DNA from: Candidatus Latescibacterota bacterium
GTDB taxonomy: Bacteria; Latescibacterota; UBA2968
Assembly (NCBI GenBank): GCA_965204375.1
Contig: OZ241986.1
Coordinates: 4,960,001-5,024,000, forward strand
Reading direction: 5' to 3'
Length of the DNA stretch: 64,000 nt
Numbering within the stretch: the first letter of the stretch is position 1; each line of letters begins with the position of its first letter. Positions 1-64,000 of this stretch are shown one piece after another. A program made the position numbers and the translations under genes. The notes beneath the pieces are model-generated. The model searched no databases. It saw only the letters and a list, made by a program, of their open reading frames with translations, and had not been told where the DNA came from.

Positions 1-360
1 TGCCCCAACGATCTTGCGGCACAACACATCCTCATAAGCTGCATCGCGGTCGCCCATACACCGGAAAGCCATCACAGAGGGTCCCGAATGGGAATGTGAC
101 CCATTGAGCAAAATATGTCCCCTTGGAATCCCGACTGAATGCTCGACCATCTCCCGGATCCGATTGACCAGATCCGGTGCAAAACTGATCACATCAGCTC
201 CCACAATTGCGACCTGCGTCTTGCCGTCATCCAGTACCAGTGCCCTGGCGTACAACTCGTCGTGTATCGCCTCAGAGGGTCCTCCGCGCGCGGCAAATCC
301 ACACATTGAAATCCCCACTGGCGGCGTGATATTCACCTCTGAAATCCCTGCTTTTATCAT
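1..360 (-). CDS. Neutral/alkaline ceramidase N-terminal-like hydrolase (partial, runs off left edge)
   Basis: Not in ORF track. Hand translation from ATG at 360 (GGAG RBS upstream): MIKAGISEVNITPPVGISMCGFAAR...IHDELYARALVLDDG...ILLNGSHSHSGP, matching the ITPP..G.., HD.L.ARAL and H(T/S)HSGP motifs of this family. Confidence 0.7.
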   Translation of the reverse strand, partial: MIKAGISEVNITPPVGISMCGFAARGGPSEAIHDELYARALVLDDGKTQVAIVGADVISFAPDLVNRIREMVEHSVGIPRGHILLNGSHSHSGPSVMAFRCMGDRDAAYEDVLCRKIVGA

Positions 361-380
361 GTCATACTCCTTTCACACTT

Positions 381-1388
381 CTAAAACGCCCCTGTCCTCG
401 ACTCGTATTTTGTCGGTTTGCCCAATGTGCGCCCATCGCTCATAACCCAGTGTGCAACCCACGAGACGATTTTTTCAACGGGAACCCGCGGTGCGCCCAT
501 CTCCTCAAACAGCACCCCTGCATCACCCAATAGCGCTGTCTCGCGCTCTTCGCCTTCAAACACGGGATCAATATCAAAATGCTCGCCCAATTGCAAAGCC
601 AAATTGCGCACCGACAACACATCTCTACCCGTCATATTCACCACGCGTGCGGGACATGCACAAAACGGAAACATCCGCGCCAAATACGCATTCGCATCGC
701 CCTGCCAGATCTGATTGACATAGCCCATAGACAGATCAATAGGCGTCTCGGATTTAATCTTCTCGGCAATATCCAAAATGATGCCATAGCGCAACTCAGT
801 CGCGTAAAACAAACGCACAATTGCCAGAGGCGTTTGATTCTCTTTGCAATAAAACTCGGCAAGCCGTTCACCGCCCAGCCGGGACATGGCGTATTCGCCA
901 ATCGGATTGACAGCAGCATCCTCCTGAGCACCCGACCCTGTCACCGAAGCAAATTCGTAAACATTCCCAGAAGATACATAAACAATGCGAGAATCTGGAA
1001 ATTGTTGCATGACTTTTGCGGGTAATACCGCATTCATCGCCCAGATCAATGGCTCATTGCCTGTTGCCCCAAACTTATGTCCGGCCATTAAATAGAGATA
1101 CGGCACGCGAGGCAACCGCGCCAGCCCTTCATCGTCCAGCAAATCGCACTTGATCGTCGCAATACCCCGCGACTCCAGATCATCGCGATCCAGCGGATTG
1201 GAAAACCGCGACACGCCAATCACCTCATCTGCGCCAGCGCGCAGTAGCAACTCTGCCAAAGTCGGTCCCATCTTTCCCGCGATACCCAAAATCATCACGG
1301 GACCATCTAACTTTGACACAGCCTCGACCACTTCGGGCGATGGGGTCGTCATCTGATCGATCAATTCTTCTTCTGTTTTAATCACCAT
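381..1388 (-). CDS. NAD-dependent epimerase/dehydratase (extended SDR)
   Basis: GxxGxxG (GIAGKMG), SSGNVY and YxxS(R) motifs. Start moved to ATG 1388 behind GGAGAG. Confidence 0.85.
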   Translation of the reverse strand: MVIKTEEELIDQMTTPSPEVVEAVSKLDGPVMILGIAGKMGPTLAELLLRAGADEVIGVSRFSNPLDRDDLESRGIATIKCDLLDDEGLARLPRVPYLYLMAGHKFGATGNEPLIWAMNAVLPAKVMQQFPDSRIVYVSSGNVYEFASVTGSGAQEDAAVNPIGEYAMSRLGGERLAEFYCKENQTPLAIVRLFYATELRYGIILDIAEKIKSETPIDLSMGYVNQIWQGDANAYLARMFPFCACPARVVNMTGRDVLSVRNLALQLGEHFDIDPVFEGEERETALLGDAGVLFEEMGAPRVPVEKIVSWVAHWVMSDGRTLGKPTKYESRTGAF

Positions 1389-1415
1389 AGTCGTTCTCTC
1401 CCATGGATACACAGC

Positions 1416-1546
1416 CGAATCTACGAATCTACGAATCTACGAACCCCGCCCATCCTCCCAAAATCTGTGTGTATCTCCATTCGTCTATTCGTCTATTCGT
1501 CTATTCGTCTATTCGTCTATTCGTCTATTCGTCTATTCGTCTATTC
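1416..1546. repeat. Two opposed 8-bp tandem arrays: (CGAATCTA)x3 at 1416-1443 and (ATTCGTCT)x8 at 1479-1546
   Basis: Read directly. The units are imperfect reverse complements sharing ACGAAT/ATTCGT. Confidence 0.9.
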
Positions 1547-1617
1547 TCTTGACTTCTATCCCATCAAATAATAGGTTTGAGTCACAACCATAACGAACCT
1601 CAAACCACAACAGATTT

Positions 1618-3393
1618 ATGGCCTTTATCAAACAAATCTACGACCTGCTCGAAGGTCGCCGTCTCTTTATGGCATGCTGCATCGCCTGTGGACTTATTTT
1701 TGCATCGGCCAATCTCATCCCACCATTGCTCATCCGCAAACTCATCCAGTGGCTCACCGAAGCAAAACCCGCAGGGGACCTCATAGAAGTCAGCCTCTTA
1801 CTCCTTGGGATTTACCTGCTTCGCGGTGTCTCCCGTTATGGTTATGGCTTTTTTTCCCACGTCACTGCCTATCGCGTGATGCACGCACTTATGACGCGCG
1901 TGTACAAGCACCTGCAAAACCTATCCCATAGCTTTTTCAATCGGCAGCGCACCGGCAATCTCATGGCCCGATCCATCAACGATATCGAAGCCATCGAAGA
2001 CTTTATCGCACACGGCATACCCGAAACCGCGCTCGCCACGGTTATCCCCATATCCATGGTCGCCGTACTCTTTTACCTCAATCCGGAACTCGCCCTCATC
2101 GCCATATTGCCCATCCCGCTCACGGCATTTCTCGTATATCGCTATGTATCCAAAGTGCGTGCCATGTGGCATGCAGTACGCGAGCGGCTCTCTGAACTCG
2201 CCGCCCTCGTACAGGATAACATGTCGGGCATTGCCGTCATCAAATCATTTGCTCGCGAGCGGGAATGCGCCCGTCAGGTAACCCACCGCAGCGCCACCTT
2301 TCACGACCGCTTGATCAAAGCCAACACAGTCTCGCTCCTGCCCGCTGGCATCATCGAAGCCACAGGTGGACTGGGCATTGTACTCGTCATCTGGAGCGGT
2401 GGCAATATGGCCCTCAGCGACAGCATCTCGGTAGCTGATCTATTTGTCTTTATTGTCTATATGGGCCACATCTACCAGCCTTTTTTGCAACTGGCGTCTT
2501 TTAACGATGTATTGCAAAAAGCCGCCGCCAGCACAGACCGCGTTTTTCAACTCCTCGCTATCCGTCCGGAAATTACCGACGCGCCCGGTGTCACCGTGCC
2601 CAAAACCATCACATGGGATATCCATATCGACGCACTCACCTTTGGATATGATCCCAACACACCCGTCTTGCAAGACATCGACCTGCACATTGACGAAGGA
2701 GATATCCTCGCACTCGTCGGGCCCACGGGAGCGGGCAAATCAACCCTTGCCAACCTCTTGCCCCGATTTTATGACCCCCAACAGGGCGCGGTTCGCATTG
2801 GCGGATATGACCTGCGCGATCTACCCCTCTCTTTTGTGCGCCAAAATATCGCCTCAGTCCTTCAAGACGTCTTTTTATTTCACGGCACAGTATATGAAAA
2901 TCTGATCTTTGGTCGTCCAGATGCGACCGAACGCACAGTTCGAGAAGCCGCACAAGCAGCCAATGCCCATGCCTTTATTCGCGACCTGCCCAAAGGATAT
3001 GACACCGTGATTGGAGAACGAGGCGTGCGATTATCCGGCGGTGAAAAACAACGCCTCTCCATAGCCCGAGCACTGCTTAAAGACGCCCCCATACTCATCC
3101 TTGATGAAGCCACATCTTCTGTTGACGTTGAAACCGAAGCACTTATTCAAGAAGCCCTTTATCGCCTCACGCAAAATCGCACCACCCTCGTCATTGCCCA
3201 TCGCCTCTCCACTGTGCGCCGGTCGCCCACCATTGCTGTAATCGACGAAGGGCGCGTGGTCGAAACGGGCAACCACGGTTCCCTCATTGACCGAGATGGA
3301 CTCTATGCGCGCATGGTTCGGGCGCAAGACCTCACGCGCAATGGAGAAATACTATCGCGCATTGCAACCCGCGAGTCGCAGGTCGCGGATTAA
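1618..3393 (+). CDS. ABC exporter, fused permease/ATPase (MsbA/Sav1866-like)
   Basis: N-terminal TM domain, Walker A GPTGAGKS, signature LSGGEKQR, Walker B ILILDEATS, H-loop IAHRLS. Confidence 0.92.
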   Translation: MAFIKQIYDLLEGRRLFMACCIACGLIFASANLIPPLLIRKLIQWLTEAKPAGDLIEVSLLLLGIYLLRGVSRYGYGFFSHVTAYRVMHALMTRVYKHLQNLSHSFFNRQRTGNLMARSINDIEAIEDFIAHGIPETALATVIPISMVAVLFYLNPELALIAILPIPLTAFLVYRYVSKVRAMWHAVRERLSELAALVQDNMSGIAVIKSFARERECARQVTHRSATFHDRLIKANTVSLLPAGIIEATGGLGIVLVIWSGGNMALSDSISVADLFVFIVYMGHIYQPFLQLASFNDVLQKAAASTDRVFQLLAIRPEITDAPGVTVPKTITWDIHIDALTFGYDPNTPVLQDIDLHIDEGDILALVGPTGAGKSTLANLLPRFYDPQQGAVRIGGYDLRDLPLSFVRQNIASVLQDVFLFHGTVYENLIFGRPDATERTVREAAQAANAHAFIRDLPKGYDTVIGERGVRLSGGEKQRLSIARALLKDAPILILDEATSSVDVETEALIQEALYRLTQNRTTLVIAHRLSTVRRSPTIAVIDEGRVVETGNHGSLIDRDGLYARMVRAQDLTRNGEILSRIATRESQVAD

Positions 3394-3394
3394 A

Positions 3395-3458
3395 GCGGTG
3401 AGACGTAAGACACCCCGCCTCTTGCCTTTCTTCGTGTCCCTTCGTGTCCTTCGTGGAT
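3395..3458. repeat. Short intergenic repeats (GCGGTGAGACGTAAGAC and about 3x TTCGTGTCC)
   Basis: 3395-3411 matches the reverse complement of 56111-56127 at 16/17 positions. CTTCGTGTCC-type tandem at 3430-3458. Confidence 0.6.
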
Positions 3459-3468
3459 TACCTCCCGC

Positions 3469-4977
3469 CTATTGAATTTTCGCCCAATCGGGCATCACCC
3501 CGAGTTCAATACCCAGCACAACGCGACCAACAACAGCAATCGCAGCAGTAATCATCACCGCTCCTATCAAATTCAACCCTACGCCCACGCGCGCCATATC
3601 GCGCATCGCAATTCTATCCGTGCCAAACACAATTGCATTGGGCGGCGTAGCTACCGGCAACATAAACGCACAAGAACACGACAACGTGGCTGGAATCATC
3701 AGCAACAATGGATTGAGACCTACAGCCACAGATAACGCCGCCAAAACCGGAAGAAACATCTCTGCCGTTGCCGTATTGGAAGTCAACTCTGTCAAAAAAG
3801 TCATCATTACACACAAACCACCGACCAAAAATAGAGGATGCAAGCGCCCCATACCCTCTAACTGCTGCGCGCACCAGAGCGACAACCCCGACTCCTTAAA
3901 CCCACTTGCCAGAGCAAATCCACCGCCAATCAGCAACACAATATGCCAGGGCACGTTGCCAGCCGTTTGCCAATCCATCACTCTGGATTTCGCACCATCT
4001 CGCGCGGGTACGACAAATAAAATCAAAGCCATTGCCATAGCAACTGACCCATCGGTTATCAATCCGCCAGATTCGAAAAACTGAGACCAGCCCGGCAGCG
4101 TCCAATCGCCAATTTGAATGGGGCGTCTCGACAACCACAACAGCGCCAACAGCACAAAATCGGCCAGCACGATCTTCTCGGCAAATGACATTGGCCCCAA
4201 CTCGGCATATTGCGTTCGCACCACACTCAGATCAATATCATCGCCGCGACCGCGAATACCAAAAACGAGACAAAGCGCGCCCCACGCACAAACGAGCATC
4301 ACGCATGCCAGAGGCAGAGCAAACGCAAACCACGTCGCAAACGAAATCTCGGGAACCTCTGAAAAATGAATCGACAAAATCCTCACAAAAGACAAATTGG
4401 TCGGCGTACCCACAAGCGTTGCACTCCCACCAATTGAAGCCGCATAAGCCACCCCCAGAAACACCGCCGTGCCAAAAGAACCAGATGCCACACCCTGCTC
4501 TTCCATTCTAACCACAATAGCAAGTGCAATAGGCACCATCATCATCGTTGTTGCCGTATTGGAAATCCACATGGACAAAAACGCCGTTACCAGCATAAAA
4601 CCCGTCAGGATACACCGGGGACACCCTCCAAAAAGGAGCAGCAAGCGCAGGGCAATTCGCCGGTGTAAATTCCAGCGCTGCATGGCCAGTGCCACCATAA
4701 AACCACCGACAAACAAAAAGATAATGTGATTCAAATAAAGTGGCGCAACCTCTTGCCCGCTCATAATACCCAGCAGGGGAAACAGCACAACGGGCAACAG
4801 TGCCGTCGCAGCCAAAGGCACGGCCTCTGTCATCCACCAAACCGCCATCCAGCAGGCCACACCTGCCGTATGTGTTACCTCGGGATGTCCCGGCTTGAGG
4901 TCTCCAAAAACCGTGACACTCAGCCCAATTATCGGACCGAGCCACAGCCCCCAGCGTTCTATTTTTTTATTCAGCAT
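3469..4977 (-). CDS. SLC13/DASS family Na+-coupled anion (dicarboxylate/sulfate) symporter
   Basis: Two SNT motifs (ISNTAT, TSNTAT), GTPTN and ATPPNA loops, many TM helices. Confidence 0.9.
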   Translation of the reverse strand: MLNKKIERWGLWLGPIIGLSVTVFGDLKPGHPEVTHTAGVACWMAVWWMTEAVPLAATALLPVVLFPLLGIMSGQEVAPLYLNHIIFLFVGGFMVALAMQRWNLHRRIALRLLLLFGGCPRCILTGFMLVTAFLSMWISNTATTMMMVPIALAIVVRMEEQGVASGSFGTAVFLGVAYAASIGGSATLVGTPTNLSFVRILSIHFSEVPEISFATWFAFALPLACVMLVCAWGALCLVFGIRGRGDDIDLSVVRTQYAELGPMSFAEKIVLADFVLLALLWLSRRPIQIGDWTLPGWSQFFESGGLITDGSVAMAMALILFVVPARDGAKSRVMDWQTAGNVPWHIVLLIGGGFALASGFKESGLSLWCAQQLEGMGRLHPLFLVGGLCVMMTFLTELTSNTATAEMFLPVLAALSVAVGLNPLLLMIPATLSCSCAFMLPVATPPNAIVFGTDRIAMRDMARVGVGLNLIGAVMITAAIAVVGRVVLGIELGVMPDWAKIQ

Positions 4978-5133
4978 AGCTTCTCCATGGTCACATCTTT
5001 TAGAGATTCAACAATATATACCATAAAACAAAAAGTTAAAACTTGTTTGAGCCAACAAAAAATTGCACCTTTTGGGAACCTTTCCAACCCTTAAAAGTAA
5101 AAGAATATGCGACAAAGCGTGTCGCAAAAATAT

Positions 5134-5276
5134 CGGCGTTGACTCCTATACCCCGGCTGAGTCAACGCCGTTACTCTTTCTTGGAACTCTTTTCTGTACA
5201 AATGCGTCTAATCCGGTACCATGCAACATCCCTTGAGGCGTTGGTTATTCCCTCCCGACCGACGCCTCTTATTTTT
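5134..5276 (+). ncRNA. Candidate small RNA: hairpins with C-rich loops ending in a terminator
   Basis: Hairpin 5134-5170 (CGGCGTTGACTC/GAGTCAACGCCG). Hairpin 5235-5268 has a G-U pair on the + strand, loop TTATTCCCTCCCGA, then TTATTTTT. No clear promoter found. Confidence 0.35.
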
Positions 5277-5282
5277 ATAACT

Positions 5283-5306
5283 AAAAAAACTCCCCTCGGG
5301 GAGTTG
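5283..5306 (-). terminator. Intrinsic terminator after the sigma factor and small ORF
   Basis: Minus strand reads CAACTCCCCGAGGGGAG followed by T7. Confidence 0.75.
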
Positions 5307-5334
5307 ATATGCAGCGCCATTTCTGCTTATATCC

Positions 5335-5511
5335 TCACTTATTGGACTGCCAGCCAAGCGGAAACCGCCGCTCCTGCAAAATACGCCTGGCTTTATCTTT
5401 TTGTCCTTTCTCAATAAACCTGAGCAAAGACCGCACATCATCCGCGGTATAAACCCAATGCGTTTCATCGGGATTCAATCCATAACGCGGATCAACATAT
5501 TCTGTACGCAT
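5335..5511 (-). CDS. 58-aa small protein downstream of the sigma factor (below ORF-track cutoff)
   Basis: AAAGGAGG SD directly after the sigma stop, ATG at 5511, MRTEYVDPRYGLNPDETHWVYTADDVRSLLRFIEKGQKDKARRILQERRFPLGWQSNK*, followed by a terminator. Confidence 0.7.
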   Translation of the reverse strand: MRTEYVDPRYGLNPDETHWVYTADDVRSLLRFIEKGQKDKARRILQERRFPLGWQSNK

Positions 5512-5525
5512 ACAAACCTCCTTTC

Positions 5526-6365
5526 CTAATTATTATGCACATTCCGCACCAACAACCTCATATCGGGATGATGCCGCAGTTTTCGCAAAGCGTGAGCCTT
5601 AATTTGTCGCACGCGCTCGCGACTTAACTGAAACCGCATCCCAATCTCCAAAAGCGTCATTTGAGGCGCGCCATCCAGGCCAAAATACAGACAAATCACC
5701 TCTTTTTCGCGTGCATCGAGTAGATTCAGAGCCGATGCAATACCATCTTGAAGCGCGTTTTGAAACAAAGAGGCATCTGCTCCTGCTTGTGGATCTGACA
5801 ATTTTTCTTTCAGACAGAAGCTATCATCGGGGTGAAAGGGCATATCCAAAGACATAATAGGCTGCATATCGCTGAGCAAATCAGCCACATTTTCGCGCGT
5901 CAAATTAAAAGCCATTGCAATATCCCCCTGGGGGTCATCGCGGGGTTCTTGCTCTGAAAATCGGACAATTTTACGCAAAAGCTCAACGCGGCTGGCCGGC
6001 AGACGAATAGTGCGGGCGTGTTGCGCGATAGCCTGCTGGATCGACTGGCGTATCCACCAAACAGCATACGTGATAAACCGAAATCCCTTTTCTTCATCAA
6101 ACCGCTCCGCGGCCTTAATCAAACCCAAATTGCCAGCACCGATCAAATCGCTCATGGGCAGGCCCAAATTTTGATACCCTTTGGCCACGCGCATCACAAA
6201 GCGCAAATTGGCAACCACCAACCGGTTCCGCGCCTCTAAATCACCCTGTTTGATCTGCACAGCCAATTCGCGTTCTTTTTCGGGGGAGAGGGGTGTGCAA
6301 GCGGCCAGATCCGCCGTATAAGCATGCAACAAATCCATCGTGCGATCTGCCGAAACGGAAACCAT
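5526..6365 (-). CDS. RNA polymerase sigma-70 family factor (RpoD/SigA-like, no region 1.1)
   Basis: Region 2 (NLRFV..VAK.Y, DLIGAGNLGLIKAAERFD, FITYAVWWIRQ) and region 4 (SRERVRQI). Start at ATG 6365 behind AGGAGGAG. Confidence 0.9.
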   Translation of the reverse strand: MVSVSADRTMDLLHAYTADLAACTPLSPEKERELAVQIKQGDLEARNRLVVANLRFVMRVAKGYQNLGLPMSDLIGAGNLGLIKAAERFDEEKGFRFITYAVWWIRQSIQQAIAQHARTIRLPASRVELLRKIVRFSEQEPRDDPQGDIAMAFNLTRENVADLLSDMQPIMSLDMPFHPDDSFCLKEKLSDPQAGADASLFQNALQDGIASALNLLDAREKEVICLYFGLDGAPQMTLLEIGMRFQLSRERVRQIKAHALRKLRHHPDMRLLVRNVHNN

Positions 6366-6479
6366 CTTCTCCTCCTGTGAGTGAATAACGCAATATCTGG
6401 CACGAAAATACGCACAGGATGTTACAACCGCGTTTCTGTCAAGTGACAATCGCGTGGAGCATGTTCTATTTTATTTATA

Positions 6480-6573
6480 AACAAAAAAGCCTTTGAGGGT
6501 TCCCTCCCGACACCCTCAAAGGTTTGTAAGTCTGCTATAAAAGCAAAATAAATTCCAAAAATAACCCTGTCAA
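6480..6573 (-). ncRNA. Promoter plus ~58-nt terminated hairpin RNA or attenuating leader upstream of the sigma gene
   Basis: TTGACA (6573-6568), 17 bp, TATTTT (6550-6545). Hairpin CCTTTGAGGGT/ACCCTCAAAGG with loop GTCGGGAGGGA, then a T-tract. Transcribed strand is ambiguous because the + strand also has GTGACA-N18-TATTTT. Confidence 0.45.
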
Positions 6574-6686
6574 CAAAAAAAGCGGGCTGCCAACAGCACT
6601 CTATTTATCGGGAGGGAGGAAATAAACAGACATGCTGAGGCAACCCGCTGTATATAAAACATACCCAACTACAAAAACAACGTCAA
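6574..6686 (-). ncRNA. Promoter plus ~78-nt hairpin small RNA candidate with a C-rich loop
   Basis: TTGACG (6686-6681), 17 bp, TATGTT (6663-6658). Long stem AGCGGGTTGCC...GGCAGCCCGCT with G-U pairs on the minus strand, loop TTCCTCCCTCCCG, then T7. Confidence 0.5.
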
Positions 6687-6703
6687 GAGTATAAAAAAAA
6701 TTA

Positions 6704-9424
6704 TTACTCAAGCAGAGTCTGAATATCAAAAATCGTTGTCCTCGCCTTGATATCTTCGTGCCTCAATGCGTCCTTAATGCGGTCGGCATTCCCGTAAATA
6801 AGCATCAGCAATGGCAATTTGTTCTGACTGTTTAACATCCTTTTGAAAACGCGGCGAATATCCTCCTCCGTCACCCCATCAACAGCCGATTCGTATTCCT
6901 CCAGCGAAAGAGCGGGCACCCCATCGCGGTCATAGCGCACCTGCTGGCTGAGTCTGCTCTGCGGACCGAGTTGCAAATGATACGCTCGCTTGAGCCTTTC
7001 GCGACCTTTCTCCACCTGCGCCCAAAAATCTGGCTCAGACAAACAATGGTGAATCAACCGAAACATCTCGGGAACAAGCTCAGAAGTATAAACACCTCGA
7101 GGATCAGCCGAAAAACTCAGTACTGGCGGTGACGTCCTTTCGTCAATACTCACGCCCGTCGAATAACACCAGCCCTTTTGTTCGCGAAGCCGAATAAACA
7201 ACAGGCGGTCCAGCGCATTGACCAAAACCGTTTGTGCAAACCAATCCTCATTTGTGCGTGGCAAACCATTGGTTATCCAATAACAAAAATCAGCTTGATG
7301 GGTATATGGATAAATTAAAGCGTGCAAACCCGTAATCTCTTTGCGTTTGGGCCGGGGACGTGGCAAAAAACCATCTCGAACCCGGTTGTGCGTCATCACG
7401 CGCAAACTGCGTTCAATTTCCGATTTACTCAAATCGGAAGTCACCGTAAAAAAGAGGACTTTTGCGCGCAAGGTTCGATTCCAAAATTGTTGCAAGTCTT
7501 TCATTGTCAAATTTTCAAGTGCCGTGCGCGTACCTATCCTCCGGTCCTTGTCGTATTTGTACAGATGATACCTGAAAATTTCCGTTCCTTTATGGTCGTT
7601 AACATATTCCTCAAAATCGTCTATGATCCGCGCCCGTTCCTTATCTAACAGTTCTTTAGAGAATGTGAGATCTCTCATCATCACCTTCAGGCGTCTCAAA
7701 GCCGCATCCAAATTTTCGCTAAACACGGTCAGGTTAACGGTAACATATCGGTCAGAAATATTGAACCAGAACTCTGCGCCAAGCCGGTCCATCTCTTTTT
7801 TATCTTCCCCGTGTAATGCCAGATCATTCAGGCGAAAAAACGCAAAGGACAAACCGCGCGTATCCATTGTCTCCTGCAGATCCCCCCCTGTATAATACCT
7901 CATTGAAAGCCGCGTTTGCGGCACGCGCGTATCTTGCACGTAATATATCTTGTGATTGGAAATTTCTGCATCTGCTACCGAAATATTGCAAAGGACTACA
8001 AATAACCCCACTGCAAGTACTCGCCGTCGCCAGTACCAGCATCCTCCCACACCTGCGAGAACCCACACAATACCCACATAAAGCCACACATGCCGCGATG
8101 GTGGTCGCTCTGGAGACGAGACCAGAGCAAAAGTGCGGGGTGGCTGGTCCAAAAGATATTGCTTCACCACCCGCTTGACATCCGCCACAGTAATCTCATC
8201 GAGATTCTGCATCCACTTGAGACGATGGGCGGGATCGCTGGTGCGAATAAATCCAGAAGAGATCGCATTTGCCAGACGGGACTGACTGGTTATCGTGCGA
8301 TATAAAGTCTTACGCGCTTCGTTCCGCGCCAGCAGAAGATCCTCCTTAGATAAAGAATCGATAGCTGTTTGAATAATTTGTGGCATTTCCTTAACGTCAT
8401 AATATGCACCCGAGGGTAAGTCGGCTATAAAATAAAACAGTCCTTTATCGCGCAGAGCATACTGAGAGTAGCTTAGCTGAAGGGCTTTTCCAGAACTAAC
8501 CAGTTTTTGATGAGCAAGAGAATATTCACCTTCAAAAAGAGCTTTGGCAAATAAATACAAAGCGTAATAGTCCGGATGCGTATCTGTCGGAATATGCCAG
8601 ACACCCCAGACAGAAGAATGCAGACCACTTGTAGATTGCAGGGAATCCTGGGGGACAGATACATCCTCCAACGTATCAACATCATCGTGAATAAACCCCT
8701 CGTCCTTCGGTATCCCTCCAAAATGTTGAACCACAACGGGCAAAATATCAGTCCCTTTCACATCACCGACAATTACAAGACAGGCATTATTCGGCACGTA
8801 ATAACACTTGTGAAATGCGGTCGCTTGCTCCAGAGTAAAAGTTTTAATCGTATCGCGATGACCCAGAATATCGTACCGATAGGGATGTCCTGCAAACATG
8901 CGGGCATACAGCTTTTTGTAAAGCAACCGACGGGCGCCTTCGACATTACGCGCCCATTCAGCCAGAACCACCTCTTTTTCGAGATCAAATGCTTCCTGCG
9001 AAACATCAAACCGTGTCATACCCCGTGCAAAACTGGCGATCAGCGCGTCCAATTGCGCTTTGGGAACAGTCGCGTAGTATTTCGTGCCATCTCTCGACGT
9101 ACTGGCATTGGCGTGTGGTGCTTCCGAAAGGTGGAACGATTCTAAGAATGAGCGATCCACTGCGAGGTGCTCGACCAGATGCGCCATGCCCTGCCGGTCG
9201 GGTGCTTCGTGAGAAGATCCCACGCGATAGGCGATTTGGCACGTCACAACGGGACGGGTATCGTCTTCCACAATCGCAACCTGAAGGCCATTGGCGAGGC
9301 GATAGTGCTGGAGAGAAAGCGAGCCAGCAAGCGAAACATCGGCGACCTTTTGATAGGGCGGCGAACTTGCCAGTACCTGAAGCGGCAAAAGACAGAGAAG
9401 AAGAGGAAAATATCTGGAACGCAT
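6704..9424 (-). CDS. M16 (pitrilysin-like) zinc peptidase; active and inactive halves joined by a hydrophobic linker
   Basis: HxxEH motif (HLVEH) and downstream E (EKEVVLAE). C-terminal half lacks HxxEH but has LRE..G..Y. Start moved to ATG 9424 (signal peptide MRSRYFPLLLCLLPLQVLA, GAGG RBS). Confidence 0.85.
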   Translation of the reverse strand: MRSRYFPLLLCLLPLQVLASSPPYQKVADVSLAGSLSLQHYRLANGLQVAIVEDDTRPVVTCQIAYRVGSSHEAPDRQGMAHLVEHLAVDRSFLESFHLSEAPHANASTSRDGTKYYATVPKAQLDALIASFARGMTRFDVSQEAFDLEKEVVLAEWARNVEGARRLLYKKLYARMFAGHPYRYDILGHRDTIKTFTLEQATAFHKCYYVPNNACLVIVGDVKGTDILPVVVQHFGGIPKDEGFIHDDVDTLEDVSVPQDSLQSTSGLHSSVWGVWHIPTDTHPDYYALYLFAKALFEGEYSLAHQKLVSSGKALQLSYSQYALRDKGLFYFIADLPSGAYYDVKEMPQIIQTAIDSLSKEDLLLARNEARKTLYRTITSQSRLANAISSGFIRTSDPAHRLKWMQNLDEITVADVKRVVKQYLLDQPPRTFALVSSPERPPSRHVWLYVGIVWVLAGVGGCWYWRRRVLAVGLFVVLCNISVADAEISNHKIYYVQDTRVPQTRLSMRYYTGGDLQETMDTRGLSFAFFRLNDLALHGEDKKEMDRLGAEFWFNISDRYVTVNLTVFSENLDAALRRLKVMMRDLTFSKELLDKERARIIDDFEEYVNDHKGTEIFRYHLYKYDKDRRIGTRTALENLTMKDLQQFWNRTLRAKVLFFTVTSDLSKSEIERSLRVMTHNRVRDGFLPRPRPKRKEITGLHALIYPYTHQADFCYWITNGLPRTNEDWFAQTVLVNALDRLLFIRLREQKGWCYSTGVSIDERTSPPVLSFSADPRGVYTSELVPEMFRLIHHCLSEPDFWAQVEKGRERLKRAYHLQLGPQSRLSQQVRYDRDGVPALSLEEYESAVDGVTEEDIRRVFKRMLNSQNKLPLLMLIYGNADRIKDALRHEDIKARTTIFDIQTLLE

Positions 9425-9613
9425 CACGAAATCCTCATGGTTGGCTAAATGCTTATTCCAGAATACCAAAATTTTCCAACGTGTGCAACGCCCAAAAAAC
9501 CTCTGGCTCCTGAAAAACACGCGCCGATTAGCCCTGGCTTTTCCGTTGCTTTTCTCGCGCAAACTGATAATTTACCACATCTCATCTGAAACCCCGTTGC
9601 GAAAGGTCCTCTT

Positions 9614-9838
9614 ATGTTCTTAGTCACCCTGCTCAAAATTTACGGCTACATCATCATTGCGCGAGCACTCATCTCATGGATAAATCCCAATCCATACAAT
9701 CCACTCATCAGAATAATATGCGCCATCACAGATCCGGTACTCGTACCCATTCGCCGCGTGTTGCCCGATCTCGGTGGCCTGGACATATCGCCCTTTGTCG
9801 CCATCGTCATTATCTGGTTCATCATATCCCTGATTTAG
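9614..9838 (+). CDS. yggT: YggT family membrane protein
   Basis: SW.NP.P.NP, T.P.L.PIRR.LP..GGLDISP pattern. Confidence 0.85.
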   Translation: MFLVTLLKIYGYIIIARALISWINPNPYNPLIRIICAITDPVLVPIRRVLPDLGGLDISPFVAIVIIWFIISLI

Positions 9839-9864
9839 TCCCCTCTCTCACAAAAGGGCATAAT

Positions 9865-11070
9865 TTGAGCGCAGAACCACGTCCATCCACCTCCCGCATC
9901 CTCATTCCCATCTTGCTAACTGGCCTGTCTGGTCTGCCCCCCCTATCCATTGACATGTTTTTGCCCTCCATGCCGGCAATGGTGCAGGAATTTCAAACCC
10001 AACCCACCCACATCCAGCCCGCCGTCACCCTATTCCTGATGGCACTGGGCGCAGCACAACTCGTCTTTGGTCCCCTCTCTGACAGATATGGCCGTCGCCC
10101 CATCTTGCTCATCGGTCTGGCCTGTTACGCGCTCGCGGGCCTGGGTTGCCTATTTGCGCCCACAGTGGGCGCACTCATCTTAGCGCGTGTATTGCAGGGA
10201 TTTGCTGGGGGCAGTGGTCCTTCTGTAAGCCGCGCTGTCGTACGCGATATATACGGCGAAATCCACGCCGCCAGAATAATGTCCTACATGGCCACAGCCA
10301 TTGCCCTTGCCCCCATTCTCGCACCCGTGATAGGTGGATTTTTACAAGCCTATTTTGGATGGCATGCCGTCTTTGTCGTACTCAGCGCGCTGGGCGCTCT
10401 GTTCTTTTTGGGCTACCTGTGGGCAGTGCCCGAAACCAATAACATGATAGACCCCACAGCCCTGAATCCAACGCGCATGATAGCCAATTACCGCGACCTC
10501 CTGAGCAGCCGCCAGTACCTCGGATATACCTTTATGGTCGCCATTCTATTCTGGGGCATGTTTGCCTTTATCACAAACTCATCTTTCGTACTCATCACCG
10601 AGTTGGGCGTCTCTCCCCAACTCTACGGCTTCTGTTTTGGATCGGTCGCGGTGGGACTCATGATCGGCGCATTTTTATCTGGCCGTCTCAACAATCGCCT
10701 CGGCAGCGCACGCATCATTCAAATTGGCAGCCTGATCGCAGCAGGCGCGGGCCTGCTTTTATTGGGACTCAAACTCGCGGGCGTATTTTCGGTCATCACC
10801 ATCATCGCCCCCATGTGTTTATTCACAATAGGCGGCGGTATGGTGCGCCCCCAGTCAATGGCCGGCGCAATCGTACCCTACCCGGAAAAAGCCGGACTTG
10901 CCTCCGCCCTCATGGGATTTATACAAATGAGCACAGCGGGATTATTTGTCACCCTCTTCAGTCAATTTTACAGCGCCTCATCCATCTCCATGGTCACAGC
11001 CATTGCCATTTCAGGCATCATTGCCCTGATCGTGCGCCGCACACTATTGCCTTATGGAGCCACATCATGA
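9865..11070 (+). CDS. Bcr/CflA family MFS efflux transporter
   Basis: SIDMFLPSMP, GPLSDRYGRRP (motif A), AP..GG and PET motifs. TTG start at 9865 inferred. Confidence 0.88.
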   Translation: MSAEPRPSTSRILIPILLTGLSGLPPLSIDMFLPSMPAMVQEFQTQPTHIQPAVTLFLMALGAAQLVFGPLSDRYGRRPILLIGLACYALAGLGCLFAPTVGALILARVLQGFAGGSGPSVSRAVVRDIYGEIHAARIMSYMATAIALAPILAPVIGGFLQAYFGWHAVFVVLSALGALFFLGYLWAVPETNNMIDPTALNPTRMIANYRDLLSSRQYLGYTFMVAILFWGMFAFITNSSFVLITELGVSPQLYGFCFGSVAVGLMIGAFLSGRLNNRLGSARIIQIGSLIAAGAGLLLLGLKLAGVFSVITIIAPMCLFTIGGGMVRPQSMAGAIVPYPEKAGLASALMGFIQMSTAGLFVTLFSQFYSASSISMVTAIAISGIIALIVRRTLLPYGATS

Positions 11071-12104
11071 TCCTCGCCATTGACATCGGCGGCACCCAAT
11101 TTGGCCTGGCCCTCGCCACGCCCGACGGTCGCGTCATCAAACACATCCAGCACCAAACAGATCGCGCAGACCACGCAGACAAAAGAACTGACCGCATACT
11201 CGCCGCAAGCAAAACGCTCATCGCACAATCATCTGTATTGGCCTGTGGCATAGGATTTGGTGGCCCCGTCAACTTCGATACACAGCGCATCGTCAACTCC
11301 ACCCACGTCGTCGGATGGGACGATTGCCCACTGCCGAAAATTGTCGAACAACACCTCGGCTTACCCGCAATAATCGACAACGATGCCAACGCGGGCGCAC
11401 TGGGAGAATTTACTTTTGGCGCGGGCAAAAACAGTCGCCACATCATCTACTACACGGTTAGCACCGGCATTGGTGGGGGTATCATCATCAACGGCGAACT
11501 TTACCGCGGTGGCAACGGATATGCCGGCGAACTCGGCCATGTGCCCATCTTGCGCGACGGACCCCAATGCGACTGCGGCAATCGCGGCTGCCTCGAAGCT
11601 CTGTGCTCTGGCACTGCCATCGGCAAGCGCGCAACAGAAGCGGTGCAAAAACATCCGCGCAAAGGCATCGCAATCACACGGGCCGCAAACAACAATCCCA
11701 TCACAGCCAAAACCCTATTTGATACCGCGCGTTCTGAAGCGGTGCAAAAACATCCGCGCAAAGGCATCGCAATCACACGGGCCGCAAACAACAATCCCAT
11801 CACAGCCAAAACCCTATTTGATACCGCGCGTTCTGGAGACCCTTATGCCAGAGTACTCGTCGATGAAATCTGCACCGACCTCGGGCAGGGTTTGGCAATG
11901 GCTGTAAACGCATTCGCCCCCGATGTCATCGTCATCGGAGGCGGCGTCTCAAACGCGGGACGCGTTCTATTTGAACCGCTGCGAAGAGAAACCCGTCGAT
12001 TCCTCATGCCGGTTCACCGTCCAAATCTCAGAATCGCCCCTGCCAAACTCAAAAATCGCTCCGTACTTCTCGGCGCAGTCGCGCTTGCAAGACAACTGAT
12101 TTGA
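11067..12104 (+). CDS. ROK family sugar kinase with an internal 33-aa duplication
   Basis: AIDIGGT, NDANAGALGE, STGIGGG, GELGH and CDCGNRGCLE motifs. ATG 11067 overlaps the upstream stop. Confidence 0.9.
   Translation: MILAIDIGGTQFGLALATPDGRVIKHIQHQTDRADHADKRTDRILAASKTLIAQSSVLACGIGFGGPVNFDTQRIVNSTHVVGWDDCPLPKIVEQHLGLPAIIDNDANAGALGEFTFGAGKNSRHIIYYTVSTGIGGGIIINGELYRGGNGYAGELGHVPILRDGPQCDCGNRGCLEALCSGTAIGKRATEAVQKHPRKGIAITRAANNNPITAKTLFDTARSEAVQKHPRKGIAITRAANNNPITAKTLFDTARSGDPYARVLVDEICTDLGQGLAMAVNAFAPDVIVIGGGVSNAGRVLFEPLRRETRRFLMPVHRPNLRIAPAKLKNRSVLLGAVALARQLI
11637..11834 (+). repeat. Exact 99-bp tandem duplication inside the ROK gene
   Basis: 11637-11735 equals 11736-11834 (EAVQKHPRKGIAITRAANNNPITAKTLFDTARS twice). 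Confidence 0.95.
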
Positions 12105-12213
12105 AATCAGGATGAAATGACGATTTTTTTATCTTGAAATTCAGACATTTTTGAAGTTCATTACCTGACGATAACCTGTTATCCCAGTCGTACAACACCC
12201 AAAGGAGAACACC

Positions 12214-13887
12214 ATGCCTCAAATGACCGGCGGCCGATTCATCGCTGAAACCTTCAAAGGATATGGTATTACCCATGTCTTTTTTATGCCCGTAATTGCA
12301 CCTAGAGCGCTGTATGAAATGGAAAAATTAGGCATCAAACGCATCATGACACACGGCGAAAAAGCCGCTGCTTACATGGCCGATGCGTACGCCCGCGTCA
12401 ACCGGGGTCCCGGTATCTGCATGGCCCAATCTGTCGGCGCGGCCAATCTCGCCGCTGGCCTGCAAGACGCTTATCTCGCCTGCGCCCCAGTTATCGCCAT
12501 CACCGGACGCCAGACCCAGATCAACCAGCAGCGCCACGCCTATCAAGAAGTCGATCACAAAGCTCCTTTTAGCGCGGTCACAAAATACAGTATTAACGTC
12601 GGCGAACTCGATCAACTGCCCTACTTCATGCGTCAGGCATTTCGAGAATCCGTCTCTGGCACACCCGGTCCCGTTCACCTGGACTTTGAGGGCTTTGTCG
12701 GACAAAACATCGCAGAAGCCGAAGCGGACCTGGACGTCATCATCGAAGAACAATTCACACGCATGCCCCCCTTCCGTCCAGAGCCAGAAGAGTCAAGCGT
12801 TCGGGAAGCCATAACATTGCTCACCCGTGCCAAACGTCCCGTCATCATCGCCGGCGGAGGCGTCACCTATTCCGAAGCAGGTACCGAACTCGTCAAACTC
12901 GCCGAAAAATTATCCATACCCGTCGCCACCTCTCTCAACGCCAAAGAAACCTTCCCCTACGACCATCCACTCGCCGTTGGCGTATGCGGCCAATACTCCC
13001 GTGCCTGCGCCAACAAAACCGTCTGCGAAGCCGATCTCGTCTTCTTTATCGGCAGTCACGCGGGTGGGCAGGTCACCAACGAATGGAAAATTCCGCCCAA
13101 AGGCACACCCGTCATCCAGCTCGACATCAACCCCTCTGAACTGGGGCGTTCTTTCCCAATATCGCTCGGTCTGCAAGGCGATGTTCAGGCATCGCTGCGC
13201 AAAATGATCGACAATGCCGACCCCGTTGCAGAGCGCACCGAATGGATTACCCGGGTCCGGGATCTGGTCCGCGAATGGCGCGACGAAGTCGCCCCACTCG
13301 TCAACTCCGACGACAACCCCATGCGTCCCGAACGCCTGTGCAAAGAACTCACCGACCTTCTCCCCTCAGACGCCATCCTCGTCTCTGACACGGGTCACTC
13401 CGGGATATGGACCGGCACCATGATGGACCTCAAACACCCCGATCAACTGTTCATCCGCTGCGCCGGATCCCTCGGATGGGGTCTCCCTGCAGCTATTGGT
13501 GCCAAATGCGCCAAACCCGACCGCCCTGTTATCTGCTTCACCGGCGACGGCGGGATATGGTATCACATGACCGAACTCGATACCGCATTGCGATACGACA
13601 TCCCCACTGTCACCATCGTAAACAACAACCGCTCGCTCAACCAGGAAAAATCCGTCAACGAGCGAACTTATGGCGGACAGACTCCTGGATCCGATGAACT
13701 GTGGATACTCACTGATGCCGACTTTGCAAAAATTGCACAATCCATGGACTGCTTTGGTGCCACGGTAAATCATCCCGGCGAACTATCGGGTGCCTTAGAC
13801 CAGGCACTTGCCTCTAACAAACCCGCCATCATTGATGTCAAAACACACATCGAAGGCATTGCACCACGCGCCTGGGCGCCAGAGTAA
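12214..13887 (+). CDS. Thiamine-diphosphate-dependent enzyme (acetolactate synthase large-subunit-like)
   Basis: HGEKAAAYMADAYAR (catalytic Glu), PGPVHL, GDG...NN ThDP motif. Confidence 0.88.
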   Translation: MPQMTGGRFIAETFKGYGITHVFFMPVIAPRALYEMEKLGIKRIMTHGEKAAAYMADAYARVNRGPGICMAQSVGAANLAAGLQDAYLACAPVIAITGRQTQINQQRHAYQEVDHKAPFSAVTKYSINVGELDQLPYFMRQAFRESVSGTPGPVHLDFEGFVGQNIAEAEADLDVIIEEQFTRMPPFRPEPEESSVREAITLLTRAKRPVIIAGGGVTYSEAGTELVKLAEKLSIPVATSLNAKETFPYDHPLAVGVCGQYSRACANKTVCEADLVFFIGSHAGGQVTNEWKIPPKGTPVIQLDINPSELGRSFPISLGLQGDVQASLRKMIDNADPVAERTEWITRVRDLVREWRDEVAPLVNSDDNPMRPERLCKELTDLLPSDAILVSDTGHSGIWTGTMMDLKHPDQLFIRCAGSLGWGLPAAIGAKCAKPDRPVICFTGDGGIWYHMTELDTALRYDIPTVTIVNNNRSLNQEKSVNERTYGGQTPGSDELWILTDADFAKIAQSMDCFGATVNHPGELSGALDQALASNKPAIIDVKTHIEGIAPRAWAPE

Positions 13888-13906
13888 AAACGCGAGGAAC
13901 TCCTCA

Positions 13907-14821
13907 ATGGACGCAAAAGAAAGATACTTCTGGGACCTGACCGGGCATCTCGTTGTGCCCCAGGTACTCAGTCCCGATGAAATCGCAGAAGCAAATGAAG
14001 CCATCGATTATTACACCCGGGAAATTTTAAAAATCCAGGACTCTGACGACCTGCCCGGCAGACCAGATGTGCAGGCAAACACAGTCGTCAGAACCAGCAA
14101 TAAGCATCCCTATTTCCTAAAAATGCCTTCGCCGTATTCCGATCCCTTCAGGAAAATGCTCGTCCATCCCCAGATCGTATCTCGCCTCAACAAAATATGT
14201 GGTCGGGGCTTTCGCTTGGATCACGGACCCGAGTTAATCGGTCACGTCAAAGGCGTAGATGGCCTTCGGCTGCACGGATCGGGTGACCGCCACAAACCCT
14301 ATGTGGCCTATCGCAATCAAAACGGCGAAATGCACTGCGGCGGAGTCACGGTCTCCTATCAACTATCAGACGTCGGCAAAGGCGATGGCGGATTTGTCGC
14401 CGTACCGGGATCGCACAAATCCAAATACATCATACCCGAAGACCTCAAATACTTCAAAAGCGACATGGACGTACTCGTTCAACCCACTATGAAAGCGGGA
14501 GATGTCCTCTTTTTCATGGACGGCGCGCAAACGCACGGCACTTTGCCCTGGCAAGCAGAACACCAGCGCCGATCCATCCTCTACAAATACACGAGTAGAA
14601 CGTCTGCCCGGCAGGGAACCGCAGAAGACGTTGCACCGCCCAAAAATTACTGGGAACAATCGATCACCGACGGCATGACACCTGAGCAACTCGCCGTCAT
14701 GTGGGGACCCTATTCCAACTACCACGAAGAACTGCCTGTCCTGGGCATTAACGATCAGGGTGTTGTCCACACAGAAGAACCCATTGACCCCGATAATATC
14801 TGGAGCGACCGGAGAGGATAA
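13907..14821 (+). CDS. Phytanoyl-CoA dioxygenase (PhyH)-like protein
   Basis: G.LVVP.VL, GDGGFVAVPGSHK, KAGDVLFF...THGT.PW..RR motifs. ATG 13907 behind GAGG. Confidence 0.8.
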   Translation: MDAKERYFWDLTGHLVVPQVLSPDEIAEANEAIDYYTREILKIQDSDDLPGRPDVQANTVVRTSNKHPYFLKMPSPYSDPFRKMLVHPQIVSRLNKICGRGFRLDHGPELIGHVKGVDGLRLHGSGDRHKPYVAYRNQNGEMHCGGVTVSYQLSDVGKGDGGFVAVPGSHKSKYIIPEDLKYFKSDMDVLVQPTMKAGDVLFFMDGAQTHGTLPWQAEHQRRSILYKYTSRTSARQGTAEDVAPPKNYWEQSITDGMTPEQLAVMWGPYSNYHEELPVLGINDQGVVHTEEPIDPDNIWSDRRG

Positions 14822-14843
14822 ACACAACAAAAGGAGACTCTCA

Positions 14844-16085
14844 ATGCCCTACGACCTCCTCTTAAAAAACGCCACCGTTATTGATCCCTCTCAAAATCTC
14901 AACGCCATCCGCGATGTCGCCATCCAAAACGCCACCATTGTCGCCCTCTCTGAATCCATCACCGATTCCGCCAAAGAAACCCTGGACCTTACTGGCAAAA
15001 TCCTCACCCCCGGCTGGATCGATATCCATGCCCACGTCTTTGCCGGTGCGACCACCTGGGGCATTCAAGCGGATGCCCTCTGTCTCGCCACCGGCGTCAC
15101 CACCATCGTTGATGCCGGCAGCCCCGGCTGGGCCAATTTCCTCGCCTTCCGCGACTTCATCGCCACCCCCGCCCGCACCCAGATTCTCACCTTTGTCCAT
15201 ATCAGCGGCATCGGTCTTACCTACGGTCCCATCGGAGAAATGACCGACATTAAATATGCCGATCCCGAACGCACCGCCTACGTCGTCCACACCTATCCCG
15301 AAACCTGCGTAGGCATCAAAGTACGCATCAGCAAAACCATCACTGGAGAAAACGGTGTCGTCCCCTTACAGTTGGCCGTTCGGGCCGCTGACATGGCCCA
15401 CACACCCGTCATGGTCCACATGGGTGCTGGCGTCGCCCTCTCCGACATCTTGGCCGAACTGCGCCCAGGCGACATCGTTACCCACTGTTATCGCGGAGAT
15501 GGAGACGCCACCATTGGCGACACCATTTTAAACCGCCAGCACATCATCCGCCCCGAAGTCCACCATGCCCGCCAGCAGGGAATTCTCTTCGACGTCGGTC
15601 ACGGCGGCGGCAGTTTCCTTTTTGAAACCGCCAAAAAAGCCCTCGCCCAGGACTTTCTCCCCGACGTCATCAGCACCGACATCCACTCCGGTTCAATCAA
15701 CGATCCCGTCTATAGCCTCCCAGAAACCGCCTCCAAACTGCTCAATCTGGGTATCGAACTCCCCGACATCGTCCGTCAAACTACCACCGCAGCTGCAGCC
15801 GCCATTGGCAGAAGCGACCATCTGGGGACCCTCAAAACCGGCACCGTCGCAGACCTATCGGCCTTTGAAATTCGCGAAGGCGAATTCCGATTTCACGACG
15901 TCAGAGACAATTTGGAAATCGGCCGCAAAAACATCCATCCCGTACTCACCATCCGGGCTGGCAAAGTCTATCGCCCCGAAACCCTTCGGGAAGAACGCGA
16001 CGAAACCCTCGCCCGTGCCCGTGAAATTCGCGCGCTTACCTCCCGACGGTTCGGCGATCTGGGATGGACACCACCCGGCGCATAA
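14844..16085 (+). CDS. Amidohydrolase / dihydroorotase-like deacetylase family metallohydrolase
   Basis: PGWIDIHAH, GVTTIVDAGS, GIKVR, THCY, DVGHG and ISTD motifs. Confidence 0.88.
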   Translation: MPYDLLLKNATVIDPSQNLNAIRDVAIQNATIVALSESITDSAKETLDLTGKILTPGWIDIHAHVFAGATTWGIQADALCLATGVTTIVDAGSPGWANFLAFRDFIATPARTQILTFVHISGIGLTYGPIGEMTDIKYADPERTAYVVHTYPETCVGIKVRISKTITGENGVVPLQLAVRAADMAHTPVMVHMGAGVALSDILAELRPGDIVTHCYRGDGDATIGDTILNRQHIIRPEVHHARQQGILFDVGHGGGSFLFETAKKALAQDFLPDVISTDIHSGSINDPVYSLPETASKLLNLGIELPDIVRQTTTAAAAAIGRSDHLGTLKTGTVADLSAFEIREGEFRFHDVRDNLEIGRKNIHPVLTIRAGKVYRPETLREERDETLARAREIRALTSRRFGDLGWTPPGA

Positions 16086-16128
16086 AAAAAGGCGATCACA
16101 CAACTGTGACCGCCTCTTCCTTTTTTTT
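16084..16128. terminator. Bidirectional terminator between convergent genes
   Basis: A7, GGCGATCACA/TGTGACCGCC stem, then a T-rich tail. Confidence 0.7.
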
Positions 16129-16141
16129 CCCGATACACCAA

Positions 16142-18487
16142 TTAGCGCTCCCTTCTCTCACCCTGCCTCCCGCGCCTACCCTGCCGCACATCATCACCCT
16201 GATTCCCCCGTTGTCTCTCAGCTACCTGCGGCGGTTCCAACCTGAAAATCGCCTCGCGTTTCACGGATTGACCACTCGCCAAATCCGTCACTTCAACCTC
16301 GACCTGATTGAGGCCCAGGATCATCTTTTTTGAATCCAACTCCAGATGGATCGGCTCCCACACATCTCGCCCCACATGCTCATAACTCACCGCCACCTGT
16401 GGTTTTCTACCCCTCGCCATCAATCTTTTGAATCCCCCACTCAACAGTCCAAAAATCGAAGCCCCCGACCGCACATCCTGCTGAATCGTATAGGACACCT
16501 TGTATCGCGTCTGCCCAAATTCATCGCGTTGCAAATTATAGACCTCGTAATAGACAAACACACTGCGATCATTCACAAAACTGCGCGACGGCATCGGCAT
16601 CACCCACACATCGCCCTTGAGGTACTTGTCGTGAAACCTCTCCTCATCACCAATGGACCACGCCAGCTCCAGATCGCTCATCGCCAGCGAATCGGAAAAT
16701 ACCGGCGCTTCCAGATCCTGCACATAAACCCCCCACTTACCCGAATGCACATCGGTCAAATGCACCGCCATGCGATAGGTACCAGGTGGCACTTCCAGAT
16801 AAGCCACATCGGGCACAAATGTCCCTCTCTTCAACCGCCTGGAATCAATACCCCCAAAATACAAATCATCCCGCGTCCGAAACACCTCCTCACCCTCATC
16901 GTCTGAAATCACCACCGAACGGCGCACATGCCCATTCTCATTTTCAATACCCACCTCCAGCGTCGGCACCCCGTAATACACCTCGACCCCGGTCTTGCCC
17001 TCTTCTCCTCTAAAACGCGCCACATCGTAATAAAACTCCAGCGGTTCAATCCCCGGCGGCAAATCAAAATACTCCGGCGTTGAAGCCACCACATCGTTCA
17101 ACACAACGCCCGGATGGGATCGCAAAAGCGCGGACAGCCGTTCGACCGACATGCGCGTACCATCTGGCAGCGGGGGAAACTGCCACTTGCCATTGAGCAA
17201 CTCATCCACAAAAACAAACTCCACACCGCCGCCAACCTGCGTGTAAATCCACGACTCCCACGGCATCGAACGCTCGTTAAACGCGACGGGATAAACAGGT
17301 TCAATTAGATTAATATCCTCGTAATCCTCAACCGGCAGTTCATCATCCACACCGCCAAAAAACGACTCCGCAGTCATTTCACCCGACTCTACAAAACCAC
17401 CCTCAATATCCAGAGCCAATCGCTCCTTCACCGCCTCAGCCTCGGCACTCGGCACCGCATTAGGGGCGTGCGAACGCGACCGATAATCCGGCTCGCCATA
17501 CCGAATATACACCTCGCCACGCCTGTCCCACGGCTGCACAGCTTTTGCAAAATGCGTCCGCGCGAACCACACCCGGCGATAGTGTTCTGCCTCACGCGCA
17601 AGACCACCCGATATCAGCGTCAAATCGCGCTTGCGCCAAAACGTCGTCAAAAACGCTGCGCGTTCATCTTCTGATAGCGATTCATATTCTTGCAACTCCT
17701 CCGGCCTTGCCACCAACTGCAAATCTTTGTAGAGCGCCCGTTCTTCTGCCGGAATCGCATCGAAATACTGCGCGAACAACGCCAACGCCCGATCCGGATC
17801 GCCCAGACCCGCATAAGCTTGTGCAACCAGCGCCAACAGCCGCGCTTCTCCTGGATTCTTCGCCAACGCTGTCTCGCCAATCTCAACGACAGACCGATAC
17901 TTGTGCTCCTCCGTATAAGACACCGCCAATCCATAAAGCGCCTCGAGATCATCCGGCCTCAGCCTCAAATACTTTTCGTACAACAGGCGGTGTTCACCGT
18001 AATACATCTCGTAATTGTTATTCACATACCAATCCGCCAACTCCAGATACACCGGCGCGTAATCCGGTGCCATTTCAATCACGCGGCGAAACGCATCCTC
18101 AGCATCCAGGTCGCGCAGCATTACCTTTGCCCGCGCCAGATACAACTCGGCATCTATCGACTTCGGGTCCTTTGCCCGCGCCATCCGAAAATACGGCAAC
18201 CCCTGACGCGCCCGCGTTGGTCCCCGCGCCATATACACCCGTCCCAACCCCACATAAGCCTCCGCCGACTCGGCATACCGAATGCCCTTGCGAAACGCAT
18301 TATCTGCCTTATCAATCTCCCCCGCATTGAGATACAAATTGCCCAACCTGACCCATGCATCGCCATCTTTGGGCGAAGCTTTCACAGCTTCCTCCAAAAC
18401 AGACAGCGAATCCACCACCTCTGAAGTCGCCCGCCCGGGTAATATCAGAAGCAAAATAATCCACAAATTCAGTATCAAATATCTCAC
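16142..18487 (-). CDS. TPR-repeat plus GWxTD-domain exported protein
   Basis: Signal peptide, TPR-like helical repeats, FW..RD...EHYRRV..A...F...WDRRGEVYIRYGEPD motif. Confidence 0.8.
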   Translation of the reverse strand: MRYLILNLWIILLLILPGRATSEVVDSLSVLEEAVKASPKDGDAWVRLGNLYLNAGEIDKADNAFRKGIRYAESAEAYVGLGRVYMARGPTRARQGLPYFRMARAKDPKSIDAELYLARAKVMLRDLDAEDAFRRVIEMAPDYAPVYLELADWYVNNNYEMYYGEHRLLYEKYLRLRPDDLEALYGLAVSYTEEHKYRSVVEIGETALAKNPGEARLLALVAQAYAGLGDPDRALALFAQYFDAIPAEERALYKDLQLVARPEELQEYESLSEDERAAFLTTFWRKRDLTLISGGLAREAEHYRRVWFARTHFAKAVQPWDRRGEVYIRYGEPDYRSRSHAPNAVPSAEAEAVKERLALDIEGGFVESGEMTAESFFGGVDDELPVEDYEDINLIEPVYPVAFNERSMPWESWIYTQVGGGVEFVFVDELLNGKWQFPPLPDGTRMSVERLSALLRSHPGVVLNDVVASTPEYFDLPPGIEPLEFYYDVARFRGEEGKTGVEVYYGVPTLEVGIENENGHVRRSVVISDDEGEEVFRTRDDLYFGGIDSRRLKRGTFVPDVAYLEVPPGTYRMAVHLTDVHSGKWGVYVQDLEAPVFSDSLAMSDLELAWSIGDEERFHDKYLKGDVWVMPMPSRSFVNDRSVFVYYEVYNLQRDEFGQTRYKVSYTIQQDVRSGASIFGLLSGGFKRLMARGRKPQVAVSYEHVGRDVWEPIHLELDSKKMILGLNQVEVEVTDLASGQSVKREAIFRLEPPQVAERQRGNQGDDVRQGRRGRQGERRER

Positions 18488-18669
18488 GTCAACTCCGTTG
18501 TAAAAATTTTCGAGAATCTTCCCACCGCTCTCATAAATACCCTATTCTCCCCATTTGCACAAGTGCAAATCTTTTATTGAACTTTATGACGGATTGGGAG
18601 ACATACGGGTTCCCGCCTGCACAATAAAATCCTCATACGATTTATTTTTTATAACACAACGCCTTTTGC

Positions 18670-18698
18670 TTGACAATTAAAAACGCTTATAATAAATT
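18670..18698 (+). promoter_or_regulatory. Sigma-70-type promoter upstream of the nqr operon
   Basis: TTGACA-N17-TAAATT. Confidence 0.55.
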
Positions 18699-18807
18699 TA
18701 TTTGCAAACAAGAAAACTATTGCATTTTTGAACAACACATCTGTTCTTTTTTGGATTACGATGGATTTGTTTCCAATGCCTGCAGATGCTTATAGCACCT
18801 GCAAAAT

Positions 18808-18874
18808 AGCAACTGCACTGTCTGTCCTCCCCCTTGTTTATTAAGGCCATTTGACAGTTGTGGTTGCTTTTTTT
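18808..18874 (+). terminator. Terminator-like hairpin in the nqrA leader
   Basis: AGCAACTGCACTGTC/GACAGTTGTGGTTGCT stem with two G-U pairs and one bulge, then T7, ending 22 nt before the nqrA ATG. Confidence 0.55.
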
Positions 18875-18896
18875 ATTGCAAAATCACGAGGACCTC

Positions 18897-20249
18897 ATGG
18901 CATTGACAAAAATTAAACAAGGGCTCGACCTTCCCATTAGCGGCGTACCCGATCAATCCACAGTACAAAATGGCAAGCCCGTCCAGACCGTGGCACTCTC
19001 AGGTGAAGATTACGTGGGCATGCGTCCCACAATAGTGGCTCAAGTGGGAGACCGCGTCAAACTCGGCGATGTATTGTTCACCGACAAAAAAATGGAAGGT
19101 GTTCTCTACACCTCACCCGGTGCAGGCGAGGTAATCTCCATAAATCGGGGAATAAAACGCGCCTTCTTATCGACGGTCATCCGCCTGGAAGGCGACGATG
19201 AAATCACCTTTGAATCCCATCGAGAAGATGAAATCGACAACCTGAGCCGGGAAACCGTCAAAGAACAACTCATCTCATCGGGACAGTGGACCGCCCTGAG
19301 AGCGCGGCCATTTGGCAAAGTAGCCGACCCCGCGACCGAGGCGAATTCCATCTTTGTCAACGCTATGGACACCAATCCTCTCTCCCCGGACATGGCGCGT
19401 GTATTAGCCGGACAGGAAAACAATTTCGCATTGGGCCTCAAAATCGTCTCAAAACTCCTGGATGGGACAATTTTTCTCTGCAGAGACCCGGAATTGGACC
19501 TGCCTGAAATCGACGATGACCGCATCCAGGTCGAAGAATTTACCGGTCCCCACCCCGCTGGATTGGTCGGTACACACATCCACTTCTTAGACCCTGTTCA
19601 CCGCAACAAAACAGTCTGGCACATCGGCCTTCAGGATGTCATAGCCTGGGGGCATCTGTTTACAACCGGGCGGATTATGACCGAACGCATCGTCGCTCTG
19701 AGCGGCCCCACCGTGAAACACCCCAAACTGATCCGCACGCGGATGGGTGCTTCAATAATGGACCTGGTAGAAGGCGAACTCGAAGACGTCGAAAACCGAA
19801 TCATCAGCGGCTCTGTTCTCTCCGGGCGCAAAGCAGACGATGTCCGCGCCTTTTTGGGGCGGTATCACCAGCAAATTACCGCACTTGAAGAAGGCAACAA
19901 ACGCGCCTTTTTGGGCTGGATCACGCCGGGATTCGAATTTTTCACCATCAAGAATCTGGCACTGTCCAAAATGTTCTTCGGCCAACGCCTCAAATTAAAC
20001 ACCTCCACCAATGGCAGCCATCGCGCACTCGTGCCGCATGGCAATTACGACGACGTCATGCCGCTGGACATCTTGCCCAACTTTTTGATTCGGGCACTCG
20101 TGACCCGCGACCTCGACGACGCCGAAAAACTCGGCATTCTGGAATTGGAGGAAGAAGACCTATCACTATGCACATTTTCGTGTTCGTCAAAAATGGATTT
20201 TGGGCCTATTTTGCGCGAAAACCTCACCGAAATTGAAAAGGAAGGATAG
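18897..20249 (+). CDS. nqrA: Na+-translocating NADH:quinone reductase subunit A
   Basis: [31 protein letters not shown]; first gene of the canonical operon. Confidence 0.95.
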
Positions 20250-20258
20250 TACAGGAAA

Positions 20259-21458
20259 GTGAAGCCCCTACGCGATTTATTGGACAAACAGGCAGAGCAC
20301 TTTGAAGAAGGCGGCAAGCTCGAAAAACTGTATCCATTTTACGAAGCCGGAGATACATTTTTATATACCCCCGGCGAGGTTACCCAGGCCGATGCCCATG
20401 TGCGCGACGGCATGGATTTGAAGCGCATGATGATCACGGTCGTCCTTTCGCTACAACCCTGTATTTTATTTGCCCTGTACAATACGGGCCTGCAAGCGAG
20501 CCTGGCCTATCAAAATATCGGCGCAATCGGCACTGGCGATTGGCACATCTGGCTCGCCCAGGCAATGGGCTTGTCTTTTCTGCCCTCCGATATACTCAGT
20601 TGTTTTGCGATTGGCGCCATTTATTTTGTACCCGTACAACTCGTAACCGTAGCCGCGGGTGGCTTATGCGAAGCCATCTTTGCAGTCATTCGCAAACACG
20701 AGATCAACGAGGGATTTCTCGTCACCAGCACGCTATTTCCCCTGACAATGCCGCCCTTGATTCCCCTGTGGCAGGTCGCTATAGGCATCATCTTTGGCGT
20801 TGTAATAGGCAAAGAAATATTCGGCGGCGTGGGAATGAACTTCTTAAACCCCGCGCTCACGGGCCGCGCATTTCTCTATTTTGCTTATCCCGCGCAAATC
20901 TCGGGCGATGCAGTCTGGATCGCCGTTGATGGATACAGCCAGGCAACACCACTGGCGGCCTATGCCGATACCCATATCCAGTTGGATTACACATGGTGGG
21001 AGTCCTTTATCGGTCTGATCCCGGGGTCCATGGGAGAAACCTCAACCCTTTGCTGTTTATTGGGTGCAGGCATCTTGATATTAACCCGCGTTGGCTCGTG
21101 GCAAATCATGGCCGGTGTAACCATCGGCATGATTGTATCCGCACTATTTTTCAACTGGATCGGCAGCACCACCAATCCGCTACTCAACGTATCTCCAGCC
21201 TGGCATTTTGTCATCGGCGGCTTTGCATTTGGTACCGTATTTATGGCAACCGATCCCGTCAGCGCAACCATGACGCGCCAGGGCAAATGGGTCTATGGCA
21301 TTTTAATAGGCGTGATGACCGTATTGATCCGCGTGACCAACCCGGCCTATCCCGAAGGCATCATGCTGGCCATATTATTCGCCAACGTATTCGCGCCCAT
21401 TATTGACCGCGTCTTTATCAACCGCAATATCCAAAGGAGACTGGCCCGTGCAGAATGA
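20259..21458 (+). CDS. nqrB: Na+-NQR subunit B
   Basis: [15 protein letters not shown] site SQAT, GSMGETS. Confidence 0.95.
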
Positions 21459-22245
21459 CAGCATCCAAAAAACGATCTTTGTTGCGGTGGCCCTTTGTCT
21501 GGTCTGTTCTCTTTTTGTTTCTCTGACTGCTGTGTCCTTGCACGATATCCAGAAAGAAAACAAACGCCTCGACAAGGTAAAAAATATTTTGATTGCGGGT
21601 GGTTTATACGATCCCTCGGTCGATGTGCAGTCCGTTTACGAAAAAAAGGTCGTACCACTGCTTATTGAACTGGACACGGGGCAGATCTTGAACAACGAAG
21701 AATATCCCGATGGCATCGACGCAGATACGTATGACTTAAAGAAAATGGCCGCCGATCCCACTTTTGGGCGTTCTGTTGATGCGGGCAAAGACATTGCAAA
21801 TATTCGCAACCGTCCGAGATACATCTTCGTCTATAAAGTGATGGAAAACGACAAATTGCAGCGCATTATCTTGCCCATCTACGGCTATGGCCTCTGGTCC
21901 ACGCTCTACGGTTTTGTATCTCTGGGCAATGACTTGCAAAGCATTCAGGGCATCACATTTTACGAACATGGCGAAACCCCGGGATTGGGTGGCGAGGTGG
22001 ATAACGCCAGATGGAAGGGATTATGGCCCGGCAAACAGGCTTTTGACGATGTGGGCAATGTGGCGATTTCTGTAATCAAAGGCCAGGTAAATCCCAAAAG
22101 TGCAAAAGCAAAATACCAGGTCGATGGCCTCTCGGGTGCGACCATCACCACGCGGGGATTAGACAGTATGCTAAAATATTGGTTGGGCAACGAAGGATAC
22201 GGTCGATTTTTAAATACGCTAAAACAAGGGGGTGTTCGTGGCTGA
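21448..22245 (+). CDS. nqrC: Na+-NQR subunit C
   Basis: GYGLWS, ETPGLG, FMN site SGAT. GTG start. Confidence 0.93.
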
Positions 22246-22921
22246 AGTGATCGAAAGGGAAGAACAAGCGCCAGAAGTGCCACCATCTCCGTCTCTGACG
22301 GCGAAAGAAGCCAAAAGCCTGTTATGGACGCCCGTCTTTGATGACAATCCAATCGGGCGTCAGGTATTGGGAGTTTGTTCGGCACTCGCGGTAACCACAA
22401 AGCTGGAAACCTCAATCGTCATGTCTATGGCGGTCATTTTTGTTATGGCGCTTTCCAATATATCGGTAAGCCTGATCAGAAATCACATTCCGTCCAGCGT
22501 GCGCATCATCGTTCAAATGACCATTATTGCCGCGCTTGTGATTATCGCCGACGAAGCGATCCAGGCATTTGCTTACAATATATCCAAGCAATTGTCGATC
22601 TTTGTCGGACTGATCATTACCAACTGCATCATCATGGGACGCGCCGAAGGGTTTGCAATGAAAAATCCCCCCACGCACAGCTTATTAGATGGCCTGGGAA
22701 ATGGATTTGGTTACAGCACCATCTTGATTGTGGTGGGCTTTTTCCGCGAACTTTTGGGATCGGGTAAACTTCTGGGCGTTGACGTTTTGCCACTCGTCAC
22801 CGAGGGCGGCTGGTACATGCCCAACGGCTTGATGTTGCTATCGCCGAGTGCGTTTTTCTTAATCGGGTTCTTCATCTGGGTTGTGCGAGCGTGGAAACCC
22901 GAGCAAGTGGAAGAGGATTAA
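22238..22921 (+). CDS. nqrD: Na+-NQR subunit D
   Basis: [23 protein letters not shown]. Confidence 0.95.
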
Positions 22922-22922
22922 A

Positions 22923-23534
22923 ATGGCCGAACACTATATCAGCTTATTTGTCAAAGCTGTTTTTGTCGAAAATATGGCCCTCGCTTTCTTCCTGGGCATG
23001 TGTACATATCTCGCTGTCTCCAAACAGGTGACAACCGCTGTCGGCCTGGGCATTGCGGTGATTGTGGTGCAGACGATTACCGTGCCGATCAACAATTTAA
23101 TTTTTACCCATGTCCTGACCGAAGGTGCGCTCGCCTGGGCGGGTTTGCCAAATGTGGATCTCACATTTTTGGGCCTGGTCACATATATCGGCGTCATCGC
23201 CGCGATGATTCAAATACTGGAAATGGTACTGGACAAATACGTACCCACCCTGTACAACGCCCTGGGCATATTCTTACCCCTGATCACAGTGAACTGCGCC
23301 ATCTTGGGCGGTTCACTCCTGATGGTTGAGCGCGACTTTAACTTTCCCGAAAGTGTCGTCTTTGGACTGGGCAGTGGCACGGGTTGGGCACTCGCCATTG
23401 TCGGGTTGGCGGGCATACGCGAAAAAATGAAATACAGCAATGTACCCCCTGCATTGCGTGGGCTGGGCATTACATTTATGACCGTGGGATTGATGGCAAT
23501 GGCATTTATGCTCTTTTCGGGGATTCAACTTTAG
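22923..23534 (+). CDS. nqrE: Na+-NQR subunit E
   Basis: [22 protein letters not shown]. Confidence 0.95.
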
Positions 23535-23557
23535 ATCCAGGCAAGCGTGGAGATAAT

Positions 23558-24808
23558 ATGGAAGACGTAAGGCTGATTTTACTCGGTGTAGGAATGTTCA
23601 CGACCATTGTACTGATGCTGGTAGCGGTTATACTCATTGCCAGGTCGCGACTGGTTGCCTCAGGACAGGCACACATCACCATCAATGACGACCCAGACCA
23701 CAGCATTTCGGTTCCCATGGGCGGCAAATTGCTCAACACATTGGCCGATAATAGAATTTTTGTATCTTCCGCCTGTGGCGGCGGCGGCACCTGTGGACAG
23801 TGCAAAGTGACGGTCAACGATGGCGGCGGCGATATCTTATCTACCGAACTATCGCACATCAACCGCAAAGAAGCGCGGGAAGGGTGTCGGCTTTCGTGCC
23901 AGGTCACAGTGAAGGGCGATATGGATATCGAAGTGCCTGCCGAAGTATTTAGCATCAAAAAGTGGGACTGCAAAGTAATTTCAAATTACAATGTCGCCAC
24001 ATTCATCAAAGAACTCGTTCTCGAACTGCCGCCAGGGGAAGACGTCGGGTTCCGAGCCGGTGGTTTTATTCAAATCGAATGCCCGCCCCACACCGTTGAT
24101 TACCGCAACTTCGATATCAAAGCCGCCGACGGCGAAGACCTCTTTAGAAGCACCTGGGATCATTTCAATGTATGGGACAATGTCTCGGTAGTTGATGAAC
24201 CCGTCTTCCGCGCGTACTCAATGGCGAATTATCCCGAAGAAAAAGGGATTATTATGCTCAACATCCGCGTGGCATCTCCGCCGCCGGGAACAACGGGCAT
24301 TCCGCCGGGCAAAATGTCGTCGTGGACTTTTGATCTAAAACCCGGCGATGACGTGACCATTTCGGGACCCTACGGCGAGTTCTTTGCCAAAGAAACCGAT
24401 GCCGAAATGATCTTCATCGGTGGCGGCGCGGGCATGGCGCCCATGCGGTCGCACATCTTCGATCAATTCAAACGCATTGAGACAGACCGCAAAGTAACCT
24501 TCTGGTACGGCGCGCGCAGCCTGAATGAAATGTTTTACGTCGAAGACTTCGACGGATTGCAGCGCGATTATGATAATTTTACGTGGCATGTCGCACTATC
24601 CGACCCCATGCCGGAAGATAATTGGACGGGCTTGACCGGATTTATTCACCAGGTACTCTACGATGAATACTTAAAAGATCATCCGGCACCCGAAGACTGT
24701 GAATATTATATCTGCGGTCCCCCGCTGATGTTGGTGGCATGCCTGGATATGCTGGACGATATGGGTGTGGAACCCGAGAATATCTTATTCGACGACTTTG
24801 GCGGGTAA
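23558..24808 (+). CDS. nqrF: Na+-NQR subunit F
   Basis: 2Fe-2S motif [10 protein letters not shown]...[19 protein letters not shown]-terminal DDFGG. Confidence 0.96.
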
Positions 24809-24828
24809 TTTAAAAATTAAAAGTAATC

Positions 24829-24869
24829 AAAAAAAGTCTTCGGTTCATTCAGCAACCGAAGACTTTTTT
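24829..24869. terminator. Bidirectional terminator after nqrF
   Basis: A7-GTCTTCGGTT...AACCGAAGAC-T6. Confidence 0.85.
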
Positions 24870-24904
24870 GTCGGGTAGTTCTTCAGACACATAAACCTCC
24901 TGTG

Positions 24905-25351
24905 TTACGATGCCCGCCAATCCAGCGTGACAAAATCCTTGTATATCATCACTTCTTCCTCAGCATATTCCAACTTGGCCTTAACAATATCGCCAATCGA
25001 CACAATGCCAGCGAGCCCCGCCTCGTCAACAATCGGCATGTGACGGAATCGCCCCTCTGTCATCGCTGCCATCACATATTCGATATCGGAATCCGGATGG
25101 CTTGTAACAAGATCGCGCGTCATCACATCTTCAACGTGCATAGCCTGCAAATCCGCGCCATTATACACCTCGCGCATCAGATCGCGCTCAGTAATAATAC
25201 CGAGCAAATCCCCTGTTCGATTCTGCACGATAAGCGCACCCACGCTATTTTGAATCAGCGTAGCCAGTACCACATCCAATGTGTGATTAGGGGCAATCGT
25301 AATCACGCGGCGACCTTTTTGGTCGAGAATATCTTGAATGGTCATGATCAT
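24905..25351 (-). CDS. CBS-domain pair protein
   Basis: GIITERD and RFRHMPIV...GIVSIGDIVK. Confidence 0.9.
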   Translation of the reverse strand: MIMTIQDILDQKGRRVITIAPNHTLDVVLATLIQNSVGALIVQNRTGDLLGIITERDLMREVYNGADLQAMHVEDVMTRDLVTSHPDSDIEYVMAAMTEGRFRHMPIVDEAGLAGIVSIGDIVKAKLEYAEEEVMIYKDFVTLDWRAS

Positions 25352-25639
25352 ACCTCCATGAGTTCAGGTAAAAATTCCACGGGTTCAGGGACAAAAAAGC
25401 GGCCTCGATCAAAAGTGGTTCACAGTATGACTTCCCATCGGAGCCGCATAAATGCGTTGGTGGCATGGCCCTCCTCCTTGTGTGCGCGTTAGTTGTCAAA
25501 ACCAGCCCATCGAACAAATGCACAGGCTGTATGCCGAAAAATCTCCACCAAATATTTTATTGCACCCCAGCTACGAATCGGGTTTGGGCAACACAGTCAA
25601 CCTCCTCATTGAAATGTCGGATTATCCGCCATTTTGGAG

Positions 25640-25668
25640 AATATAAAGAGATTAAAACGCCGTGTCAA
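25640..25668 (-). promoter_or_regulatory. Sigma-70-type promoter about 290 bp upstream of the CBS gene
   Basis: TTGACA-N17-TATATT on the minus strand. Confidence 0.6.
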
Positions 25669-25862
25669 ATGAGTTTAATAATACTTGTGTAAATTATTGA
25701 AATTATTTATACTTACAGTGTGATCGGATTTTAAATTGTATTTTGGAGTAAAGCGATGGGAATAGTGTGCGTAATATAATTCCCAATTCCCATTCAGAAT
25801 CGCTAATACCTGAGACAGAGAGACACAGCTTTTAACACGACATTCGGGGCGTATGAAGGAAA

Positions 25863-26867
25863 ATGAACAGAATTTGGCGATGGGTTTTTCCAATCCTGTT
25901 AATCGGATGTCAGGATCAGATGGGAACGATTTCAGGTCCTACGATGGGAACGACATTTCAGGTAAAAATCGTCCAAAATAATATAACGCTCGACATAGAT
26001 GTATTGGAGCGAGAAATCAATACGCGATTGGAAGAAGTCAATCGCCAGATGTCCACTTATCAGGACAACTCCGAAATCACCCAATTCAATCGCTCGCGTT
26101 CAACAGACTGGTTTGCAGTCTCATCGGACTTTGCTTATGTTTTACATGTCGCTCGAGAAATCAGCACCTGGTCCGACGGCGCGTTTGACGTCACCATTGG
26201 GCCGCTGGTCAACCTGTGGGGCTTTGGACCTAACGCCATCCCCGAACGCGTACCTCCGCCCGACTCAATACAAGCTGCAAAAACACTGATCGGCTACAAA
26301 AAAATTCGCGTTGACCTATCTGCCCCCGCAATAAAAAAAGAATCGCCCGAAATCTATTGCGACTTATCCGCAATAGCCAAGGGATTTGGCGTAGATCGCA
26401 TAGCGAGTTATCTGGACAGTTTGGGCATCAATCACTATTTTATCGAGATCGGCGGAGAACTGCGGACAAAGGGACACAATCACTTGGGACAACTCTGGCG
26501 GATAGGCATTGCAAGTCCCGCGGGACAGGGTGAACTACAAAAAGCACTCGCTCTAAATAACCTGTCAATGGCCACCTCGGGCGATTACCACAACTATTTT
26601 GAACGCGACGGTGTGCGGTATTCCCACACGATTGACCCGCGCACAGGACGGTCAATAACGCACACTCTGGCCTCCGTATCAGTACTACACAAAAGTTGCG
26701 CCTATGCCGATGGATTGGCCACGGCGATCAATGTAATGGGACCAGAAACGGGATTTGCATTTGCAGAAAAACACAATCTCGCCGTATTTATGATTGTACG
26801 ACAGGGGGATGGGTTCGTGGAAAAAATGACGTTCGGCTTTGAGAAGATGTTACGAGAGGGGAAGTAA
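25863..26867 (+). CDS. apbE: FAD:protein FMN transferase (lipoprotein)
   Basis: Lipobox LLIGC, TMGT, DLSAIAKG, ATSGDY, HTIDPRTG; located next to nqr. Confidence 0.93.
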   Translation: MNRIWRWVFPILLIGCQDQMGTISGPTMGTTFQVKIVQNNITLDIDVLEREINTRLEEVNRQMSTYQDNSEITQFNRSRSTDWFAVSSDFAYVLHVAREISTWSDGAFDVTIGPLVNLWGFGPNAIPERVPPPDSIQAAKTLIGYKKIRVDLSAPAIKKESPEIYCDLSAIAKGFGVDRIASYLDSLGINHYFIEIGGELRTKGHNHLGQLWRIGIASPAGQGELQKALALNNLSMATSGDYHNYFERDGVRYSHTIDPRTGRSITHTLASVSVLHKSCAYADGLATAINVMGPETGFAFAEKHNLAVFMIVRQGDGFVEKMTFGFEKMLREGK

Positions 26868-26881
26868 GAAAGGACCCTACC

Positions 26882-27106
26882 ATGGAAACAATATTAACAG
26901 CGACAATCTTTCTCATCATAGCATTTGCGTTCATGGCGGGCGCGTTGACATTTGCGCAGTACAAGAAAAAGCAGCAAAGTTGTTGTGGCGACGTCTTGGA
27001 AACCCATGAACAGGATTTGGACGAGGACTCGGCGTGCTTTACATGCCCACGTCGCAAAAAAGCGGAAAAAGATCAGAACACCGTCTCCATCGCGGAAAAG
27101 GTGTGA
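26882..27106 (+). CDS. nqrM: NqrM-like Na+-NQR maturation protein
   Basis: Single N-terminal TM helix followed by a Cys cluster (SCCG...CFTC), immediately after apbE. Confidence 0.6.
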   Translation: METILTATIFLIIAFAFMAGALTFAQYKKKQQSCCGDVLETHEQDLDEDSACFTCPRRKKAEKDQNTVSIAEKV

Positions 27107-27109
27107 TAA

Positions 27110-27418
27110 TCAGCGCAGTGGCGGATGCCAGTCGAGTTGTCCATCTCTAACACGGCAGCGGGTCTCGCAGAGATTGTCATTGCGGTCTTTGTAAATAACT
27201 CTCCATTCGATGCTTGTTAATGCCAACAGATCCGGACGCTGATCCGCCCGGATTTTTTTTGTTTCCCTCACAATGCGTTCAATGCTCACAGCACGCCCTT
27301 CAATCTTGTGAATAGATAGGCGAATCTGTGTCACGTAGCGATTTCGCCAAACAAAATAATAGAGAAAAAATCCAAAAATAAGTGCAGTAAACAAATATGC
27401 GATCAGAATAGTTGACAC
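27110..27418 (-). CDS. Hypothetical small membrane-anchored protein
   Basis: GTG start behind AAAGG, one N-terminal hydrophobic helix, fills the intergenic gap. Confidence 0.5.
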   Translation of the reverse strand: MSTILIAYLFTALIFGFFLYYFVWRNRYVTQIRLSIHKIEGRAVSIERIVRETKKIRADQRPDLLALTSIEWRVIYKDRNDNLCETRCRVRDGQLDWHPPLR

Positions 27419-27634
27419 CGACTGTACCTTTCTATTAATTAATTCGTCTCTTATCCTTAAGATAGAACACAACGCGATATTTCGCTTGATTTTTTGCGTT
27501 AAAAAATATTAAATAAAACAGTTCGTACATTCACCCCATTTGGGCGAACGAATGGGTTTTTTGTGCCTTTCCTATAGAATGGGTGCTAACTGCTCAGGAC
27601 AGGACAGTCCCCTACGATTTCATCCGAGGTCTAT

Positions 27635-28114
27635 ATGCGTTACATCTTCATGAGCATTGTGGCATTTGGCACATGGCTGCTCTGGTCTGGACATTATACG
27701 CTTGAACACACGCTCGTCCTTGCCATGGGTATATTGTCATGTGCTTTTGTCGTTTATCTGTCCGGTCGTCTATCTATTGTAGATGAAGAAGGGTATTCAA
27801 TTCATCTGATCTGGAGCCTCGCTTTGTATATTCCCTGGTTAATCTGGGCCATTATCAAAGCGAATATCGACGTGGCAAAACGCATTTTGAATCCCAGATT
27901 GCCCATTGCCCCGCGCATAGTACGCGTAACGGGAACGCAAAAAACCGATCTCTGTCGCGTCATATTTGCCAATTCAATAACTCTGACCCCCGGCACCGTA
28001 TCACTTGAACTGGACGAAGAAGATATTGTGGTACATGCCCTGACAAAAGAAGCCGCTGACGATGTACAGAGCGGCAATATGGACCGCCGCGTGACGATGG
28101 CACTGGAGCAATGA
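27635..28114 (+). CDS. mrpE: Mrp Na+/H+ antiporter subunit E
   Basis: ANSITLTPGT motif. Confidence 0.92.
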   Translation: MRYIFMSIVAFGTWLLWSGHYTLEHTLVLAMGILSCAFVVYLSGRLSIVDEEGYSIHLIWSLALYIPWLIWAIIKANIDVAKRILNPRLPIAPRIVRVTGTQKTDLCRVIFANSITLTPGTVSLELDEEDIVVHALTKEAADDVQSGNMDRRVTMALEQ

Positions 28115-28115
28115 G

Positions 28116-28385
28116 ATGTTTATTGCGGCAATGATCGGCATATTGGTCACCATGGCACTGGCACTTTGCCGCGCCCTATTGGGGCCAACTGTGTATGATC
28201 GCATCCTATCGGTAAATATGTTTGGCACCAAAACCGTATTATTTATTGCCGTACTCGGATTTTTAACTGACCGACCCGATTTTCTGGACCTCGCCCTTAT
28301 TTATGTATTGATCAACTTTATCGGCACATTGGCCGTTCTAAAATTTGTGACCTATGGCGACTTAGGTGCGGAGCCAGAAGAATAA
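28116..28385 (+). CDS. mrpF: Mrp subunit F
   Basis: GPT..DR motif, three TM helices. Confidence 0.9.
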   Translation: MFIAAMIGILVTMALALCRALLGPTVYDRILSVNMFGTKTVLFIAVLGFLTDRPDFLDLALIYVLINFIGTLAVLKFVTYGDLGAEPEE

Positions 28386-28402
28386 AAAAGGACCCAAACA
28401 CC

Positions 28403-28735
28403 ATGATCATTGTCGATATATTGAGCTGGATTTGTCTTATCCTGGGAAGTATTCTGTGCATAATTGGCGGCCTGGGGCTGTTGCGCTTGCCCGATTTTTA
28501 CAGCCGCATGCACGGCGGTGGTATTACCGACACACTGGGGGCGAGCCTCGTCTTGCTGGGACTGATGTTTCAGGGCGGTTTGACGACAATCACAGTAAAA
28601 CTGGTGATGATCCTGGTGATATTGCTCCTCACCAGCCCCACATCGACCCACGCGGTAGGCAAAGCGGCATTGTCGTCGGGTCTCAAGCCTTTTTTAAGCG
28701 ATCCCGAAAACGAAGGAAAAAATGAGCATGACTGA
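28403..28735 (+). CDS. mrpG: Mrp subunit G
   Basis: GLLRLPDFYSRMH, TSP...HA. Confidence 0.92.
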   Translation: MIIVDILSWICLILGSILCIIGGLGLLRLPDFYSRMHGGGITDTLGASLVLLGLMFQGGLTTITVKLVMILVILLLTSPTSTHAVGKAALSSGLKPFLSDPENEGKNEHD

Positions 28736-29267
28736 AATTCTGGACATCGCCCTGCTGTCTTTTATGATAGTACTCGCGATTGCGGTCTCCCGAATGCACA
28801 ATTTGTTTATGGCCGCAATGATGATGGGTATTTTCAGCTTCCTATCGGCTGTCGTATTTACATTGCTCGACGCCGTCGATGTCGCATTTACCGAAGCGGC
28901 TGTCGGAGCCGGCGTATCAACCGTGCTCCTTCTGGGCACCCTATCATTGACGACGCGCGAAGAAAAAACTGCCAAAAAAAACAATGCATTGGCACTGCTC
29001 GTCGTGCTCGTTACAGGTAGCGCGCTTATTTACGGCACACTGGATATGCCGAATTACGGCGACCCCAATGCACCCGTTCACCAGCACGTTGCCGATCGCT
29101 ATATTGAAAAATCGGGAGAAGAAATGGGCATACCCAATATTGTAACATCGGTATTGGCGAGCTATCGCGGATACGATACCCTGGGTGAAGTAACGGTGAT
29201 TTTTACGGCTGGTATCGGTGTAATATTGCTCATGGGACATATCTGGCGCAAGGAGGACAAACCGTGA
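28722..29267 (+). CDS. Mrp subunit B-related protein (DUF4040 / MrpA C-terminal-like)
   Basis: DVAFTEAAVGAG, NIVTSVLASYRGYDTLGE. Confidence 0.85.
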   Translation: MSMTEILDIALLSFMIVLAIAVSRMHNLFMAAMMMGIFSFLSAVVFTLLDAVDVAFTEAAVGAGVSTVLLLGTLSLTTREEKTAKKNNALALLVVLVTGSALIYGTLDMPNYGDPNAPVHQHVADRYIEKSGEEMGIPNIVTSVLASYRGYDTLGEVTVIFTAGIGVILLMGHIWRKEDKP

Positions 29268-29689
29268 AACATGAGAGTATTCCCCGCGTAGTGGGCAAAT
29301 GGTTAATTCCTCCGATACTGTTATTCGCGCTCTACGTGCAATTTCACGGCGATTTCGGGCCTGGAGGCGGGTTTCAAGCCGGTGTGATTTTTGCCGCAGC
29401 AGTGGTGCTGTACACGCTAATTTTTGGCCTGCAAGCCGCAAAACAAATTGTGAAACCCCGGGTCATTGAAATACTCGTCGCGCTCGGCGTCTTGCTTTAT
29501 GCGGGCACGGGATTGGTCTCCCTATTTCTCGGTTACAATTTCCTGGATTATAGTGCTCTGGATCCGCAAAATACACCACACGGACAACATCTGGGCATCT
29601 TTCTGGTCGAACTCGGCGTGGGTATTACCGTGGCGGCGGTTATGATAGCCATCTTTTTTGCTTTTGCAGGTCGGAGGCGATTGCGATGA
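29264..29689 (+). CDS. mrpB: Mrp subunit B
   Basis: HG..GPGGGFQAG. Confidence 0.9.
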   Translation: MKHESIPRVVGKWLIPPILLFALYVQFHGDFGPGGGFQAGVIFAAAVVLYTLIFGLQAAKQIVKPRVIEILVALGVLLYAGTGLVSLFLGYNFLDYSALDPQNTPHGQHLGIFLVELGVGITVAAVMIAIFFAFAGRRRLR

Positions 29690-30042
29690 TCTCCGTCGGA
29701 TTATTCAACTACTGGGCCTGTATGGTCTTGATGATGATTGGATTGTACACCGCAATTGCGCGCCCCAATCTCGTCAAAAAATTGATTGGCCTGAGCATCT
29801 TTCAGGTCTCGGTCTTCTTGCTCTATATCACCGTGGGAAAGGTCAGCGGTGGTACTGCGCCAATATTGGGTGAAGGGATTGAAGCATATTCCAACCCATT
29901 GCCCCATGTGCTCATCCTGACGGCAATTGTCGTGGGCATCGCAACGCTCTCCCTGGGGTTGGCACTCGTCGTGCGAATTGGAGAAGCTTATGATACAATT
30001 GAGGAAGATGAAATTATAGAACGGGACCTCGTGAATGATTGA
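29686..30042 (+). CDS. mrpC: Mrp subunit C
   Basis: NPLPHVLILTAIVV. Confidence 0.92.
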   Translation: MISVGLFNYWACMVLMMIGLYTAIARPNLVKKLIGLSIFQVSVFLLYITVGKVSGGTAPILGEGIEAYSNPLPHVLILTAIVVGIATLSLGLALVVRIGEAYDTIEEDEIIERDLVND

Positions 30043-31513
30043 TATGCATCTGCCCATATTGTTGATCGTTGTACCCCTCGTGTCAGCCCCCTTATGTGTG
30101 TTATTGCGGCAAAAAACGCTGGTGTGGGCTTTTGCATCTCTCGTGTGTGTCGCCTCTTTGGGCATGGCATCTATGCTGCTCATGCGCGTGCTCGAAGAAG
30201 GCGTGATCTCCTATGCAATAGGCGGATGGATTGCCCCCTGGGGCATTGAATACCGCGTCGATACAATCAATGCTTATGTGCTGCTGCTGGTTTCGATCAT
30301 CGCCGCCGTGCTGACGTTTTTTGCACTGCCGAGCGTGGTAGATGAAGTCGCCGGTAAGCAGCATTATTTATTTTACACAGCTTATTTGCTGTGCCTCACC
30401 GGATTGATGGGCATCGCGATCACAGGCGATGCGTTTAACGTCTTTGTATTTTTGGAAATATCATCGCTATCGTCCTATACTCTCATCGCCATGGGACGCG
30501 ATCGGCGCGCACTGACCGCGTCTTATCAATACCTCCTCATGGGCACACTGGGAGCCACGTTTATTGTCATTGGCATCGGACTGATGTACATGATGACCGG
30601 CACCCTGAATATGTTTGATCTATCCCAGCGCTTGCCCGCGATGTTTGAAACGCGCACCGCAATGGTCGCATTCGCCTTCTTGACCGTGGGCATGTTGATC
30701 AAGCTGGCGATGTTCCCGATGCACATGTGGTTGCCCAATGCCTATTGTTACGCGCCTTCTTTAGTCACGGCTTTTTTGGCTGCAACAGCGACAAAAGTAT
30801 CCATCTACGTATTTCTGAGATTCACATTTACCGTATGGGGTGCCGAATTTGTATTTGAAAAACTCAACCTCGACATCTTTTTGATCCCCCTATCTCTCAT
30901 CGGAATCTATATCGCGTCCCTATCCGCCATTTACCAGACCAATATAAAGCGGTTATTGGCCTATTCCAGCGTGGCACAAATCGGGTATATGATGCTGGGC
31001 ATCGGCTTTGTTTCCGTAACTGGATTGACCGGCGGGATTGTTCACCTGTTTAACCACGCCCTGATGAAAGCCGCCCTATTTTTGGCCGTGGGCTGCGCGG
31101 TGTTGCGCCTCGGATCATCTGACCTCGCCGACTGGAAAGGACTTGGGCGACGCATGCCCGTAACAATGGCGGCTTTTGTACTGGCGGGTTTGAGCTTGAT
31201 TGGCGTGCCGTTAACCGTGGGCTTTATCAGCAAGTGGTATTTAATTCTGGCCGCGCTGGAAGCGGGATGGTGGCCCGTAGCGCTGCTGGCCCTGCTCAGT
31301 TCCCTGCTCGCCGTAGTATATGTGTGGCGCGTCGTTGAAGTGGCCTACTTTCAGAAAGCCGATGATGACGCCAATGTAAAAGAAGCGCCGTTAATGATGC
31401 AGATCTCCATGTGGATTTTGACAGGAGCGACAGTGTATTTTGGTATTCAAACGGACTTGACCGTCAACGTAGCACAACGCGCCGCCGAATTATTGATAGG
31501 GGTAATGCCGTGA
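30035..31513 (+). CDS. mrpD: Mrp subunit D family (antiporter-like)
   Basis: FVFLEI, K.AMFP.H.WLP.AY, KRLLAYSS. Confidence 0.88.
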   Translation: MIDMHLPILLIVVPLVSAPLCVLLRQKTLVWAFASLVCVASLGMASMLLMRVLEEGVISYAIGGWIAPWGIEYRVDTINAYVLLLVSIIAAVLTFFALPSVVDEVAGKQHYLFYTAYLLCLTGLMGIAITGDAFNVFVFLEISSLSSYTLIAMGRDRRALTASYQYLLMGTLGATFIVIGIGLMYMMTGTLNMFDLSQRLPAMFETRTAMVAFAFLTVGMLIKLAMFPMHMWLPNAYCYAPSLVTAFLAATATKVSIYVFLRFTFTVWGAEFVFEKLNLDIFLIPLSLIGIYIASLSAIYQTNIKRLLAYSSVAQIGYMMLGIGFVSVTGLTGGIVHLFNHALMKAALFLAVGCAVLRLGSSDLADWKGLGRRMPVTMAAFVLAGLSLIGVPLTVGFISKWYLILAALEAGWWPVALLALLSSLLAVVYVWRVVEVAYFQKADDDANVKEAPLMMQISMWILTGATVYFGIQTDLTVNVAQRAAELLIGVMP

Positions 31514-32979
31514 GTGGATCAACCGCCATACTCGTATCCATCGCGTTACCGCTTCTGGGCATGCCGTTTATTGCACTGACCTCGCGCAGCCCCAATGTGC
31601 GTGAAGCCATCGGATTGATTGCGGCTGTATTGACCTTTGGCACTGTTATTTCACTTTTGCCTTCGGTGATGGACGGCGCACTGCCTGCCGCGCATATAAT
31701 AGACGTAATGCCGGGCCTATCACTGGCATTTCAGGTAGAGCCATTGGGCATGATATTTGCCCTCATCGCGTCGGGTTTGTGGATTGTCACTACAGTCTAT
31801 GCCATCGGGTACATGCGCGGGCATCACGAAGAAAATCAGACGCGGTTTTTTGTGTTCTTCGCATTTGCGATCTCGGCTGCTCTGGGCGTGGCTTTTGCCC
31901 GCAACATGTTTACCCTGTTCATTTTTTACGAGATATTGACCCTATCGACATATCCGCTTGTAACGCACCACCGCAGCGAAGATGCCATGCGCGCCGGGCG
32001 AATTTACATGGGCATCTTGATGAGTACTTCCGTGGGATTCTTGTTGCTGGGCATGGTATGGACCTGGCAGTTGACCGGCACGCTGGAATTTGCGCCGGGC
32101 GGTATTCTAACCGGCAAAGCGAGCGAAGGTATTGTAATCGTCCTCCTCGGTCTCTATGCCTTTGGAACCGGCAAAGCGGCGTTGATGCCATTCCACCGAT
32201 GGTTGCCCGCGGCAATGGTCGCACCCACGCCTGTCAGCGCATTGCTACATGCAGTAGCCGTGGTAAAAGCCGGCGTATTTACGATAATGAAAGTGGTGAT
32301 CTACCTCTTTGGCACAGACCTGCTTTCGAATGCGGGTCTTAGCGAATGGCTGACCTATATCGCTGGCTTCACCATACTGGTGGGATCGCTGGTAGCGATG
32401 ACAAAGGACAACTTGAAAGCACGTCTGGCGTATTCCACAATCAGCCAGTTATCCTACATCGTGCTGGGAGCGTCGCTGGCAAATGATCTGGGTGTGCTGG
32501 GCGGCAGCATGCACATCGTAACGCACGCCTTTGGCAAAATCACCCTGTTCTTCTGTGCCGGAGCCATCCTGGTCGCTTTGCACAAAACAGAAATCAGCGA
32601 CATGAAAGGCATTGGACGGCAGATGCCCTTTACGATGTTCGCCTTTTTGATCGGCTCTCTGAGCATTATCGGAATTCCGCCTTTTGCGGGTGCGTGGAGC
32701 AAGTGGTATCTGGTTATGGCTTCTATTGAAGCCCATCGCTATGTGGCCGCGGGCGTATTGCTCATCAGTTCCCTACTCAATGTCCTCTATTTATTGCCAA
32801 TTCCCATCTATGCATTTTTTGCGTCTGCAACCAATGACCATCACACAGACGGTCTGCACGAAGCACCGCTTGCGTGCGTACTCCCCTTATCATTTACAGC
32901 CGTCGGCTGCCTGGTACTCTATATCTATCCCGAACCTATCCTGAACTTGTTGCTCATGATCGGAGGGGCCATGCCATGA
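31510..32979 (+). CDS. Second MrpD/MrpA-like antiporter subunit
   Basis: FYEIL, H.WLP.AM.APTPVSALLHA. GTG start at 31510. Confidence 0.88.
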   Translation: MSGSTAILVSIALPLLGMPFIALTSRSPNVREAIGLIAAVLTFGTVISLLPSVMDGALPAAHIIDVMPGLSLAFQVEPLGMIFALIASGLWIVTTVYAIGYMRGHHEENQTRFFVFFAFAISAALGVAFARNMFTLFIFYEILTLSTYPLVTHHRSEDAMRAGRIYMGILMSTSVGFLLLGMVWTWQLTGTLEFAPGGILTGKASEGIVIVLLGLYAFGTGKAALMPFHRWLPAAMVAPTPVSALLHAVAVVKAGVFTIMKVVIYLFGTDLLSNAGLSEWLTYIAGFTILVGSLVAMTKDNLKARLAYSTISQLSYIVLGASLANDLGVLGGSMHIVTHAFGKITLFFCAGAILVALHKTEISDMKGIGRQMPFTMFAFLIGSLSIIGIPPFAGAWSKWYLVMASIEAHRYVAAGVLLISSLLNVLYLLPIPIYAFFASATNDHHTDGLHEAPLACVLPLSFTAVGCLVLYIYPEPILNLLLMIGGAMP

Positions 32980-33254
32980 ACCATTCCGAATCCCCAAAAC
33001 AGAATGAACGCTTGTTGGACCACCTCGGCGCCGTGCGCTGGTTGATCTTGGGCTTCTTCGTGTGGTGTGCGTTGTTGGTCCTGACCGACCTCATCGTGCA
33101 TCGGCACTTGACTTTTGCCGAAGGCGAATTGCCAATTGAAGGCCGATTTGGATTTTACGCCATTTACGGATTTGTCGCTTATTTGATGATTGTCTGGGGC
33201 TCCATACTCTTGAGAAAAGTGCTGTTACGGTCGGAGGACTATTACGATGAGTGA
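32976..33254 (+). CDS. Small 2-TM protein within the mrp operon
   Basis: ATG overlaps the upstream stop; GFYAIYGF...LRKVL.R.EDYY. Confidence 0.75.
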   Translation: MNHSESPKQNERLLDHLGAVRWLILGFFVWCALLVLTDLIVHRHLTFAEGELPIEGRFGFYAIYGFVAYLMIVWGSILLRKVLLRSEDYYDE

Positions 33255-34998
33255 GGTTCATCCCGCACTGATCCTGCTGGCGGGCGGCCTGCTTTTATTT
33301 TGCCTGCCAACCACACCGCGCCGCATCGTGTCGGTATGCTTGCCAGTGCTCGGATTTTTAAACCTGCTGACCATTTCCGATGGCACCTTGTGGCACATCA
33401 CCTGGGGCGGCTACGAACTGACCGTACTGCGTGCGGACCGCTTGAGCATGCTATTTGGATATCTGTTCCATCTGGCGGCTTTTATCGGCGCAATTTACGC
33501 GCTACATCTCAAAGACCGGTTGCAGATCGGCACGGCATTGATCTACGCGGGATCGGCAGTTGGGGCGGTATTTGCCGGCGATCTGATCACCCTATTCATC
33601 TTCTGGGAACTCCTGGCGATCACATCGGTATTCCTCGTGTGGGCGCGCGGCGGTGAGCGCGCACTGCGGTCGGGAATGCGCTATCTGGTCATGCACATCT
33701 CGTCGGGCTTGCTACTCCTGCTCGGCGCGGTATTCTACTATTTGAACACAAAATCTCTTGCCTTTGATCACATCGGACTAAATGAGGGACATCACTACCT
33801 GATATTTTTAGCCTTTGGAATCAAATGTGCCTTTCCCCTCCTCCACAACTGGCTGATTGACGCCTATCCAGAATCCACGCCCGTAGGCACGGTATTTTTG
33901 AGTGCCTTTACAACCAAAGCCGCTGTATATGCCCTCGCGCGCGGATTTGCTGGAGAAGACCTGCTCATCTACATCGGCACCATCATGACCATCTTTCCGA
34001 TATTCTACGCAGCCATCGAAAACGATATGCGCCGCGTATTGAGCTACAGCATGATCAACCAGATCGGATTTATGGTCGCGGGCATTGGCATCGGAGGCGC
34101 ACTGGGCATTAACGGCGCAGTATCGCATGCATTCAATGACGTGCTATTCAAAGGACTGCTATTCATGTCCATGGGCGCTGTCTTATTTTCCACCGGGCGT
34201 ATCAATGCCTCAGAACTGGGTGGCCTTTACAAGTCCATGCCCTGGACCTGTGCCTGCTGTATTGTAGGCGCAGCATCCATATCCGCAATTCCCCTGTTCA
34301 ACGCGTTTATCAGCAAATCCATGGTCATGCAGGGCGTCGCGGACAGTGGCGCTGTGACAATCTGGCTGGTGCTCTTATTTGCATCGGCGGGCGTGCTTCA
34401 CCACGCAGGCGTCAAAATTCCATTTTTTTCATTTTTTGCGCACGACGCCGGGATTCGCTGTCGCGAAGCACCCCTCAACATGCGGATCGCCATGACGATT
34501 TCTGCCATACTCTGTATCGTCATAGGCGCCTATCCACCGCTGCTCTACAACCTGTTGCCGCATCCCGTAGATTACGTGCCCTATACCACGACCCACGTCG
34601 TGCTCCAACTTCAACTGGTCTTCTTCGCAGTGCTGGCATTTGCGGTACTGATGTTGACGAGTGAAATCGACATATATCTGGAAGCGCAGAAGAAGCGAGG
34701 TATTGTCGGGATACTCCTATTAATAGGCAAGCACCCTCCCGAATTGCCCGGTGTAAATCTCGACTTCGACTGGATTTATCGACGCGCTTTACCCAAAGGT
34801 ATTCGCGCCATAGTCCGCACAGGCGGGCTGGTCGTGAATCGTTTTTTTGCGGAAGCAAAGGCGTTGATTCAAAAACTCATTGCGGGTATTCAGGCGCAAC
34901 ACAATAATAGGGGATTGTTTGGCCGCTCGTGGCTATCGCAAAGCAATGTGCTCATCGCAATTATTTTTCTTGCAATTTATCTGATTTATTATTTTTAG
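33247..34998 (+). CDS. Third MrpD-like antiporter subunit
   Basis: FWELLA, H.WL.DAYPE, FLSAFTTK. Confidence 0.87.
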   Translation: MSEVHPALILLAGGLLLFCLPTTPRRIVSVCLPVLGFLNLLTISDGTLWHITWGGYELTVLRADRLSMLFGYLFHLAAFIGAIYALHLKDRLQIGTALIYAGSAVGAVFAGDLITLFIFWELLAITSVFLVWARGGERALRSGMRYLVMHISSGLLLLLGAVFYYLNTKSLAFDHIGLNEGHHYLIFLAFGIKCAFPLLHNWLIDAYPESTPVGTVFLSAFTTKAAVYALARGFAGEDLLIYIGTIMTIFPIFYAAIENDMRRVLSYSMINQIGFMVAGIGIGGALGINGAVSHAFNDVLFKGLLFMSMGAVLFSTGRINASELGGLYKSMPWTCACCIVGAASISAIPLFNAFISKSMVMQGVADSGAVTIWLVLLFASAGVLHHAGVKIPFFSFFAHDAGIRCREAPLNMRIAMTISAILCIVIGAYPPLLYNLLPHPVDYVPYTTTHVVLQLQLVFFAVLAFAVLMLTSEIDIYLEAQKKRGIVGILLLIGKHPPELPGVNLDFDWIYRRALPKGIRAIVRTGGLVVNRFFAEAKALIQKLIAGIQAQHNNRGLFGRSWLSQSNVLIAIIFLAIYLIYYF

Positions 34999-35219
34999 AA
35001 GCCGTTTACATGTTTGAAACATTGGACTTATTTTTGGTTTTTATTTTACTTTTTTTTATGTTTAAGAAATCCCAATGAAACATCACTCTCATATATTATA
35101 GAAAGGAGAAAAGGAAAACTAAAAGTGTCAAAATCCAAAATATGGTCTGTGTGTACGCCACAAAGTTTTGCATACAGGTCATAATGCATCACTGTGTATA
35201 AACTCATCAGGAGGGACTT

Positions 35220-35963
35220 ATGAAGAAATTATGTGGCATTTTGCTTGCAGGAATTTTTCTAATCGCCCCTGCAAATGCTCAGATGTCGGTCGGTATTACT
35301 CTGGATAGCTATACGGGATATATTTGGCGTGGTTACGTGCTCGGAGCCGATGACAAAATCGTGGCCCAGCCGGGTATTGAGGTGGGATTCGGTGAAACGG
35401 GTTTGTCTTTAGGCGCGTGGGGATCGTGGTTTGTGCAGGACCGCGTTGATGACAGAAATCCCGATGCCCAAACCCAAAATGTCGATGAACTCGACTTTTA
35501 TGCCGACTATTCGAGGACCTTGAGCGACGACCTGGGCCTGGGCATTTCCATCGGTTATATTCAATATGTATTTCCCAGTGCGTCTGAAGACGCAAACCAC
35601 TCAGAAGAAGCTTATATTGGGCTATCTCTGGACAACGCCATATCACCTGCAGTGACATTTTATTACGACTTTGGTCTGGTCGAGGCCTGGTATGTGTCTT
35701 TGTCGGGAGGCTATGACATTCCGCTCGGCTCAGAAGATGGGCAAGTATTGAGTATCGGTGCAAGTGTTGCAATGAGCAATTACGTAGATGAAACAGGTGA
35801 AAATAAAACGGGTTTTAACGATCTCACAGTTACAGCTTCTCTCAGTTGTAATGCGTGCGCAATTTCGATAGCGCCAACCATTGGATTTTCTTATGCCGAC
35901 ACAAAAATCAACCCCGACAACCGCACTATTTGGGGAGGCGTGAACATCGGCTTTTCGCGGTAA
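35220..35963 (+). CDS. Putative outer-membrane beta-barrel (TIGR02001/TorF-like)
   Basis: Signal peptide (ANA/Q), YIWRG, ELD.Y..Y, alternating C-terminal strand ending in an aromatic residue. Confidence 0.65.
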   Translation: MKKLCGILLAGIFLIAPANAQMSVGITLDSYTGYIWRGYVLGADDKIVAQPGIEVGFGETGLSLGAWGSWFVQDRVDDRNPDAQTQNVDELDFYADYSRTLSDDLGLGISIGYIQYVFPSASEDANHSEEAYIGLSLDNAISPAVTFYYDFGLVEAWYVSLSGGYDIPLGSEDGQVLSIGASVAMSNYVDETGENKTGFNDLTVTASLSCNACAISIAPTIGFSYADTKINPDNRTIWGGVNIGFSR

Positions 35964-36039
35964 GTTATTCAATTCTCGATCCGGGTCGGCATTTCTGGTT
36001 TGCTTCGTGGCGTGGTTAATCAGATGCGACCAGGCGAGG

Positions 36040-36073
36040 AGGGGAGACCTTTTGAGGTCTCCCCTTTATTTTT
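36040..36073 (+). terminator. Intrinsic terminator
   Basis: AGGGGAGACCT-TTTG-AGGTCTCCCCT followed by TTATTTTT. Confidence 0.75.
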
Positions 36074-36087
36074 GGGGATACAAACAA

Positions 36088-37383
36088 ATGCAAATTGTCG
36101 AAACAGATTTAGAAATTCAGCGCGAGCCATTCGCACGGCCCTTTGCGTTTAAGGGATCGGCTTTTCACGAAAAGTGGAATCTCGTCGTGCGTTTGAAAGA
36201 TGCCGATGGGTATGAGGCTTTTGGGATAGGTGGTTTGGCCGTACTGTGGTCAGATGCTACCGTATTTGCTGCACATACGGAAATGGGCGGCAATTTGCTC
36301 CAGGCGTCTCTCCTGGAATTTGCACTACAGCACATCAAGGGGAGAGAATTTGCCGATCCAATCGCATTGTTCGACACCATTGAAAACGAAGTCTTTTCTT
36401 ATGCCAAAGCGATTACCGGCCAGGGGGATTTGCGCCGAACATTTGCGCTAATTGCACTGGTAGCACTGGACAACGCCGCATGGGTCTTGTATGCAAAGCG
36501 GAGGGGATTGACGACCTTCGACGCCTTAATCCCGGAAAAATTTCGCCCATTTTTATCCCATCGCCAATCGCATGTCGCGCTCGTACCCGCAGTGAGTTAT
36601 ACCCTGCCCATAGATGAATTGCGGGCAATTTTAGATAGCGGAGCGTACATACTAAAAATCAAAATTGGGCATCCGGGAGATGAAACCGAAATGGTAAAAA
36701 CAGACATGGCCTGTCTGTCGCAGATTCACAGTCTGGCATCTCAGTACGAAACGGAGATGACCGATTCGGGCCAGGTGCTCTATTATCTCGATGCCAATGG
36801 TCGTTATGGCGAAAAAAACAGCATGTCGCGCTTATTAGATCATGCGGACAATGAAGGTATTCTGGATCGCATTGTCCTGATTGAAGAACCCTTTTCGCGC
36901 CCAGCAGATATCGATGTACACGGCTTGCCTGCCCGTTTTGCAGGGGATGAAAGCATCGAAACCGTTGCGGATGTACACACCCGGTTGGAGCAGGGATATG
37001 GCGCTATGGCGATCAAACCCGCGGGTAAAACCCTCTCATTGGCTTTTCGCATGATCGAAGCAGTAAATAGTGTACCGTGTTTTGTGGCGGATAATGCGTG
37101 TGTACCCGTACTGGTGGAATGGAACAAAAATGTGGCCGCGCGATTGCCCGCATTTCCCGGTGTGAAAGGGGGACTGATGGAATCCAATGGCCCGGAAAAT
37201 TACGGGACATGGGATCACATGCTCTCGGAATATCCCATGCCCAATGCATCGTGGTTGCGACCCAGAGGTGGTGCTTATGTGTTGGATGAGAACTACTACC
37301 ATCAAAGCGGAGGGATTTTTGAAGAACCGACCGCGTACACGCGATTATTTAAAAATAGAACCACATTGGGCTGTGGTAAATAA
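36088..37383 (+). CDS. Enolase superfamily (mandelate racemase / Ala-Glu epimerase-like) protein
   Basis: KIKIG (KxK), DANG, EEP and DES metal ligands. Confidence 0.82.
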   Translation: MQIVETDLEIQREPFARPFAFKGSAFHEKWNLVVRLKDADGYEAFGIGGLAVLWSDATVFAAHTEMGGNLLQASLLEFALQHIKGREFADPIALFDTIENEVFSYAKAITGQGDLRRTFALIALVALDNAAWVLYAKRRGLTTFDALIPEKFRPFLSHRQSHVALVPAVSYTLPIDELRAILDSGAYILKIKIGHPGDETEMVKTDMACLSQIHSLASQYETEMTDSGQVLYYLDANGRYGEKNSMSRLLDHADNEGILDRIVLIEEPFSRPADIDVHGLPARFAGDESIETVADVHTRLEQGYGAMAIKPAGKTLSLAFRMIEAVNSVPCFVADNACVPVLVEWNKNVAARLPAFPGVKGGLMESNGPENYGTWDHMLSEYPMPNASWLRPRGGAYVLDENYYHQSGGIFEEPTAYTRLFKNRTTLGCGK

Positions 37384-37433
37384 TGATGTGATACACAATA
37401 TCTGGCGCATACTTGATAAAAAAAAAAGTAATC

Positions 37434-37716
37434 TTGACTTAATAAAAACAATGGCTTATTTTAATGCCGTCTTTGTGGTAAAACCCATCAATCCCCCCGA
37501 GACAAGCAGGTGACTCCGATTCCCCATCGGATATTCTCAGTCATCTTTGAATAGCTTATCTGTACTCCCCGATCCAATTCTATTTACCATACAAGAGAAC
37601 TCGCTATTTTGGTTTTGACAAGATAAAAACCCGGGGGCGAGTTGACTCAATGCAGCCGGATTCCCGCGGAATCATCTCTCCCAGGCTGTGTGAGTCGTTT
37701 GCCCCCGGGCTGATTT
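37434..37716 (+). ncRNA. Promoter plus ~250-nt ncRNA candidate with several UCCC loops
   Basis: TTGACT-N17-TATTTT (37434-37462). No ORF in the track. Hairpins with C-rich loops; 80-nt terminal hairpin 37630-37709 with G-U pairs on the + strand. Confidence 0.5.
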
Positions 37717-37736
37717 TAAGCGGTTTCTAAATTTTT

Positions 37737-38216
37737 TCACTTGTGATAACTTTCACCTCTGATAATCGTGAAAGCGCGATAGAGTTGCTCGAGCAAGATA
37801 ACGCGCGCCAATTCGTGCGGAAAGGTCATAGGTGAAAGTGACAAATGCCAATCTGCACGCGACAAAACTCGAGATGCAAGCCCAAAAGGGCCGCCAATGA
37901 GAAAAATGAGGCGGCTTTTTCTTTGTACGCGCAGATAGTCCAGGCGTTTGGCTAAAATTTCAGAACTACACAATTTGCCAGAAGGCCCGAGAGCAACCAC
38001 AGTGGCATCTGGATGCAGCGCGCTTAAGAGACGATGGCCTTCCTTTTCGATAATATCAGACACACGGGCATTTTTGCCACCGCGCTCTTCGCGTACTTCA
38101 ATCTCATCACAAGCGACGTAGTGCTTCAGCCGTTTGATATAATTTTGCGCGGCATCTCGATAACACGCGTCTTTGAACTTACCCACAGTGAGCAAAGTGA
38201 TCTGCATATTTGCCAT
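37737..38216 (-). CDS. rlmH: 23S rRNA (pseudouridine1915-N3)-methyltransferase
   Basis: FLIGGP.G, SLS.MTFPH.LAR.ILLEQLYRA, C-terminal YHK. Confidence 0.95.
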   Translation of the reverse strand: MANMQITLLTVGKFKDACYRDAAQNYIKRLKHYVACDEIEVREERGGKNARVSDIIEKEGHRLLSALHPDATVVALGPSGKLCSSEILAKRLDYLRVQRKSRLIFLIGGPFGLASRVLSRADWHLSLSPMTFPHELARVILLEQLYRAFTIIRGESYHK

Positions 38217-38325
38217 TATACTCAGATTTGATATGTTTTACAAGAAACTTGTTCACCGCCCCAAAAAACGGTATAATATCAAGATGCAAAAATTTTCTCT
38301 CACCTCATTCTTATAGAATAGAACC

Positions 38326-40098
38326 ATGCGCTCTCGATTTTTGACATTTTTTACGATCTGCATACTATATGGATCGAGCTGTGCCGAGTTGTACATGTCC
38401 GTCGATGATATCCAGCGCGGCATGAAAGGCGTTGGCCGCACGGTATTTCAAGGCACCCGCATCGATACATTTGGCGTCGAAGTTTTGGGTGTTTTACGCA
38501 ATGTCTTTGGCCCAAAAAGCGATATGATTCTCGCCCGGTTATCCGGTGGCCCCATGGCGCAAACGGGTGTCATCGCCGGCATGAGTGGCAGTCCGGTATA
38601 TATCGAGGGCAAACTCGTCGGCGCAGTCGGCTACAGCATTGGTGCATTCGCCGAAGAACCAATTGCGGGGATCACGCCGATTGGCGAAATGATGACGGTG
38701 CTTCAACGCACATCGCGGGACACCTTGTCGGACGCGACTTATGGATCTGCGCCGTGGAATGGACAAATAGATGGCGTACATGGCGGTGTGCTAAAACCCG
38801 TGGCTGTACCTTTAATGCTCTCGGGATTTGCTCAGCAAGTGGTCGTGGAATATCGAGAAGAATTGTCAAAATACGGCCTGTTGCCCATGCAGGGTGGAGG
38901 TGGAACAGACCCATCCCTATCTGTCGGTCCATTTGAACCGGGCGCGCCTCTGGGCGTGCAATTGGTCCGGGGCGACCTCAGTGTCACGGGTATTGGCACG
39001 CTGACGCATCGCGTGGGTGATAAGGTCGTGGGATTTGGGCATCCCCTGTTATTTGGCGGCCGCACGGCGATGTCTATGACCGCAGCATTTATTCACGAAG
39101 TGATTTCCAGCCAGATGCTTTCGTTTAAGGTGGGCACTGCATCGCGACATATCGGTGTGATTTTACAAGATCGCGCACCGGGCATTGCTGGCGTAATAGG
39201 ATCTGAAGCAGAAATGATGCCTGTGCGTATCTCTGTCGTATCTCCCAACCACGATGCTTCGTTTAATATGGAGGTATTTCGACACAGAGAATTGGGCCCG
39301 TTGCTGGTGCGAATGGCCGTAGCGACCTCTGTTATCTCCGCTGAGAAATTGACGGGTGAAACCACTGTTGCAGGACAATTGACGTTGCACATGCCCAAAC
39401 GCGAACCCGTGATTCTAAAAAATAAGTACGCAGGGACTCAGGGGCTTGGGTTGGCGGTATTGGGCTTGACACAACCCCTTGCGCAAGTGATCCAGAATCC
39501 TTTTGTCGATGCCAATATTGACTCGGCTATATTTCAATTATCCGTTGAGGAACGCACCCAAAGTGCGCGTATTGAAGGGCTGCGATTGGATCGTTCGCGC
39601 TACGAACCGGGCGATACAGTACACGTCTCTATTGCGCTGGCTCCTTTGCTGGGCAAGCGCGAGACCGTAGATGTCGCCTTGCCAATTCCCGGGTTTATGG
39701 CATCAGGACGTTTGATATTGCAGATTGTAAATGAACGCGAACAGCGATTACAAGATATGAAACGCTCCTCTTATCAACCCAAAACACTGGATGGACTGAT
39801 TGGTCTGATCGAGAAATCGGGGCGCAATGATGTGCTCATTGCGAGATTCATAGCTTCTCGCCCCAGCGTGACAATGGGCGGACACGAAATTTCGGGACTG
39901 CCCACTTCGGTTCTGTCAGCACTATCACTGGCACGTGGATCAGATGTCGTGCAAAAATCACAGCAGTCGGTGTATAGCCAAAAACACGTACGGACTAACT
40001 ATGTATTGACCGGCAGTCAAACGGCACTTCTGGTCGTGGGCAAAGACGGTAGTGCAACATTTTCAAGCAGGAGAGGTTCAGGTGAAGAAAAAAGATAG
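38326..40098 (+). CDS. SpoIVB-like peptidase S55 domain exported protein
   Basis: Signal-like N-terminus, GMKG.G.TVF.G, IAGMSGSPVY (catalytic Ser), GIGT.T, FGHP. Confidence 0.8.
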   Translation: MRSRFLTFFTICILYGSSCAELYMSVDDIQRGMKGVGRTVFQGTRIDTFGVEVLGVLRNVFGPKSDMILARLSGGPMAQTGVIAGMSGSPVYIEGKLVGAVGYSIGAFAEEPIAGITPIGEMMTVLQRTSRDTLSDATYGSAPWNGQIDGVHGGVLKPVAVPLMLSGFAQQVVVEYREELSKYGLLPMQGGGGTDPSLSVGPFEPGAPLGVQLVRGDLSVTGIGTLTHRVGDKVVGFGHPLLFGGRTAMSMTAAFIHEVISSQMLSFKVGTASRHIGVILQDRAPGIAGVIGSEAEMMPVRISVVSPNHDASFNMEVFRHRELGPLLVRMAVATSVISAEKLTGETTVAGQLTLHMPKREPVILKNKYAGTQGLGLAVLGLTQPLAQVIQNPFVDANIDSAIFQLSVEERTQSARIEGLRLDRSRYEPGDTVHVSIALAPLLGKRETVDVALPIPGFMASGRLILQIVNEREQRLQDMKRSSYQPKTLDGLIGLIEKSGRNDVLIARFIASRPSVTMGGHEISGLPTSVLSALSLARGSDVVQKSQQSVYSQKHVRTNYVLTGSQTALLVVGKDGSATFSSRRGSGEEKR

Positions 40099-42112
40099 AA
40101 TATTGAGAGCGGGGATGACACATGTGCTGCTTTTTATCTTCCTTGGAACAATCGCAAACGCGGTGTCACCCAAAATTTGGCGAGAAGATTCACAGACGGC
40201 TTTCCTGAAAGGAGAACCCGATGGCGTGTCGCTCACTCGGGAAGGCACAGTGACATTGGCGCCATCCTATAAACGGGTAGCAGATACAGGTGAAGACTTT
40301 GTGTGGGCACTATCTGTAGATAAGGAAAAAACCCTGTACATCGGAACCGGTAATAAAGGTCGAATTTACATGCTCAAACCCGACAGCGATCGGGCAGAAC
40401 TGTTATTTGATTCCCCCGATTCCGCAACAGTTCACATTTTTAGCCTCGCCATTGGCGCAGATGGTGCTGTTTACGCGGGCACATCGCCGGGCGGGCTGAT
40501 TTATCGCATTGCACCGGGACGAGAACCCACGGAATTTTGTCAGACAGGTGATCGCCATGTATTTGCAATAGTCGCACGTCCAGACGGTGGCTTATACGCG
40601 GGTACAGGCGGTGACCAGGGACGCGTTTTGAAAATTGACAAACAGGGCAAAGTCACCGCGCTCTACGCGTGCAAAGATCCCAATGTGGTATCGCTCGCGA
40701 TAGGTGCTCAGGGCGACCTCTATGCGAGCACAGATAACAGCGGCCTGATTTATCGGGTGCGCGATCAGGGTGGTGCAGATGTACTTTACGATGCCCGTGA
40801 AAAAGAGATTCACTCGCTGAGTGTAGCGCCAAATGGCACAATTTACGCAACAGCGATGGCGCAAAGCGGTCGGACAGAAGGAAATGGAAGAGAGCAAAAA
40901 AGGTCAGATCAATCCGGCGCAACACTGTATGCGATCCGACCTTCGGGATTGGCAATGCGACTTTGGATCACCGATGATCCGATGTTGTTGGATTCCGTAA
41001 TAGATCCCGATGGAACAGTAAAAGTCGTTACGGGAAAACACGGGCGCGTGTATCGCGTTTGGCCCGATGGCAACGCCACTTTGCTCGCAGAATTAAAAGA
41101 TGTAAATCCCTGGGTAATGATTGCCGCACACAATAATGCAATGTGGATTGGATGTAGCGGATCAGGAGAAATTTATCGAATAGAAAAAGAATTTGCTCGG
41201 GAAGGGCAACTCACTTCTGAACCTTATGACTTTGATCGGGTATCGCATTGGGGGCGCGTATCGTGGCAAAGCGAAACACCAGCAGAAACATCGGTCGCTG
41301 TTCAAACGCGGTCCGGCAACAGCGAAGAACCCGACGATACGTGGAGCGCGTGGTCAGAGCCAATCACCACATCGGGAAAACCTATTACCAGTCGCCCAGG
41401 GCGTTTTTTGCAATATCGGTTGATATTGAAGACACAATCAGAAGATGCGACACCACTGGTGCGTTCTATCAAACTCGCGGGCTTGCAGGACAATGTTCAT
41501 CCCAGAATATTACGGGTTAAAGCCGAGGCCGACCAATCTGGTAACGAAGGTGAAAATTCAGAATTTATGGAAAAAGGCGTGTGGAAAATTGATTGGACTG
41601 CCGGTGATGCCAACGACGACGCCTTGATTTATACCCTGTATTTTAGAAGTATTGGCGAACCGCACTGGCGGCTGTTAAAAGACGACTTGAAGACCTCACA
41701 TTATTTTTGGCACACCGAAGCTGTTCCCGATGGCACGGTCGAAGTTAAGGTCGTCGCATCAGACCGGTTGGACAATCCCATCGAATTAACAGCCGAGGCG
41801 GTCAGCGCGCCCTTTGAGATTGATAATTCGGCACCAACTGTGCAGTTGCACAACATAAGGCAGATCGACAAAAAAGTACGCGTAACCGGTTCAATCCAGG
41901 ACGCTGCCACTGCAATTTACAAGGCAGCGTACTCACTCAATTCCGACGATTGGAAGGTGGTCTTTCCCACTGACCAGATATTTGATTCGCCGACAGAGAC
42001 ACTGAATTTTTCTATTCAAAATCTGAAAACCGGCTCTTATACACTCGTAGTAAAAGCGGAAGATGCACTGGGCAATGTGGGTGTTGGAAAAACCGTTTTT
42101 GAAGTGAAATAG
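40082..42112 (+). CDS. Exported beta-propeller repeat protein with C-terminal Ig-like domains
   Basis: Signal peptide (ANA/V), repeated (L/V)Y.GT...G.(I/V)Y blades, RSGN...PD.TWS.WS. GTG start inferred. Confidence 0.7.
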   Translation: MKKKDRILRAGMTHVLLFIFLGTIANAVSPKIWREDSQTAFLKGEPDGVSLTREGTVTLAPSYKRVADTGEDFVWALSVDKEKTLYIGTGNKGRIYMLKPDSDRAELLFDSPDSATVHIFSLAIGADGAVYAGTSPGGLIYRIAPGREPTEFCQTGDRHVFAIVARPDGGLYAGTGGDQGRVLKIDKQGKVTALYACKDPNVVSLAIGAQGDLYASTDNSGLIYRVRDQGGADVLYDAREKEIHSLSVAPNGTIYATAMAQSGRTEGNGREQKRSDQSGATLYAIRPSGLAMRLWITDDPMLLDSVIDPDGTVKVVTGKHGRVYRVWPDGNATLLAELKDVNPWVMIAAHNNAMWIGCSGSGEIYRIEKEFAREGQLTSEPYDFDRVSHWGRVSWQSETPAETSVAVQTRSGNSEEPDDTWSAWSEPITTSGKPITSRPGRFLQYRLILKTQSEDATPLVRSIKLAGLQDNVHPRILRVKAEADQSGNEGENSEFMEKGVWKIDWTAGDANDDALIYTLYFRSIGEPHWRLLKDDLKTSHYFWHTEAVPDGTVEVKVVASDRLDNPIELTAEAVSAPFEIDNSAPTVQLHNIRQIDKKVRVTGSIQDAATAIYKAAYSLNSDDWKVVFPTDQIFDSPTETLNFSIQNLKTGSYTLVVKAEDALGNVGVGKTVFEVK

Positions 42113-42113
42113 T

Positions 42114-42143
42114 ATCCGCAGATGGACGCAGATGGACGCAGAT
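42114..42143 (+). repeat. (GACGCAGATG)n short repeat, copy 1
   Basis: ATCCGCAGATGGACGCAGATGGACGCAGAT; related copies at 47741-47800 and, inverted, at 51641-51700. Confidence 0.85.
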
Positions 42144-42159
42144 AAAAAGGCGAGAGCAG

Positions 42160-42894
42160 GTGACGACTGGCGAGCTGAGCGGACTGATCACTAACTCCCG
42201 AAAGCTATACATGAATGAAGCTGAAACCAAATATCGGTCAACTGGATTGCCTTTTGTCACCTTAAAGCTGGCGCAAACACTGGACGGCAACATCGCCACC
42301 TGCACGGGCGACTCGAAGTGGATCACATCAAAAGCATCGCGTGTGCGCGGGCATCAACTTCGCGCAGAAGCCGACGCAATTCTGGTCGGGCGCGGCACTG
42401 TGATGGCCGACGACCCGGAATTATCCGTGCGATATGTCGATGGATGTAGCCCGACAAAAATCGTTCTGGATTCTCAGCTAAAAATTGGACTAAACGCCAA
42501 AATTTTTAGCGGGGCACCTCTGATTATAGCAACCGCTGAAGAAGTGTGCAAAAAACGGATGAAAGAACGAAAAAAAAAAGGAGCGCAGGTCTGGCAGTTG
42601 CCAATACTGAATGGTCAAATAGACTTGAAGGCGGTCTTGCAAAAAGCCGCCCTATCGGGATTGCAACACGTCCTGATTGAAGGCGGCAGTCGCGTGGCTG
42701 CATCGGCATTGCGCCTGGGCCTGGTAGATCGAATAGCCGCATTTGTCGCACCCAAAATCTTGGGCGCGGGAATACCCGCAATCGGATCATTAGATATTGC
42801 TTCAATAACCGATGCAATTGCACTCGAAAACGTGAAAGTCGAATCCATCGGCGATGATTTTCTATTCACTGCTCGCGTTGCGAAACCGCACTGA
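42160..42894 (+). CDS. ribD: RibD C-terminal reductase domain only (no deaminase domain)
   Basis: TGLPFVTLKLAQTLDG, SKWITS, DAILVG.GTV.ADDP, LIEGG. No HAE/PCxxC deaminase motifs upstream. Start uncertain (42160 or 42211). Confidence 0.8.
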   Translation: MTTGELSGLITNSRKLYMNEAETKYRSTGLPFVTLKLAQTLDGNIATCTGDSKWITSKASRVRGHQLRAEADAILVGRGTVMADDPELSVRYVDGCSPTKIVLDSQLKIGLNAKIFSGAPLIIATAEEVCKKRMKERKKKGAQVWQLPILNGQIDLKAVLQKAALSGLQHVLIEGGSRVAASALRLGLVDRIAAFVAPKILGAGIPAIGSLDIASITDAIALENVKVESIGDDFLFTARVAKPH

Positions 42895-42925
42895 TTGATC
42901 ATGTCGTAAATCAGGGAGACGCAAA

Positions 42926-43249
42926 ATGGCAACCGATGAACAACTGAAAAGTTATGCCGAATCGCTCCCACCCATTTATCGGGAAATCTTGACTGCCTTT
43001 CCGCGCCTGGAACCCGGTCGCAAACAGGGCTACGGTCTCGCTTTTCAAACTCTTGAAGTAGATTTGAAAAGCTATAACTTAGGAGAGATCGTCCAGGCAT
43101 GCGAGCAGCTACAGCAACACGAACTTGTAGAGGTTAAACACAAAATATTTGTGCATCCGACGCAGCTTGGCGAGCACCTGATCGGTATCATTACTGGCCA
43201 TAACGCGCCGGTAATCCAGGTGCCGGAATTGCCTGCACTGCCAACTTAG
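42926..43249 (+). CDS. Hypothetical 107-aa winged-helix-like protein, paralog 1
   Basis: GGAG RBS; helical core then LVEV...FVHPTQLG, resembling a wHTH wing and T..G motif; 75/107 identical to the next ORF. Confidence 0.75.
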   Translation: MATDEQLKSYAESLPPIYREILTAFPRLEPGRKQGYGLAFQTLEVDLKSYNLGEIVQACEQLQQHELVEVKHKIFVHPTQLGEHLIGIITGHNAPVIQVPELPALPT

Positions 43250-43259
43250 GAGATACAAA

Positions 43260-43583
43260 ATGGCAACCGATGAACAACTGAAAAGTTATACCGAATCGCT
43301 CCCACCCATTTATCGGGAAATCTTGGCCGCCTTTCCGCGAATAGCTCCCAGCCGCGGACCGGGCTACGGGCAAACATATCAAACTCTTGAAGTAGATTTG
43401 GAGAGCTACAGTTTTGGAGAGATCATCCAGGCATGCAAGCTGCTAGAGCAACGTGACATAGTCGAAATTAAACACACTAATTTTGTGTGTCCAACAGAGC
43501 TTGGGGAGCGCCTTATCGGTATCATTACAGGTCAAAGTGCGTTGGAAGTTCGAGTGCCGGAGTTGCCGGCACTGCCAACGTAA
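43260..43583 (+). CDS. Hypothetical 107-aa winged-helix-like protein, paralog 2
   Basis: AGGAG RBS overlapping the previous stop; colinear with paralog 1. Confidence 0.75.
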   Translation: MATDEQLKSYTESLPPIYREILAAFPRIAPSRGPGYGQTYQTLEVDLESYSFGEIIQACKLLEQRDIVEIKHTNFVCPTELGERLIGIITGQSALEVRVPELPALPT

Positions 43584-43593
43584 AGGAACTGTC

Positions 43594-44202
43594 GTGTTCT
43601 GGCAACTTCAGTCCTTCCCTGTTTGTACCCATCATGTATTTCTGTCCTACTGTCGCGAAGATATGGAATGGCTGGCAGATCCTTTGAGTGAGGCATTGCG
43701 CCGTGAAGACATCAGTCCTTGGCTTGATCGCCATGATTACCCCTATGGTCGCACTTCACTCGCGGCACTCCGTGACGGAGTGTTGAAATGTCGTCATACT
43801 GTGTTCCTCGTAACTGATGCGATGCTGGATCAGCCGCGAGGCTGGGGGATAGTGGAACTCGCCTGGGCCGATCTATTGCAGGAGAATTTGCACATGGCTA
43901 GCGGTGTCCTACAAAACATTATGCTGCCGCTACTTTTCCTCCCACGAGACGATGAGCGACTCTTGCGTTCAGTCTGGCAATCGATCCGCGATCGCGCTGC
44001 CTTCCATAGTCCACAGGATGGAGACGCTATAGATTGGGCCGTTCGTCAGATTGACTTATTTATCCGGCGAGAAGAAAAACGAGGACAGGATATTTTTAAT
44101 GGGATTCGGTACGATTCCCTTACATACGCTCGCTTAAAGGCCCAACCAGGACTTATCGAACGATTTACGGCTCAGCACCCCAAGCCCGCACCCGTTCAGT
44201 AA
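43594..44202 (+). CDS. TIR-domain protein
   Basis: VFLSY..ED, PWLD and W...EL (WGIVELAW, putative catalytic Glu). GTG at 43594 behind AAGGA. Confidence 0.8.
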   Translation: MFWQLQSFPVCTHHVFLSYCREDMEWLADPLSEALRREDISPWLDRHDYPYGRTSLAALRDGVLKCRHTVFLVTDAMLDQPRGWGIVELAWADLLQENLHMASGVLQNIMLPLLFLPRDDERLLRSVWQSIRDRAAFHSPQDGDAIDWAVRQIDLFIRREEKRGQDIFNGIRYDSLTYARLKAQPGLIERFTAQHPKPAPVQ

Positions 44203-44214
44203 GGCTAATTGCTT

Positions 44215-44859
44215 ATGTTTACTGGCATTGTAGAGGAAGTGGGAACAATTCGGCATATTGAATCGCGCGCGGGTTATCAGCGCACGACCATAGCAGCAAA
44301 GCAAGTGCTCAATGGCGTAAAAATAGGCGACAGCATTGCCATTGAAGGTGCGTGCCATACCGTCGTACATTTTGATGCCGACACATTTGCGATCGAATCC
44401 GTAGCAGAAACACTGCAAAGAACCACATTGGGTGATTGCCGCGTGGGCAGCCGCGTTAATTTAGAGCGATCTTTAAAACTCGGCGACCGCCTCGACGGTC
44501 ATCTCGTTGCCGCACACGTCGATGGCGTGGGGCGCGTGACAGGCCGCACAGAATCTCCCGATCAAATTTTATTTGAGTTTGAAGTACCGCTTGAGTTGGC
44601 CCCTTATATTGCTGAAAAAGGCTCTGTCACCGTCAACGGAATCAGCCTGACAGTAGTTTCAGTAACAGACCGCACTTTTTCGATCGCGGCAATTCCGCAC
44701 ACGCTAAAAGTTACGACATTATCGGAAAAATATCCGGGTGACCGGGTAAATATCGAAGTGGATATGATCGCGCGTTACCTGGAGCGATTGGTGCAACCTG
44801 GGAATGGAAAAAATATGCTCACGGAAGATCGCATTGGGGCGATGATGAGCGACCGTTAA
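44215..44859 (+). CDS. ribE: Riboflavin synthase (alpha chain)
   Basis: [33 protein letters not shown]. Confidence 0.95.
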
Positions 44860-44876
44860 TTTACAGAGAGATATAT

Positions 44877-46127
44877 ATGGGCAAAATCGCAACAATCGAA
44901 GACACCCTCGAAGATATTCGAGCGGGAAAAATCGTCATTGTGGTCGATGACGAAGACCGGGAAAATGAAGGCGACTTCATCATGGCCGCGGAAAAGGTCA
45001 CACCTGAAGCCATTAATTTTATGGCGCGCCATGGACGCGGACTGATCTGTCTGCCCGCAACCCCCGACCGCCTCAAAGAACTCGACCTGGACATGATGGT
45101 CAATACCAACACAGCGCTTCACGGCACGCCATTCACGGTGAGCATCGACGCGCTCTACGGCGTGGCAACCGGTATCTCCGCACAGGACCGGGCGGAAACC
45201 ATTCGACAATTTGTAGATCCCAAATCGCAGCCTGAAAATTTTGGCCGACCAGGTCATATTTTCCCCCTTCGCGCAATGCCCGGCGGGGTCTTGCGGCGAG
45301 CGGGACACACAGAAGCAGCGGTAGATCTGGCGCGTTTGGCCGGCCTGTATCCCGCCGGTGTACTGTGTGAAATACTAAATGAAGACGGCACCATGGCACG
45401 TTTGCCACAGCTTTTGGAAATTGCCGACCAATTTGGCTTGAAAGTGACGACCATTCACGATCTAATTGCCTATCGCCGTCGTTTCGAAAAACTGGTGCGC
45501 TGTGTCGAGCAAGTAGATATGCCCACGCGATTTGGCGTATTTCAATTACACCTGTATGAAAGCGACGTAGATGAACGCGAACACGTCGCACTGGTAAAAG
45601 GCGATCTTTCCGGCGATGCACCCGTAATGGTGCGGATGCACTCCGAATGCCTGACGGGCGACTCACTCGGCTCATTGCGCTGTGACTGCGAAAAAAACTT
45701 ACACTCAGCACTCGAGATGATCGAAAAAGAAGGACGCGGGGCACTGGTGTATATGCGGCAGGAAGGGCGAGGTATTGGCCTGCGGGCAAAATTACACGCG
45801 TACAAACTGCAGGAAGAGGGATATGATACCGTAGAGGCCAACCTGAAACTCGGATTTAAAATGGACGAACGAGACTATGGCATTGGCGCGCAAATTTTGT
45901 CGGATTTGGGAATCAGCAAAGTCGCACTCATCACCAATAATCCATCAAAGCGCGTGGGTCTGGAAGCGTATGGAATAGAAATTATAGACAGCATCCCGGT
46001 CGCCATTCAGGTCAACAAATGGAACCTGTCATATATGCGAACCAAGCAGGAAAAAATGGGGCATTTGTTTAAAGAGGACGAATTGCAATTAGGCGATGAA
46101 GGAGATAGTGATGCCCAAAGTTTATGA
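44877..46127 (+). CDS. ribBA: Bifunctional DHBP synthase / GTP cyclohydrolase II
   Basis: [38 protein letters not shown]. Confidence 0.96.
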
Positions 46128-46587
46128 AGGTCAGTTATCGGCAGAAGGCATGCGATTTGGCATTGTGGTGGGGCGATTCAATGCGTTTATCAGCAAAGAA
46201 TTGCTCGGTGGCGCGCTCGATTGTATTGCGCGACACGGTGGCGACACAGATGCCATAGACGTGGTATGGGTGCCGGGAAGTTTTGAAATTCCCACGATGG
46301 CACAAAAAATGGCGCAAAGCGGTCGATATGACGCGCTGATCTGTCTGGGCGCAGTAATCAGAGGTAGCACGCCGCATTTTGACTACGTATGCAACGAAGC
46401 TTCAAAAGGGGTGGCGTCCGTTGGCCGCGAAACAGGTGTGCCCACCATATTTGGCATTTTGACAACCGACACCATTGAACAGGCGATTGAGCGGGCGGGA
46501 ACAAAAGCCGGGAATAAGGGCTGGGAAGCCGCTCTGGGCGCGATTGAAATGATTGGCGTTATCGCCGCCTGGGAGGCGGAAAAATGA
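46111..46587 (+). CDS. ribH: 6,7-dimethyl-8-ribityllumazine synthase
   Basis: [26 protein letters not shown]. Confidence 0.96.
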
Positions 46588-47006
46588 TTAAATCGAGGCG
46601 CAAAGCGCGTCAGGCTGCGTTGCAAGCACTCTACTGGACTGCAAGTGTGGGCGATCCAGTACAACAGACAGCGCAGACCATGTGCATCCGCGCACGCCTT
46701 TCGGCATCAACCTCGGATTTTGCGATCAATCTGGCTCAAACAGCCTGGGAACACCGCGAAGAACTGGACGCATCTATTGAACCCGTGCTGGAAAATTGGT
46801 CATTGGACCGGGTTTCGCGCATCGACCGAATCGTGCTCTGGATAGCCCTTGCGGAAATGCGCTATTTCAAAGATATTCCCTACAAAGTCTCTATTGACGA
46901 AGCCATAGAACTGGCCAAGCAATTTAGCGAAGCCAATGCTTCTAACTTTATCAACGGTATTCTCGATACCCTGTCCAAGATGAATGCGGAACAACCCAAT
47001 GGATAA
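46584..47006 (+). CDS. nusB: Transcription antitermination factor NusB
   Basis: [28 protein letters not shown]; follows ribH. Confidence 0.93.
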
Positions 47007-47733
47007 TATTGGACGCATTGCAATTTTTTCAGATGTACACGGGAATCTCGAAGCCTTGCAAACCGTGCTGGAAAAAATTGCAGAAGCACAGGTGGATCGG
47101 ATTATTTGTTTGGGCGATATGGTCGGATATGGCGCAGACCCCAATATATGTATAGAGCGTGTGCGCGAAGTATCGGACCTCGTGCTGGCGGGCAATCACG
47201 ATTGGGCAGCTGTGGGCCTGGAAGATCCGGGGTTTTTCAACCCCGTGGCACTGGCGGCAATACAATGGACCGTTCAAATGCTGAGTGATGAGAACGCCTC
47301 GCTATTGCGTTCTTATCAACCCTTTCAAAATGAATCTGCTTATTGTTATGCCCACGCTTCGCCAATTGAACCCGAGTTGTGGCACTATTTATTCGACCCC
47401 GAAGATGGCTGGTCAATGCTCGCTCAAACCAATTTCGAGATGTGTTTTGTCGGGCATTCTCACCGTGCATTTGTGTGCTCGGCATCTCAAAAAACAGTAC
47501 TTACGCGCGAAGGAGAAGTCCAGTTGTCCGACAATGATCGCTATCTCGTAAATGTTGGCAGTGTAGGACAACCTCGCGACGGCGATGCGCGGGCGGCTTT
47601 TGTCGTTTGGGATCGGGAAAATGGGAACCTCCAATTGCGCCGCGTGTCTTACGATGTGGCAACAGCACAGGCCAAAATTCTATCCGCGGGACTTCCGCCT
47701 TTTTTGGCCGAACGCATCGAACTTGGGATGTGA
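46999..47733 (+). CDS. Metallophosphoesterase family protein
   Basis: SDVHGN, LGDMVGYG, GNHD, GHSH, NVGSVGQPRD. Confidence 0.9.
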   Translation: MDNIGRIAIFSDVHGNLEALQTVLEKIAEAQVDRIICLGDMVGYGADPNICIERVREVSDLVLAGNHDWAAVGLEDPGFFNPVALAAIQWTVQMLSDENASLLRSYQPFQNESAYCYAHASPIEPELWHYLFDPEDGWSMLAQTNFEMCFVGHSHRAFVCSASQKTVLTREGEVQLSDNDRYLVNVGSVGQPRDGDARAAFVVWDRENGNLQLRRVSYDVATAQAKILSAGLPPFLAERIELGM

Positions 47734-47740
47734 AGGTAGG

Positions 47741-47800
47741 AAGTGGGATCCGCAGATGACGCAGATGGACGCAGATGAAGAAGAAGGGCTGGGAAGTGAA
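47741..47800 (+). repeat. ~60-bp dispersed repeat, copy 2
   Basis: AAGTGGGATCCGCAGATGACGCAGATGGACGCAGATGAAGAAGAAGGGCTGGGAAGTGAA; nearly the reverse complement of 51641-51700. Confidence 0.85.
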
Positions 47801-47812
47801 ATTAAGTACCTC

Positions 47813-47845
47813 CGTCATTGCGGCACGCTTAAAGCCGCAATCCAG
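47813..47845. repeat. CGTC-type REP-like palindrome
   Basis: CGTC-ATTGCGGC...GCCGCAAT-CCAG. Confidence 0.5.
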
Positions 47846-47893
47846 TGGGGGTAGTGGGGAGTCCCCTCACTTCATTATCCACAGGACAACAAT

Positions 47894-50800
47894 ATGAACT
47901 TCCTGACAAAAATTTTCGGCAGCAAACACGATCGGGACGTAAAGAAAATGCAACCGGTTGTGGATGAAATTAATCAACTCTACGAAGAATATGCCTCTTT
48001 GTCCGACGAGGCATTAAAGGGCAAAACAGCGGAGTTCCGCGTGCGCATTGCCGAAGCGACTGATGATGCTCAAAAGGAACTCACGCAACTCAAAGAAGAA
48101 TTGGCCGCGTTGCAGCGAGACGAAGACCGCACCGAACAATTGGAAACCATTGCCGAAATCGAAACCGAAATCAAGGATATTGAGCGCGATGTGCTCGATG
48201 AAATTCACCCAGAGGCATTTGCTGTCTTTAAGGAAACGTGCCGGCGCTTCAAAGAGCGGGAGAAGTCCTGGGACCGGGCTGGCGATCAAATCGTATGGCA
48301 TGAAATACCCTATGACGTGCAATTGATCGGTGCGACCGTATTGCATCAGGGCAAAATCGCCGAAATGGCCACGGGCGAAGGCAAAACACTGGCTGCGGGC
48401 CTGGCATTGTACTTAAACGGCTTGCTCGGGCGCGGCGTACACCTCGTCACCGTAAACTCCTACCTCGCCAAGCGCGACGCCATGTGGCTGGGCCCCGTGT
48501 TTCTGTTCCTGGGCCTCACCGTAGGCGTCATTCAGGATCGCGCGTTGGGCGTGGAAGGTTTTATTATGGAAGAAGAGGGTAAAGACGGGTATCGCATGCG
48601 CGCGTGTGACCACAAAGACGCCTGTCTCATGGATATCGTGTACGGTACAAAAGACCAGTTTGGTTTTGATTACCTCTACGATAACATGGCGATTCGCCCC
48701 GAAGACCTGATACAGCGCGAGCACTATTTTGCAATTATTGACGAAGTAGATAGCATCCTGATCGACGAGGCGCGCACACCGCTGATCATTTCGGGACCCG
48801 TGTCGGAATCCACGTCACATCGGTATGAAGAAATGCGTCCGCTGGTCGAAAAATTGGTACGCGCGCAAACCCGGATTGTAAATAATATTTTAAAAGATGC
48901 AGAAGAAGAACTCGAGTCTGGCGATGAATACGAAGCCGGCATCTTGTTATTGCAGGTCCAGCGCGGAATGCCCAAAAACGGACGCTTTATGAAGCGCCTT
49001 CAAGAAGAGGGCATCAAGCGCCTCGTGCAGCGGGTTGAATCCGATTATATCCGCGATAAGCGCACGGGAGAGCTGGACGAAGACCTCTATTTTAGCATCG
49101 ATGAAAAAAGCCACATCATCGACCTGACAGAAAAGGGACGCGACGAAATCAGCCGCAATCCAGACGATTTTGTGTTGCCAGACCTCGATGAAGTACTTCG
49201 GGATATCGAACAGAATAAATCGCTATCAGATGCAGAAGAAGACCAGGCAAAAGAAGCCGCCTATCAGGATTATGGAGAAAAGAATGAGTCTATCCACAGC
49301 GTGCGAAAATTGTTGCAAGCCTATTCTCTATACGAAAAAGACGTGCAATATATGATCGACGACGGCAAGGTCGTCATCGTCGATGAATTTACGGGACGGC
49401 CACAGCCCGGACGCCGTTTTGCCGATGGATTGCACCAGGCATTGGAAGCAAAAGAAAAGGTAAAAGTCGAACGCGACACGCAAACCGTGGCAACGATTAC
49501 ATTGCAAAATTACTTCAGGCTCTATGACCGACTGGCGGGAATGACGGGCACTGCCGAAACAGAAGCAGAAGAATTTCATCAAATCTACAAGCTCGATGTG
49601 GTATCGATCCCAACGCATGAGCCAGTGCGTCGCATTGATTTTAACGACTGGATCTACCGCACAAAACGCGAAAAATACAATGCCCTACTCGATGAAATCG
49701 TGCATTTGCACGAACAAAAATTGCCAGTCCTGGTCGGCACAATTTCCGTTGAAACCTCCGAGTTGATCTCGCGGATGCTCACGCGCAAAAAAATCAAACA
49801 CCAGGTACTCAATGCCCGGCAAAATGTACAGGAAGCGCAGATTATTGCACAGGCCGGACAACCCGGTGCCGTGACAATAGCAACCAATATGGCCGGGCGC
49901 GGCACAGATATCAAACTGGGACCCGGCGTCATAAAAGCACCCGAAGAACACCAGTGTGCATTGATTGCAGATCCCGATAACACCCGGCCCCTGTGTCCCT
50001 ACATAGACGAATACGGATGTCGGGATGAAGTCCCGTGTGGATTGAATATTATCGGCACCGAACGGCACGAATCCCGGCGCATTGACCGGCAATTGCGCGG
50101 TCGCTCTGGGCGGCAAGGGGACCCGGGAAGCTCGCGGTTTTTCATCTCACTGGAAGACGATTTGATGCGCCTATTTGGATCCGAGCGCATTGCCCGCGTC
50201 ATGGACCGCCTGGGAGCCGAAGAAGGCGAAGTGATCGAACACAGCTGGGTGACAAAGTCCATTGAGACCGCGCAAAAACGGGTTGAAGCGCGCAATTTTG
50301 AATTTCGAAAACAGGTGCTGGATTACGACGACGTCATGAATCAACAGCGCGAAGTAATTTACGACAGACGCAGACACGCGCTGGAAGAAGAAGATATATC
50401 GGCGATGATCAGCGAGATGATCGACGAAACCGTCGATGCACTACTCGATATTCATATACCGCCCGACGCACATCCCGAAGACTGGAATTTTGATGGCTTG
50501 ATGGACGATCTGCGCAATGTGTTTTTGCAAGCCCCCATCATACCCGATGAAGATCTGCCCCAATTGCGCGAAGCGGGTTTGCGAGATCGCGTGTTGCGCG
50601 GGATTCGCGAGGCTTATGATCGCCGCGAAAGGGTCCTTGGAGAAGACCGCATGCGCCAGATAGAACGCATGATTTACCTGAGCGTCTTTGATGAAAAATG
50701 GAAAGAACACCTCCGCGAGATGGACGATCTGAAAGAGGGCATTGGCCTTCGCGGTTATGGACAAAAAAATCCATTGATCGAGTACAAGCGCGAAGGTTAT

Positions 50801-51112
50801 GAAATGTTTGTGGCATTGCTCGAAGACATCAACCGCGAAACCCTGCGATTGTTATTCCGCATTTCTGTTGAAGAAACACCGGCACAACCGCGCACCCAAC
50901 AGCCCGCCCGCCTGTCATTGGAACACCGCGATGCCACGGGAATGGGCTTTGCTGGCATGCCCGAACCCGGTCAAGATGAATTGACCGCCAATTCTACAGA
51001 AGGCGATGCGCCGAAGAAACAGCCCGTGCGCGTTGGAAAAAAGGTGGGGCGAAACGCGCCGTGTCCGTGTGGCAGCGGCAAGAAGTTCAAGCATTGTCAT
51101 GGAAGAGTTTAA
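47894..51112 (+). CDS. secA: Preprotein translocase subunit SecA
   Basis: EMATGEGKT, DEVDSILIDEARTPLIISG, ATNMAGRGTDI, QLRGRSGRQGDPG, C-terminal CPCGSGKKFKHCH. Confidence 0.98.
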   Translation: MNFLTKIFGSKHDRDVKKMQPVVDEINQLYEEYASLSDEALKGKTAEFRVRIAEATDDAQKELTQLKEELAALQRDEDRTEQLETIAEIETEIKDIERDVLDEIHPEAFAVFKETCRRFKEREKSWDRAGDQIVWHEIPYDVQLIGATVLHQGKIAEMATGEGKTLAAGLALYLNGLLGRGVHLVTVNSYLAKRDAMWLGPVFLFLGLTVGVIQDRALGVEGFIMEEEGKDGYRMRACDHKDACLMDIVYGTKDQFGFDYLYDNMAIRPEDLIQREHYFAIIDEVDSILIDEARTPLIISGPVSESTSHRYEEMRPLVEKLVRAQTRIVNNILKDAEEELESGDEYEAGILLLQVQRGMPKNGRFMKRLQEEGIKRLVQRVESDYIRDKRTGELDEDLYFSIDEKSHIIDLTEKGRDEISRNPDDFVLPDLDEVLRDIEQNKSLSDAEEDQAKEAAYQDYGEKNESIHSVRKLLQAYSLYEKDVQYMIDDGKVVIVDEFTGRPQPGRRFADGLHQALEAKEKVKVERDTQTVATITLQNYFRLYDRLAGMTGTAETEAEEFHQIYKLDVVSIPTHEPVRRIDFNDWIYRTKREKYNALLDEIVHLHEQKLPVLVGTISVETSELISRMLTRKKIKHQVLNARQNVQEAQIIAQAGQPGAVTIATNMAGRGTDIKLGPGVIKAPEEHQCALIADPDNTRPLCPYIDEYGCRDEVPCGLNIIGTERHESRRIDRQLRGRSGRQGDPGSSRFFISLEDDLMRLFGSERIARVMDRLGAEEGEVIEHSWVTKSIETAQKRVEARNFEFRKQVLDYDDVMNQQREVIYDRRRHALEEEDISAMISEMIDETVDALLDIHIPPDAHPEDWNFDGLMDDLRNVFLQAPIIPDEDLPQLREAGLRDRVLRGIREAYDRRERVLGEDRMRQIERMIYLSVFDEKWKEHLREMDDLKEGIGLRGYGQKNPLIEYKREGYEMFVALLEDINRETLRLLFRISVEETPAQPRTQQPARLSLEHRDATGMGFAGMPEPGQDELTANSTEGDAPKKQPVRVGKKVGRNAPCPCGSGKKFKHCHGRV

Positions 51113-51133
51113 AGTCAATGAGGAGATGAGTAT

Positions 51134-51604
51134 ATGAAGTCGCGTGAAAATTTGTTGGATGATGCGCGTCAAAATATTCCGGAAATGACCGTGCAGGAAG
51201 TACATGAGTACATAGAAGAAGGCAAGAATCCCGTATTACTCGACGTGCGCGGACTGGACGAATGGGAACGCGGACACTTAAAAGGATCAGTACACATACC
51301 GCGCGGTGAATTGGAATACAAAGCTGAAGAGGCAATGCCCGACAAATCGCGTGAAGTCATTGTAATCTGCGCAGGCGGCGTGCGATCCCTTCTCGCTGGC
51401 GAAACCCTGAAAGCCCTGGGATACGAAAACGTGATCTCGATGGACGGCGGATATGGAGATTGGGAAGATGCGCATTTGCCGGCTGAAATACCGCCGCCAC
51501 CGGAAGAAACGGGTGCGCCAGAAACCCCCGAACTGCTCAAAGAACAAATTGATCATCTGGAAAAAGTATTGGCTCAGAAAAAAACGAAGTTGGCTGATAT
51601 GTAG
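51134..51604 (+). CDS. Rhodanese-domain protein
   Basis: LLDVR..EW..GH, active loop CAGGVRS, GG...W; short C-terminal coiled tail. Confidence 0.88.
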   Translation: MKSRENLLDDARQNIPEMTVQEVHEYIEEGKNPVLLDVRGLDEWERGHLKGSVHIPRGELEYKAEEAMPDKSREVIVICAGGVRSLLAGETLKALGYENVISMDGGYGDWEDAHLPAEIPPPPEETGAPETPELLKEQIDHLEKVLAQKKTKLADM

Positions 51605-51611
51605 TAATGAC

Positions 51612-51635
51612 GGGCGAGGCATGCCTCGCCCCTAT
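51612..51635. repeat. GTAG-type REP-like palindrome
   Basis: Perfect 20-bp palindrome GGGCGAGGCATGCCTCGCCC followed by CTAT (CTAC-like). Confidence 0.55.
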
Positions 51636-51640
51636 AGTCG

Positions 51641-51700
51641 TTCACATTTCCCAGCCCTTCTTCATCTGCGTCCATCTGCGTCCATCTGCGGATCTCACTT
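51641..51700 (-). repeat. ~60-bp dispersed repeat, copy 3 (inverted)
   Basis: Reverse complement reads AAGTGAGATCCGCAGATGGACGCAGATGGACGCAGATGAAGAAGGGCTGGGAAATGTGAA. Confidence 0.85.
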
Positions 51701-51707
51701 TTTACAC

Positions 51708-51771
51708 TTGCACAAATATTGACGCTTCTGTATATTTTCCCGCCTTAGCACTCAACAGGATGAGTGGCTAA
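51708..51771 (+). promoter_or_regulatory. groESL promoter and CIRCE-like (HrcA) operator
   Basis: TTGCAC-N17-TATATT (51708-51736). TTAGCACTC-AACAGGAT-GAGTGGCTAA (51745-51771) is a variant of TTAGCACTC-N9-GAGTGCTAA. Confidence 0.75.
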
Positions 51772-51830
51772 TAACATATAACAAGTTAAATTTATTACAT
51801 TTAACCAACTGTTTTTCAAGGAGGGTTCTC

Positions 51831-52118
51831 ATGAATGTCCGTCCGCTTTCCGATCGCATTCTGGTGCGACGGGTGGATGCTGAAGAGCAAGTGAAGGGAG
51901 GCATTATCATCCCCGATACTGCTAAAGAAACGCCTCAGGAAGCAGAAGTCATTGCCGTTGGACCGGGCAAACGCAATAAGAACGGCGACGTGATCGCGCC
52001 AGCGGTAAAATCTGGGGAAAAAATTTTGATAGGCAAATACGCCGGCACAGAAATTGAAGTTGACGGCGATGAGTACGTAATCGTAAACGAAGACGACGTA
52101 TTGGGCATTATTCAGTAG
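51831..52118 (+). CDS. groES: Co-chaperonin GroES
   Basis: RPLSDRILV, GGIIIPDTAKE, AVGPG. Confidence 0.98.
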   Translation: MNVRPLSDRILVRRVDAEEQVKGGIIIPDTAKETPQEAEVIAVGPGKRNKNGDVIAPAVKSGEKILIGKYAGTEIEVDGDEYVIVNEDDVLGIIQ

Positions 52119-52133
52119 AAGGAGATTGGTGTT

Positions 52134-53759
52134 ATGGCAAAACAGATTGCCTATGGAATAGATGCTCGCGAGCGTATTCTCGACGGTGTAACGCTCTTGA
52201 GCAAAGCCGTGAAAGCCACTTTGGGACCTGCTGGACGAAATGTGGTTGTCGCCAAATCCTGGGGATCCCCCACTGTGACAAAAGACGGCGTAACCGTAGC
52301 AAAAGAAATCGAACTCGAAGACGCCTACGAAAACATGGGTGTACAGATGGTCAAAGAAGTCGCTTCCAAGACTTCTGACATTGCGGGCGACGGCACAACC
52401 ACAGCGACAGTACTCGCCGAAGCGATCTTCCGCGAAGGCTTGCGCAATGTAACTGCCGGAGCCAATCCGATGGATCTCAAACGCGGTATCGACGCGGCTG
52501 TTGCATCCGTAGTCAAAGCATTGGAAGACCAGAGCCAGCCGGTAAAAGACCGCAATTCAATTGCACAAGTAGGGACAATATCCGCCAACAGTGACAGCAG
52601 TATTGGTGAAATTATAGCTGACGCAATGGACAAAGTCGGCAAAGATGGCACAATCACGGTCGAAGAGGCCAAAAGCATCGAGACAACGCTGGATGTGGTC
52701 GAAGGAATGCAGTTTGACCGCGGTTATCTATCGCCCTATTTTGTGACCGATCAGGAAAACATGGAAGCCATACTGGAAGACGCGCTGATTCTTATTCACG
52801 AGGCAAAGTTGTCAAACATGAACGACCTGTTGCCTCTCCTCGAAAAAGTTGCCGGTGCTGGCAAGCCGCTTCTGGTCATTGCCGAAGACGTCGAAGGTGA
52901 AGCCCTCGCCACTTTTGTCGTCAACAAAGTGCGCGGCACCCTCGCTGCCTGTGCGGTAAAAGCACCGGGATATGGCGACCGCCGCAAAGAAATGTTGGGT
53001 GACATCGCCGTGCTAACAGGTGGACGCGTGATAACGGAAGACCTCGGCATTAAGCTCGAAAATGTCGAAATCAGCGACCTCGGGCAGGCCAAGCGCGTGG
53101 TGATCGACAAAGACAACAGCACAATCGTAGAAGGCGTGGGATCCGTAGCCGATATCCAGGGCCGAACGAGCCAGATTCGTCGGCAGATTGAAGAGACCAC
53201 CTCTGACTACGACCGCGAAAAACTCGAAGAGCGATTGGCAAAATTGGCCGGAGGTGTGGCTGTCATCAACGTTGGTGCGGCAACCGAAACCGAGATGAAA
53301 GAAAAGAAAGCCCGCGTCGAAGATGCACTCCACTCCGTGCGCGCTGCAGTTGAAGAAGGCATCGTGCCCGGCGGCGGGGTCGCTCTCCTTCGCAGCCTTG
53401 GCGCATTGGACGAAACGGATGTGCAGGGCGACCAGAGCACAGGCGTAGATATCGTGCGTCGCGCACTGCAAGCACCGCTGCGTCAGATCGCCGATAATAC
53501 CGGCGCAGAAGGCAGCCTCGTCGTGCAAAAAGTGAACGAGGGCGAAGGCGCTTACGGGTTTAATGCACGCACCGAGCAATACGAAGACCTCGTAGATTCC
53601 GGTGTAATTGATCCCACAAAAGTGGTGCGCACTGCGATGGAAAATGCAGCGTCCATCGCGGGACTATTATTGACAACCGAAGCTCTGGTGACAGATATGC
53701 CAGAAGAAAACGAAGGTGCTGCGCCCGCCCACGATCCCCATCACGGACACATGCACTAA
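52134..53759 (+). CDS. groEL: Chaperonin GroEL
   Basis: [34 protein letters not shown]. Confidence 0.98.
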
Positions 53760-53790
53760 ATCGGATTGTCAAAATATGCTCGACTTCCAC

Positions 53791-53822
53791 AAAGGGGCTG
53801 ACTGCTGGTCAGCCCTTTTTTT
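53791..53822 (+). terminator. groESL terminator
   Basis: GGGCTGAC-TGCTG-GTCAGCCC followed by T7. Confidence 0.85.
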
Positions 53823-53908
53823 ATGTTTGGTTGAATTTGTGGGCAGTTTTATCTATATTATGCAAAGACTTAAACCAAATATGAGCTAACCATTTGCGAA
53901 AGGATATT

Positions 53909-55105
53909 ATGGCAAAATCGAAAACACAGGCTGAAGAACCCCGGAAAACACAAGGCGCGACATCCACAGCAAAAAAAGCAAAACGTCCGTCAAAAAAGCA
54001 GGCAACCAAAAAAACAGCCAAAAAGCCAGCAAAGAAGACGAACACCAGGTCTTCTACACCGCGTGCCACAAAAAAACGATCATCCAAAAAGCCTGCGAAA
54101 AAGCAGCCATCTAAAAAAACAGCTAAAAAGCCAGCAAAGAAGACGAATACCAGATCTTCTACACCGCGTGCAGCCAAAAAGCAGGCAACCAAAAAAACAG
54201 CCAAAAAACCTGTGAAAAAGGCTGAAAGGCCTGCCGCACAGGAAGAGCGCACGGTAATTTCATCGCCGCCATCCAGACGACGTAGCGCAAAGAAAAAGCC
54301 CGAAGCAAAAACTTCTGTTGATCAAAATCAACAAGCTGGCGACGCTGCGCAAACGCCCCAGAATGTGCAATCAGAAGAAATGCAATGGGGGCGTCGGACA
54401 AAGCGATCAGCTCCAATTGGCTGGGAAGATCACGCAGGTGGAAGCGCACCTGTACAACCGGCTCGACGGCAGGACGCGAATGCGGAGAACCAACCCGTTG
54501 AAGCATCTGCAGAACCAGTAGAAACACCACCGCAAGCGCGAACTGAAACGCCTGCTCAGGACAAGCGGAATGAACCAAAAAAAGAAGATACTCGCAATGT
54601 GCAAAAAGACACGCGCAAAGTATCTCGCCCGCCCAAAGGACGCAATCAGGGCAACCAGAACAAACAGCGGCCTTCAAAGCGCAGCAGCGATCGCAGTCGG
54701 AATCGTAGCCAGAAACCCGAACAACCATCGAACAGATTGACACAAATATTGGCGCAATCGTGGACCGAAGACAAAACGCGGCAATTCATCAGCGAAGGCT
54801 TTCTCGGCAGTTTGTCGCCCGAACTGGTCAACAATGGAAATAGTGAATCCATCCCGGACACTGAAAGGCTCAAAAAGCCCCTGGAAATGATCCGCAAAGT
54901 TCTGGCCGACGAGTGTATGGTAGCCGACGATGTCACAGATCTGATGTTGCTCGACGTGGTGATGAATGCCCTGTCAGACCGCATTGACGTGTGCCGCCTG
55001 CAGGCCGAGTCCAACTCACTGGCGGATATAGACGCGATCTTAGAATTGCGCTACAAAGCCGATCGGCGATTGATAGAAGCGGTAAATGCCCTGAAGAATG
55101 CATGA
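53909..55105 (+). CDS. Hypothetical protein with a histone-H1-like Lys/Ala-rich N-terminus and helical C-terminal domain
   Basis: AAGGA RBS; repeated KKTAKKPAKK; ordered acidic/hydrophobic C-terminal ~125 aa; terminator follows. Confidence 0.7.
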   Translation: MAKSKTQAEEPRKTQGATSTAKKAKRPSKKQATKKTAKKPAKKTNTRSSTPRATKKRSSKKPAKKQPSKKTAKKPAKKTNTRSSTPRAAKKQATKKTAKKPVKKAERPAAQEERTVISSPPSRRRSAKKKPEAKTSVDQNQQAGDAAQTPQNVQSEEMQWGRRTKRSAPIGWEDHAGGSAPVQPARRQDANAENQPVEASAEPVETPPQARTETPAQDKRNEPKKEDTRNVQKDTRKVSRPPKGRNQGNQNKQRPSKRSSDRSRNRSQKPEQPSNRLTQILAQSWTEDKTRQFISEGFLGSLSPELVNNGNSESIPDTERLKKPLEMIRKVLADECMVADDVTDLMLLDVVMNALSDRIDVCRLQAESNSLADIDAILELRYKADRRLIEAVNALKNA

Positions 55106-55126
55106 GACCTATAGCCGCCAACATCG

Positions 55127-55161
55127 AAAGCCCCGTCTGACAAAGGTCAAACGGGGCTTTT
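55127..55161. terminator. Terminator hairpin
   Basis: AAAGCCCCGT...ACGGGGCTTTT. Confidence 0.7.
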
Positions 55162-55288
55162 GTGTGAAGGAACGCAACGATGACTTCAATAACTCGGGCA
55201 ATCGAGAATAGTCTCAAGCCGCTTGCTGCGCGGGCTAAGCGAATTGTGGGTAGAGGTGGAACGCGCCATTTGAACGGAGATTTGACGT

Positions 55289-56062
55289 ATGCAAAACAAA
55301 ATCACAATCGAACCCCGTTACTACCGCTGGCACGTTGACAAAGGCGTCGTCTGGATCGAAAAGAACACGAGCTATGCCCACCTCAACTGGGAAATTCCGA
55401 TAGAGCAAACAGCACTCGTCCTGGTCGATGTGTGGTCGCATCACTACCTGAAAGACACAGCAGCCCGGTCCGAGGAAATCGTACACAACAAAATTGTCCC
55501 CCTCCTATGCGCCTGCCGAAAAGCGGAAATGCCCATCGTTCATGCGCCGGCACCGCGACTGGCTGAAGCGCATCCATCCTGGGTGAACCTGATCGAAAAG
55601 AGAGACGTATCCACCGACGCCAAAAACAACTGGCCCCCCACCGCCTTTCGCAGCAAAACGGGAATATATGAAAACTATGCGCGACCCATAGAACCGCGCG
55701 AAGAAGAACTCACCGAAATCCGCGCCAGACTCGCAATGCATCCCCTCGTACAGGTAGAGGGAAAAGAAGCCGTCATCTCCACGGGCGAAGAACTCCACTG
55801 CTGGTGCAAACAACAGGGCATCCTCTTCCTCTTTTTTCTCGGCTTCAACACCAATGCCTGCATATTGATGAGAGACTACGGAACCCTCGCAATGGGGCGC
55901 CGCGGATATGAAATCATCCTCCTGCGGGACTGCACCACGGGAATGGAATCTTTTGAAACGCACGAAAACCTCGGACAGACGCGGGGCGCCGTACTCTTCC
56001 TGGAAATGTTCGGACACTACTCTTTGACATCAGAGGAACTGATCGCGGGATTACCGGGATAA
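55289..56062 (+). CDS. Isochorismatase / cysteine hydrolase family protein
   Basis: TALVLVDVW, G.NTNAC, LLRDCT. Confidence 0.75.
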   Translation: MQNKITIEPRYYRWHVDKGVVWIEKNTSYAHLNWEIPIEQTALVLVDVWSHHYLKDTAARSEEIVHNKIVPLLCACRKAEMPIVHAPAPRLAEAHPSWVNLIEKRDVSTDAKNNWPPTAFRSKTGIYENYARPIEPREEELTEIRARLAMHPLVQVEGKEAVISTGEELHCWCKQQGILFLFFLGFNTNACILMRDYGTLAMGRRGYEIILLRDCTTGMESFETHENLGQTRGAVLFLEMFGHYSLTSEELIAGLPG

Positions 56063-56133
56063 ATCATGCTATCATTCGCAGATTAAGAGAGGGTGTTTTT
56101 AATGTCTCACGTCTTTCGTCTCACCGCCTTTTT

Positions 56134-58119
56134 ATGACCGCAGAACAAACATATCCAATCGCAGATTCGCCAGATCCTGCGAACAAAGGTGTTACAGTCC
56201 GGTCGCTGATCTTTGGGCTTGTGCTGGTTGTTACAATCAACGCACTGGCAACAGTCGCGCGATATATCATGCACAGCTCCTTCATGGCATACAGCCACAT
56301 GCCCATGGGCAATCTGATGCTCACACTGCTGTGTTTGATCGTCTGCAGTGTGCTCGCGTGGTACTTTGGCAAACGCTTTGCCTTTTCTCCGAGCGAATGG
56401 CTCGCGATCTTTTCTATGGGCTTTATCTGTTCGCTCGGTCCCACATACGGGGTAAGCGGATATCTGGTCGGCGTCATCGTAACCCCCTACTATTTTTCCT
56501 CGCCCGAAAACCGGTGGGCAGAGTTTTTGCACCCGCACTTGTCCGAATGGATCATACCGTCCAATCGCGACGGCGCAATGAACTGGTTCTACGATGGCTT
56601 GCCCGCCGGTGCGCCCGTACCCTGGTCTGTCTGGCTCGGACCTCTCTTCTGGTGGTTCACCTTTGTATGTGCCGTGGCACTCGCCTGCTTTTGTGCCTCG
56701 GTCATCATGCGCAAACAATGGGCGGAATACGAAAAACTGGTCTATCCCGCCATGGAACCCATCGTCGAACTGACCACCCAGCCGGGCACGGGTCGCACCT
56801 ATTTGCCTGAGTTTATGCAGGGACGAATGTTCTGGACCGGATTTGGCGTGGTGGGCGTGATATTCGTCTGGAACATCATCGCGTGGTTTCATCCCGCGCT
56901 GCCAAAATTTCCAACCGCTGCCGGCACCTGGGTACCCATTGGCCGGAATTTTCCGCCGCAATGGGTATTCATAAGCACCGTGGGAATATGCTTTTCGTAT
57001 TTTGCAAGCCTGGAATTATTGTTCAGCATGTGGCTCTTTGATCTCATATTCATCGTAGAATCCGGCATCCTCGATCAACTGGGCATAACAGCCTTTAACC
57101 GCTATTACGCCTCCAAACGCTATCTCTGGCAAACAACGGGCGCGTTTGTCGCCCTATCTCTGTGGTGGGTGTGGATAGCGCGGGCGCATCTGAAACAGGC
57201 ATTTCAAAAAGCGCTCCATCCAAAAAGCGAGCATATAGACGACAGCCGAGAACTCATATCCTATCGCGCAGCCTTCTGCTATCTCGCCGCTTCAGTCGCC
57301 TACGCACTGGTCTGGTTATCCGCAGCGGGCATGGCGTGGAAAGTTCTCGCCATCCTGTTGCCATTCATGTTTCTGTCCTATGGTGCCGTATCGAAAATTC
57401 TGGCCGATTCCGGACTTATTTACGTCAAGGCACCATCTACTGCCTGGACACTGACAACCGCGCTTATGGGCGGTGCCCGCGCCATACCAGCGGCGTCTCA
57501 TGCCATGATCTATCCGGCATCTGTCGCCATTGATCACTTCCGCGGATTTACCTTTTCCGTGGGCACGCACCTCAACCGCCTGTCCGACTTCATCTCCGGC
57601 AACAAACGCCCCCTCTTCGGCGGCCTCTGCGTGGCTTTTGTGGTCGGCATCGTCTCATCCACCCTCTTTACAATCTGGCTGGGCTATCGCATTGGTGGGT
57701 ACAATTTCTCGCCAAACTGGCTCATCATTCGCGCGGGCATAGGCGGATATCAAAATTCCGTCAACGCGATTATATCGCCACAGCCGATGGAAGAGATCGA
57801 CTACTGGTTCTTTCTTATCGGAGCATTCGCCATGTACGCCCTGTTATTCCTGCGATACCAATTCACCTGGTGGCCCCTGCACCCCATTGGCCTCGCCCTA
57901 TCGGGCACCGGACTCGCCCGCCTCACCAGCTTCACCATCTTTGTCGCCTGGCTCATCAAATTCACATTATTGCGCATTGGCGGAGCACCCTTTTACCGCC
58001 GCTCAAAGCCATTTTTTATCGGCATGCTCGTGGCATACGTCCTGTCAACCGCCCTGGGCCTCATCGTAGATGCGATATGGTTCATGCCTCAGGGACACAC
58101 CGTTCACAAATGGTATTGA
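56134..58119 (+). CDS. Polytopic membrane protein, DUF6785/DUF6784-like (putative transporter)
   Basis: Many TM helices; RKQW..YEKL.YP, WWPLHPIG and W..K...LR.GG..YR...PFF.G motifs. Confidence 0.7.
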   Translation: MTAEQTYPIADSPDPANKGVTVRSLIFGLVLVVTINALATVARYIMHSSFMAYSHMPMGNLMLTLLCLIVCSVLAWYFGKRFAFSPSEWLAIFSMGFICSLGPTYGVSGYLVGVIVTPYYFSSPENRWAEFLHPHLSEWIIPSNRDGAMNWFYDGLPAGAPVPWSVWLGPLFWWFTFVCAVALACFCASVIMRKQWAEYEKLVYPAMEPIVELTTQPGTGRTYLPEFMQGRMFWTGFGVVGVIFVWNIIAWFHPALPKFPTAAGTWVPIGRNFPPQWVFISTVGICFSYFASLELLFSMWLFDLIFIVESGILDQLGITAFNRYYASKRYLWQTTGAFVALSLWWVWIARAHLKQAFQKALHPKSEHIDDSRELISYRAAFCYLAASVAYALVWLSAAGMAWKVLAILLPFMFLSYGAVSKILADSGLIYVKAPSTAWTLTTALMGGARAIPAASHAMIYPASVAIDHFRGFTFSVGTHLNRLSDFISGNKRPLFGGLCVAFVVGIVSSTLFTIWLGYRIGGYNFSPNWLIIRAGIGGYQNSVNAIISPQPMEEIDYWFFLIGAFAMYALLFLRYQFTWWPLHPIGLALSGTGLARLTSFTIFVAWLIKFTLLRIGGAPFYRRSKPFFIGMLVAYVLSTALGLIVDAIWFMPQGHTVHKWY

Positions 58120-58200
58120 TCGAAACTATTGCGGTGTGATTACTCCCAACGATAGAGCAGTTGGGCTTCTTGGTGGTCAATCCACCTGACTTTGTAATCC
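58116..58200 (-). ncRNA. 3' part of the TnpB omegaRNA with predicted guide
   Basis: GATTAC pairs with GTAATC near the element end; hairpins GGTGG/CCACC and CCCAAC/GTTGGG; guide predicted as ACCGCAATAGTTTCGATCAA (58135-58116). 5' end not defined. Confidence 0.6.
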
Positions 58201-59330
58201 CAAAGTCAATATGTTTATCGCAGCATTATGGTCTCTGTCCGTCGTATAGCCACACTTTTTACAACGATGCACACGCTGAGAAAGTGGTTTCTTTTCTCTG
58301 TGTCCGCATGCCGAGCAATCTTGTGACGTATAATCAGGCTTGACAGCTTTGAATCCAATACCAGCTTCTTCCGCTTTGTATTCGAGACAATGCCGAAACA
58401 GGGACCACGCTACGTCTGCTATTGATTTAGCCAATCGCCTGTTCTTTTGCATCTTTTGAACTTTCAGCTTCTCTACGGCTATAAAGCCGTGACGATTGAC
58501 CACTTTTCTTGATTCTTGATGGGCAAAGTTATGTCGCTTATTACGGATACGCTCATGCACTCTTGCAACAACCTTACGTGCTCTCTCTCGTCTCTTTGGA
58601 CAGACCTTTTTCGCCGTGTCCCATTTGCGCTGTGCTTTGGCAAGCGTCTTTTCCTCTTTTCTAAAGAATCGCTGGTTGGCTATTTTCTCGCCGTCACTGG
58701 TTACAGCAAAGGAATTAAGACCAACGTCAATGCCTATGGCAGAGCCAGCATCCGTTTTTTCAGGCGCGTCGCCCATATCACAAGAGATAGACGCAAACCA
58801 TTTGCCAGTAGCCGTGCGAGTGATGGTGCAAGATTTAGGAATGCCGTCAAGGGGCCTGTGCTGGACAACACGAATACAACCTATTTTGCCCAAACGCAAG
58901 CCTTTATCGTCTAATCGGCAACCGTTGGAAAATTGAGGATAGGTGATAGAATCATAGCGATTCTGTCCTTTGTATCTGGGAAAGCCGGCTTTCTCGCCTG
59001 TCTTTGCTCTTTCTTTGAGACGGCGAAAGAATCCTTTGAATGCCAAATCAACCCTTGTTGATACTTGTTGCAATGCCTGAGAATATACTTCCTTTAATGT
59101 AGGACGCTGTTGTTTCATCAGTGGTATTATTTTGTTCTGTTCATAACGAGACAGAGACTTATTTTCATTTTTCCACGCCTGTATTCTCGCACAGAGAAAT
59201 TGGTTAAACAGCAATCGACATTCTTCAATATGCGCCATCAAGATATTCTCTTGCTTTTTCGTTGGACGCAATCTGTATTTGAATGACTTAACCATAAGTA
59301 AAATATACACTTATGCACGCACTATGTCAA
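58136..59330 (-). mobile_element. IS200/IS605-family tnpB-only element (no tnpA nearby)
   Basis: tnpB plus right end GAAGCCCAAC..GTTGGGAGTAATCAC ending at 58136. Left boundary not resolved; drawn to the promoter -35. Confidence 0.7.
58177..59295 (-). CDS. tnpB: RNA-guided endonuclease TnpB
   Basis: KYRLRPT N-terminus, RuvC D (GIDVG), E (AVEKL), D (DRDHNAA), zinc finger CSAC..CKKC. ATG at 59295. Confidence 0.93.
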   Translation of the reverse strand: MVKSFKYRLRPTKKQENILMAHIEECRLLFNQFLCARIQAWKNENKSLSRYEQNKIIPLMKQQRPTLKEVYSQALQQVSTRVDLAFKGFFRRLKERAKTGEKAGFPRYKGQNRYDSITYPQFSNGCRLDDKGLRLGKIGCIRVVQHRPLDGIPKSCTITRTATGKWFASISCDMGDAPEKTDAGSAIGIDVGLNSFAVTSDGEKIANQRFFRKEEKTLAKAQRKWDTAKKVCPKRRERARKVVARVHERIRNKRHNFAHQESRKVVNRHGFIAVEKLKVQKMQKNRRLAKSIADVAWSLFRHCLEYKAEEAGIGFKAVKPDYTSQDCSACGHREKKPLSQRVHRCKKCGYTTDRDHNAAINILTLGLQSQVD

Positions 59331-59420
59331 GCGATATAGCAACGCTCATATACGCTAAAGCTACAAAGGCTATTGGATAACTTATTGTTCGCAAGCTATA
59401 TCATGTCAAAATTTATTCCC

Positions 59421-59632
59421 TTGCCTTCAGATATGCGCTTGGCTAATTTATTTCATCTTGTCATCGTTTAATTTTACTTTGTACACCTATGGGACTGTGA
59501 AGTAAAGCTGGGTTCTGAGGAATAATCTCATACTCCTGTAAATAGTCCCAATTAGCAATCAGACTTTGGCAAATAGGCGAAGGCAGACTTGTTCGCGCGG
59601 ATCATTAAAGTGCGACCCGGCCTGCCTTTTTT
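59421..59632 (+). ncRNA. Promoter plus ~175-nt terminated non-coding transcript candidate
   Basis: TTGCCT-N17-TAATTT (59421-59449); 9-bp helix 59490-59498/59542-59550; terminator AAGGCAG...CTGCCTT-TTTT. Confidence 0.4.
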
Positions 59633-59658
59633 GTAAAGGTTAGTAGCCTTAATTTTAT

Positions 59659-59687
59659 TTGGAACACGCTGTTTTTTTATGTATGAT
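59659..59687 (+). promoter_or_regulatory. Sigma-70-type promoter upstream of the TA cassette and M28-FtsX gene
   Basis: TTGGAA-N17-TATGAT. Confidence 0.55.
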
Positions 59688-59713
59688 AACATCTGATTTT
59701 TAGATTGCACGAC

Positions 59714-60061
59714 ATGTGGCCTGTTGAATTTTACCAAAATGAAAACGGACAAGAGCCTGTCAGAGACTTTTTGCTTTCGCTTCACCCAAAGCCAAGAGGA
59801 AAGGTCTTGCAGGTGATTCAGATCCTTTCAGAGTTTGGTATCAATCTCCCCTTTTCCTATTCGAGTCAAGTTGAGGGAAGGCTGAGAGAACTGCGAGCGG
59901 GTTATGGCAAAAATCAATATCGCGTTCTGTACTACTGTAATGCGAATCGCGTTTTTGTCCTGTTGCACGCATTTGAAAAACGAAGCCAGAAACTTCCGCA
60001 AAGAGAAATCCGAATTGCGATGGAACGCATGATGGCTGACCGGAAACAACAAGAGGGATAA
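59714..60061 (+). CDS. Type II toxin, RelE/ParE superfamily (HigB/Gp49-like)
   Basis: W.VEFY...G..PV..FL, LRELR, YRVLY, VLLHAF.K..QK.P..EI..A. Confidence 0.88.
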   Translation: MWPVEFYQNENGQEPVRDFLLSLHPKPRGKVLQVIQILSEFGINLPFSYSSQVEGRLRELRAGYGKNQYRVLYYCNANRVFVLLHAFEKRSQKLPQREIRIAMERMMADRKQQEG

Positions 60062-60065
60062 AAAT

Positions 60066-60371
60066 ATGGCACGCCAGAAGACAAGTACTCAGACATTTCT
60101 CGAAGAACAATTGAAAGATCGAGAAGTCGCAGAATCATTTTACCAGGGACTTGATGAACTGCGGCTTGCGGTTAAAATTGCTCAACTGCGGCAACGTCGA
60201 GGATTAACACAAGCGCAATTAGCAGCGAAGCTGGACACCAGTACACCGGTAATTAGCAGATTGGAAAACCGTGGAAATTGTACCATCAGTACCCTTAAAA
60301 AGGTCGCCGAAGCATTGGACGCGGTAGTGCAAATTGACATCGTGTCTAAAGAGTCACGCCCTGGAATGTAA
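60066..60371 (+). CDS. XRE-HTH antitoxin (HigA-like)
   Basis: R...GLTQAQLA..L.T....ISRLE, T..TL.KVA.AL; downstream of the toxin. Confidence 0.88.
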   Translation: MARQKTSTQTFLEEQLKDREVAESFYQGLDELRLAVKIAQLRQRRGLTQAQLAAKLDTSTPVISRLENRGNCTISTLKKVAEALDAVVQIDIVSKESRPGM

Positions 60372-60411
60372 TTGAAACAATGGACACATCTGATTTTCTG
60401 AAAGGAACACC

Positions 60412-63400
60412 ATGAACCGTCGCATCGGTTGGTTGGCATTGATCGGGGTTGCTGTATTTGGGTTTGGCGCGGTCATCTCAGGACCCGATACGGTTGACCC
60501 TTTGCTACGTAATGTGCTGGGATTGCAAACACCCGAACCCGTAGAACCAGCCCCAGTACCGGGTGCCGAAGTCGTAGCTGATCTCGTAAAGCGCGAAATC
60601 ACAGAAGCAGAAGTGCGCGCATTAATGGCCACCTTCACCCAGTATAAATCCCGCGTTCCGGGCTATCCGGGACACGATGCCGCCGCGCAATTTATCGAAC
60701 AACGCTTTCGCGCACTTGGCTTAAAAAACGTAGAAACAGAAACCTACGGCGTAACTTCACCCGTAGATGAAGGCAGCCAATTGACCATCATCTCCTCCGG
60801 CGAAGTCTTTCCGCTATCCGGGCTATGGCCCAACCTGGTCAAAACCTCCACCTTGCCACCGGGCGGCGTGCGAACGCGCCTGATCGACGGAGGCGACGGC
60901 GAATTTAAAGCATTCGACGGCAAAGAAGTGGAAAATACCGTCGTACTCCTGAACTTTAACACCTGGAACAAATGGCTCAACGCCGCAGTACTGGGCGCAA
61001 AACAAATCATATTTATCGCCCCAGATACCACATCCTATACACAGGCCGAAACAAAATTTTTGCAAGTACCCAACAGCGTAGAGCGATTCTGGATCGACCG
61101 CGAACACGGAGAACAATTGCGCGCGCTCCTATCAGACCAGGGCGAAATAGAAGTACAACTCGAATCCCGGATGCCCTGGAAGAAAGACGACGTCGCCAAC
61201 GTACTGGGCTGGGTTGAAGGATCGGACCCAGAACAGAGCAAAAAAATCGTCGTCATCAACGCCTACTACGACGCCATGTCCGTCGTACCCGCACAGGCAC
61301 CCGGCGCTGAAATGGCGTGTGGCATCGTCGCACTCATGCGCCTCGCTGAACATTTTCAAGCGCATCGCCCCAAATACACCGTGCTCTTCCTCGCATCGTC
61401 CGCACACCACCTGGGATTTCGGGGTATATGCGACTTTCTGAACCGGCACTCGCGCAAAGAAAAGCACTTTGCCGCACTCATGACCGAACCCATTGACATC
61501 GACCTGTTCATCGGGCTGGACCTCTCCAGCCAGACAGACGAAATGGGCGTATCGACCCAGACCGCCGGGTTTGGCGTCAATACAGCGGTCAATTATTTCT
61601 CCACGCGATTTTTTGCCACATTTAGCAAATCCTTTGTACGCTATGCAACCGCCATTGCCGAAGGCATGGGCGTGCCGTCAAAAGACGTCATGGTCGATGG
61701 CATCAACCCCAAAGGCGGCATGACCTGGGACATGTACATCCCCGGCGAAAATATCAAAAGCGACAGCGAAGTCGTACTCTATGCGGGCACCCCCGCACTC
61801 TCATTGTCAACCGTGAACGACGCGCGATTCAGGGTGGATACCCCTCTGGACCGGGCCGAGTATATAAACTACGCCAACCTGACCAAACAGATTCGCGTAC
61901 TCGCGGGCATGCTGGATCTATCGTTCAACGACGGGGAATTTTTGCCCGACTACAAGCTGGACCCCATCGATCGCATGCGCGGCCTCAAGGGATATGTGCG
62001 CACCTTCCCGCGGCGCAGTATCACACCCGATAAAGCGCGCCCAGGCGCAATAGCCGCCATGCGGATGGGCCTGGAAAAATCGATCAAAGGCGTGCGGCGC
62101 ATTTACTACGACCTCGCAGATGAAAACGGCGAATACTATATCCCGGGCGTGGCAGAGCGCCGCGTACACGTGCGGGCGTACTATATCGATCCCCACAGCG
62201 GCGAAATCACGTACGCGCCCAACCAGGGACGGCAGGGCAAAATCTACAGCGGCCATTTCAACATGAACTGGTGGATCACAAAACAAACCGTCATCCTGTT
62301 CCCCTGCGTAGCAACCGATTTCTACGACACTGTCGATCCCCGATATCTGAACACCTTATCCGACATCAGCGTCTATGGCGTGGGCAATACAGCACCGCAA
62401 GAATACGGTTATGACATCGGGTTTGGGCCGGACGAACCCGTCGGCGTGGTCTATACATCGCCCGGAGAAAAAGTAAAAATAGCCATGCGCGCAGGCGCAA
62501 TCGGCGTGCGCTATTTGCTACTCAACTCAAAAAGCGCGGATAACGAGTGGGATGCCCGGGGCGAGGGATTTCAAACCCTGTCATCAGGCGCACTAATCCG
62601 CACGCCCTATCAGGCGGCGCGAGATATGTGGATGTTGAACGAGTCGCGCATGCGAAAACTGCGCCAGTACTCAATTGAAAATCAGCGACTGGAAGTATTG
62701 CACGCGCAGGCCAAACAACATTTAGACGAAGCAGAAACCGCACTGCAAGAAAAACAATGGGATGCCTTTGTAAAACACACGCGCGCGGGCATGGGCATTG
62801 AATCGCGGGCATATCCAGACGTAAAAACAACGCAAAACGACGTCATCCGCGGCGTAATTTTCTTCATGCTCCTGGTCATCCCCTGCGCGTTTTTCCTCGA
62901 GCGGTTGCTCTTTACCTTTTCCGATATTCGCATGCAAATCGGTGGAATCGGCGCGGTCTTTGTCGTCATCTGGATATTCCTCTCACAGGTACACCCCGCA
63001 TTTGACCTCTCCAATCCCTTTGTAATATTGCTGGCTTTTGTCATCTTGGCACTGGCGATCTTTGTCATCTCGATTCTATCGGGCCGGTTCAACGAAAACA
63101 TCCGGCGACTCCGCAGCGCCGAGGTATTATTGCACGAAACCGACGTGGGGCGAATCAGCGCATCAGTCGCGGCATTTCAACTGGGCATTGCCAACATGAA
63201 AAAGCGCAAAATGCGCACATGGCTAACATTTGCAACCCTGGTACTCCTCACCTTTACCGTGCTGTCCTTTACCTCTATCAAATCGGCACTGGAATTTCAC
63301 CAGCTTCACCGCGATGTGGAAGGCCCATATCCCGGCATACTGATCAGAAGCAAATTCTGGGGACCACTGGAAGACACAGCTTATGATTATGCGCGGATAA

Positions 63401-64000
63401 ATTTCAAAGACAGAGGCACCGTAACGCCTCGAAGCTGGTATATTGCGACACGAGAAGACAAAAAATCAAAAGCCGTAATCCGGTATGGAAAGAAAAATTC
63501 CCGCGTCCAGGGGATCTTGGGACTGGCGCCAGAAGAAGCCCAGGTGACGCAGGTCGATACCTTATTGCGGATCGGACGCTGGTTTCAACCGGGCGAGTCA
63601 GCCTGTATTTTGCCCGATCGAATAGCGGAACTCCTAAGTATCACAGAACAAGACGTCGGCAAAGCGCACATTCGCCTCTTTGGCAAGCAACTCACAGTAA
63701 TCGGATTGATCGACTCTGAGAAAATGCGTCGATTTGTCGATCTGGATGAAGAACAGATAACGCCGGCAGATTTTCAGGTTACCGAAGACGAATTTATCAC
63801 CGCCATGTCGCAGACCGAGACCCGCGAACGGCAGGGCTTGGAGCGCCCCGAAGTCGATACCGTACCATTTGAGCATCTGGACCCCGATGATACCCTGATC
63901 GTATCCTATGCTCTGTTGCGCGATGTGGGCAGCCCACTGCAGTCCGTAGCCGTGCGGTTTCAAGAAGAAGTGGATGTAGAAGCCGAGATCAAATCATTCT
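60412..64000 (+). CDS. Large membrane protein: M28-peptidase-like ectodomain plus FtsX/MacB-like permease region (partial, runs off right edge)
   Basis: Absent from the ORF track because there is no stop in the window. ATG behind AAAGGA. Segments translated in this frame give SRVPGYPG, NVLG...IVVINAYYD, APGA, a TM cluster, LGIANMKKRKMRT.LT and, at the edge, QEEVDVEAEIKSF. Confidence 0.8.
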   Translation, partial: MNRRIGWLALIGVAVFGFGAVISGPDTVDPLLRNVLGLQTPEPVEPAPVPGAEVVADLVKREITEAEVRALMATFTQYKSRVPGYPGHDAAAQFIEQRFRALGLKNVETETYGVTSPVDEGSQLTIISSGEVFPLSGLWPNLVKTSTLPPGGVRTRLIDGGDGEFKAFDGKEVENTVVLLNFNTWNKWLNAAVLGAKQIIFIAPDTTSYTQAETKFLQVPNSVERFWIDREHGEQLRALLSDQGEIEVQLESRMPWKKDDVANVLGWVEGSDPEQSKKIVVINAYYDAMSVVPAQAPGAEMACGIVALMRLAEHFQAHRPKYTVLFLASSAHHLGFRGICDFLNRHSRKEKHFAALMTEPIDIDLFIGLDLSSQTDEMGVSTQTAGFGVNTAVNYFSTRFFATFSKSFVRYATAIAEGMGVPSKDVMVDGINPKGGMTWDMYIPGENIKSDSEVVLYAGTPALSLSTVNDARFRVDTPLDRAEYINYANLTKQIRVLAGMLDLSFNDGEFLPDYKLDPIDRMRGLKGYVRTFPRRSITPDKARPGAIAAMRMGLEKSIKGVRRIYYDLADENGEYYIPGVAERRVHVRAYYIDPHSGEITYAPNQGRQGKIYSGHFNMNWWITKQTVILFPCVATDFYDTVDPRYLNTLSDISVYGVGNTAPQEYGYDIGFGPDEPVGVVYTSPGEKVKIAMRAGAIGVRYLLLNSKSADNEWDARGEGFQTLSSGALIRTPYQAARDMWMLNESRMRKLRQYSIENQRLEVLHAQAKQHLDEAETALQEKQWDAFVKHTRAGMGIESRAYPDVKTTQNDVIRGVIFFMLLVIPCAFFLERLLFTFSDIRMQIGGIGAVFVVIWIFLSQVHPAFDLSNPFVILLAFVILALAIFVISILSGRFNENIRRLRSAEVLLHETDVGRISASVAAFQLGIANMKKRKMRTWLTFATLVLLTFTVLSFTSIKSALEFHQLHRDVEGPYPGILIRSKFWGPLEDTAYDYARINFKDRGTVTPRSWYIATREDKKSKAVIRYGKKNSRVQGILGLAPEEAQVTQVDTLLRIGRWFQPGESACILPDRIAELLSITEQDVGKAHIRLFGKQLTVIGLIDSEKMRRFVDLDEEQITPADFQVTEDEFITAMSQTETRERQGLERPEVDTVPFEHLDPDDTLIVSYALLRDVGSPLQSVAVRFQEEVDVEAEIKSF

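Follow-up and report, generated by a model that had tools for sequence, protein, structure and literature searches.

A conserved cluster of candidate small regulatory RNA genes with complementary hairpin loops in Candidatus Latescibacterota

Organization of the locus

The window, which is the whole stretch of 64,000 nucleotides that was analysed, derives from an uncultured, sponge- and coral-associated member of Candidatus Latescibacterota. Judged from its sequence, the region described here looks like a conserved cluster of candidate small regulatory RNA genes of this phylum, with R1a and R1b encoded on the plus strand and A and B on the minus strand. The predicted features of the region are as follows.

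5075–5102, plus strand: box GGAACC-N16-GTAAAA upstream of R1a, a putative ECF-sigma-like promoter, present at 17 of 18 aligned loci
5107–5182, plus strand: candidate sRNA R1a, with a hairpin at 5109–5125, a second hairpin at 5134–5170 (loop CUAUACCCCGGCU) and a U-rich tail
5183–5211, plus strand: box GGAACT-N16-CGTCTAA upstream of R1b, a putative second promoter, present at 16 of 18 loci and with a different spacer in genus g9
5215–5278, plus strand: candidate sRNA R1b, about 60 nt from a predicted 5' end, with a single-stranded 5' part (GUACCAUGCAACAUCCC), a terminator hairpin at 5236–5268 and a U-tract at 5269–5278
5288–5305, minus strand: predicted intrinsic terminator of the small-ORF/sigma unit
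5335–5511, minus strand: ORF of 58 aa, genus-restricted (only 4 protein clusters found)
5526–6365, minus strand: gene of the sigma-70 family, encoding 279 aa with regions 2 and 4 and resembling RpoS/RpoD, although its scores stay under the NCBIfam cut-offs
6366–6479, minus strand: leader, common to sigma (here) and to the small ORF (genomes G017 and G019)
6480–6538, minus strand: candidate sRNA B, about 59 nt, with a hairpin at 6490–6522, the invariant loop UCGGGAGGGA (6510–6501) and a U-tract at 6489–6480
6545–6573, minus strand: B promoter TTGACA-17-TATTTT from the promoter scan, its −35 box abutting the U-tract of A
6575–6651, minus strand: candidate sRNA A, about 77 nt, with a long hairpin at 6582–6648, the loop UCCUCCCUCCC (6620–6610) running into GAU, and a U-tract at 6581–6575
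6658–6686, minus strand: A promoter TTGACG-17-TATGTT from the promoter scan, conserved in the genus

A rare motif in the loops of three hairpins

The original prediction held that a 12-mer and its complement each occupy the loop of a different stem, and three methods (reading of the sequence, a pattern search and a repeat finder) agreed on this, locating TTCCCTCCCGAC at 5248–5259 and 6500–6511 and TCGGGAGGGA at 6608–6617. The hairpins themselves were placed at 5236–5268 (plus strand), 6490–6522 and 6582–6648, matching the earlier positions. Exact copies of TCCCTCCCGA lie at 5249 (plus), 6501 (plus) and 6608 (minus), each forming the loop of a separate strong hairpin. When one mismatch was allowed, the window contained 6 matches against 3.18 expected; since 8 of 100 shuffles equalled this number, the one-mismatch count alone is unremarkable. 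The remarkable part is the presence of three exact copies inside 1.4 kb.

The whole genome (6.34 Mb) contains 10 exact copies of the motif (6 forward and 4 reverse, compared with 4 copies of the reversed control pattern), and only the three described here fall in a hairpin loop in minimum free energy folds of 100-nt contexts. We therefore rejected the idea of an abundant, generic dispersed repeat. The shorter core CCCTCCC/GGGAGGG occurs at 470 genomic sites, of which 11 in the C-rich sense and 21 in the G-rich sense lie in the loop of a stem of 7 bp or more. The stems of the present locus measure 10–14 bp, which is equalled only by a paralogue at genome position 1575612 and an unrelated G-rich-sense stem of 13 bp at 5472225. 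Three 'ATATCGGGAGGGCGGTATTTTTTT' sites were discarded, because GGGAGGG is located there in the stem of the terminator of a repeated element and not in a loop.

Conservation, strand and transcription signals

A, B, R1a and R1b are conserved throughout the genus, in each of its 21 genomes. The stem of A shows compensatory changes in 14 of 24 pairs, with 97.3% of cells paired (26 sequences from 5 genera); none of 500 shuffles scored as high, and slid controls gave 0–4 pairs. The inner A/U stem of A (UUUAUU/GAUAAA) is invariant in sequence across genera, and 5 of the 8 pairs of helix 4 never vary. In B, 7 of 16 stem pairs are compensatory and the loop CGGGAG(G/A)GA is kept (25 sequences). The loop UCCCUCCCGA is found in A throughout, including this genome, where R1b carries it as well; all R1b sequences share the core CCCUCCC, and both loops are unpaired in the consensus structures. 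A further C-rich RNA is the paralogue A2. The loops are thus the conserved element on covarying stems, as had been proposed, and the opposite pattern of kept stems with changing loops was not seen.

The strands were assigned on the basis of the many G-U pairs, which would become A-C on the opposite strand. The G-U pairs in the R1b stem are compatible only with the plus strand, a covariance model for B scored 50–60 bits higher on the minus strand than on the plus strand, and U-tracts occur only on the proposed strands. G-U pairs and U-tracts accordingly support the earlier proposal that each hairpin belongs to a structured RNA on the strand given. The plus-strand hairpin had been regarded as belonging to one RNA. 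A structured RNA on that strand stood up to scrutiny, although two tandem sRNA genes are probably present and not one. R1a is near-invariant in 15 genomes; its homologues in g9 keep both hairpins with changed stem sequences and have a U9 tail. The fold of the whole R1 segment (about 5107–5278) has a z-score of −4.9. Homologues of the R1a box are present in g9 and g4 with a different spacer, and insertions of about 150 nt in genomes G012 and G001 sit just upstream of the R1b box. The strict box motif (GGAAC-N15/16-CGTnnAA) was not enriched genome-wide, with 10 sites versus 7 in the reversed control, and a genome-wide regulon was accordingly rejected.

On the minus strand, the two predicted promoters with 17-bp spacers were found at 6573–6545 and 6686–6658 and are conserved in relatives, as are the U-tract terminators of A and B. 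The A promoter form TTGAC(A/G)-N17-TAnnTT occurs in other genera too, and the B form TTGACA-N16/17-TAnnnT is preserved, with differing spacers, in four genera; B matches the consensus boxes at 10 of 12 positions and A at 9 of 12. The promoter scan returned 4 promoter-like sites compared to 2.8 expected in shuffles, and this near-shuffle count means that it confirms the positions of the boxes and not a more-than-chance status. Of the 26 loci that contain A, 25 have B immediately after it on the same strand, the exception being genome G134, where A is present and the adjacent B is absent. The TTGACA box of B abuts the U-tract of A in genera g1, g5, g7 and g9. Three other genera also contain the A-B tandem, where unrelated genes adjoin it; its neighbours are a DASS transporter and an M16 peptidase at the present locus, purL in family f2 and a TPR gene in g9. 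A and B are thus adjacent genes on one strand, and R1b and B converge without overlap. In named genome records, 7 of 30 pattern matches (Clostridiales, Caenarcanales, Ferruginibacter, Bacillus, Bacteroidales, Bacteroidetes and Lysinibacillus) had no covariance-model match and were dismissed as chance.

All three loop-bearing hairpins are followed by a U-tract, and in 12 of the 21 genomes the terminators of R1b and B face each other as a convergent pair, only about 25 nt apart with no gene in between. This is what one would expect if the hairpins did nothing as RNAs and were simply intrinsic terminators or a motif at the DNA level. We consider this extremely improbable: A and B possess conserved promoters of their own and have no upstream gene in the unit in other genera, invariant loops on changing stems across families are abnormal for terminators, and a motif with 10 genomic copies is not a dispersed repeat.

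The locus is also covered by metatranscriptome contigs, which are unstranded, convey neither strand, ends nor level, and carry no evidence for the stretches that they leave uncovered. One of 244 nt (6496–6703) includes the A promoter, so that DNA carry-over or read-through is possible. Another joins 5542 to 6338, skipping 795 nt within the sigma gene.

The sigma gene belongs to a variable cassette

According to the original prediction, the hairpins would constitute an RNA circuit gating the sigma factor. This is not supported by the comparison of genomes, since only 5 of the 21 genomes of the genus carry the sigma gene, 12 of the 21 lack both sigma and the 58-aa ORF, and the A-B tandem elsewhere adjoins unrelated genes. 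The sigma gene is contained in an indel spanning about 5290–6465. The 58-aa ORF, for which no Pfam or NCBIfam match was found, occurs without sigma in G017, G019 and G011 and is apparently degenerate in G001. Judged by their distribution, the sigma gene and the 58-aa ORF form a variable cassette, located downstream of B in some lineages and gained or lost by lineage-specific insertion or deletion, and not the core of the system. The tempting reading of sigma control by hairpins is hereby corrected, the sigma gene being a passenger at a variable site. Occlusion of the sigma ribosome-binding site by a C-rich loop had likewise been suggested; the predicted pairing (−12.6 kcal/mol) ranked 1621 among 13277 crude ORF starts, a set that includes many spurious six-frame ORFs, and this unremarkable rank led us to reject the site as a special target.

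The distribution also bears on the idea that B is a leader attenuator, in which binding of the A or R1b loop would gate read-through into sigma or the small ORF. In 9 of the 21 genomes B is followed by a same-strand gene, either the small ORF alone or the small ORF together with sigma, a gene starts about 50 nt after B in g9, and one metatranscriptome contig (6338–6559) bridges B and the leader. The gene regulated by a 5' leader attenuator should always be found downstream in the unit, whereas in 12 of the 21 genomes nothing but the convergent R1b terminator comes after B, in spite of the full conservation of B with its promoter and loop, and sigma is restricted to 5. Upon inspection of the sequence, the loop complementarity was found to stop short of the B stem, which gives no indication of strand invasion into the terminator. 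Two contigs from one study end just downstream of the B terminator (6454 and 6462), which is a weak hint in the same direction. Taken together, we regard attenuation as highly improbable.

Loop-loop pairing and a possible decoy RNA

The loops of A and B are complementary over 12 bp (11 Watson-Crick pairs and one G-U pair; predicted duplex energy −24.0 kcal/mol), and those of R1b and B at 12 of 12 positions (−26.2 kcal/mol), which bears out the proposed complementarity. That between A and B is kept across genera, mostly by conservation and not by compensatory change; in G001 (A loop CCCAAU) and in G024 (B loop GGGAGAG) one A-B pair is lost with no compensation. The A and B loops might each be independently constrained by the Shine-Dalgarno/anti-Shine-Dalgarno code. 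A helix of 11–13 bp between two loops of 11–13 nt is topologically strained. The 3' end of the 16S rRNA reads GGAUCACCUCCUUUCU, the C-rich loop contains the anti-Shine-Dalgarno core CCUCC, and the B loop, with two GGA triplets, resembles a Shine-Dalgarno sequence.

GGGAGGG stands before a start codon and an ORF of 60 aa or more at 110 of the 470 core sites; the genome thus offers G-rich Shine-Dalgarno sites that could serve as targets. Searches of the own genome brought out no specific or extended mRNA target: two extra copies of TTTATCGGGAGGG and one similar extended match all lie inside coding regions, and the complement of the conserved 5' segment of R1b had no match with up to two mismatches except its own gene. 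CsrA (PF02599), which was detected in control genomes, and Hfq were not found in the own genome (95.98% complete). This fits direct pairing of the C-rich loops as in Hfq-independent systems, and it led us to reject a CsrA sponge or an Hfq-dependent sRNA.

By analogy with RoxS and RosA, we favor, with confidence that is evenly balanced, the explanation that A and R1b serve as anti-Shine-Dalgarno-like seed RNAs, with B as their loop-loop decoy. A and R1b would each present a C-rich apical loop holding CCUCC and dock, Hfq-free, on G-rich ribosome-binding sites of mRNAs. B would be transcribed from its own sigma-70-type promoter right after the A terminator, its loop UCGGGAGGGA being the exact complement, and as a dedicated decoy or sponge it would titrate A and R1b, or vice versa, through a kissing duplex of 11–13 bp. 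That the RNAs are transcribed and pair in vivo, in which direction control would run, and that mRNAs would be targeted is what we infer from sequence features.

The roles could be reversed, with B, as a Shine-Dalgarno look-alike, being the effector on C-rich mRNA sites or the 16S anti-Shine-Dalgarno tail and A and R1b its antagonists. The structural and linkage evidence for this is identical, the promoter of B is the better match, and a single B faces two or three C-rich RNAs at the least, namely A, R1b and the paralogue A2. By hand alignment, however, the B loop matches A over 11–13 nt and the 16S tail over only about 5–6 nt, and in the known precedents, as far as excerpts of PMC8216469 go, the regulators are C-rich and the sponges G-rich. 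The reversed arrangement thus appears unlikely. We also considered that the loops are sites for an RNA-binding protein, which would make these protein-sponge RNAs and the complementarity incidental or secondary. The two GGA triplets in B would suit such a role, as would the invariant inner stem of A, which pure pairing would not need. Against it speak the failure to find CsrA and Hfq in the genome, the single hairpin per RNA as opposed to the many repeats of CsrB/RsmZ-type sponges, and the expectation that one protein would not read two complementary sequences, and we judge it very unlikely. A bolder view, which we rate as decidedly unlikely, is that A and B together form an autonomous module of two RNAs, which moves from one genomic context to another in Latescibacterota, its members being mutually neutralizing anti-Shine-Dalgarno and Shine-Dalgarno mimics that act as a global translation-initiation rheostat. 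A and B would then set the available G-rich ribosome-binding sites, or even the free 30S anti-Shine-Dalgarno tails; the abutting terminator and promoter would couple their transcription rates, and stress-type promoters (GGAAC-N16-CGT) would feed R1b, as a second anti-Shine-Dalgarno RNA, into the same decoy.

Comparison with known systems

The original prediction recognized no described family, and none emerged from Rfam: the whole window had no family at gathering thresholds, and a search of the region with E-values up to 10 yielded 7 hits at chance level, with no C-rich sRNA family among them. Searches of full-text literature found no description of small RNAs in Latescibacterota and, for CCCUCCC sRNAs, nothing relevant among the matches listed. 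These would rank among the first sRNA candidates for this uncultured sponge- and coral-associated phylum, and their comparative support is unusually clean.

B shares a GGA-containing hairpin loop with CsrB/RsmZ-type sponges but consists of a single hairpin, in a genome where no CsrA gene was found. CopA/CopT and RNAI/RNAII exert antisense kissing-loop control of plasmid replication; these pairs are cis-antisense, arising from one DNA segment, and fully complementary. Here too, complementary hairpin loops would initiate the RNA-RNA contact, whereas A and B are separate same-strand genes that are complementary only in their loops.

In the cuckoo RNAs of Alphaproteobacteria (RSs0680/CcsR, SmelC397 and others), as described in excerpts of PMC4615179, CCUCCUCCC is found in 2–4 adjacent hairpins. 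The present RNAs resemble them in having a conserved anti-Shine-Dalgarno-like C-rich loop on stems that vary by compensatory mutations, and differ in having one hairpin per RNA with the loop UCCCUCCCGA. A complementary partner RNA is absent from the excerpted description of the cuckoo RNAs (PMC4615179), which reports one member as Hfq-bound; Hfq was not found in the present genome.

The closest parallels are RoxS and FsrA with the sponge RosA in Bacillus subtilis, and RsaE with RsaI in Staphylococcus (excerpts of PMC8216469). [quoted passage not shown] Like RoxS and FsrA, A and R1b expose a C-rich region, which in their consensus structures is an unpaired loop. Like RosA in that account, B is a stand-alone gene at the sequence level: it has a promoter and a terminator of its own, together with an unpaired G-rich region of complementary sequence; as RosA binds several C-rich sRNAs, so B complements the loops of both A and R1b. 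In contrast to RsaE and RoxS, to which A, B and R1b show no homology in sequence or structure (no Rfam match), each of the present RNAs is essentially one hairpin and the contact, in this respect also unlike that of RoxS and RosA, would be loop-loop. The B gene is moreover coupled to the A gene, its promoter abutting the A terminator in a tandem conserved across families, and the host belongs to a distant and uncultured phylum. If B is a decoy adjoining its regulator, the Firmicutes-type design of C-rich sRNA and sponge would have arisen independently in a distant lineage without detectable Hfq and CsrA, and in a single-hairpin, loop-loop form that is simple enough for in vitro or heterologous testing.

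Candidate small RNA genes in a conserved intergenic sequence

The conserved part of the locus is an intergenic sequence of ~525 bp that resolves into small transcription units: the candidate small RNA genes A and B on the minus strand, and the R1 segment, with candidates R1a and R1b, on the plus strand.

Features of the locus (window coordinates)
3469-4977, minus: DASS/citrate-type transporter
5107-5182, plus: candidate sRNA R1a
5215-5278, plus: candidate sRNA R1b
5335-5511, minus: 58-aa ORF, no family
5526-6365, minus: sigma-70 family protein (279 aa; regions 2 and 4), closest to RpoS/RpoD models but far below their cut-offs
6489-6480, minus: B U-tract
6490-6522, minus: B hairpin
6573-6545, minus: B promoter, TTGACA-17-TATTTT
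6581-6575, minus: A U-tract
6582-6648, minus: A long hairpin
6686-6658, minus: A promoter, TTGACG-17-TATGTT
6704-9562, minus: M16 peptidase

R1 comprises ~170 nt and is almost invariant; its predicted fold has three strong hairpins (MFE -53.5 kcal/mol, z = -4.9). We read it as two tandem genes because two genomes (G012 and G001) accommodate insertions of ~150 nt between hairpin 2 and the remainder, because a U9 tract follows hairpin 2 in genus g9, because a conserved GGAAC-N16-(C/A)GTnnAA box precedes each half (R1a at 17 of 18 loci, R1b at 16 of 18), and because g9 carries the same boxes with different spacers. The insertions (loci L026 and L030) lie between R1a hairpin 2 and the R1b GGAAC box, contain internal inverted repeats and are possibly a miniature mobile element. 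Judged against consensus sequences, we infer that the boxes resemble ECF-sigma promoters; across the genome, the strict box shows no enrichment (10 sites versus 7 for the control). No Rfam family matches, in keeping with the original prediction, which had recognised no described RNA family. We consider it highly probable that A, B, R1a and R1b are genuine structured sRNA genes.

The stretch occurs in runs labelled as coral and sponge metagenomes, and contigs from RNA libraries cover much of the locus. Run X19 yields a 174-nt contig covering 5051-5224 and a 244-nt contig covering 6496-6703, X9 has contigs over nearly the whole stretch, and X16 and X17, from one study, each contribute a contig (1222 nt over 5232-6454 and 1146 nt over 5315-6462). 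Since assembled metatranscriptome contigs carry no strand, ends or level, RNA libraries may contain DNA, and the 244-nt contig extends across the A promoter, we take them as compatible with transcription of the locus, not as proof. The contig ends at 6454 and 6462, just below the B terminator, weakly hint that the sigma mRNA begins at this point; they would be explained equally well if the assembly broke in the A/T-rich hairpin region.

Invariant loops on covarying stems

Two copies of the motif TTCCCTCCCGAC (5248-5259, 6500-6511) and one of its complement TCGGGAGGGA (6608-6617) are present, as originally described and as a repeat finder agrees. Allowing one mismatch, the motif is not enriched within the window (6 found versus 3.18 expected; at least 6 in 8 of 100 shuffles), and the notable feature is instead the presence of three exact copies inside 1.4 kb. 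The 6.34-Mb genome holds 10 exact copies, versus 4 for the reversed control, and when their 100-nt contexts were folded only these three lay in hairpin loops. A genome-wide scan of 470 CCCTCCC/GGGAGGG sites, with loops defined as closed by a stem of at least 7 bp, gave 11 C-rich-sense and 21 G-rich-sense loops. Among these the locus copies stand out with stems of 10-14 bp, comparable stems being found only in one C-rich case (genome position 1575612) and in an unrelated G-rich-sense 13-bp stem at 5472225. Three copies of a ~150-nt repeated element (genome 5162131, 4357292 and 1936387 (-)) were rejected as B-like: each closes with the terminator GCCGCTCTCC-loop-GGGAGGGCGG and a U-tract, and because GGGAGGG is part of the stem the element is unrelated to B. 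Another repeated sequence, containing GCGATTTTGAATGGTATTGACCTGCGCG, has about 20 near-identical copies in the genome (e.g. 271809, 785706, 1037280) and presumably belongs to a mobile element gene present in many copies.

The claim that loops rather than stems are conserved was upheld, as the stems of A and B covary and their loops are fixed. Within the genus, all 24 predicted A pairs are kept in 20 sequences; many of them are G-U, or change from G-C to G-U, and would become mismatches if read on the opposite strand. Across genera (26 sequences, 25 distinct, in an alignment fitted to the model), 14 of the 24 pairs changed on both sides and 97.3% of cells are paired; with this model-fitted alignment none of 500 shuffles reached any of the measures, and slid controls gave 0-4 pairs. 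For B, 7 of 16 pairs are compensatory (25 sequences). Only 1 of 45 R1 pairs varies within the genus, too little for a covariation test; by inspection, hairpins 1 and 2 are both retained in the homologues from g9, where the stems differ in sequence. The loop of A is fixed as UCCCUCCCGAU, apart from a single G-to-A change in G001, that of B as CGGGAGGGA (GGGAGAG in G024), and that of R1b as CCCUCCC, flanked by either GAC or AAC. The inner A/U stem of A, UUUAUU/GAUAAA (within 6582-6648 (-)), is sequence-invariant across five genera, 5 of its 8 pairs never varying, and the outer stem covaries freely; simple loop pairing does not explain this invariance.

Distribution and linkage of A and B

The A model matches 28 of 151 sampled phylum genomes (E <= 0.001): 19/19 sampled genomes of the window's own genus, g1, plus the window's genome, G000, and in other genera 2/3 (g9), 1/1 (g5), 1/2 (g7) and 1/2 (g8). 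A few weak matches also occur. B was found in 19/19 (g1), 2/3 (g9) and 1/1 (g5). With search filters off, B lies directly downstream of A on the same strand at 25 of 26 A-holding loci, the sole locus where no adjacent B was found being that of G134 (g8). In all four tandem-bearing genera the B TTGACA box directly follows the A U-tract, with a TAnnnT box 16-17 nt on and unrelated spacers between the two. The neighbours differ: in family f2 A has purL as a divergent neighbour, and in g9 the gene after B encodes a TPR protein. By BLAST, R1 is present in 19/19 (g1) and 2/3 (g9, on contigs other than those of A-B), and partially in g4. A loop-plus-inner-stem pattern matched 30 contigs in a collection of 185,579 species; the A model confirmed 23, of which 22 are titled Latescibacter* and one only 'bacterium'. 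As these records duplicate genomes of our sample, they are not independent support. The other 7 are chance matches without model support.

A weaker A paralogue (E = 7.9e-5) lies outside the window (G000:C1:1575572-1575658 (+)). Its long hairpin carries the loop CCCCUCCC, and its U-tract is again followed by GTTGACA; on one side lies a 364-aa ORF and on the other an operon whose ORFs resemble, by eye, a CoxM/CoxS/CoxL-type dehydrogenase. No B-like partner was seen adjoining it; similar matches occur in G017, G002, G013, G016, G011, G005 and G010. At locus L081 (G024, g5), a hairpin-like element, AAAGGCA...TGCCTTT with a T-run, follows B by ~40 nt and could be a further small RNA.

The sigma gene lies in a variable cassette

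The original prediction that the RNAs gate the sigma factor was not supported. A DNA search of 40 relatives and alignment of the fetched loci revealed sigma with the 58-aa ORF in only 5 of 21 genus genomes (G000, G014, G013, G002, G005). Four carry the ORF behind the same leader without a sigma CDS (G017, G019, G011 and, as a degenerate copy, G001). In the remaining 12, window 4981-5288 is contiguous with 6465-6703 with no gene between, and the R1b and B terminators converge ~25 nt apart; one of these, G006, retains an 84-nt remnant of ORF end and leader. An X9 contig joins 5542 to 6338, skipping 5543-6337 (795 nt, in frame), and is another natural variant lacking most of sigma. The indel (5290-6465) comprises sigma gene, ORF, leader and terminator, its junctions lying in similar A/T-rich sequence (left TTATTTTTATAAC.AAAAAA, right TTTTATTTATAAACAAAAAAG). 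In the leader upstream of sigma or the ORF (6410-6445 (-)) lies a TGTCAC-N16-(C/T)GTAAC box, which is conserved in the corresponding leaders at L023 and L029. It is similar to the GGAAC-N16-CGT boxes preceding R1a and R1b and could serve the cassette as a promoter of its own. Nor is the sigma ribosome-binding site a special match of the C-rich loop: its translation-initiation region pairs with the A loop at -12.6 kcal/mol (population mean -7.6, sd 4.1) and, at rank 1621 among 13277 crude ORF starts, does not surpass other genes with a strong SD. The observation itself was confirmed and strengthened by the comparative data; its link to sigma is not supported.

Proposed mechanism

Given the 16S rRNA end, GGAUCACCUCCUUUCU, CCUCC in the loops of A and R1b corresponds to the anti-SD core, and the loop of B reads as a strong SD; of the 470 GGGAGGG sites, 110 lie ahead of a start codon that opens an ORF of at least 60 aa. 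The predicted loop-loop duplexes reach -24.0 kcal/mol (12 bp) for A:B and -26.2 kcal/mol for R1b:B. By hand alignment, the B loop matches A over 11-13 nt, flanking UCG/CGA included, versus only about 5-6 nt of the 16S tail, and this is our main reason to think that the A:B match was selected and is not an SD-code by-product. We regard functional A:B pairing as somewhat favoured. A and R1b would act as Hfq-independent seed-loop RNAs occluding G-rich ribosome-binding sites, and B as a dedicated decoy neutralising both by kissing; this full reading, including the direction of control, we hold at even odds. Rival readings exchange the roles of the RNAs, or take the elements as an attenuator, as a protein sponge or as mere terminators. 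Neither CsrA (PF02599) nor Hfq (PF17209) was detected in the genome (95.98% complete), and both searches detected the control genomes.

Comparison with known systems

None of the papers listed by our full-text searches concerned sRNAs of Latescibacterota. [quoted passage not shown] A/R1b and B would be similar to these systems in working mode. The fixed loops on drifting stems recall the alphaproteobacterial cuckoo RNAs, which keep CCUCCUCCC in hairpin loops while stems drift (PMC4615179). A, B and R1b are members of neither group: they lack homology to them, differ in motif and architecture, and have the putative regulator A genetically coupled to its complement B. We rate A and B as a probable new sRNA family pair of a functional kind already known elsewhere.

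What the first reader, a model, noticed from the sequence alone, without database searches (positions are those of the whole stretch)
42891..44218. Candidate new defence or toxin-antitoxin module: two winged-helix-like paralogs plus TIR, inserted at the ribD/ribE junction
Seen: three tightly coupled genes (10-nt gaps, each with an RBS) interrupt the riboflavin operon. They are bounded by a degenerate 14-bp direct repeat, CTGATTGATCATGT (42891-42904) and CTAATTGCTTATGT (44205-44218), 11/14 identical; removing the insert leaves ribD TGA, 6 nt, then ribE ATG. The TIR protein keeps VFLSY, WLD and the W...E glutamate. No ThsA-like effector, integrase or transposase is adjacent. Established: bacterial TIR domains are NAD+-cleaving enzymes acting as signal makers (Thoeris) or effectors in antiphage systems. 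Inference: a minimal wHTH+TIR system in which the small proteins are nucleic-acid or phage sensors, or antitoxins, expressed from a housekeeping operon. It does not match a system I recognise.
Basis: partly seen in the sequence, partly recalled or inferred. Interest (0 to 1): 0.78.

Follow-up and report, generated by a model that had tools for sequence, protein, structure and literature searches.

The report
Mobile TIR plus winged-helix gene pair
A small mobile cassette encoding a likely NAD-destroying TIR enzyme and two copies of an unnamed winged-helix partner has been inserted into the riboflavin operon of an uncultured bacterium, and it looks like an undescribed toxin-antitoxin or phage-defence pair.

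Summary
Three co-directional genes sit between ribD (reductase-only) and ribE, each 10 nt from the next: small A 42926-43249, small B 43260-43583, and TIR 43594-44202. In 14 of 15 same-genus genomes ribD abuts ribE. Only this genome and its closest relative carry the 1.3-kb insert, which is flanked by an 11/14 duplicate of the ancestral junction.

The insert is a promoterless copy of a conserved two-gene module:
- a 105-125 aa acidic winged-helix protein with no Pfam, PADLOC or PHROG match (164 clusters among 1.84 billion representatives);
- a 200-aa AbTir-like TIR with invariant Trp84 and Glu88.

The pairing is close to obligate:
- 27 of 35 small-gene loci have the TIR adjacent;
- 10 of 10 loci of a subfamily only 30-45% identical do too;
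- 22 of 22 TIR loci have the small gene adjacent.

TIR genes decay (5 of 22) or disappear while the small gene stays intact, and the small gene has duplicated in tandem at least three times. No third gene is conserved.

My best reading (confidence 0.5) is a TIR-NADase toxin or abortive-infection effector held in check by a dedicated winged-helix antitoxin-like protein. NADase activity, toxicity, binding and phage protection are all untested. I rate it a new variant of a known kind.

The parts
42160..42894 (+). ribD, reductase-only (RibD C-terminal domain). This is the upstream host gene, and its stop TGA lies at 42892-42894.
   Evidence: Pfam RibD_C 2.2e-48 with no deaminase domain. TIGR00227 scores 176 bits.
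42891..42904 (.). Left copy of the 14-nt repeat, CTGATTGATCATGT. It equals the ancestral ribD-stop/ribE-start junction.
   Evidence: 13/14 identical to the empty site of G006. 11/14 identical to the right copy.
42905..44218 (+). Inserted promoterless cassette of 1314 bp (equivalently 42891-44204).
   Evidence: Missing in 14 of 15 same-genus genomes. Similarity to other cassettes starts about 15 nt before the first ATG and stops at the TIR stop codon.
42926..43249 (+). Small winged-helix protein A (107 aa, P0001).
   Evidence: AF2 pLDDT 80.8 with a winged-helix topology. VIA-align Z 10-12 to TubR, MarR and the Rio2 wH domain. No Pfam, PADLOC or PHROG family. dN/dS 0.10 against G015.
43260..43583 (+). 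Small winged-helix protein B (107 aa, P0002), a tandem paralog of A.
   Evidence: 70% identical to A. The duplicate arose within the Latescibacterota clade. dN/dS 0.42 from 5 synonymous and 7 non-synonymous changes.
43594..44202 (+). TIR-domain protein (202 aa, P0003, GTG start). It is the putative NADase toxin or effector, with the catalytic-type Glu at residue 88.
   Evidence: Pfam TIR_2 3.7e-11. AF2 pLDDT 89.3. Foldseek best hit AbTir TIR with 3AD, 7uxu, E 2e-6, TM(target) 0.83. Profile hit to Cat1 1e-6 and to AbTir. W84 and E88 invariant. dN/dS 0.18.
44205..44218 (.). Right, degenerate copy of the 14-nt repeat, CTAATTGCTTATGT. It supplies the ribE start.
44215..44859 (+). ribE (riboflavin synthase), the downstream host gene. 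ribBA, ribH and nusB follow.
   Evidence: Pfam Lum_binding 1.4e-48. DHBP_synthase + GTP_cyclohydro2, DMRL_synthase and NusB.

Best explanation
The insert is a horizontally mobile two-gene module that has lost its own promoter and is read as part of the riboflavin operon. Here it has three genes, because the small gene was duplicated.

The 202-aa protein is an AbTir-like TIR enzyme that most likely cleaves NAD+. I infer it is harmful to the cell when active. The 107-aa proteins are acidic winged-helix proteins with a conserved proline-rich C-terminal tail. They most likely act at the protein level to keep the TIR silent, in the manner of a type II antitoxin or immunity protein.

Loss or displacement of the small protein, for example during phage infection or after loss of the cassette, would free the TIR. 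The TIR would then assemble, deplete NAD+ and stop growth, as in abortive infection or addiction.

What is shown: the insertion, the domain identities, the near-obligate pairing, the co-divergence, purifying selection, and the asymmetric decay. What is inferred: NADase activity, toxicity, direct inhibition, the trigger, and the defence role.
For: 1. TIR identity and an intact catalytic-type motif.

2. Pairing in both directions:
- 27 of 35 genome loci found with the small protein have the TIR directly adjacent on the same strand. One more has fragments of both genes and 7 have no TIR match.
- 10 of 10 metagenome loci of a subfamily only 30-45% identical to P0001 are followed by the same TIR clade: 6 full-length, 1 truncated copy, 1 internally deleted, 1 stub, 1 cut by the contig end.
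- 22 of 22 TIR-clade loci in 21 of 168 Latescibacterota genomes have a small gene adjacent.

3. Co-divergence: pairwise identities of the two proteins correlate at r = 0.85 over 29 distinct pairs, and 0 of 2000 Mantel permutations reach this.

4. No third gene family recurs in the 35 loci.

5. Antitoxin-like asymmetry. The TIR is disrupted in 5 of 22 loci while the small gene stays full-length. It is absent, or reduced to a remnant, next to intact small genes in L021, L024, L028, L036, L038, L041 and L043. The reverse, a TIR without a small gene, was not seen.

6. Independent tandem duplications of the small gene in at least three lineages: window/G015, L027 and L045.

7. Gene order is small then TIR in 24 of 27 loci, with 10-nt gaps or overlap.

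8. The cassette arrived without its upstream region. Promoter-level autoregulation therefore cannot be what restrains the TIR here.

9. The family is acidic and its 'recognition' helix is not basic.

10. All three genes are under purifying selection against G015: dN/dS 0.10, 0.42 and 0.18, compared with 0.095 for ribE and 0.13 for ribD.

11. Some copies lie in defence or TA islands holding a PD-T4-4-like ATPase, DpdA, a GajB-like helicase, PIN-TPR-GreABC, HipA and a ParE-like gene.

12. In an RNA-library run, contigs bridge ribD to A, A to B, B to TIR, and TIR to ribE. DNA carry-over is not excluded.
Against: - No activity, toxicity, binding or phage phenotype has been measured.
- The winged-helix fold is best known from DNA-binding regulators (TubR and MarR are the top structural matches), so a purely transcriptional role is not excluded.
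- Gene order is reversed (TIR then small) in 3 of 27 loci.
- No fused small-TIR protein was seen. All 150 listed hits of the exhaustive profile search are 206 aa or shorter.
- Here the cassette sits in a housekeeping operon, not a defence island.
- It was not found in viral contigs. That is neutral for defence but gives no phage link.
- Related genomes are not independent, so the locus counts overstate the number of independent events.
- Many bacterial TIRs are signal makers rather than NAD+ depleters.
Confidence: 0.5

Rival explanations
1. Sensor-effector defence pair. The small winged-helix protein is a positive sensor or adaptor that recognises a phage component and switches the TIR on, rather than an inhibitor that must be removed.
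For: The strict pairing and co-divergence fit any obligate partnership. The conserved C-terminal VPxLPxP(T)W tail could be a docking peptide. Two-gene TIR systems with a non-TIR partner exist: BcTir/Tpr (abstract read).
Against: Intact small genes persist where the TIR is lost or broken, and the TIR was never seen alone. Repeated tandem duplication of the small gene fits a dosage need for an inhibitor better than for a sensor. A stand-alone 200-aa TIR with no autoinhibitory domain would need something to restrain it.
Confidence: 0.2
2. The small protein is only a DNA-binding transcriptional repressor of the module, as with regulators attached to many defence systems. The TIR is controlled in some other way.
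For: The fold matches MarR, TubR, ArsR and HxlR regulators (Z 9-12; Foldseek TM about 0.6). The gene usually sits first in the operon.
Against: The family is acidic (median net charge -4 over 69 members). The helix in the recognition position is 8% basic and 21% acidic, and only R19, R32 and K33 are conserved basic residues. In the window the cassette was inserted without its upstream region, so no cognate operator or promoter came with it, yet all three genes stay under purifying selection. There is no Pfam HTH match at E <= 1.
Confidence: 0.15
3. Thoeris-like signalling. The TIR makes a cyclic ADPR-type signal for an effector encoded elsewhere in the genome, and the small protein is accessory.
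For: The closest solved TIRs, AbTir and BtTir, are known from recalled literature to make cADPR isomers. There are weak ThsB/ThcB4 domain-level hits. The genome holds a SIR2_2 protein beside another TIR_2 gene about 0.98 Mb away.
Against: No effector family recurs next to the pair in 35 loci. The module moves as a two-gene unit between phyla. The NCBIfam ThcB4 score of 24.6 is far below the 220 cut-off. The distant SIR2 gene has its own TIR neighbour.
Confidence: 0.08
4. A metabolic accessory of riboflavin or NAD metabolism, with the position in the rib operon reflecting function.
For: It is co-directional with the rib genes, tightly spaced among them, and probably co-transcribed with them.
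Against: Only the window genome and G015 have the pair in the rib operon. Of the 35 loci found with the small gene, only one (L012, which is G015) has ribD next to it. 14 of 15 same-genus genomes have an uninterrupted ribD-ribE junction.
Confidence: 0.02

Closest known systems
Bacterial TIR NADases of the AbTir/BtTir type and Thoeris ThsB
   Same: TIR_2 domain, the same fold (7uxu TM 0.83 on the target) and a conserved W...E catalytic-type motif.
   Different: No ThsA-type effector is conserved nearby. The protein is a bare 200-aa TIR with a helical C-terminal extension, and it is always paired with a small winged-helix protein that no Thoeris type has. The family-level scores are domain-only.
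NAD+-depleting toxin-antitoxin pairs such as RES-Xre (NatR-NatT) and MbcT-MbcA
   Same: The logic is the same: a small, usually upstream, HTH-type partner gene next to an NAD+-destroying enzyme gene, with sporadic and mobile distribution. The review passages read list SPN, TNT, MbcT, Tne2 and RES as NAD+-consuming toxins with antitoxins.
   Different: Here the toxin fold is TIR, not RES, MbcT or TNT. The partner is an unnamed acidic winged-helix family, not Xre. Neutralisation is not shown. NatR-NatT was seen only as a search listing.
SpbK, a single-gene TIR abortive-infection protein of Bacillus subtilis
   Same: A TIR NADase acting as a direct effector that depletes NAD+ on phage sensing (search listing and start of abstract only).
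   Different: SpbK carries its own extra domain and is triggered by a phage protein. It has no separate small partner gene.
BcTir/Tpr two-gene system of Bacillus cereus
   Same: A two-gene operon with one TIR protein and one non-TIR partner, which protects against phage and lowers NAD+ (abstract).
   Different: There the partner is a large TPR protein that is itself the NADase. Here the partner is a 107-aa winged-helix protein with no enzymatic domain.
MarR/TubR-type winged-helix proteins
   Same: Fold (Z 10-12).
   Different: No sequence-family membership. The protein is acidic with a non-basic recognition helix and has a conserved Pro-rich tail.

Membership tests
TIR domain (Pfam TIR_2 / TIR) | Sequence match above the curated cut-off | tested here: met
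   TIR_2 scores 44.0 bits against a cut-off of 28. TIR scores 21.3 against 21.3.
TIR domain (Pfam TIR_2 / TIR) | Flavodoxin-like TIR fold | tested here: met
   AF2 model pLDDT 89.3. 56 PDB matches at E <= 1e-3, all listed ones TIR domains, the best being AbTir 7uxu.
Catalytic TIR NADases | Conserved catalytic glutamate in the W/S-x-W-x-x-E helix | tested here: met
   W84 and E88 are invariant in 20 homologs. The motif aligns with W..E.E of Cat1. The assignment of this Glu as catalytic is recalled knowledge.
Catalytic TIR NADases | NAD+ cleavage activity | not testable with these tools
   This needs an enzyme assay.
Thoeris | ThsB-type TIR together with a ThsA-type effector (SIR2/SLOG, Macro or TM) in the same locus | tested here: not met
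   No third gene family recurs in 35 loci. The window neighbours are rib genes. ThcB4 scores 24.6 bits against a cut-off of 220.
Type II toxin-antitoxin module | Two small, adjacent, co-directional genes inherited as a unit and sporadically distributed | tested here: met
   The family was found in 2 of 401 sampled Planctomycetota genomes, one of them the query's own, and in 21 of 168 Latescibacterota genomes.
Type II toxin-antitoxin module | Orphan antitoxins and decayed toxins occur, but no intact toxin lacks an antitoxin | tested here: met
   5 of 22 TIRs are disrupted beside intact small genes, and 22 of 22 TIR loci have a small gene. 7 of 35 small-gene loci have no TIR match.
Type II toxin-antitoxin module | The toxin is toxic and is neutralised by direct binding of the antitoxin | not testable with these tools
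   This needs expression, rescue and pull-down experiments.
Type II toxin-antitoxin module | The antitoxin binds operator DNA and autoregulates | tested here: inconclusive
   The protein has a winged-helix fold but is acidic with a non-basic recognition helix. The cassette here lacks its own upstream region.
MarR/ArsR-type wHTH regulators | Sequence membership in a described HTH family | tested here: not met
   No Pfam HTH hit at E <= 1. No NCBIfam, PADLOC or PHROG family. The best PDB profile hit has E 0.034.
Known defence systems in PADLOC v2 | All components match the models of one system | tested here: not met
   The small proteins have 0 hits at E <= 1. The TIR has only domain-level hits: SAVED_TIR, PDC-S66 and ThsB.
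Transposon, IS or integron cassette | Adjacent transposase or integrase | tested here: not met
   None in 38.3-51.1 kb. A target-duplication-like 14-nt repeat is present.

The most novel reading that the evidence does not exclude
This is the first toxin-antitoxin or abortive-infection family built on a TIR NADase. A bare 200-aa TIR is kept inactive by a dedicated, non-DNA-binding, acidic winged-helix protein that docks through a conserved Pro-rich C-terminal tail. The pair spreads between phyla as a promoterless cassette that plugs into housekeeping operons by duplicating a short target.
Probability: 0.35. Interest if true: 0.72.

Novelty: new variant of a known kind. Interest (0 to 1): 0.6.

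Why it matters
TIR NADases are central to immunity in bacteria, plants and animals. How a minimal TIR is kept silent is a live question. A 107-aa protein that restrains, or switches on, a bare TIR would be a compact natural regulator of TIR assembly. It would also add a TIR-based member to the NAD+-depleting toxin-antitoxin and abortive-infection repertoire.

The partner family is unnamed: 164 clusters in 1.84 billion representatives, with no Pfam, PADLOC or PHROG model. Current defence-finding tools therefore miss the pair.

The insertion into an essential biosynthetic operon, with empty sites in 14 of 15 congeners, is a clean example of a promoterless conflict cassette borrowing housekeeping transcription.

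Tried and rejected
- Complex prediction of TIR with the small protein gave no verdict (score 0.09, mark 0.32). It counts neither for nor against binding.
- Rfam over the whole window found no family, so no FMN riboswitch was detected.
- The promoter and terminator scan of 41.5-47.5 kb found no excess over shuffles.
- Viral contigs held no relative of the TIR clade or the small family with the patterns used.
- PHROGs gave nothing for the small proteins and only weak domain hits for the TIR.
- Earlier findings of this scan returned nothing.
- The protein atlas returned only unnamed clusters (0.95, 0.91). The nearest named ones are HTH or MarR-like and score below 0.9, so they are leads only.
- I first read the AAA_15/AAA_21 ATPase plus a 160-172-aa protein downstream of the small gene in L036 and L041 as a partner swap. 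I now think it is a neighbouring PD-T4-4-like system in a shared defence-island hot spot, and the two genomes are related.
- I considered gene conversion between A and B at the 5' end. The first 90 nt are also the most conserved part against the single-copy relatives (0.86-0.92), so it is simply a conserved region.
- Loci searches with the broad alignments A4 and A5 failed because no stretch was conserved enough. The narrower A6 worked.
- Literature searches found no paper describing a TIR toxin with a cognate small antitoxin or a wHTH+TIR pair. Subscription journals and supplementary files were not searchable.
- Coverage gaps of the RNA run X5 at 43322-43509 and 44732-44900 are not interpretable.
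Full report
**What is there**

On the + strand the window carries a riboflavin operon: ribD (42160-42894, RibD_C domain only), ribE (44215-44859), ribBA, ribH and nusB. Three extra genes lie between ribD and ribE.
- Small A: 42926-43249, 107 aa.
- Small B: 43260-43583, 107 aa, 70% identical to A.
- A TIR protein: GTG 43594 to 44202, 202 aa.

Both gaps inside the cassette are 10 nt, and each start is preceded by a Shine-Dalgarno-like purine run. The TIR passes the Pfam TIR_2 cut-off (44 bits against 28). It contains VFLSY, WLD and W84...E88.

**It is an insertion**

ribE was found in all 15 same-genus genomes searched. In 14 of them ribD directly abuts ribE, with TGA + 6 nt + ATG in 11 of the 14. 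Only the closest relative, G015 (ribE 95% identical), shares the 1.3-kb insert.

The left 14-mer, CTGATTGATCATGT, is 13/14 identical to the uninterrupted junction of G006. The right 14-mer, CTAATTGCTTATGT, sits exactly where the rest of ribE (TTACTGGC...) resumes. As a free-floating repeat, 11/14 is not remarkable: 138 of 2000 shuffles reach it. In this fixed register it is unlikely by chance, at about 4e-5. I read it as a decayed target duplication.

Similarity to the cassettes of other Latescibacterota (L013-L015) begins about 15 nt before the first ATG and ends at the TIR stop codon. What was inserted is therefore a promoterless block of ribosome-binding site plus genes. No integrase or transposase is nearby. 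No Rfam family and no excess of promoter-like or terminator-like sites was found.

In one RNA-library run, assembled contigs bridge ribD to A, A to B, B to TIR, and TIR to ribE. This is consistent with read-through transcription. Contigs cannot show a single transcript, and DNA carry-over is not excluded. A low-depth contig in run X1 shows the empty-site form from a co-occurring relative.

**What the proteins are**

The TIR model is confident (pLDDT 89.3). Its best match is the AbTir TIR domain in its substrate-analogue-bound form (7uxu, E 2e-6, TM 0.83 on the target), followed by BtTir, TcpB and other TIRs. A profile of 20 homologs finds Cat1 (1e-6) and AbTir by sequence. W84 and E88 are invariant. 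A helical extension (residues 145-191) follows the TIR core.

The small protein has no Pfam, NCBIfam, PADLOC or PHROG family. Its model (pLDDT 80.8) is a winged helix followed by one more helix and a disordered, proline-rich tail. Structural matches are generic winged-helix proteins: the Rio2 N-terminal domain, TubR and the MarR family, at Z 10-12, with Foldseek TM about 0.6.

The family is acidic. The median net charge is -4 over 69 members. The helix in the recognition position is 8% basic and 21% acidic, and only R19, R32 and K33 are conserved basic residues. The tail carries a conserved VPxLPxP motif, extended to PLPxPTW in a distant subfamily.

An exhaustive profile search of 1.84 billion representatives finds only 164 clusters. 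All 150 listed are 45-206 aa, one of them a fused tandem of two copies, and none is fused to a TIR.

**The pair is a conserved unit**

- Loci found with the small protein: of 35 genome loci (Latescibacterota, several Planctomycetota orders, one labelled Gemmatimonadota), 27 have this TIR clade directly adjacent on the same strand. The order is small then TIR in 24 and the reverse in 3. One locus has fragments of both genes and 7 have no TIR match; one of those 7 keeps an 82-aa TIR C-terminal remnant.
- Distant subfamily: ten of ten metagenome loci of a subfamily only 30-45% identical to P0001 are again followed by the same TIR. Six are full-length, one (L084) is a truncated copy, one is internally deleted, one is a stub, and one is cut by the contig end. 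Two contigs carry two modules side by side.
- Loci found with the TIR: searching the other way, the TIR clade occurs in 21 of 168 Latescibacterota genomes, and all 22 loci have a small gene adjacent.
- Co-divergence: pairwise identities of the two proteins co-vary (r = 0.85, 29 pairs, 0 of 2000 permutations).
- No other partner: no third gene family recurs.
- Rarity: the family was found in 2 of 401 sampled Planctomycetota genomes, one of them the query's own genome. It was not found in viral contigs.

Related genomes are not independent, so these counts overstate the number of independent events.

**Clues to mechanism**

1. The asymmetry points to an inhibitor. TIR genes are frameshifted, truncated or carry a stop in 5 of 22 loci while the neighbouring small gene is intact. 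Small genes persist with no TIR. No TIR was seen without a small gene. This is the pattern expected if the TIR is harmful without its partner.
2. The small gene has duplicated in tandem independently at least three times: window/G015, L027 and L045. This suggests that dosage of the small protein matters.
3. In the window the cassette has no upstream region of its own, yet all three genes remain under purifying selection against G015. dN/dS is 0.10, 0.42 and 0.18, compared with 0.095 for ribE and 0.13 for ribD. Control of the TIR here therefore cannot rest on a cognate promoter or operator.
4. The acidic surface argues against classical DNA binding.
5. One clade of the family sits in a variable hot spot next to an SMP-30-like gene. 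That hot spot also holds a PD-T4-4-like ATPase (4.2e-35), DpdA (1.6e-97), a GajB-like helicase, a PIN-TPR-GreABC gene, HipA, a ParE-like gene and a Mutator transposase. That is defence and TA company.

Taken together, I favour a TA-like or abortive-infection module: a TIR NADase toxin and a winged-helix antitoxin acting on the protein. My confidence is about 0.5. The rivals are a positive sensor, a pure repressor, and a Thoeris-like signal maker with a remote effector.

**Comparison with known systems**

The module works like NAD+-depleting TA pairs, but the toxin fold differs. A review lists SPN, TNT, MbcT, Tne2 and RES, none of them TIR (passages read). It also resembles TIR effectors such as SpbK (listing only) and the two-gene BcTir/Tpr system (abstract), but the partner differs.

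It fails the Thoeris membership test because it has no ThsA-type effector. PADLOC v2 has no model for the partner. Three full-text searches found no description of a wHTH+TIR pair or a TIR toxin with a cognate antitoxin. Supplementary files and subscription journals could not be searched, so the pair might be listed in a large-scale prediction table that I could not see.

**Verdict**

The unit is two genes plus a duplicate, and the partner is more likely an antitoxin-like protein binder than a nucleic-acid sensor. I rate the novelty as a new variant of a known kind and the interest at 0.6.

Noticed in passing
window 42116-42143 (+), 51664-51691 (-), and about 47761 (+): A dispersed short tandem element of 10-nt units (GCAGATGGAC, repeated 2-5 times) lies in the gap between the 686-aa gene and ribD. 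The 16-nt core occurs 66 times in the genome, against 0 for the reversed control. In four sequencing runs this spot has depth of about 1000-4000, with loose ends on both sides.
   Followed up: partly
window 42160-42894: ribD consists of the reductase (RibD_C) domain only, and the deaminase half is missing. Relatives align from residues 3-18 onward, so this is a trait of the lineage and not a truncation caused by the insert.
   Followed up: partly
window 42953-42971 and 44239-44257: A 19-nt inverted repeat (89% complementary) lies between the 5' coding region of small A and the 5' coding region of ribE. Small B carries a near-identical copy. Both arms are in conserved coding sequence, so this may be coincidence, or it may be a long-range RNA pairing.
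   Followed up: no
G000:C1:5985119-5986998 (L112, L114), outside the window: A 1166-aa ORF with a SIR2_2 domain lies next to a 363-aa ORF with TIR_2, which makes it a candidate Thoeris-like locus. Two further TIR_2 genes lie at G000:C1:5718678 and 5258216.
   Followed up: no
L036, L038, L040, L041 (related Latescibacterota genomes): A variable defence-island hot spot sits beside an SMP-30/gluconolactonase-like gene. It holds a PD-T4-4-like ATPase with a 160-172-aa partner, DpdA, a GajB-like UvrD helicase with a PD-(D/E)XK nuclease, PIN-TPR-GreABC, HipA, a ParE-like gene and a Mutator transposase. L036 carries three near-identical copies of the small gene, one of them with an internal TAG.
   Followed up: partly
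L084 and L085 (metagenome contigs): Two complete small+TIR modules of different subclades lie within about 3 kb of each other.
   Followed up: no
window 42435-44851 against runs X4 and X5; G000 against G015: A second strain carries the same insert. Its cassette differs by only 0.6-0.7% (2/360, 4/599 and 3/415 letters), while the adjacent ribD piece differs by 5.6% (29/517). Between G000 and G015, dS is 0.07-0.10 for small B and the TIR, against 0.25-0.30 for small A, ribD and ribE. This hints at recent recombination or a sweep of part of the cassette.
   Followed up: no
P0036 (206 aa, metagenome protein): A single protein made of two tandem copies of the small winged-helix domain. It is the fused counterpart of the tandem gene pair seen in the window.
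   Followed up: no
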